Origin: Nitrososphaeraceae archaeon
GTDB lineage: Archaea > Thermoproteota > Nitrososphaeria > Nitrososphaerales > Nitrososphaeraceae
Assembly (NCBI GenBank): GCA_035250975.1
Contig: DATFEP010000044.1
Coordinates: 1 to 17,397 of the forward strand
DNA: 17,397 nt
Direction of reading: 5' to 3'
Shown here piece after piece: positions 1 to 17,397 of this stretch. Below the pieces are notes generated by a model. That model ran no database searches, was not told where the DNA came from, and saw only the letters and a program-made list of their open reading frames with translations. Position 1 is the first letter of the stretch, and every line of letters begins with the position of its first letter. Both the position numbers and the translations under genes were made by a program.

Positions 1-600
1 ACTTGGTCTCATTATCTATTATAATAATAAATAATAAAAAGCGATTTAAAGAATTATTGCAAGATACTTGCATAAAAAACGTGTGGTATTATTGTCAATA
101 GAATTTTATAGATAGAGAGATAGGTAGGTAGAGGGATAGAAAGATTGATAGGTAGATAATTCATCAATGTACCGTAATCTACTATAGTCAAGTTGTTGAT
201 TGACATTTACAAAATAGATTTAAGTTATCAGTTAAATGATTAACTGCAAAAGGTGATGAGTAAATTAGAAAAGTTACCTCGGGTAAGAAGCAGATTTTCT
301 AGACAATGTCTGTATGTCAACCCACATATATTTAATAAATACATATTAAATCAGAAATTAGATATGGAAATATGTAGATGTCACCTCAGAAGGGATCACA
401 GTCGAACCGGAAAATTTAGGGTTGAAGAAAGAACAAATAACTGATGGAATTAAGTTGATTTCTGAAGTCACAAAAGTAAATTTTAACGTTTAGGAATGAT
501 AATTTGAACATAGTATTAATTGGTATAGATAGTTTTTGTATATTACAGCGATCATTATATTTGTATAATATTAATAAAGTATTGTTGAAAATAAAAAAAG

Positions 601-744
601 TTAGTGACCGTGTCCACAGCCACAACCTGTATGTCCATGTTCTTGTCCTTGTCTTTCTATACAAGAGGGACAAATAGCAACATTATTTTCAGACATAAAG
701 GAAACACCACATGATGTACACTTTAATTTTTGAATTCCTTCCAT
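601..744 (-). CDS. 47-aa zinc-ribbon-like metal-binding protein with His/Cys-rich tail (not in ORF track)
   Basis: Manual translation from ATG (744) to TAA (601): MEGIQKLKCTSCGVSFMSENNVAICPSCIERQGQEHGHTGCGCGHGH. Two CxxC knuckles, a HGHTGCGCGHGH tail and a TATA-like box 23-30 nt upstream. Confidence 0.85.
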   Translation of the reverse strand: MEGIQKLKCTSCGVSFMSENNVAICPSCIERQGQEHGHTGCGCGHGH

Positions 745-766
745 GTCTTACAATGATATTTATCCT

Positions 767-774
767 TATTAATA
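767..774 (-). promoter_or_regulatory. Putative archaeal TATA box (TATTAATA) for the 47-aa gene
   Basis: Lies 23-30 nt upstream of the ATG at 744, the spacing expected for a leaderless archaeal transcript. AT-rich background weakens the call. Confidence 0.45.
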
Positions 775-863
775 CCTTAGCAACTTTGATAATCTAATAT
801 TATTTTAAAGAGATCTGAATAAATTAAATAAATATCATTCATTCTTTTTTACCAATTGTAAAT

Positions 864-1028
864 ATGTTAAAAAATGAAGCAAGGTTGTGGGAATCCCGAT
901 ATATAATCTAATAATATGGAGTTTATGCCTGGTGGGAACCAAGAATAGTTTGTATCGCTAAAAGCTTTGTAGGTCATACTTATCAAATGTGTTCATGTCA
1001 TAATTGCGGCCTGATTTCAACGGAATAA
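864..1028 (+). pseudogene. Possible decayed small zinc-ribbon gene
   Basis: Fragments in two frames with stops: ...GCGNPDI*SNNMEFMPGG... and ...SFVGHTYQMCSCHNCGLISTE*, ending in a CxxCG knuckle. Confidence 0.2.
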
Positions 1029-1458
1029 TCTAATAAAAAAATCTCCAGATCATTTAATGCTATCAATTTTCTGATCATCAAAAAGAACTGAGTTGTAACT
1101 CCAAACAGATGTCATCATATAAAAGGAAATCGAGGTCCTACAATCACCCTAACGAAGATAAATAACCAGAATTCACGCTCCATCAATATCGCCAAGAATA
1201 GAATAACTAAAACTAAAAATCCTTGTCTGATGTGAGTATACGATAGGACAGCAGAGATTCGAGTTTTTTTAATTAAATCGATTTTATTATTACTTCAAAC
1301 AGTGATATTACTTAAGGATTTGAAGAAAATAATAAGTTATCTATTATATTATATAATTTAATTGACTTGATTATTTTACATAATGATATATTCCCAGACC
1401 TTTGTATCAAATCTTTAAAACTTTTAAATTTAATATAAAGTAAACATTTAAGCTAACA

Positions 1459-2310
1459 ATGAAAGGAGGAGAGCGAGTGGTCTTAGTAACGGGGGCATCA
1501 AGTGGAATAGGATTCGAAACTGCTGTACTATTAGCTAGAAACGGTTTCATGACGTATGCAACCATGAGAAATCCAGATAAATCCACAAGATTATCAGAAC
1601 TGGCAAATAAAGAAAAACTAGACATAAAAATTAGAAAACTAGATGTCAATGATGAAACTGGAATAAACGAAACTATCGATCAAGTAATATCAGAAACAGG
1701 TACAATAGATGTACTTGTAAATAATGCAGGATATGCTATTTTCGGAGCACTTGAAGATACCGCTTTGGACGAGATAAGAGAACAATTTGAAACAAACTTT
1801 TTTGGACCTGTCAGCACTATCAAGGCGGTAATACCAATAATGAAAAAGCAAAATGGCGGCAAGATAATAAATTTAAGTTCTATGGTAGGCAGATTTGGCG
1901 TACCTTTCAATTCTGCCTACGTAGCTAGTAAATTCGCATTAGAGGGAATTACGGAATCTATAAGATATGAATTACATGATTATAATATTAAAATTATTTT
2001 AGTGGAACCTGGCATAATCAAGTCACATTTTTTTCAGAATATTAAACTATCAAACAAATCGACTTCTAGCTATTCCAAATTATTAAAAAAGAGAATGGAA
2101 GGCATAGAAACTATGTTAAAAAAAGCTACTCATCCAGTAACAGTAGCTGAAGTAATATTAGATATAATTAATTCGAGGTATACAAATATACGATATCTTG
2201 TAGGTCATGATGCTGAATTCATGATTAAATTAAAGAAAAATGCTACAGAAGAAGAATTTGAAGACCGGCTGAGAAAAACTTTTTCAAGTGGTAAAGGATA
2301 TATCAACTAA
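1459..2310 (+). CDS. Classical short-chain dehydrogenase/reductase (SDR)
   Basis: TGASSGIG Rossmann motif, NNAG, catalytic Ser region (NLSS), YVASK (YxxxK) and VEPG; 283 aa. Confidence 0.95.
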   Translation: MKGGERVVLVTGASSGIGFETAVLLARNGFMTYATMRNPDKSTRLSELANKEKLDIKIRKLDVNDETGINETIDQVISETGTIDVLVNNAGYAIFGALEDTALDEIREQFETNFFGPVSTIKAVIPIMKKQNGGKIINLSSMVGRFGVPFNSAYVASKFALEGITESIRYELHDYNIKIILVEPGIIKSHFFQNIKLSNKSTSSYSKLLKKRMEGIETMLKKATHPVTVAEVILDIINSRYTNIRYLVGHDAEFMIKLKKNATEEEFEDRLRKTFSSGKGYIN

Positions 2311-2414
2311 TATTTTTCCTGAAAAAATAAAAAATTGTTAGTAAACAAGTGCGACAAAAAAATTGTAGAACATCAAAAATAAAATAATTTCAAGAGCAGC
2401 ATTAAGTTTTTAAG

Positions 2415-2466
2415 TCGTTCTTATTCTCTTGTAGACAATTTCGTTCTTATTCTCTTGCAGACAATT
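2415..2466. repeat. Tandem duplication, 2 x 26 bp
   Basis: TCGTTCTTATTCTCTTG(T/C)AGACAATT at 2415-2440 and 2441-2466, one mismatch, no spacer. Confidence 0.9.
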
Positions 2467-2698
2467 ATTAAATATACCAAAAAAATATATAATAGAGAAA
2501 ATATTAGCTCGGTTCGAATAATTTTTTCTGAAATTAATTTATTTTTAACTCTACCATGAAATGGTCTCGTGAAAATATTGATGACCAGAAGAGATCGAAT
2601 ACGATCTTGATACCCCCCACTCTCCCTCCTCGAAGTGATCCTGTATTAAAATAACCAAAAAATTGAGATCTTATTGATTTGCGAGGTATTGAAATAAA

Positions 2699-3031
2699 AT
2701 GATTGTAGGATTTGAAACTAATTTAGAAGAAATGGCAAATAAAGTAATTCTAGAATCCAAATCCAATATGAGCATAGAAGATCATAATCCTACTCATAAT
2801 CAGTTTTTAGAACTTGAAATAGAGGTACTGCAATGGGTCTTGCATGTAAAAAGCAAACAAGATAATGATCTACATTCTTTGAAGAGAATAATTCAGGAAA
2901 GGATAAATAAACTCTACATAGAACTAGAAAACACAAGAAATATCTCGAACACCAACAAAATTTCATATATCATTAACGTATTGAAACCATGTTTGTTTAT
3001 AATAAGTCTGAATTTGGGAGAGAAAGACTGA
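2699..3031 (+). CDS. Hypothetical helical protein, 110 aa
   Basis: ATG-started ORF, long for this AT content, with amphipathic helical composition; no recognised motif. Confidence 0.6.
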   Translation: MIVGFETNLEEMANKVILESKSNMSIEDHNPTHNQFLELEIEVLQWVLHVKSKQDNDLHSLKRIIQERINKLYIELENTRNISNTNKISYIINVLKPCLFIISLNLGEKD

Positions 3032-3275
3032 GAAAATTATATTAAAAAATTAATAATCGGTAAAGTCTTAGTAAAATCATTAAAAATAGTGCCTTTAAAA
3101 AATAAAAGATAAATTTAAAAAATAAAGACAGGCTATTAAATTAATATAAAAATCATAAAATTGAATGTCCCGCAGTATTATTGAATATTTATTGACGATC
3201 GAAATGTTTGTGAAATATTGAATTTGGTCAAAAAATATAGGAAATTCTAAATCATCGTCAGTACATTATATTATT

Positions 3276-3315
3276 ATGGCTATGACAAGACCTATGGCTA
3301 TCACAAGACCTATGG
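3276..3315 (+). repeat. In-frame 18-bp tandem repeat at the start of the SPFH gene
   Basis: ATGGCTATGACAAGACCT ATGGCTATCACAAGACCT ATGG, encoding MAMTRP MAITRP M. Confidence 0.85.
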
Positions 3316-4268
3316 TTGACTCAAATGATACAGTAGTTAGTAGAAGAGGGGCTAGCGGTTTATTTATTGTTGGAATTGTTGTCATTATTATTGGATTTGG
3401 AATAGGATTTTTTTTAATTTATGATAATACAGTTGAAATCTTATCGGTAATAATAGGAATTGTATTGATTATTTCGTCATTTATTTTTATAATCAAACAG
3501 TATGAAAGATCGATTATCTTGAGATTAGGAAAATTTACTAAACAAAGAAATCCTGGCATCCATAGCAGAATTCCATTTATTGATAACGTACTTGTAGTAG
3601 ATATAAGAGAAAAAGTTAGAGAATTTAATGCTGAAAGAATGTTGACAAAAGATAATGTTCCAGTTACAATCGATGCAATATTGAGATACAAAATTATTGA
3701 AGAGAGAACTAAAGATGCTATATTAAATGTAGAAAATTTTAATGAAATGATAAAACAGGTTTCACAAACTACTTTACGAAATAACATTGGTTCATCTTTA
3801 TTCCAAGATATATTATCTAAAAGAGAGGAAATTAATTACCATATCAAATCTATAATATCAAATGAGGCAAGTAATTGGGGAATTGAAGTTACAGGTGTAG
3901 AGATTCGCCAGGTAATCATACCACAAGAATTAGAGGCTGCTATGTCGAAACAAGCACAAGCTGAAAGAGAGAAAAGTGCGAGGATTACATATAGTGAATC
4001 AGAGGTTCTAGTTGCAAAAAAATTCGACGAGGCATCCAAAGCCTATGCAAATAACCCAATTGCCTATGCCTTAAGACAATCCAATATGTTATTTGAATCA
4101 ATAAAAGTTCAAGGAAACACCATAGTAATGGTGCCTTCGGAAAGCTTGAATTCTATGGGATTTGGAAATTTAGCAATGACTGTTGCATATCTAGAGAACA
4201 CAAAAAAAGCTGCGACTTCCAAAGAACAAACAGAAAAGGATATTGAAATAAATAAAATCAAAGAATAG
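3276..4268 (+). CDS. SPFH/band-7 (stomatin/slipin-like) membrane protein
   Basis: Two N-terminal hydrophobic helices, then QYERSIILRLGKF, LTKDNVPVTIDA, QTTLR, WGIEVTGVEIR and AMSKQAQAERE, all typical band-7 motifs. Confidence 0.95.
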   Translation: MAMTRPMAITRPMVDSNDTVVSRRGASGLFIVGIVVIIIGFGIGFFLIYDNTVEILSVIIGIVLIISSFIFIIKQYERSIILRLGKFTKQRNPGIHSRIPFIDNVLVVDIREKVREFNAERMLTKDNVPVTIDAILRYKIIEERTKDAILNVENFNEMIKQVSQTTLRNNIGSSLFQDILSKREEINYHIKSIISNEASNWGIEVTGVEIRQVIIPQELEAAMSKQAQAEREKSARITYSESEVLVAKKFDEASKAYANNPIAYALRQSNMLFESIKVQGNTIVMVPSESLNSMGFGNLAMTVAYLENTKKAATSKEQTEKDIEINKIKE

Positions 4269-4358
4269 ACTGTCGTTAAATTTTATAATAAAAATTGCTG
4301 TATTGCATATTCACTACTGCTAACATATTTAGCTGACCTATTCTAGTCATATTTTGGG

Positions 4359-4575
4359 GACTGGAGAAATTATAATTAGTATATGGTAAAGAGGTGAAAT
4401 ATTATTTGATATTGACGTTATTGACAACTAGCATACTGAATTCGAAAAGATGAACAAAAACAAGTAAGGCCGAAATTGATACATCCAGATTCATTTATTT
4501 ATCGAATTACTTGCTCATATGAGGATATATTTTCATTTACCATATAGACAGATTGAAGGTCTAGTAAGAGCACAT
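4359..4575 (+). mobile_element. Degenerate IS5-family (IS903-like) transposase, N-terminal fragment
   Basis: Joined across frameshifts and stops: DWRNYN*YMVKR / GEILFDIDVIDN*HTEFEKMNKNK*GR / HPDSFI / ELLAHMRIYFHLPYRQIEGLVRAH. Matches the recalled IS5 N-terminal consensus NWxxYNxxLxxRGE...YPDSF...FHLPYRQxEG. No DDE core remains. Confidence 0.85.
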
Positions 4576-4634
4576 CAAATTGATTTGGAGTATACCACAA
4601 ATTCAAATATACCTCACTTTCATTAATTTTAGTC

Positions 4635-5618
4635 TTGTTTAAGGATCTTTCAAAAAATAGAATAGATAATAAAAAGCCGCGAAAAGAGGGTTTAACTTAC
4701 ATTATAGACAAACTATCATCACTTGATAAAGATACCTTTGAAATTTTATCACCAGAAATAGATATGGTAAAAATTTACAATGTATTTCCATTATTAATGT
4801 CAGAATCTCAATTAGCAAAACGAATTACCTTCTATCATGATCTAAATATTCCTGTATCCACAGGAAGCACATTCGCAGAATATGCTATAATGAATAAATC
4901 ACTTGACAATTTTGTAAAAGATGTTTCTAAGATGGGATTTGACATCATAGAGATAGGAGAAAGTCATGTAGACTTGACTCTGGAGCAGAAAGAAAAAATC
5001 CGTGAAATGATATTATCCAATAGCTTAGAGATCCATTGGAAAATAGGAAAAAAGGATCCACGCCATCAACTTGGAGTAAGCACCATAATTACAAAGATAG
5101 AGGAGGCAATAAAAGTTGGAGCAAATAAAATAATTTTAGAAGCCAATCAGGGATATAATGTAGGCATATATGATGAAAACGGTCTAGTAAAATGGACTTT
5201 TATTAGAGCCATTACAGCTAAGTTTCCACCAAGTACATTTATTTTTGAAGCTCCTCTTGAATCTCAACAATCTGCATTATTAGCCGAATTTGGTGAACGA
5301 GTGAATCTGTCAGAAATAGGAATAGAATTTCTGGCATCAATAGAATCGCAAAGATTAGGATTTTTATCTAAATCAAGTTTCAGTTTAACATATCTTAAAC
5401 CACCAGATGGTGGACCAGCATTAAAGTTTGTGTATTATATAATCAAAAATAAAAATCCAATAGATCAAACAGAATTGATCAATCTAACTCATATGCCAAG
5501 AAGAACTGTTCAGAGTGCGTTGGATGAACTTTTATCTCAGGGTCTGATATCTGAAAGGTCAAGTTTAGATGATGCAAGAAAAAGAGTATATTATCCTATT
5601 CAATCTGATTGGCTTTAG
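4635..5618 (+). CDS. ComA (phosphosulfolactate synthase)-like TIM barrel fused to a C-terminal MarR-like winged HTH
   Basis: aa 1-245 carry ComA-family motifs KPRKEGLTYIIDK, IDMVK, GST, EI, GKK, IILEA, GIYD, IFEAP..SQQ, FG..VNL and ESQRLG. aa ~261-321 (PALKFVYYII...QTEL...MPRRTVQSALDELLSQGLI...DARKRVY) form an archaeal MarR-type wHTH. TTG start. Confidence 0.9.
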   Translation: MFKDLSKNRIDNKKPRKEGLTYIIDKLSSLDKDTFEILSPEIDMVKIYNVFPLLMSESQLAKRITFYHDLNIPVSTGSTFAEYAIMNKSLDNFVKDVSKMGFDIIEIGESHVDLTLEQKEKIREMILSNSLEIHWKIGKKDPRHQLGVSTIITKIEEAIKVGANKIILEANQGYNVGIYDENGLVKWTFIRAITAKFPPSTFIFEAPLESQQSALLAEFGERVNLSEIGIEFLASIESQRLGFLSKSSFSLTYLKPPDGGPALKFVYYIIKNKNPIDQTELINLTHMPRRTVQSALDELLSQGLISERSSLDDARKRVYYPIQSDWL

Positions 5619-5778
5619 ATTCAGTTCTTATTTTCGTACACATATGAACTATTTTCTTGAAACTATCAATATTTGCTGGTTGTAATTTATCGGTAATAGA
5701 TGTTATGCCCTCTTGACGTGGCTTTTTAACATCTGTATGTTCTAAAGCTAATATTTTGTTAAACATTAATTTTGACAT
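5596..5778 (-). pseudogene. Truncated N-terminal fragment of a second ComA-like paralog
   Basis: KKPRQEGITSITDKLQPANIDSF aligns with KKPRKEGLTYIIDKLSSLDKDTF of the neighbour. Similarity is lost after ~45 aa and the ORF runs 23 bp into the 3' end of the comA-HTH gene. Confidence 0.75.
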
Positions 5779-5799
5779 CCTTTAATGGTTATAAATTAA

Positions 5800-5807
5800 T
5801 TATTAAA
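5800..5807 (-). promoter_or_regulatory. Putative TATA box (TTTAATAA) for the comA-like fragment
   Basis: Lies 22-29 nt upstream of the ATG at 5778 on the minus strand. Confidence 0.35.
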
Positions 5808-6132
5808 TAGGCAGAAAATGGATCATATGCAAAAGTTACGTGTATAGTACTAAATAATTTTCTATAATAAAATTTGTACCGTTGTAATATTTTAGAAATT
5901 GAATAAAGGCATGAATGATGTAAGTTTTAATATTTAGTTTTTTTAAAAAATAAAATTTTTAATTCATTAAAATGGGGAAGGATTATCTTTCTTTACAATA
6001 ACAATAATCTAAAAAAAAGCTATTAGACTTGCTTATTGAACTTCTCTTATTGGATGCCAATTTTACATATATTTGAATTTTTAAGCACATTTGAATTGAA
6101 TTAAATATAATGAGATGTAATCAAAGGAAAAG

Positions 6133-6918
6133 ATGTACTGCAAAAATGATTATTCCAACCCGAAAGTATACCTGGATTTAAAAGAAGTATCTAAAAATTT
6201 TTTATATACAAATTCTAATAGGATGAACGTTGTATTAGAAAATGTAAATGTTCAAATTTTAGATGGTGAATTTGTTACAATTCTAGGGAAATCGGGTTGT
6301 GGGAAGACTACACTCCTTAATATAATTGCAGGTTTTGAAAATTCATTTGGTGGAGAAATACTACTTGACGGACAACCAATTCGAAATATTAGTCCAGATA
6401 TGGTAATGTTATTTCAAGAATCTGCGCTTTTTCCATGGCTTACATCCTTCCAAAACATAGATGTTGCCTTGAAAATGGCAAAGATTCCAAAGGATCAAAG
6501 AGAACAAATAATAAAACACTACTTGAAGATTGTTGATTTAACGGATTATTCGCATTCATATATTCATCAACTTTCAGGAGGCATGAAACAACGAGTCTCT
6601 CTGGCTAGGGCGCTCGCGTTAAATCCTAAAATTTTACTTATGGATGAGCCATTTGCTGCTTTAGATATTTCAATTAAAAACTCTCTTTACAAAGAGCTTT
6701 TAGAGTTACATAAAAAAACTAGAAAAACAATACTATTCGTAACTCACAATATTAACGAAGCTGTATTGTTGGGAGATAGGGTTATATTAATGTCTCCAAA
6801 ATTATGCAGTATAAAGAAAGAGTATATTATTGATATGCCTAAGGATGAAAGAATCAATAATCCAAATATCAAAAATTTAATTGACCAAATTACCTTGGAT
6901 TTATATGAAAATGAATAA
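6133..6918 (+). CDS. ssuB: ABC transporter ATP-binding subunit, NitT/TauT (SsuB/TauB-like) family
   Basis: Walker A GKSGCGKT, FQESALFPW, signature LSGGMKQR, Walker B LLMDEPFAALD and H-loop FVTHNINEA. Confidence 0.9.
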   Translation: MYCKNDYSNPKVYLDLKEVSKNFLYTNSNRMNVVLENVNVQILDGEFVTILGKSGCGKTTLLNIIAGFENSFGGEILLDGQPIRNISPDMVMLFQESALFPWLTSFQNIDVALKMAKIPKDQREQIIKHYLKIVDLTDYSHSYIHQLSGGMKQRVSLARALALNPKILLMDEPFAALDISIKNSLYKELLELHKKTRKTILFVTHNINEAVLLGDRVILMSPKLCSIKKEYIIDMPKDERINNPNIKNLIDQITLDLYENE

Positions 6919-6947
6919 ACAAGACTTGACGCTGGAGACTAGAAAGC

Positions 6948-7772
6948 TTGGAATCACAAATACAAAGTAGTAAAAAAAAATATAATCTAAGTAAAAGCAT
7001 AGTAAACAAGGATACATTAAGTTTAATAATTTTTATCGTAGGTTTCTTAGCTCTATGGCAATTAGTTTACATGTTAGAAATATGGCCAAAAGTATCTCTA
7101 CCATCGCCGTTTGCGGTGGGACAGACAATTGTAGATTTATTATTGGATTTCACATTAGTTAAAGGTACAGCGATTTCACTATGGAGGTTATTTTTAGGTT
7201 TTCTAATGTCTATTTCAATAGGATTAATTGTAGGTTTGATCATGGTCAAGTTTTTACATTTTGGAAAAACTATGAGTTCATTTGCTTTAGGTTTGCAGTC
7301 ATTTCCAAGTATTGCTTGGATTCCATTTGCTATTTTATTAATAGGCTTTAACGATTATGGAATATTGTTCGTAGTTGTTATGAGTTCTGTTTTTTCAGTT
7401 ATGCTCTCAACGTATAGTGGGATTCAAAATATTTCTCCAATATATATAAAAGCTGCCAAGAATATGGGTGCAAAGGGATTTTCATTATTTAGATATGTAT
7501 TGATCCCTGCTGCCACTCCTTCTTTGATTATAGGTATGAGGCAGGCATGGTCATTTGCTTGGCATGCATTAATTGGTGCAGAAATGCTAATAACAACCCT
7601 TGTCGGATTAGGTCACATATTATCCGTAGGAAGAGAATTCTCTAATATGAGTCAAATAATTGCAACCATGTTGGTTATATTTGCAATAGGTTTAGTCTTT
7701 GATAGATTCGTGTTTTCAAAAATCGAAGAAAAGGTGCGCAATAGATGGGGACTAAATCAGCAGCAGAATTAA
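6948..7772 (+). CDS. ssuC: ABC transporter permease, NitT/TauT (SsuC/TauC-like) family
   Basis: About six hydrophobic helices, LPSP, QSFPSIAWIP, EAA-like loop KAAKNMGA and W..LIGAE. Confidence 0.9.
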   Translation: MESQIQSSKKKYNLSKSIVNKDTLSLIIFIVGFLALWQLVYMLEIWPKVSLPSPFAVGQTIVDLLLDFTLVKGTAISLWRLFLGFLMSISIGLIVGLIMVKFLHFGKTMSSFALGLQSFPSIAWIPFAILLIGFNDYGILFVVVMSSVFSVMLSTYSGIQNISPIYIKAAKNMGAKGFSLFRYVLIPAATPSLIIGMRQAWSFAWHALIGAEMLITTLVGLGHILSVGREFSNMSQIIATMLVIFAIGLVFDRFVFSKIEEKVRNRWGLNQQQN

Positions 7773-8056
7773 TAATAATATTTTCAAAGAAAATTTATTT
7801 ACTAATAATAAATGGTTAATAGATGATATTAGATATGACCTTGATAAATATTATGTCACGATTACAGTAAATTATGTTTATAAAATATATTATTTATTCT
7901 ATTTATTCGCAGATTCAGTATAGATACATATCTTGACTTGAAAACAATAACCTTCAAATGCTATCCTATTGTTCTCAAGATTGTCTACTCAATTTTTTAG
8001 TTAGTTAATGGAAAAAAATGCATATAAATGTCAAATTATGCGTATTCAATAGCATT

Positions 8057-8064
8057 CTTATATA
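8057..8064 (+). promoter_or_regulatory. Putative TATA box (CTTATATA) for the substrate-binding protein gene
   Basis: Lies 20-27 nt upstream of the ATG at 8084. The 311-bp gap after the permease suggests a separate promoter. Confidence 0.4.
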
Positions 8065-8083
8065 GATTTTACCTTGTTTATTT

Positions 8084-9157
8084 ATGCACAAAAAAATTAG
8101 ATCCAGTGAAAATGCAATCCTGTTGATTAGTCTAGCAGTAATGATCCTTTTTCCAATATTACAACAATCATTTTCTCAGACAGGGGATAAAAAAATATTA
8201 AGAATTGGTTATTTCCCGAATATCAATCATGCTCAAGCAGTAATAGGAATAGGAAATGGAGATTTTCAAAAAGTATTAGGTAATAATATTGAAATTAAGT
8301 CTCTTGTATTTAATGCAGGTCCTTCTGCAATAGAAGCGTTATTTGCCAAACAAGTCGATGTTACATATGTCGGACCAAATCCAGCTATTAACGGATATGT
8401 TGTGTCAGGTGGTGAAGATATTAGGATAATATCAGGTGCCTCTAGTGGAGGAGCAGTATTCATTATTAGAGCTGATTCAGGTATAGAATCTACCAAAGAT
8501 TTTGCAAATAAGAAATTTGCATCGCCTCAACTAGGTAACACTCAAGACGTAGCGTTGAGAACTTACCTATTAGATAATGGATTTAAGACGACAGAAAATG
8601 GTGGAAATGTTACCGTTTTACCTGCAAAGAATCCAGATATAGTAACATTATTTCTGAAAAAGGAGATTGATGGCGCATGGGTTCCAGAGCCGTGGGGAGA
8701 ACGATTGATTAAAGAAGCTAACGGAAAATTATTCTTGGATGAACGTGATTTATGGCCTGATGGAAAATTTGTAACTGGTCTAATTGTTGCAAGATCCGAA
8801 TATCTAAAACAGAATCCTGATGTGATCGAAAAATTTCTTAAAGCTCATGTAGAAGAGAGTCAATGGATAAATAATAATAAAGAAGAAGCAGTAAAGGCTT
8901 TTAATACTGAACTCAAGAAGTTAACTGGACAGACAATACCAGAAGACACCTTGAAAGAATCATTGACAAGGCTCGAACTAACTTATGACCCCATACAACA
9001 ATCTCTATACAAATCGGCTAATGATGCTTTTGATATAGGATTTCTTGGAAAAACAAAACCTGATCTTTCTAATATATTTGATCTAAATATACAGAACAAA
9101 ATATTAGAAGAAAAGGCTGTAGTTAGCATAAATAGTACGACTAGTAACATATCCTAA
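8084..9157 (+). CDS. ssuA: ABC substrate-binding protein, aliphatic-sulfonate SsuA family
   Basis: Signal/anchor helix, then LRIGYFPNINHAQA, FNAGPSAIEAL, YVGPNPAIN, ASPQLGNTQDVALR and DGAWVPEPW, resembling Bacillus-type SsuA. Confidence 0.88.
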   Translation: MHKKIRSSENAILLISLAVMILFPILQQSFSQTGDKKILRIGYFPNINHAQAVIGIGNGDFQKVLGNNIEIKSLVFNAGPSAIEALFAKQVDVTYVGPNPAINGYVVSGGEDIRIISGASSGGAVFIIRADSGIESTKDFANKKFASPQLGNTQDVALRTYLLDNGFKTTENGGNVTVLPAKNPDIVTLFLKKEIDGAWVPEPWGERLIKEANGKLFLDERDLWPDGKFVTGLIVARSEYLKQNPDVIEKFLKAHVEESQWINNNKEEAVKAFNTELKKLTGQTIPEDTLKESLTRLELTYDPIQQSLYKSANDAFDIGFLGKTKPDLSNIFDLNIQNKILEEKAVVSINSTTSNIS

Positions 9158-9165
9158 AAATAGGT

Positions 9166-9384
9166 TTGCTGTCAATGTTACATAGGACAAATACAACAAC
9201 ATTAAAAAATCTTGCTGGAAAGATACTTTCTGTCATCTTTCCAGTTTTTTCCTTGTTATTCCTGTCATTTCTTTTCGTAGTAACTATTTACGAAACTTGC
9301 ACCAATGATCATTCAAGTGAAAAAACCTATCAACTAGAACTTTGTAAAAAATATGGAGTACTTCAAATGGATGATTGTCTATAA
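9166..9384 (+). CDS. Possible small membrane protein
   Basis: Starts 8 nt after the ssuA stop and has one hydrophobic segment plus three Cys; no recognised motif, may be spurious. Confidence 0.25.
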   Translation: MLSMLHRTNTTTLKNLAGKILSVIFPVFSLLFLSFLFVVTIYETCTNDHSSEKTYQLELCKKYGVLQMDDCL

Positions 9385-9914
9385 TTTAATTGCATTTGAA
9401 ATTATGAACTCGATAAATGTTGATATATTATCCGGTGCCTCTCGTAAAAGTTTTTATTTTTATACATCGTGTTATAAACATAATTAGATAAACAACCTCA
9501 TTCAATGATATACATATTTTGTAGATCATAATTTTGTTGATTTTTTGATAAAAGAATTTTAATTATCAAATTTTCAATTTTAATTTTAGGGTAATACATT
9601 GTAACAAAATTTTTCAGTAGTGAATCTACACGTGTTTTATATGCAGAAAAGTACAGAGTGGTTGGTAACAAGTCCATTTTGGATACGTGCAGAATCAAAA
9701 CTTTAAATTAATTTCTATATATCTAAAATCATTTAGTTTCATTTAATAGAAGTTATTAAAACAAAGAAAATACAATTATATAATAAATAATTATGATTTC
9801 AAGTTTTTTGATAACCATTCTATAAATATTATCAATTTTGTGGTTCTGGTTTAGTTTTTATTCAACTCTAAATCTTGTTAAAAAAAAATAAATATTTATC
9901 TAAAAATGAGTAAG

Positions 9915-10024
9915 TAATCTATACTATGAATTAGGGTAGGATATTGTGTGATCTTTATCCTACTATATAATACTACTGCCATCACATTGCTAACTAGATA
10001 GCAGTGCTCAGATAGTATAGTAAT
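9915..10024. mobile_element. MITE-like 102-bp element with terminal inverted repeats and flanking direct repeats
   Basis: Perfect 9-bp inverted repeats CTATACTAT (9919-9927) and ATAGTATAG (10012-10020), flanked by TAAT on both sides (9915-9918, 10021-10024), with two internal 8-bp hairpins. Confidence 0.5.
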
Positions 10025-10157
10025 ATTTTCACAGATAATTAATATATTTATATATTATCAATATTATTTATAATATAAACTATAGTAACAATAAAACTGT
10101 TAATAGCGCTATAATGCTAAAATAAAGAGGTAAACGATATTTTCATGTTTAAGGAGT

Positions 10158-11366
10158 TTGAAACTGAATAATTATAATATTGTTTATTTAATAATCATAA
10201 TTGTTACTTTATCTTCTATCCTAATATACAATACTAATTTTAATTTAAAAAGAGATCTTTCTAATCAATATGAGACTTTATTAGATTTCAATAGTCATAA
10301 CAAAAAAGCAGACGCAGTAGAATTTTCAGATAATGCAGAAAATACATTCGAGTATATCCTTGACATATCTGAATATTTAGGATTTAAGGGTTCTAAAAAT
10401 ATAACCGGTTCTGATAACGGTGATGGAAAAAATGATACTAAATCGATAATAGCATTTGATAGACTTGAATCCAATGATGATGATGAAAATTCAGAGTCAA
10501 AAAGGGAAAAAGAATCTAACCATAAATCAGATTTTAATTTTGTAGCTGTAGGAGATTGGGACTGTAAATCTGAAACTAAAGATACTGTGGAAAACATTTT
10601 GGACCATGACCCAGAAGTGGTTCTGGCACTAGGAGATCTTTCATATAATGGTAACGCAGAATGTTGGCTGGATATAATTGAACCAATATCAGAGAAAACT
10701 AAAATTGCAATAGGTAATCACGAAACTGATTCATCAAAAATTTTGAGAGATTATATGCAATATTTCGACTTAGAGAAACAATATTATTCTTTTAATTATA
10801 AAAATATTCACTTCATAGGATTATCTACAGAAATTCCATATGAAGAAGGATCAAAGCAATATGAATTTGTTGTACAGGACCTTAAAAAGTATTCTAAAGA
10901 TCCATCTATTGACTGGATTGTTGCATTTTTCCATAGACAAGCATACAGTTCCGGAGGAGGTCCAGATGATGAGGATGATTTTACAGAAACATATCATCCA
11001 TTGTTTGGTAAATTCAATGTGGTTCTGGCTTTACAAGGACATTTTCATGCATATGAAAGGTCATATCCAATTACTTTTAACAGCGAAGACGAAGGTAAAC
11101 CGATTGTAACTAATACAGACCCCAATACCTACATAAATCCGAAGGGAACAATTTTTGTAACTGCAGGAACTGGAGGAGCACATGATATGAAGATTTCAAA
11201 AAGTAAACCATATTCAGCTTTTGGATTAGACGGCGAATTTGGAATAGTAAATATTTCTGTGGAGAATGATGGAACCGTATTAAAAAGTTCATTTATAGAG
11301 AATAACGGTGACGAAGACGAATATGACCAGTTTGAGATCATTAAAGGAAAAATGAAAAATAAATAA
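10158..11366 (+). CDS. Membrane-anchored or secreted calcineurin-like metallophosphoesterase (purple acid phosphatase-like)
   Basis: N-terminal hydrophobic helix, acidic linker, metal motifs GDWD, GDLSY, GNHE, FFH and GHFHAYERS, plus VTAGTGG. Confidence 0.93.
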   Translation: MKLNNYNIVYLIIIIVTLSSILIYNTNFNLKRDLSNQYETLLDFNSHNKKADAVEFSDNAENTFEYILDISEYLGFKGSKNITGSDNGDGKNDTKSIIAFDRLESNDDDENSESKREKESNHKSDFNFVAVGDWDCKSETKDTVENILDHDPEVVLALGDLSYNGNAECWLDIIEPISEKTKIAIGNHETDSSKILRDYMQYFDLEKQYYSFNYKNIHFIGLSTEIPYEEGSKQYEFVVQDLKKYSKDPSIDWIVAFFHRQAYSSGGGPDDEDDFTETYHPLFGKFNVVLALQGHFHAYERSYPITFNSEDEGKPIVTNTDPNTYINPKGTIFVTAGTGGAHDMKISKSKPYSAFGLDGEFGIVNISVENDGTVLKSSFIENNGDEDEYDQFEIIKGKMKNK

Positions 11367-11698
11367 TAATATAGTTATATTATTTTCTAGAATGAAATAT
11401 TATAGCAAATCGTAAAGTTTGCATAGATACACTTCATTTTATAGTCACACAAGGAGATACAAGACCAAAGAATAACTTTCAAAATGTTAAATATAGTAAG
11501 AATTAACAGCGAAATCAAAATACAACTTAAGACACAAACGCCTTAAGAAGAAGAACTTATTTTTGTTTATTTATATTATTTAGTAATTAAACATCAGAAA
11601 AAATATATTTGTTAATATATCTTTAATTATAATTTCTTATATATTGGTTTTCGTTTCTTTGCTTTTTTTTGTAGTTATTATTTTTCTTCAAAATAGAT

Positions 11699-11854
11699 CT
11701 AAGTGAAATGTCGATTAACTACTCCGACTAGCAAGTAAATAATAAATCCAAGTGAAAAGGCAGAAAAAGCATGACTAATTATTTTTGATTTTATGTTCTT
11801 AACTAATTTTAATCCAATTCTGTCATCTGAAAATCTAAATGTTATTCGGGACAT
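11699..11854 (-). CDS. Possible 51-aa single-pass membrane protein (not in ORF track)
   Basis: Manual translation MSRITFRFSDDRIGLKLVKNIKSKIISHAFSAFSLGFIIYLLVGVVNRHFT; basic N-terminus, C-terminal hydrophobic helix, TTTTAATA about 20-25 nt upstream. Confidence 0.35.
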   Translation of the reverse strand: MSRITFRFSDDRIGLKLVKNIKSKIISHAFSAFSLGFIIYLLVGVVNRHFT

Positions 11855-12227
11855 ATCTAATATTATTAACTATTAAAAAATCAATCTATTATGGATTTTT
11901 CTATTTTTTTCTAATTTTATATTACATATATTTTTTACTGACAATTTTATTAGAAGAATATTAAAAGGCTTTTTTTATTTTTCCAATTCATCTTTTATCT
12001 TTAATCGAATTTTTTATTTATCAATATTGAATTTTATATATGAAGAACAATTGTAGTGCAATTATATATACATAATAGATTATATTTCAATCCTGTTCTT
12101 TTTCGTATAATAATATTATTTATCAAAAAGATCTACTTCTACCTTTGAAAAAAGTAATTACCCTTGTAATCACAGTCGATTGATAAACTTACTTAATGGA
12201 TGTTTTATATAAAATAAATTTGATCTT

Positions 12228-12546
12228 AGGGACCATATGTGTATCTATGTATAATACATTTATTCCATACTTTGTATGAATGATTTGAATAACCTTTTCT
12301 TGTACAAACACACTCCTTTCTTCGCAATGCTGATACCATAGATTCCTTTGTGGACTGTTTCAATAATAATTCCGGTCCATATATGTTTATGAGCCCCATT
12401 GTATTTTTGTTTGATCTATTGTACATAATTATTGGAAACAAAAATAAAAATGTAAAAACAATCAAAGTATTCTATTTCGCATGAAATCGAACATATATCA
12501 GATTCAAAATTAATAGCTAAATGGATGTCATTAAATTAACAGAGAC
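12228..12546 (-). mobile_element. Degenerate IS6-family (IS240-like DDE) element remnant with one terminal inverted repeat
   Basis: Minus-strand fragments IDQTKIQWGS* / IWTGIIIETVHKGIYGISIA / ERSVFVQEKVIQIIHTKYGINVLYID match the recalled consensus IDETxIxxG..xWxWxxIEP..K..LGIxISxERNMFVAExF...KYG...VxTDGG. GTCTCTGTTAATTTAA (12546-12531) resembles IS6 ends (GGYWCTGT). Confidence 0.7.
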
Positions 12547-12721
12547 AGAAAACAGTCTCAGCTATCTTAAGAAGAAAATAACAATAGTTGAAGATATTTT
12601 TGAAAATATTCCATTCTGGATTAAGAAGAATTTATTAATTTCGGTTTATTAATCTCCTTACCTAACAAAGTCAGAAGATTTATACTATAATAAAAATTAA
12701 GAAATATTTGAAAAGTACATT

Positions 12722-13165
12722 TTAGCTGATAGGCTCTCCACTTGCCACTATCTTGTAATCCGCTAATTTATTAAAAGCAATAACTTCTGTAATATCGAAA
12801 GGCACTTGTTTATCCGGTTTTAAAATGTAAGCAGGAGAAGTAATAAAATGATCGACTTTTTCTAATAAAATTCCATTTTTATCATAATATTCTGCATGAA
12901 CTTTTATTTCATGTAAATCATTTGTACTATTATTCTTTATATCACCTTTTATTTCAACTAAATTAGTTCCGCCTCTATCTACAAGAAGATTTTCAATTGT
13001 CAAATTTATCTGATCGACTTTCGTAGTGGCAGTATTATTTGCTGAGGAGGTTTGGGCTTCTATGTCCAAACCAAGAAAAGGAAAACTAAATGAAACCAAC
13101 GATACTATAGAAATATATCGAATTTTTTGATATTTATATGAACTGGACAGTCTATTCCTTATCAT
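12722..13165 (-). CDS. Secreted FxLYD-domain (Ig-like) protein
   Basis: Signal-like hydrophobic stretch, then IKGDIKNNS...VHAEYYDKNG..L...LKPDKQVPF, the FxLYD pattern. Confidence 0.8.
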   Translation of the reverse strand: MIRNRLSSSYKYQKIRYISIVSLVSFSFPFLGLDIEAQTSSANNTATTKVDQINLTIENLLVDRGGTNLVEIKGDIKNNSTNDLHEIKVHAEYYDKNGILLEKVDHFITSPAYILKPDKQVPFDITEVIAFNKLADYKIVASGEPIS

Positions 13166-13469
13166 CCTGATTAATTTATGGAGGCAGGGTATTTAAATTA
13201 ATTGAAAATTAAATGATTGTTTATTATTCTTTGTTTTGTACTGCGCAAGTCGTAAAGAATTTTAATGAAAATAATCATAGATAATTTATTATAATTTGTA
13301 ATGAGTTTAGTTTCTAATGTAATCTTTTATTTGCCACCTAATTCTCATTTGTATATTTCTGGTAAGTCTGAGTACGATTTCTATAATAGCAAAATTCACA
13401 ACAAATATGTGCCTATATACACATGTTTTAACAAGCAGATTATAATCTATATTAATTGTTCTTTCTATA

Positions 13470-14147
13470 TCAAACTAAAATATCTCTTATTTCTTTAAAA
13501 ATATTAGTCCACATAGACCAAGTTAATTTTCCCGTGTTGGTATTTTGTTTGCTTGGGTGATATGATACTATTAATATCTTATTATTATCTACATGGTACA
13601 TTAATCCATGCTTAAATTTTATATTTTTAATTTTATGAATCTTACAAAATTCATCAAAAGCTAATTTCCCTAAAGTTAGAAATATTTTACTATTTTGACT
13701 TAACAGTTTTAATTCTTTAGTTAAATATTCATTACAGTTACTAATTTCTACTGGCAACGGTTTGTTTTTGGGCGGAGCACATTTTACTATAGAGGTCACA
13801 TAAACATTGTTTAATACCAATCCATCATTCATATAATTGCTAAAAGATTGATTACAAAAATTATATTGGTATAAAGCCTTCATAAGCCAGTCACCTGAAC
13901 TATCTCCAGTAAACATTCTTCCTGTTCTATTTCCTCCATGCGCAGCAGGAGCTAGACCGATTATGATTAAACCAGCATTTAGATCGCCGAAACCACATAC
14001 TGGTTTAGACCAATAATCCAGATTTCTATATCGTTTAACTTTTTTGTTTTCAACATTTTTGATGTATTCTGCCAATCTCAAACATCTTTTACAATTTATA
14101 ATTCTTTGATTTACAAGAATTAAATCACTAAAAGAGTCCTCAGACAA
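13470..14147 (-). CDS. udgB: Uracil-DNA glycosylase, family 5 (UDGb), 4Fe-4S
   Basis: GLAPAAHGGNRTGRMFTGDSSG motif, YHPSKQNTNTG motif, and cluster cysteines in CKRC, KCAPP and SNC. Confidence 0.93.
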   Translation of the reverse strand: MSEDSFSDLILVNQRIINCKRCLRLAEYIKNVENKKVKRYRNLDYWSKPVCGFGDLNAGLIIIGLAPAAHGGNRTGRMFTGDSSGDWLMKALYQYNFCNQSFSNYMNDGLVLNNVYVTSIVKCAPPKNKPLPVEISNCNEYLTKELKLLSQNSKIFLTLGKLAFDEFCKIHKIKNIKFKHGLMYHVDNNKILIVSYHPSKQNTNTGKLTWSMWTNIFKEIRDILV

Positions 14148-14215
14148 TAGAAATACATTACATTAATAAAATTTAATCTTATGGCAAACGTAGCTGTCCG
14201 AAAATATACAAGAAA

Positions 14216-14662
14216 TTAATTAATTTCTATTGCTGAATGTAAGAATCTAAACCTCTTATAATCATCTAATATAATTTTTGATAGATGTTTAGTTATATCA
14301 CTTATGCTTAATATTCCGATTACCTTATTATTTTCTTCCATTACGGGAAGTCTTTTTATTTTATTTTTATTCATTTTCTTTGTGGCAGAATCTATTGAAT
14401 CATAGGACATTATTGTAATAATAGGAGAAGTCATTATTTCTTTACATTGTATTTTACCTGGAACAAGATTTTTAGCACAAATCTTTCTTACGATATCATG
14501 CTCAGTTATAATTCCAATCGGTAGAGCCTTCGAATCCAATACTATTACAGATCCAACATTCTTTTTTATCATCAATTTAGAAATATCTAATGCACTTAAA
14601 TTTGAATCCAGTCTTACGGTAAGAATAGTCTTATTTGACATTATTTCGCTTACTGCACTCAT
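14216..14662 (-). CDS. Stand-alone CBS-pair protein
   Basis: Two CBS repeats: VSEIM...M.KKNVGSVIV...GIITEHDI and EIMTSPIITI...M.KNKIKRLPV...GILSISDI. Confidence 0.93.
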   Translation of the reverse strand: MSAVSEIMSNKTILTVRLDSNLSALDISKLMIKKNVGSVIVLDSKALPIGIITEHDIVRKICAKNLVPGKIQCKEIMTSPIITIMSYDSIDSATKKMNKNKIKRLPVMEENNKVIGILSISDITKHLSKIILDDYKRFRFLHSAIEIN

Positions 14663-14757
14663 AATTTTATTGTAAATGAAGTCATTTTTTTAGTTAACTA
14701 ATGTTAATCTCATAAACATACGTCAGTAATACAACCTCGAAAAAAAGATTATGTTAA

Positions 14758-15173
14758 TTAAAAAATAAATATATTTAGTTCTAAAATCTGAGATAGAAAT
14801 ATAGTACCTGCAACTATAGCTAGAACTATTCCTATTAATTTTTTAAGAGTTGCTGGACTAAGACGATTTGTATATCTTGCTCCAAGAAACCCACCAATCA
14901 TTGCGGAAGGTCCTAAAATAATTAAATAAATTCACTTCATTGCTAACCACATGACCAATGACCAATAAATTCAAATGTGCCCATAATTGCTGATGTAACC
15001 ATATTAGTGCCAACTGCTATCTTTGGTTCAGTTTTAAGAATTTTTATCATTACAGGAAGTCTTATACTACCAAGAACAAGACCCACCATTCCGCCTATAA
15101 AACTAATGATGAATCCAACAGAGGATAAAACTAAAACACCAAATAAATCCAGCTCAATACTGAAAGTTAACAA
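14758..15173 (-). pseudogene. Frameshifted TauE/SafE (TSUP) sulfite-exporter-like gene, about half normal length
   Basis: GFIISFIGGMVGLVLGSIRLP...EPKIAVGTN...IGH, then after a frameshift IYLIILGPSAMIGGFLGARYTNRLSPATLKKLIGIVLAIVAGTIFLSQILELNIFIF* (stop 14758-14760). A 7-bp duplication ATGACCA x2 at 14951-14964 sits at the break. Confidence 0.8.
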
Positions 15174-15598
15174 TACTTAGAATATAAAGTTATTTGATTT
15201 ATGATTAGGACTAAAAAAATAAATATATGTTAACAATTTGCTTTTCAAATAAAGACAATATTTCTAAAACCTGGACTAGTGTTTGAAGATATATGTAATA
15301 TTTTGATTCTATTTTTAGTACCAATATTATATTGAGTAACCTTTCCAAACGACTATGATTATTATCAACATTATAAGAAATAAAAAAAAGTTCAATTTGA
15401 TATTTGAAACATATACTTTCTTTTGATGAATCCAAAGTTGTACTTTTGATTTCAACTGTTTTAGCAGTCCTAACAACTATAGACGAAATAAAGTTGATGA
15501 AAACAATACAAATATTTGAGATTTACATACCACAGATTTATTTTTTGACAAAATAGGCAATATAACCTAGATTAATTTCAGTAGAAATGGAACCACTA

Positions 15599-16474
15599 CT
15601 ACATTGGATAGGGTATTACCAGTACTTCTGAATTTTTAAATTTCTTGATAATAGCTGTTCTTATTACTTTAACAATTTCATGACTATCTTTCAGTGTCGA
15701 ATTCGGATCTAACTTGATGTGAACTTCAATATCAAAAGAATAACCTAATGGTCTCAATAAAACCTTTGATACAGGAACAGAGAAATTTTTTTCCACAAAG
15801 TTCTTGATATTATCACTTAATTGTGGACTGGCTACTGCATCTAATAATACAAATGTAGATTCTTTCAGAGCTACATAAGCCATAAAAAATATGTATCCTG
15901 CTATTATGATACTTCCAATAGAATCCATATATGGTATCCCAAAATATGCTGCTAGAACAGTTGCAAATCCAACAAACGAAGCAGAACCATCCTTAATTGA
16001 ATTTTTTGCATCCAATTTTAGAGAGATTAAATTATACTTTTTAGCAATCTTGTGTACACGAAATGCTCTATGTAGTGATATGGATCCCGCTGCCAAGAGG
16101 GTTATCATTGTTATTTCCGGATATGTAGTCTCTATTGGATGTAGTATTCTCTCATAAGCACTGTATATAATGAATAGCCCCAAGATAATTACTACGACTG
16201 CTGCGACAAATGCTGCAAAACTTTCTACCTTTGCATATCCGTATTGAAATAATCTGTTCTTTGGTTTTTGTATCATGTAAATTCCAAACCATACGATAAA
16301 TGAGATTAGTGCATCAGCCATCGAGTCCAGACCATCTGCAAGAAGAGTCAAACTACTTGTATAAAATGAGACAAGTAATTCTGCTATACCTATTGCCAAT
16401 AGAGTCCACATTGAAAGCCAAGCTGCATTTTTTCCTTCTTGAAATGCCAAGCTAGGTGACGAAGATTCGCTCAA
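15599..16474 (-). CDS. Cation diffusion facilitator (FieF/MntE-like)
   Basis: SLTLLADGLDSMAD (TM2), YGYAKVESFAAF, DAKNSIKD (TM5), six hydrophobic helices and a C-terminal dimerisation domain (EVHIKLDP...SHEI). Confidence 0.93.
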   Translation of the reverse strand: MSESSSPSLAFQEGKNAAWLSMWTLLAIGIAELLVSFYTSSLTLLADGLDSMADALISFIVWFGIYMIQKPKNRLFQYGYAKVESFAAFVAAVVVIILGLFIIYSAYERILHPIETTYPEITMITLLAAGSISLHRAFRVHKIAKKYNLISLKLDAKNSIKDGSASFVGFATVLAAYFGIPYMDSIGSIIIAGYIFFMAYVALKESTFVLLDAVASPQLSDNIKNFVEKNFSVPVSKVLLRPLGYSFDIEVHIKLDPNSTLKDSHEIVKVIRTAIIKKFKNSEVLVIPYPM

Positions 16475-16654
16475 GAATTAAATAATATTCATTTTATTTA
16501 AGATAATAATAATCTTTATCTTATCATGATTTATAAAAAAATCCATAGATGTTATCTAAATACCAGAAAAAAAGTCATTGATATTTAGAAATTATTTTGT
16601 TTGTAAAAAGAAAAAAAGGTAGTATGCTATATCCTGTTGTATGATGACACACTC

Positions 16655-17397
16655 TTATTGTTTATAGCCACCGTAGGATAATAGAAATACTTGACCTGTT
16701 GTATTGAATTTGTTATCGGTGTATGCTTTTTCGACTTCTGATAAGGTCAAGGGCCTGTCCCATACTCTGATTTCGTCGATATCACCTGTAAAGAATTTGT
16801 CTAGATTCATGGAATTAGCTCCAATTCTCAGTGGTTGAGTACCAGTGTTATCTATCGTTGCATTATTGGTGGCTAGTTTTCCTATTTCATTTCCATCTAC
16901 ATAAAGAGACACAGCTGACCCATTAAATGTAACAGCAGCATGATGCCATTTCCCGTCATTATATTTATTTGGTGTCTTCACAAAGAAATTATCTCCTGAC
17001 GTTGCTTCAAAACCTCCTTCTACTTCATTATTATCTGTAATCCATAGCCCGTAATTCATGTTCATTCCTGTTTCGTCGGTACCCATTCCTCCTTTGTTTA
17101 CCATATGGCCAGGTTCGGTATAATTTTGAGATGTTTTAAACCAAGAAACTATGCTGAATTTAGTCAATTGTGGCGAAAAGTTATCTGGAAGGTCCTGAAA
17201 TTTTGAATCTTTAAGTGTGATAAACGGCTCATACTGATATTTTCCTGTAACATTCGCTGGCAACACTGCTGTTGCATTCGCTGGCAACACTGCTGTTGCA
17301 TTCGCTGGCAACACTGCTGTTGCATTCGCTGGCAACACTGCTGTTGCATTCGCTGGCAACACTGCTGTTGCATTCGCTGGCAACACTGCTGTAGTGT
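16655..17397 (-). CDS. LamG/concanavalin A-like surface protein, 5' end outside the window
   Basis: FSIVSWFKT, NDGKWHHAAVTFNG, LYVDG, LRIGAN and FFTGDIDEIRVWDRPLT are LamG_3 motifs. The frame stays open to the window edge, so the listed start at 17386 is probably an artefact. Confidence 0.92.
   Translation of the reverse strand, partial: TTAVLPANATAVLPANATAVLPANATAVLPANATAVLPANATAVLPANVTGKYQYEPFITLKDSKFQDLPDNFSPQLTKFSIVSWFKTSQNYTEPGHMVNKGGMGTDETGMNMNYGLWITDNNEVEGGFEATSGDNFFVKTPNKYNDGKWHHAAVTFNGSAVSLYVDGNEIGKLATNNATIDNTGTQPLRIGANSMNLDKFFTGDIDEIRVWDRPLTLSEVEKAYTDNKFNTTGQVFLLSYGGYKQ
17251..17392. repeat. Perfect 24-bp coding tandem repeat (5 full units plus 22 bp)
   Basis: Unit CATTCGCTGGCAACACTGCTGTTG on the plus strand, encoding TAVLPANA repeats on the minus strand. 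Confidence 0.97.

What the first reader, a model, noticed from the sequence alone, without database searches (positions are those of the whole stretch)
4635..5618. ComA barrel with degenerate active site fused to a wHTH: candidate enzyme-derived one-component sulfur sensor
Seen: a complete ComA-like barrel followed by a ~60-aa MarR-like wHTH in one ORF. Known: ComA is normally a stand-alone ~250-aa enzyme adding sulfite to PEP. Against the recalled M. jannaschii ComA sequence, several conserved motifs differ: DKG->DKL, KFGWGT->KIYNVF, GGT->GST, EISDG->EIGES, EVGKK->KIGKK (Glu to Lys), EGRESG->EANQG, NLAN->NLSE and LRRGLRGDT->QRLGFLSKS. GKK and FEAP are kept. Inference: the barrel was repurposed to bind a ligand (sulfite, PEP, (phospho)sulfolactate or a sulfonate) and control DNA binding. 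I know of no characterised regulator with this architecture, although it is likely annotated simply as phosphosulfolactate synthase.
Basis: partly seen in the sequence, partly recalled or inferred. Interest (0 to 1): 0.85.

Follow-up and report, generated by a model that had tools for sequence, protein, structure and literature searches.

The report
ComA-barrel winged-helix regulator beside sulfonate transporter
A soil ammonia-oxidising archaeon has a copy of a coenzyme-M biosynthesis enzyme fold with a DNA-binding tail, sitting next to a sulfonate-type uptake system, so it most likely acts as a metabolite-sensing gene switch and not as the enzyme it is annotated as.

Summary

The architecture is a conserved family. 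It is found across Nitrososphaeraceae, annotated "phosphosulfolactate synthase", with relatives in Thermoplasmata.

The pocket is remodelled and then fixed, not decayed. S78, G108, K136, N171 and E227 are near-invariant in 120 clade representatives. Basal fusion clades keep the canonical residues.

Context points to a local regulator:
- 61 of 80 related loci carry SsuABC-like genes nearby, in varied arrangements.
- A two-box element, TGCRYAT-N13-TGCRYAT, marks the binding-protein promoters. A perfect copy lies at 8019-8045.
- ComB was not found in the genome.

A more degenerate paralogue (B) has been deleted from this window, leaving a 38-codon stub on the minus strand.

Best reading, at about 0.55: an enzyme-derived one-component regulator of sulfonate-type uptake, ligand unknown. 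The main rival is a bifunctional "trigger enzyme". I found no publication on it. It is a new variant of a known kind, and everything here is computational.

The parts
4635..5618 (+). Gene for the ComA-barrel + wHTH protein ('paralogue A'), 327 aa, TTG start
4668..5366 (+). ComA-type TIM barrel (aa 12-244). The pocket is remodelled at S78, G108, S110, K136, N171 and E227. It retains R16, D25, K46, E82, E106, K140, E169, E205, Q212, N224 and R240
5415..5597 (+). MarR-like winged helix (aa 261-321). Helix 3 begins with the conserved PRRTVQ. The wing carries the conserved D-x-R-x-x-x-Y. A conserved P-x-Q-S-D/E-W-L tail follows
5653..5766 (-). Stub of paralogue B. Its first 38 codons are kept inside the 60-aa ORF 5596-5778. 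The deletion junction lies at about 5650-5653, measured against the 97%-identical relative G016
5807..5831 (-). Vestigial B-promoter boxes, TGCATAT-N11-TGCCTAT, with 18-nt spacing. The counterpart in G016 lies 41 nt upstream of an intact B
6064..6090 (+). Weak two-box site (2 mismatches, 20-nt spacing), starting 69 nt before the ATPase start codon
6133..6918 (+). ABC transporter ATPase, closest to the nitrate/sulfonate/taurine group
6948..7772 (+). ABC permease, SsuC/SaoP-like
8019..8045 (+). Perfect two-box element TGCATAT-N13-TGCGTAT, just upstream of a TATA-like TTCTTATATA and starting 65 nt before the SBP start codon. It is the only intergenic strict match in the 2.49-Mb genome
8084..9157 (+). 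Substrate-binding protein of the SsuA family (TIGR01728, 199 bits against a 163.5 cut-off). Nearest solved relatives are TauA and SsuA

Best explanation
Gene 4635-5618 encodes a one-component transcription regulator derived from phosphosulfolactate synthase. The ComA barrel provides oligomerisation and a remodelled small-molecule pocket. The C-terminal MarR-like winged helix, which lacks MarR's own dimerisation helices, reads short TGCRYAT boxes set in helical phase (20 bp apart). These boxes sit just upstream of the TATA boxes of the neighbouring SsuABC-like importer genes: 8019-8045 before the binding protein, and a weaker copy at 6064-6090 before the ATPase.

Occupancy of the pocket would change DNA binding and so tune uptake of an organosulfonate-type substrate. 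The likely ligand is an anionic sulfur or phospho-carboxylate metabolite related to ComA's substrates or product, such as sulfite, PEP or a (phospho)sulfolactate-like sulfonate.

Shown: the architecture, its conservation, the synteny, the remodelled and fixed pocket, and the conserved promoter element.

Inferred: that this protein is what binds the element, the sign of regulation (box position upstream of TATA suggests activation), the ligand, and loss of catalysis.
For: 1. Fold and domains.

2. The tail is as conserved as the barrel. Mean column conservation is 0.82 against 0.80 in 120 clade representatives. In relatives it passes Pfam cut-offs for DNA-binding wHTH families: paralogue B MarR_2 27.6 against 27; P0139 TrmB 32.9 against 25.6; P0152 TrmB 27.9.

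3. Synteny. 61 of 80 Nitrososphaeraceae loci hold at least one SsuABC-like gene in the fetched span, and 48 of 80 have one within 700 bp. There are at least seven different arrangements, so the linkage is maintained through rearrangement. In at least 12 genomes of the genus, paralogue B lies directly beside the SBP gene. In another family of the order, a fusion gene is divergent from an SBP-ATPase-permease operon.

4. Cis element. TGCRYAT pairs at 19-22 nt with at most 1 mismatch occur in 21 of 45 distinct SBP upstream regions. The 78 loci hold 74 such sites in 1.69 Mb (both strands counted). Of these, 27 are upstream of and co-oriented with SBP, 13 lie in gene A's upstream region in the opposite orientation, 5 before ATPase genes and 3 before two recurrent small neighbour genes. 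Spacing is exactly 20 nt in 46 of 74. In the own genome there are 3 strict matches and only the window's is intergenic.

5. Enzyme membership is weak. The NCBIfam equivalog arch_ComA scores 157 bits against a 280 cut-off. The protein matches 32 of 48 columns that are at least 80% conserved in stand-alone ComA (16 mismatches; columns, the count made by hand from that table). It matches 21 of 32 hand-picked pocket-side columns, lower than 64 of 66 stand-alone representatives. No ComB (PF04029) and no second ComA were found in the 94.6%-complete genome.

6. The replacement residues are fixed: S78 120/120, G108 117/120, K136 118/120, N171 120/120, E227 116/120.

7. Precedent: RbkR, an archaeal enzyme-wHTH regulator of biosynthesis and uptake genes.
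Against: - No experiment of any kind supports it. That this protein binds the two-box element is inferred from adjacency alone, and another factor could bind it.
- The element was defined on the same loci in which it was then counted, and those loci are related.
- The window's own gene-A promoter lacks the box pair or dyad seen in Nitrososphaera relatives.
- The ATPase-promoter site has 2 mismatches, and the B-promoter pair has 18-nt spacing, not 20.
- A similar wHTH tail is fused to NAD kinase in 32 of 41 genomes of the order. The tail could therefore have a role other than sequence-specific DNA binding.
- The Thermoplasmata clade of the fusion has no SsuABC neighbour in 0 of 80 loci. It sits instead beside an SDR and, in the one locus examined, a phosphodiesterase-family gene. 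That looks like a pathway.
- Many catalytic-face residues are retained, so activity is not excluded.
- ComA is a homotrimer (passage), which is unusual for a wHTH regulator.
Confidence: 0.55

Rival explanations
1. Bifunctional trigger enzyme. The barrel still catalyses a ComA-like reaction: sulfite addition to PEP, its reverse (sulfite release from a phospho-sulfonate), or the same chemistry on an altered substrate. The wHTH couples substrate or product occupancy to transcription of the uptake genes, as RbkR does.
For: - 21 of 32 pocket-side signature positions are kept, including D25, K46, E82, E106, K140, E169, E205, Q212, N224 and R240, and the changed positions are fixed and not drifting.
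- Fusion clades with 28-29 of 32 canonical positions exist. One (G038) has the same divergent SsuABC-like neighbour.
- The Thermoplasmata clade sits beside SDR and phosphodiesterase-family genes, a pathway-like setting.
- The genome has a sulfite/nitrite reductase, so released sulfite could be assimilated.
- RbkR precedent.
Against: - E136K, R171N and N227E alter three positions that are 97%, 83% and 97% conserved in stand-alone ComA.
- The equivalog score is far below its cut-off.
- No ComB was found.
- Paralogue B, the transporter's direct partner in relatives, keeps only 10-11 of 32 positions and has lost FEAP and GKK. At least that copy is not an enzyme.
Confidence: 0.27
2. A metabolic enzyme whose winged-helix tail is not a sequence-specific DNA binder. 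The tail would be a protein-docking or oligomerisation module. Synteny with the transporter would reflect a shared pathway: the enzyme processes what is imported.
For: - The same type of tail is on NAD kinase, a housekeeping enzyme, in 32 of 41 genomes of the order.
- For the window protein itself the tail scores below the Pfam cut-offs.
- The gene often lies inside or at the end of the ABC operon (perm+ A+ in 10 of 80 loci).
Against: - The best structural matches are DNA-binding cores of MarR regulators, several solved on DNA.
- The start of the recognition helix, P-R-R-T-V/I-Q, and the wing Arg are near-invariant.
- A conserved phased box element sits in the promoters next to these genes.
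- Divergent regulator-operon arrangements are common (21 of 80 loci).
Confidence: 0.12
3. Face-value annotation: an ordinary phosphosulfolactate synthase for coenzyme M or sulfolactate biosynthesis.
For: Strong Pfam ComA hit, and database names.
Against: See above: equivalog cut-off missed, no ComB, altered conserved residues, and a conserved extra wHTH domain.
Confidence: 0.04

Closest known systems
RbkR, the archaeal riboflavin kinase/regulator (PMC5397151: abstract and section 14 read)
   Same: An archaeal metabolic-enzyme domain fused to a wHTH. It controls biosynthesis and uptake-transporter genes plus its own gene. It is found in Thaumarchaeota too. Operators were predicted by comparative genomics before being tested.
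   Different: RbkR has the kinase domain at the C-terminus (so the DNA-binding domain precedes it), is a proven active enzyme with conserved substrate residues, and binds palindromic operators as a dimer. Here the wHTH is C-terminal, the sensor is a TIM barrel of a homotrimeric family, the pocket is remodelled, and the candidate sites are direct repeats 20 bp apart. Nothing has been tested.
Other 'trigger enzymes': BirA, NadR, PutA (as listed in PMC5397151 section 14)
   Same: One polypeptide combining an enzyme fold and a DNA-binding domain, so that metabolite occupancy sets transcription.
   Different: Those are bacterial (BirA also has presumed archaeal orthologues), catalytically active, and unrelated in fold to ComA.
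M. jannaschii ComA / B. subtilis PSL synthase (PDB 1qwg, 1u83)
   Same: Same barrel fold (TM 0.86 and 0.84), with 29% and 24% identity in those structural alignments.
   Different: Stand-alone proteins of about 250 aa with no wHTH. Canonical E/R/N at the positions that are K136/N171/E227 here. They belong to a pathway with ComB, which was not found in this genome.
MarR-family regulators (e.g. MepR, ST1710, BldR)
   Same: The core helix-helix-helix-wing DNA-binding unit superposes at 1.0-1.7 A.
   Different: MarR proteins are about 140 aa and dimerise through N- and C-terminal helices that this 65-aa tail lacks. Their ligand site lies between the dimerisation and DNA-binding lobes, not in a fused barrel.
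Plant HSA32 (passage in bioRxiv 10.1101/2024.10.15.618377)
   Same: A ComA homologue whose biological role is not phosphosulfolactate synthesis as far as is known.
   Different: Eukaryotic, no DNA-binding domain, and it acts on HSP101 stability.
CysB/Cbl control of ssu/tau operons in E. coli (recalled, not checked here)
   Same: The functional analogy I propose: a sulfur-status sensor switching on sulfonate uptake.
   Different: LysR-type proteins, unrelated in fold and sensing domain.

Membership tests
Phosphosulfolactate synthase ComA (PF02679 / TIGR03849) | Pfam ComA domain over its full length | tested here: met
   204.6 bits against a 25.2 cut-off, profile positions 4-241 of 243. Fold TM 0.86 to 1qwg.
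Phosphosulfolactate synthase ComA (PF02679 / TIGR03849) | Reaches the curated equivalog score | tested here: not met
   TIGR03849 scores 157 bits against a 280 cut-off.
Phosphosulfolactate synthase ComA (PF02679 / TIGR03849) | Family-invariant residues on the catalytic face of the barrel | tested here: not met
   21 of 32 hand-picked columns match. 32 of 48 columns that are at least 80% conserved match; the columns come and I counted the matches by hand from that table. The mismatches G78S, S108G, G110S, E136K, R171N and N227E sit at strand ends or the following loops. Which of these are catalytic is not known from a call, because the structure paper was not held.
Phosphosulfolactate synthase ComA (PF02679 / TIGR03849) | Pathway partner ComB in the genome | tested here: not met
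   PF04029 gave no match in G000 (94.6% complete). The control genomes gave matches.
Phosphosulfolactate synthase ComA (PF02679 / TIGR03849) | PEP + sulfite to phosphosulfolactate activity | not testable with these tools
   Needs an enzyme assay.
MarR family (PF01047 / PF12802) | wHTH DNA-binding core | tested here: met
   Foldseek top hits are MarR-family cores, TMq 0.77-0.85.
MarR family (PF01047 / PF12802) | Pfam gathering score | tested here: not met
   Window protein scores 25.9 against 27 and 21.5 against 24.6. Paralogue B of a relative passes at 27.6.
MarR family (PF01047 / PF12802) | N- and C-terminal dimerisation helices giving a protein of about 140 aa | tested here: not met
   The tail is about 65 aa, H261-273 to E317-321. 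Only about 40-48% of each MarR target is covered (TMt 0.36-0.48).
Enzyme-fused one-component regulators ('trigger enzyme' type, e.g. RbkR) | Enzyme-homologous domain and DNA-binding domain in one conserved polypeptide | tested here: met
Enzyme-fused one-component regulators ('trigger enzyme' type, e.g. RbkR) | Conserved operator in promoters of functionally linked genes | tested here: inconclusive
   The two-box element is enriched at SBP, ATPase and neighbouring promoters, with a perfect copy in the window. The binder is not identified.
Enzyme-fused one-component regulators ('trigger enzyme' type, e.g. RbkR) | Ligand-modulated DNA binding, with or without retained catalysis | not testable with these tools
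   Needs EMSA or footprinting and enzyme assays.
SsuABC-type (NitT/TauT) ABC importer (neighbouring genes) | SsuA-family binding protein, permease and ATPase in one cluster | tested here: met
   TIGR01728 scores 199.1 bits against 163.5. Permease and ATPase best hits are SaoP/SsuC and SaoA/NtrCD/TauB, all below the equivalog cut-offs. Nearest solved structures are TauA, SsuA and NrtA. The substrate is not determined.

The most novel reading that the evidence does not exclude
A pseudoenzyme built on the homotrimeric ComA barrel is the sulfur-status sensor of soil ammonia-oxidising archaea. Its remodelled pocket (Lys replacing a conserved Glu, with compensating R>N and N>E changes) binds sulfite or a C3 sulfonate without turnover. 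Flexibly tethered winged helices from one oligomer then read direct TGCRYAT repeats two helical turns apart, activating organosulfonate uptake. The family would preserve, in living lineages, the whole path from active enzyme-regulator (Thermoplasmata and basal Nitrososphaerales clades) to pure sensor (paralogue A) to ligand-blind or differently tuned partner (paralogue B).
Probability: 0.3. Interest if true: 0.75.

Novelty: new variant of a known kind. Interest (0 to 1): 0.6.

Why it matters
- Few specific transcription regulators, and as far as I recall no sulfur-responsive one, are known in ammonia-oxidising archaea, which are major players in soil nitrification. This statement is recalled, not checked.
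- This family offers a concrete candidate with predicted target genes and a predicted operator that can be tested in vitro.
- It corrects a widespread annotation. At least hundreds of database proteins are named phosphosulfolactate synthase in organisms that lack the rest of the pathway.
- It gives a graded natural series for studying how an enzyme becomes a sensor.
- It raises the question of how a trimeric TIM barrel presents winged helices to DNA.

Tried and rejected
- Palindrome hunting in the window's AT-rich intergenic regions gave many low-quality repeats and no usable signal.
- Simple 6-8-mers such as ATATGCA are at or below expectation genome-wide in this 29% GC genome and were dropped.
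- The dyad ATATGC-N7-9-GCATAT is specific to gene-A promoters of Nitrososphaera relatives: 42 sites in 11.3 kb against 13 in 820 kb. It was derived from those same sequences, is absent from the window's A promoter, and occurs only once upstream of ABC genes. I do not use it for the window.
- The two other strict two-box hits in the genome lie in or beside unrelated coding sequence and are taken as chance. Five block-shuffles gave 0, 0, 0, 3 and 1 hits.
- The M. jannaschii ComA structure paper was not held. Which residues bind Mg or act as acid is therefore not cited. 'Homotrimer' comes from a passage in another paper.
- TauD was not found, and SsuD-like hits are far below cut-off (best 69 bits against 518). 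No desulfonation route could be named.
- RNA: contigs from four soil metatranscriptome libraries of three studies lie on parts of gene A, the ATPase, the permease and the SBP at 93-99% identity. They are short, come from near relatives, and DNA carry-over cannot be excluded. This is at most a weak hint of transcription. Parts without cover say nothing.
- No tRNA or Rfam match was found in the window.
- Complex prediction and the protein-atlas search were not used. A homo-oligomer pass would rest on likeness to 1qwg and would not change my odds.
- Supplements of papers were closed and not requested. The RbkR supplements may list other enzyme-wHTH fusions that I could not see.
Full report
**1. 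What is in the sequence**

ORF 4635-5618 (+) has a TTG start and encodes 327 aa. Pfam ComA (PF02679) covers residues 12-244 at E 2.1e-60. Residues 267-315 hit MarR_2, MarR, HTH_43, TrmB and other winged-helix families just under their cut-offs.

An AlphaFold model built on a 105-row alignment (pLDDT 89.8) shows three parts:
- an eight-stranded barrel at 21-240;
- a low-confidence linker at 248-253;
- a three-helix, two-strand winged helix at 261-321.

The barrel superposes on M. jannaschii ComA (1qwg, TM 0.86, rmsd 2.6 A) and B. subtilis PSL synthase (1u83). The tail modelled alone (pLDDT 92.3) matches the DNA-binding cores of MarR-family regulators at 1.0-1.7 A, including DNA-bound MepR and ST1710. 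It covers under half of each target, so MarR's dimerisation helices are missing.

**2. It is a family, not a one-off**

The word-index search found 1022 relatives. The best 120 are 312-359 aa, cover 98-100% of the query and, where named, are called phosphosulfolactate synthase of Nitrososphaera or Nitrososphaeraceae, including Ca. N. gargensis Ga9.2. The nearest genome records (97% identity) are titled Nitrososphaeraceae / Nitrososphaerales archaeon.

In 41 related genomes:
- near-full-length copies occur in 17 of 25 genomes of the genus (own included), plus one split copy;
- they occur in 3 of 16 genomes of other families of the order;
- three high-quality genomes of the genus (97-98% complete) gave no barrel match.

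Many genomes hold two paralogues. 'A' is 54-61% identical to the window protein and 'B' is 38-41% identical. Both are full length and both carry the tail. The exhaustive search of 50%-identity representatives found 707 relatives. Among 89 representatives of 235-360 aa plus 5 sequences I added, 23 carry the tail and 68 do not. I removed two of the 68 as probable fragments of the fusion family.

**3. Is the active site degenerate?**

I took the 48 alignment columns that are at least 80% conserved in 66 stand-alone ComA representatives. The window protein matches 32 of them (16 mismatches; my own hand count from the table).

I then hand-picked a subset of 32 columns at strand ends and following loops, dropping mainly hydrophobic and N-terminal columns. 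On that subset:
- the window protein matches 21;
- paralogue B matches 10-11;
- 64 of 66 stand-alone proteins score 23 or more.

The consensus comes from those same 66 proteins, so this comparison is somewhat circular.

The window's differences include G78S, S108G, G110S, E136K, R171N and N227E. The retained residues include R16, D25, K46, E82, E106, K140, E169, E205, Q212, N224 and R240.

In 120 representatives of clade A the replacement residues are nearly invariant: S78 120/120, G108 117, N110 118 (the window has S), K136 118, N171 120, E227 116. The pocket has therefore been remodelled and then held by selection. It is not decaying.

Which of these residues act in catalysis I cannot cite, because the structure paper was not held.

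Other evidence against ordinary enzyme function:
- the NCBIfam equivalog for archaeal ComA scores 157 bits against a cut-off of 280;
- the genome (94.6% complete) has no second ComA;
- no ComB was found.

**4. Order of events**

A quick maximum-likelihood tree of the barrel alone gives these results:
- all 23 fusion proteins, plus one 246-aa row that is probably a fragment, are separated from 65 stand-alone proteins by a starred branch (96);
- A and B group together (100);
- B nests inside A on a long branch (0.93);
- the A+B clade lies within a starred clade (95) whose other members include fusions with 25-29 of 32 canonical positions.

Those near-canonical fusions are named from Thaumarchaeota/Nitrososphaerota, Thermoplasmata and the cultured Thermogymnomonas acidicola. 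The tree is unrooted and the search was short. Even so, the simplest reading is fusion first, pocket remodelling later, then duplication and further loss in B.

**5. Context**

In the window the gene is followed by an ABC ATPase (6133-6918), a permease (6948-7772) and an SsuA-family binding protein (8084-9157; TIGR01728 at 199 bits against 163.5). The nearest solved relatives of the binding protein are TauA, SsuA and NrtA. The substrate class is therefore sulfonate-like but not determined.

Of the 80 best genome loci of clade A, 61 hold at least one homologue of these three genes in the fetched span, and 48 have one within 700 bp. The layouts vary:
- SBP divergent from A: 21 loci;
- permease followed by A: 10 loci;
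- A followed by SBP: 6 loci;
- other arrangements in the remainder.

In the window's genus, B sits directly beside the SBP gene in at least 12 genomes (coordinates). In a different family of the order (G038), a near-canonical fusion gene is divergent from an SBP-ATPase-permease operon.

By contrast, the Thermoplasmata clade has no SBP or permease homologue in 0 of 80 metagenome loci. An SDR gene follows it in most loci. In the one locus examined, a type I phosphodiesterase-family gene lies upstream. That is a pathway-like setting.

**6. A deletion in this window**

In the 97%-identical relative G016 the order is as follows:
- gene A;
- a 216-aa unknown gene;
- a DUF326 Cys-rich protein gene;
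- a 141-aa unknown gene;
- paralogue B on the minus strand;
- then, divergently, ATPase-permease-SBP.

In the window, everything from just after A's stop to codon 38 of B is missing. The 60-aa minus-strand ORF 5596-5778 is B's N-terminus running into the complement of A's 3' end. A second 97% relative keeps the 216-aa gene, but a near-full-length B was not found in it. Here A is the only family member left next to the transporter.

**7. A candidate operator**

Upstream regions of the SBP genes share an architecture. Two TGCRYAT boxes lie 20 nt apart start to start, immediately followed by an AGCAGTATTA-type element that I read as a BRE/TATA, with the start codon 25-45 nt further on.

Counts in the 78 loci other than the two 97% relatives:
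- with at most 1 mismatch, the pair occurs in 21 of 45 distinct SBP upstream regions;
- there are 74 such sites in 1.69 Mb (both strands);
- 27 are upstream of and co-oriented with SBP genes;
- 13 lie in A's upstream region in the opposite orientation;
- 5 are before ATPase genes;
- 3 are before the recurrent 216-aa and DUF326 genes;
- 3 are inside genes and 23 are elsewhere, some at contig ends;
- spacing is exactly 20 nt in 46 of 74.

The window sites:
- a perfect copy at 8019-8045, starting 65 nt before the SBP start codon, followed by TTCTTATATA;
- a 2-mismatch copy at 6064-6090, starting 69 nt before the ATPase start codon;
- an 18-nt-spaced pair at 5807-5831 (minus strand) in front of the B stub.

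In the whole genome there are 3 strict matches, and only the window's is intergenic. Five block-shuffles gave 0-3.

Caveats: the motif was defined and counted on the same related loci, and the window's own A promoter has no such site.

**8. Mechanism**

The most economical reading is a local one-component regulator. The barrel oligomerises and binds a small anion. The tethered winged helices read phased boxes upstream of the transporter promoters. That position fits activation, or interference with TFB/TBP recruitment. The known analogue is RbkR, an archaeal enzyme-wHTH protein that controls biosynthesis and uptake genes and its own gene. ComA is described as a homotrimer (passage). Direct repeats, as opposed to palindromes, would suit domains presented by a non-dimeric scaffold, but that is speculation.

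The main rival is a bifunctional trigger enzyme. Retained catalytic-face residues, the near-canonical fusion with the same neighbour in G038, and the presence of a sulfite/nitrite reductase keep it alive. A weaker rival is that the tail is not a DNA reader at all. A similar tail is fused to NAD kinase in 32 of 41 genomes of the order.

**9. What is known**

Searches of the held library returned nothing on this architecture. The terms tried were:
- 'phosphosulfolactate synthase' with Nitrososphaera (0 papers);
- 'phosphosulfolactate synthase' alone (39 papers; I saw the listing of 30, and none of those titles or abstract openings concerns archaeal regulators);
- PF02679 (0 papers);
- 'phosphosulfolactate' with 'thaumarchaeo' (6 papers, none relevant by title or abstract opening; I read one passage from one of them, which was irrelevant).

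**10. Verdict**

The finding is real and correctly seen. I file it as a new variant of a known kind: enzyme-derived one-component regulators. Interest is moderate to high, and the evidence is entirely computational.

Noticed in passing
window 5596-5778 (-), junction at about 5650-5653: A 60-aa ORF that is the first 38 codons of a second ComA-wHTH paralogue (B), left by a deletion of roughly 4.9 kb. The deletion also removed three small genes that are present in the 97%-identical relative G016 (L014 4067-8940).
   Followed up: yes
G000:C56, L016 2789-3793 (-): A 334-aa NAD kinase (NAD_kinase_C, 82.7 bits) carries a C-terminal winged helix 30-34% identical to the ComA-wHTH tail. Matching frames of 332-379 aa occur in 32 of 41 genomes of the order. 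A housekeeping enzyme with a wHTH tail across ammonia-oxidising archaea deserves its own look.
   Followed up: partly
L014 4490-5140 (-) and 5436-5789 (+); also L018, L025, L048, L049, L093: A 216-aa protein with no Pfam match and a 117-aa Cys/Met-rich DUF326 protein recur beside ComA-wHTH and SBP genes. The 216-aa gene has a two-box site 50 nt upstream in G016. They are possible members of the same regulon, and both are absent from the window.
   Followed up: partly
L099-L178 (metagenome loci), e.g. L104 4503-7951: The Thermoplasmata clade of ComA-wHTH keeps near-canonical pocket residues and is followed by an SDR gene in most of the 80 loci. In L104 a type I phosphodiesterase-family gene precedes it. 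This may be a ComB/ComC-independent sulfolactate-type pathway with a self-regulating enzyme.
   Followed up: partly
L015 1436-2314 (+); L062 10585-11847 (-): Rhodanese-like sulfurtransferase genes lie next to gene A in some relatives (judged by eye from the translations, not by Pfam). This is a further loose link to sulfur metabolism.
   Followed up: no
window 9158-10157 and 11367-12721: Two stretches of 1.0-1.35 kb have no ORF of 90 aa or more, no tRNA and no Rfam match. They were not examined further.
   Followed up: no
window 5598-5615 and homologues: The extreme C-terminus P-x-Q-S-D/E-W-L after the wing is conserved throughout clade A. It has low model confidence. It may dock onto the barrel or a partner.
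   Followed up: no

What the first reader, a model, noticed from the sequence alone, without database searches (positions are those of the whole stretch)
4635..9157. Putative organosulfonate module: comA-HTH, comA-like fragment and ssuBCA
Seen: the fusion gene, a convergent truncated paralog, and an SsuB/C/A importer transcribed divergently from that paralog across a 354-bp spacer. A TauE-like remnant lies ~5.6 kb further on. All these families touch sulfite or sulfonate chemistry. No comB/C/DE or ssuD/tauD is present in the window. Inference: a sulfur-responsive regulon in an ammonia-oxidising archaeon, which would support a sulfonate substrate for an importer whose family also carries nitrate, bicarbonate and other anions.
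Basis: inference. Interest (0 to 1): 0.7.

Follow-up and report, generated by a model that had tools for sequence, protein, structure and literature searches.

The report
ComA-derived regulator beside sulfonate-type importer
A soil ammonia-oxidising archaeon carries an enzyme-like protein fused to a DNA-binding domain that most likely switches on or off the neighbouring sulfonate-type nutrient importer, a pairing kept across many related archaea and not yet described.

Summary
Window 4635-5618 encodes a ComA (phosphosulfolactate-synthase) barrel fused to a C-terminal winged helix. ORF 5596-5778(-) is the stump of a second ComA-wHTH paralog. A NitT/TauT ABC importer with an SsuA-family binding protein follows after a 354-bp spacer. 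A decayed TauE half lies at 14758-15176.

The predicted linkage holds. Of 28 relatives with both genes, 21 have a ComA-wHTH gene within 5 kb of ssuA, across 7 genera and 3 families and in different gene orders. Unlinked copies sit beside rhodanese, TusA or ATP-sulfurylase genes. A 17-19 bp palindrome (about TATGCAAAWTTTGCATA) recurs at the promoters of these genes; the window keeps a 3-mismatch copy 72 nt upstream of ssuB.

The window's barrel has lost the E-x-R-E loop typical of ComA enzymes. The genome shows no ComB, ComC, SsuD or TauD. The stump results from a ~4.8 kb deletion relative to a 97% relative, and an independent metagenome contig confirms the junction.

Best reading: a one-component regulator with an enzyme-derived sensor, probably tied to sulfur status, that controls the importer. 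TauE is not part of the module. The importer's ligand and the effector are unproven. I rate it a new variant of a known kind, of moderate to high interest.

The parts
4635..5618 (+). Type-1 ComA-wHTH gene (327 aa): ComA-like TIM barrel (residues 1-245), linker, C-terminal winged helix (261-321). Proposed one-component regulator.
   Evidence: Pfam. NCBIfam TIGR03849 scores 157 bits against a cut-off of 280. Model. Foldseek 1QWG, target-normalised TM 0.85. Orthologs at 52-66% identity across the family.
5619..5652 (.). About 33 nt that match the sequence downstream of the type-1 gene in G016. They end at the deletion junction (about 5647-5652), which lies within a short microhomology.
   Evidence: Alignment and direct reading. 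A contig from independent DNA run X2 covers 5055-5775 without gaps.
5596..5778 (-). 60-aa ORF. Its first ~44 codons (about 5650-5778) are the stump of the type-2 ComA-wHTH paralog. The rest reads through the junction and runs antisense to the type-1 3' end. Probably non-functional.
   Evidence: (72.5% identity to the N-terminus of the G016 paralog).
5826..5844 (.). Decayed copy of the 19-bp inverted repeat next to the type-2 promoter. It differs at 3 of 19 positions from G016's perfect repeat, TATGCGAAAGTTACGCATA.
6053..6069 (.). Operator-like 17-mer GATGCCAATTTTACATA, with 3 mismatches to the palindrome consensus. Its centre lies about 72 nt upstream of the ssuB start codon. The position is conserved in the genus.
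6101..6110 (+). TATA-like box TTAAATATAA inside a promoter block conserved in all ssuB upstream regions examined. It is centred about 28 nt before the ATG, which would imply a leaderless or near-leaderless mRNA (inference).
   Evidence: Direct reading.
6133..6918 (+). ABC transporter ATPase (SsuB/TauB-like, NitT/TauT family).
   Evidence: Pfam ABC_tran. All NCBIfam equivalogs are below cut-off.
6948..7772 (+). ABC transporter permease (SsuC/TauC-like).
   Evidence: Pfam BPD_transp_1. NCBIfam SsuC scores 98.9 bits against a cut-off of 347.
8084..9157 (+). Substrate-binding protein of the SsuA family, with an N-terminal membrane anchor or signal sequence. It is the only SsuA_fam gene in the genome.
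   Evidence: TIGR01728, 199.1 bits against 163.5.. Model. Foldseek top hits are TauA and SsuA.
14758..15176 (-). Decayed C-terminal half of a TauE/SafE gene, frame-shifted and lacking the N-terminal half. Not part of the module.
   Evidence: An intact 277-aa ortholog is present in G019 (L033:16610-17443).

Best explanation
The 327-aa protein is a one-component transcription factor. A ComA-type TIM barrel, descended from phosphosulfolactate synthase (which joins sulfite to phosphoenolpyruvate), serves as the ligand-sensing domain. The C-terminal winged helix binds a 17-19 bp palindrome at the promoters of the neighbouring NitT/TauT ABC importer genes (ssuB, ssuC, ssuA). In most relatives the same palindrome also sits at the regulator genes' own promoters. 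Shown here: the domain architecture, the conserved gene linkage, the recurring palindrome and the loss of the canonical enzyme loop. Inferred: that the protein binds this DNA; that the effector is a sulfur metabolite resembling ComA's own substrates or product (sulfite, PEP, or a sulfonated or phosphorylated three-carbon acid); and that the site, lying about 44 nt upstream of the TATA box, acts in activation. The genus normally has two paralogs. Type 2 is fast-evolving and sits head-to-head with ssuB. In the window's lineage a ~4.8 kb deletion removed all but ~44 codons of type 2, so only type 1 is left to control the importer.
For: Architecture. The winged helix and its linker form the most invariant part of 19 aligned family members, with 13 of the 24 invariant columns at residues 259-319. 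Linkage: among 60 relatives, 31 have a barrel-containing ComA-wHTH hit and 28 of those also have an SsuA hit. In 21 of the 28 the two lie on one contig within 5 kb, spanning 7 genera and 3 families (19 of the 21 genomes were mapped gene by gene). Gene orders differ between lineages: regulator then ssuA divergent from ssuBC; regulator divergent from ssuA-B-C; regulator followed by ssuA. This argues for selection rather than inheritance of one block. G001 has an ssuC fragment next to its copy, and pseudogene fragments lie next to ssuA in G021 and G033. Independent sulfur context: rhodanese plus TusA in G030; ATP sulfurylase divergent from the regulator in G058, another family; rhodanese beside type-1 copies in L034 and L038; a rhodanese-MBL fusion after ssuA in G028. 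Operator: a palindrome lies upstream of type-1 genes and of ssuB, and a 19-bp variant lies beside type-2 promoters. In 262 kb of module loci there are 39 hits at 3 or fewer mismatches, and 21 (25 counting contig edges) lie in the 16% of DNA that is module-adjacent intergenic. All 13 hits at 2 or fewer mismatches are module-adjacent. In 63 kb of unrelated loci from the same genus there are 2 hits at 3 or fewer mismatches and none at 2 or fewer. Sensor rather than enzyme: the E-[GAS]-R-E loop is present in 56 of 79 rows without a wHTH but reads EANQ with a one-residue deletion in the window's clade. TIGR03849 is below cut-off. ComB and ComC were not found, and ComB was also not found in 5 relatives.
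Against: No DNA binding, effector binding or expression response was measured. The palindrome consensus was derived by eye from the same loci in which it was then counted, so the count is circular, and many loci come from one genus. In the window's own genome the evidence is weak. The ssuB site has 3 mismatches, a level at which the genome holds 33 hits against 31.4 in shuffles. No site with 4 or fewer mismatches lies upstream of the window's type-1 gene. Four genomes (G030, G032, G034, G036) carry the regulator with no ssu gene within 1.5 kb. Some genomes have a more distant SsuA (39-42% identity) without the regulator (G044, G048, G059), and some have the regulator without SsuA (G042, G055, G058). 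The barrel keeps most family-wide invariant residues (D25, D43, E106, GKK 138-140, E169, E205, QQ, N224, R240), so residual catalysis is not excluded. MarR_2 is just under Pfam's cut-off.
Confidence: 0.62

Rival explanations
1. The protein is a bifunctional enzyme-regulator. It still makes phosphosulfolactate, or runs a related sulfite or PEP reaction, for sulfite detoxification or to synthesise a sulfonated metabolite. The winged helix only autoregulates it, in the manner of BirA or PutA.
For: The barrel matches ComA strongly and keeps most family-invariant acidic and basic residues. Thirteen of the 32 wHTH-fused rows keep the canonical E-x-R-E loop, so the ancestral fusion may well have been catalytic. 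Sulfite is an internal intermediate here: ATP sulfurylase and sulfite reductase are present.
Against: The window's clade has replaced the canonical loop with EANQ plus a deletion. The type-2 paralog has further lost the GKK motif and part of FEAP. No ComB or ComC was found to carry the product onward. TIGR03849 scores 157 bits against a cut-off of 280. The roles of the changed residues are recalled or inferred, not read from a paper, because the structure paper is not held.
Confidence: 0.15
2. The regulator-importer pair is real but has nothing to do with sulfonates. The binding protein carries another NitT/TauT-type ligand (nitrate, bicarbonate, a pyrimidine or thiamin precursor, PQQ, a phosphonate), and the barrel senses a non-sulfur metabolite such as PEP.
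For: Identity to solved sulfonate binders is only 16-20%. Thiamin, bicarbonate, pyrimidine, PQQ and nitrate binders follow closely in the fold ranking. All equivalog-level SsuA, TauA, SsuB and SsuC models are far below cut-off. No SsuD, TauD or other recognised desulfonating enzyme was found in the genome or among the 69 neighbourhood ORFs scanned. Public sources call the protein only 'NitT/TauT family'.
Against: TIGR01728 SsuA_fam is above its curated cut-off. TauA and SsuA chains take 8 of the top 9 fold matches and the best sequence match. The regulator's other neighbours are sulfur genes: rhodanese, TusA, ATP sulfurylase and a rhodanese-MBL fusion. The sensor domain derives from a sulfite-using enzyme.
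Confidence: 0.18
3. The adjacency is inherited gene order with no regulatory meaning, and the palindrome is a by-product of AT-rich intergenic DNA.
For: Most linked genomes belong to one family. The motif is AT-rich, its consensus is circular, and it is not enriched in the window's genome as a whole.
Against: The linkage persists through at least three different gene orders and in three families. The palindrome stays at the same promoter positions while the flanking intergenic sequence has diverged. It decays where the adjacent paralog was deleted: 3 changes in 19 bp in the window, and complete loss in G019. Control loci from the same genus have none at 2 or fewer mismatches.
Confidence: 0.05

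Closest known systems
Phosphosulfolactate synthase ComA (M. jannaschii, PDB 1QWG; B. subtilis YitD, 1U83)
   Same: Same TIM-barrel fold (target-normalised TM 0.85 to both). Same Pfam family. Many shared invariant residues.
   Different: It carries a C-terminal winged helix. The E-x-R-E loop is replaced by EANQ with a deletion. It scores below the equivalog cut-off. No ComB or ComC partner was found. The host is not a methanogen.
Bacterial ssuEADCB and tauABCD sulfonate-sulfur systems (E. coli)
   Same: An ABC importer of the same transporter family, with an SsuA-family binding protein. TauA and SsuA are the nearest solved structures.
   Different: No SsuD/SsuE or TauD was found. From my own knowledge, the bacterial regulators are the LysR-type CysB and Cbl; here the candidate regulator is a ComA-barrel/wHTH fusion. 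The ligand is unproven.
One-component regulators with enzyme-derived sensor domains: MocR/GabR (aminotransferase fold plus wHTH), archaeal GfcR (abstracts seen in the listing); ThiR, RbkR, BirA and NadR (recalled)
   Same: One polypeptide joins an enzyme-fold ligand-binding domain to an HTH. The gene lies next to its target genes, and the operators are palindromic.
   Different: The sensor fold (ComA barrel) is not among those described in the library searched. The HTH is C-terminal. The family shows a gradient from forms with the canonical enzyme loop to forms that have lost it.
Plant HSA32 (ComA-like heat-stress protein)
   Same: A ComA-family protein in an organism without coenzyme M, so it has a non-CoM role (listing and abstract).
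   Different: HSA32 is not a DNA-binding fusion, and its biology is unrelated.

Membership tests
ComA / phosphosulfolactate synthase (PF02679; TIGR03849 equivalog) | Match to the Pfam family model above the gathering score | tested here: met
   204.6 bits against a cut-off of 25.2, residues 12-244.
ComA / phosphosulfolactate synthase (PF02679; TIGR03849 equivalog) | Match to the NCBIfam equivalog model above its cut-off (same function expected) | tested here: not met
   157 bits against a cut-off of 280.
ComA / phosphosulfolactate synthase (PF02679; TIGR03849 equivalog) | TIM-barrel fold of solved ComAs | tested here: met
   Foldseek: 1QWG, E 4.7e-19, target-normalised TM 0.85; 1U83, TM 0.85.
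ComA / phosphosulfolactate synthase (PF02679; TIGR03849 equivalog) | Conserved loop E-[GAS]-R-E-x-G, present in 56 of 79 rows without a wHTH. Its catalytic role is inferred, not read from a paper. | tested here: not met
   The window has EANQ-G with a one-residue deletion.
ComA / phosphosulfolactate synthase (PF02679; TIGR03849 equivalog) | Pathway partners ComB and ComC in the genome | tested here: not met
   PF04029 and PF02615 gave no match in the 94.6%-complete genome. ComB was also not found in 5 relatives. ComDE was not searched.
ComA / phosphosulfolactate synthase (PF02679; TIGR03849 equivalog) | Catalysis of sulfite plus PEP to phosphosulfolactate | not testable with these tools
   This needs an enzyme assay.
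MarR-type winged-helix DNA-binding domain | Match to the Pfam MarR or MarR_2 model | tested here: inconclusive
   MarR_2 scores 25.9 bits against 27; MarR scores 21.5 against 24.6. Some homologs carry a precomputed PF12802 hit. G042's copy scores 27.8.
MarR-type winged-helix DNA-binding domain | Winged-helix topology: three helices followed by a beta hairpin | tested here: met
   Model: helices 261-272, 278-285 and 289-301; strands 305-309 and 317-321; pLDDT 84-93.
MarR-type winged-helix DNA-binding domain | Sequence-specific binding to a palindromic operator | not testable with these tools
   Only a candidate palindrome was found.
Aliphatic sulfonate / taurine ABC importer (SsuABC / TauABC) | Binding protein in the SsuA subfamily model TIGR01728 | tested here: met
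   199.1 bits against a cut-off of 163.5.
Aliphatic sulfonate / taurine ABC importer (SsuABC / TauABC) | Equivalog-level matches for SsuA, TauA, SsuB and SsuC | tested here: not met
   SsuA PRK11553, 34.5 against 299. TauA, 52.7 against 304. SsuB PRK11247, 156.7 against 395. SsuC, 98.9 against 347.
Aliphatic sulfonate / taurine ABC importer (SsuABC / TauABC) | Desulfonating partner (SsuD/SsuE or TauD) | tested here: not met
   The best TIGR03565 match scores 69 bits against 518. TauD gave no match. None of the 69 neighbour ORFs scanned matches one.
Aliphatic sulfonate / taurine ABC importer (SsuABC / TauABC) | Binding of a sulfonate ligand | not testable with these tools
   The nearest structures are TauA and SsuA, at only 16-20% identity.
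TauE/SafE anion exporter (PF01925) | Full-length match above the gathering score | tested here: not met
   Two frame-shifted pieces score 30.4 and 27.6 bits against 32.6 and cover only profile positions 129-235. Three intact paralogs lie elsewhere in the genome.

The most novel reading that the evidence does not exclude
ComA-wHTH is the sulfur-status regulator of soil ammonia-oxidising archaea. It senses intracellular sulfite, or a sulfite-PEP adduct formed in its vestigial active site, and switches on an organosulfonate importer when reduced sulfur runs low. That would mean soil Nitrososphaerales use organosulfur compounds through a desulfonation route that is still unrecognised, since no SsuD or TauD was found. 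The family would also record, in living lineages, the stepwise conversion of an enzyme into a pure sensor: canonical loop, then loop lost, then scrambled type 2.
Probability: 0.2. Interest if true: 0.8.

Novelty: new variant of a known kind. Interest (0 to 1): 0.6.

Why it matters
To my knowledge, very few specific transcription factors of ammonia-oxidising archaea have a known target, operator or signal. This module offers a concrete, testable trio: regulator, palindrome and transporter. An ortholog at 61% identity is present in the cultured Nitrososphaera gargensis. It also raises the question of whether soil nitrifying archaea take up organic sulfur, which is, from my own knowledge, the main sulfur pool in soils, without any known desulfonating enzyme. 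Finally, it adds a new enzyme fold, the ComA barrel, to the set that has been recruited as regulator sensor domains. Existing annotation calls these proteins 'phosphosulfolactate synthase', which probably misstates their role and wrongly hints at coenzyme-M chemistry in these archaea.

Tried and rejected
1. Rfam scan of the whole window at E up to 1: no hits, so no riboswitch explains the long spacers.
2. The best NCBIfam names for the ATPase and permease were 'SaoA' and 'SaoP'. Both are below cut-off, and Sao belongs to an unrelated selenoprotein-associated system (preprint seen in the listing). Rejected as uninformative.
3. Genome-wide regulon search with the palindrome: 1 hit at one mismatch, 5 at two (shuffles 2.1 +/- 1.0), 33 at three (shuffles 31.4). 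Five of the six best hits lie inside unrelated coding genes.
4. The one intergenic hit (C23:62132) lies upstream of an LLM-family gene. That gene is an F420-dependent G6PD-like TIGR03557 member, not SsuD. The motif is not conserved upstream of its orthologs in 19 other loci. Rejected as chance.
5. No operator-like site was found upstream of the ATP sulfurylase or sulfite reductase genes.
6. TauE as a module member: rejected.
7. The structure paper for ComA is not held, so active-site roles could not be checked.
8. RNA evidence: contigs from two soil metatranscriptome studies (X15, X16) cover parts of comA-wHTH, ssuB, ssuC and ssuA. These are contigs at 92-99% likeness and DNA carry-over cannot be excluded, so I do not count them as proof of expression. 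The stretches without RNA cover, including the stump, say nothing.
9. Earlier findings of this scan: nothing for this genome or this sequence.
10. Complex prediction was not used. Oligomeric state is not claimed beyond the inference drawn from a palindromic site.

Full report
WHAT IS IN THE WINDOW. The window is a complete 17,397-bp contig (C52) of a 2.49-Mb, 94.6%-complete genome with about 30% G+C. The closest named relatives of its proteins are Nitrososphaeraceae, soil ammonia-oxidising archaea. Gene order is as follows:
- SDR oxidoreductase, 1459-2310(+)
- an unknown 110-aa ORF
- SPFH/band-7 protein, 3276-4268(+)
- ComA-wHTH fusion, 4635-5618(+)
- a 60-aa ORF, 5596-5778(-)
- a 354-bp spacer
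- ABC ATPase 6133-6918(+), permease 6948-7772(+) and binding protein 8084-9157(+)
- metallophosphatase, 10158-11366(+)
- uracil-DNA glycosylase-family gene, CBS-domain gene and a decayed TauE, all on the minus strand
- cation-efflux (CDF) gene and a LamG-domain gene at the contig end.

CHECK OF THE OBSERVATION. The 60-aa ORF has no Pfam or NCBIfam hit. It resembles the fusion protein's N-terminus (18/37 identical, E 2e-07). It is also 72.5% identical over 51 residues to the start of an intact 329-aa paralog in G016, a genome whose type-1 protein is 97% identical to the window's. So it is a genuine gene stump, not a chance ORF.

HOW THE STUMP AROSE. In G016 the order is: type-1 gene, a 216-aa unknown ORF, a 117-aa Cys-rich DUF326/Csp-like gene, a 141-aa ORF, the type-2 paralog on the opposite strand, then ssuB-ssuC-ssuA.
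- After the type-1 stop codon, the window keeps about 33 nt of the G016-like downstream sequence. It then continues, across a short microhomology at about 5647-5652, into codons ~44 to 1 of the paralog. This is a deletion of roughly 4.8 kb.
- A 721-nt contig from an independent metagenome run of another study (X2) covers 5055-5775 without gaps. The junction therefore exists in nature and is not an assembly artefact.
- The third close relative, G019, lost the paralog by a different deletion that kept the 216-aa ORF. The paralog was thus lost twice in this species-level group.

THE LINKAGE TEST.
- By my reading of the two tables, 31 genomes have a hit that includes the barrel (E at most 1e-30), and 28 of these also have an SsuA hit.
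- In 21 of the 28 the two lie on one contig within 5 kb. These 21 span seven genera (g1, g2, g3, g4, g5, g16, g27) and three families (f1, f4, f15).
- I fetched 20 loci from 19 of these genomes and mapped them by tblastn. I chose them because the two hits shared a contig, so the maps describe arrangements, not frequency.
- In the window's genus the usual layout is [ssuA <- type-2 regulator] divergent from [ssuB -> ssuC], with a type-1 copy a few kb away. G028 has regulator -> ssuA. G039, G027 and G050 have the regulator divergent from ssuA, followed by ssuB and ssuC.
- Of the seven genomes with both genes but no shared contig: G001 has an ssuC-type permease fragment at the contig edge beside its regulator; G005 and G031 have contigs too short to tell; G030, G032, G034 and G036 have no ssu gene within 1.5 kb.
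- Co-occurrence is not absolute. G044, G048 and G059 have a more distant SsuA (39-42% identity) without the regulator. G042, G055 and G058 have the regulator without SsuA.

A SULFUR CONNECTION THAT DOES NOT DEPEND ON THE NAME 'SsuA' (Pfam).
- The unlinked regulator of G030 is followed by a double-rhodanese gene and lies next to a TusA-like gene.
- The regulator of G058, in another family, is divergent from an ATP-sulfurylase gene.
- Type-1 copies in L034 and L038 lie beside rhodanese genes.
- In G028 a rhodanese-metallo-beta-lactamase fusion follows ssuA.
- None of the 69 neighbourhood ORFs scanned matches SsuD, TauD or another recognised desulfonating enzyme.
- A SAM-methyltransferase gene of about 295 aa and a dienelactone-hydrolase-family gene recur downstream of ssuA in the genus. 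DUF326 Cys-rich genes and SIMPL genes also recur nearby.

A CANDIDATE OPERATOR.
- The intergenic regions between the type-2 gene and ssuB have diverged strongly among genus members but share two blocks.
- Next to the type-2 promoter lies a 19-bp inverted repeat. It is perfect in G016 (TATGCGAAAGTTACGCATA).
- About 65-85 nt upstream of ssuB lies a related element, for example TATGCAAATTTTACATA in L038.
- Upstream of type-1 genes there is a 17-bp palindrome. It is exact in L036 and L038 (TATGCAAAATTTGCATA and TATGCAAATTTTGCATA). Related forms occur in G027, G026 and G025.
- Counting matches to the two-spacing consensus in the 20 loci (262,194 bp) gives 39 hits at 3 or fewer mismatches. Of these, 21 lie in module-adjacent intergenic DNA, which is 16% of the bases. 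Four more lie next to a regulator gene at a contig edge. All 13 hits at 2 or fewer mismatches are module-adjacent.
- Weaker hits also sit just upstream of DUF326 genes (L037, L038) and in the G016 segment that is deleted in the window.
- As a control, 19 unrelated loci from the same genus (63 kb) hold two hits at 3 or fewer mismatches and none at 2 or fewer.
- Caveats: I derived the consensus by eye from these same loci; many loci are close kin; the motif is AT-rich.
- In the window itself the ssuB site (6053-6069, GATGCCAATTTTACATA) has three mismatches. The repeat beside the dead paralog (5826-5844) differs from G016's at 3 of 19 positions, as expected if selection relaxed after the gene was lost. 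No site with four or fewer mismatches precedes the type-1 gene.
- Genome-wide the motif is not enriched and the best hits are mostly inside unrelated genes. Any regulon is therefore local.
- The conserved TATA-like box (6101-6110) is centred about 28 nt before the ssuB ATG. This puts the palindrome about 44 nt upstream of it. From general knowledge of archaeal promoters, that position is more typical of activators than of repressors (inference).

ENZYME OR SENSOR?
- The barrel is clearly a ComA barrel: PF02679 at 204.6 bits; 1QWG at E 1.6e-26 by sequence and target-normalised TM 0.85 by fold.
- It fails the NCBIfam equivalog model (157 bits against 280).
- I aligned 111 family members: 99 of the 150 listed representatives that are at least 235 aa long, plus 12 sequences from the window and loci. 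Among the 79 rows without a wHTH, 56 have the loop E-[GAS]-R-E. Among the 32 rows with a wHTH, 13 keep it (including G050, G058 and G042) and 19 do not.
- The window's type-1 clade reads EAN(Q/E/L)-G with a one-residue deletion. Type 2 also loses the GKK motif and part of FEAP.
- Other family-wide invariants are kept: D25, D43, E106, E169, E205, QQ, N224 and R240.
- From the alignment, I count that the changed positions correspond to R170 and E171 of the M. jannaschii enzyme. Their catalytic role is my inference, because the structure paper is not held.
- A quick IQ-TREE of the barrel (SH-aLRT support, midpoint root; the careful search did not finish) places all 31 wHTH rows kept for the tree, plus 3 rows without a wHTH of which at least two look truncated, on one side of a branch with support 96. 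The other 75 rows without a wHTH lie on the far side. Type 2 nests inside the type-1 clade on a stem of 1.06 substitutions per site. A single fusion origin, later loss of the loop and a fast-evolving duplicate are all consistent with this tree, but not proven by it.
- The most invariant stretch of the protein is the linker plus winged helix, with 13 of the 24 invariant columns.
- ComB and ComC were not found in the genome, and ComB was not found in five relatives, including those with the canonical loop. There is therefore no recognisable coenzyme-M or sulfolactate pathway.

WHAT DOES THE IMPORTER CARRY?
- The binding protein is the genome's only SsuA_fam member and passes that subfamily's cut-off.
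- Its best PDB match by sequence is E. coli TauA (E 5.4e-08).
- Its model (pLDDT 84.7) is closest to TauA and to SsuA from three bacteria, which take eight of the top nine Foldseek ranks. Thiamin, bicarbonate, pyrimidine, PQQ and nitrate binders follow.
- Identity is only 16-20%, all equivalog models fail, and public sources give only generic names.
- The genome has ATP sulfurylase and sulfite reductase but no TauD and no true SsuD; the best match scores 69 bits against 518, among six generic LLM hits.
- A sulfonate ligand is therefore the leading guess, not a result.

TauE. The remnant covers only profile positions 124-235 and contains a frame shift. G019 has an intact 277-aa gene at the same place, and three intact paralogs lie elsewhere in the genome. 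No TauE match appears in the 18 loci from other species. It is an unrelated decaying gene.

EXPRESSION. Contigs from two soil metatranscriptome studies (X15, X16) cover parts of the regulator gene, ssuB, ssuC and ssuA at 92-99% likeness. One X16 contig covers intergenic 5924-6104. These are assembled contigs from RNA libraries and DNA carry-over cannot be excluded, so this is only a weak hint of expression.

LITERATURE.
- No paper in the held library contains both 'phosphosulfolactate synthase' and 'Nitrososphaera'.
- The 39 papers that mention the enzyme (30 listed; titles and abstract starts seen) concern methanogens, bacterial CoM, plant HSA32 and surveys.
- Searches combining Thaumarchaeota, ComA, coenzyme M and sulfolactate, or the enzyme name with helix-turn-helix, transcriptional regulator and PF02679, listed nothing on a ComA-domain regulator among the top-ranked hits shown (10 of 38 and 12 of 4,786).
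- Most subscription-journal papers are not held, so this is not proof that the idea is unpublished.

VERDICT. The best-supported model (confidence 0.62) is a one-component regulator with a ComA-derived sensor that controls the adjacent SsuA-family importer, within a sulfur-related context. This window holds a lineage-specific derivative in which the second paralog was deleted. Known kinds exist (MocR/GabR, GfcR, and from recall ThiR, RbkR, BirA), but a ComA barrel in this role, and a specific regulator-operator-target set in ammonia-oxidising archaea, appear new. I rate it a new variant of a known kind, interest 0.6.

Noticed in passing
G000:C56:54791-55801(-) (own genome, outside the window): A 337-aa protein with an NAD-kinase-like domain (GGDG and TPTGSTAYS motifs, recognised by eye) carries the same type of C-terminal winged helix as ComA-wHTH. 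That wHTH hit recurs in proteins of about 330-395 aa in most relatives searched across the order. It may be a second enzyme-wHTH fusion family in these archaea.
   Followed up: partly
L032:8436-8789 (G016); L037:6825-7241; L038:10972-11388: A Cys-rich DUF326 / Csp1-like four-helix-bundle gene (sub-cut-off NCBIfam hit) recurs near the module. Operator-like sites with 3 mismatches lie just upstream of it. In G016 it lies in the segment that is deleted from the window.
   Followed up: partly
window 5924-6104: A 182-nt contig from RNA-library run X16 covers the intergenic region upstream of ssuB, including the operator-like site. That region lies upstream of both predicted promoters. It could be DNA carry-over or an unannotated transcript.
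   Followed up: no
window 16655-17397(-): The LamG/concanavalin-like protein begins with at least six tandem copies of an 8-residue unit (LPANATAV) that run off the contig end. The repeat probably broke the assembly.
   Followed up: no
window 10158-11366(+): A metallophosphatase (purple-acid-phosphatase-like) has a low-complexity, acidic N-terminal region. It is only 64% identical to the 489-aa G016 ortholog, whereas neighbouring genes are 94-97% identical. This looks like a fast-evolving surface protein.
   Followed up: no
representatives P0152, P0165, P0213, P0216, P0235, P0259: ComA barrels of 490-526 aa that keep the canonical loop carry a different C-terminal extension of about 235 aa that is not a wHTH. 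It might be a fusion with another pathway enzyme. I did not identify it.
   Followed up: no
L034:13024-13914, L037:205-1092, L038:4563-5450, L039:3113-3988, L040:4248-5153, L049:3660-4571: A class-I SAM methyltransferase gene of about 295 aa lies immediately downstream of ssuA in many genomes of the genus, often followed by a dienelactone-hydrolase-family gene. It is absent from the window's arrangement.
   Followed up: no
window 9166-9384(+): A 72-aa ORF directly after ssuA is conserved at about 71% identity in G016 and G019. It has no family hit.
   Followed up: no
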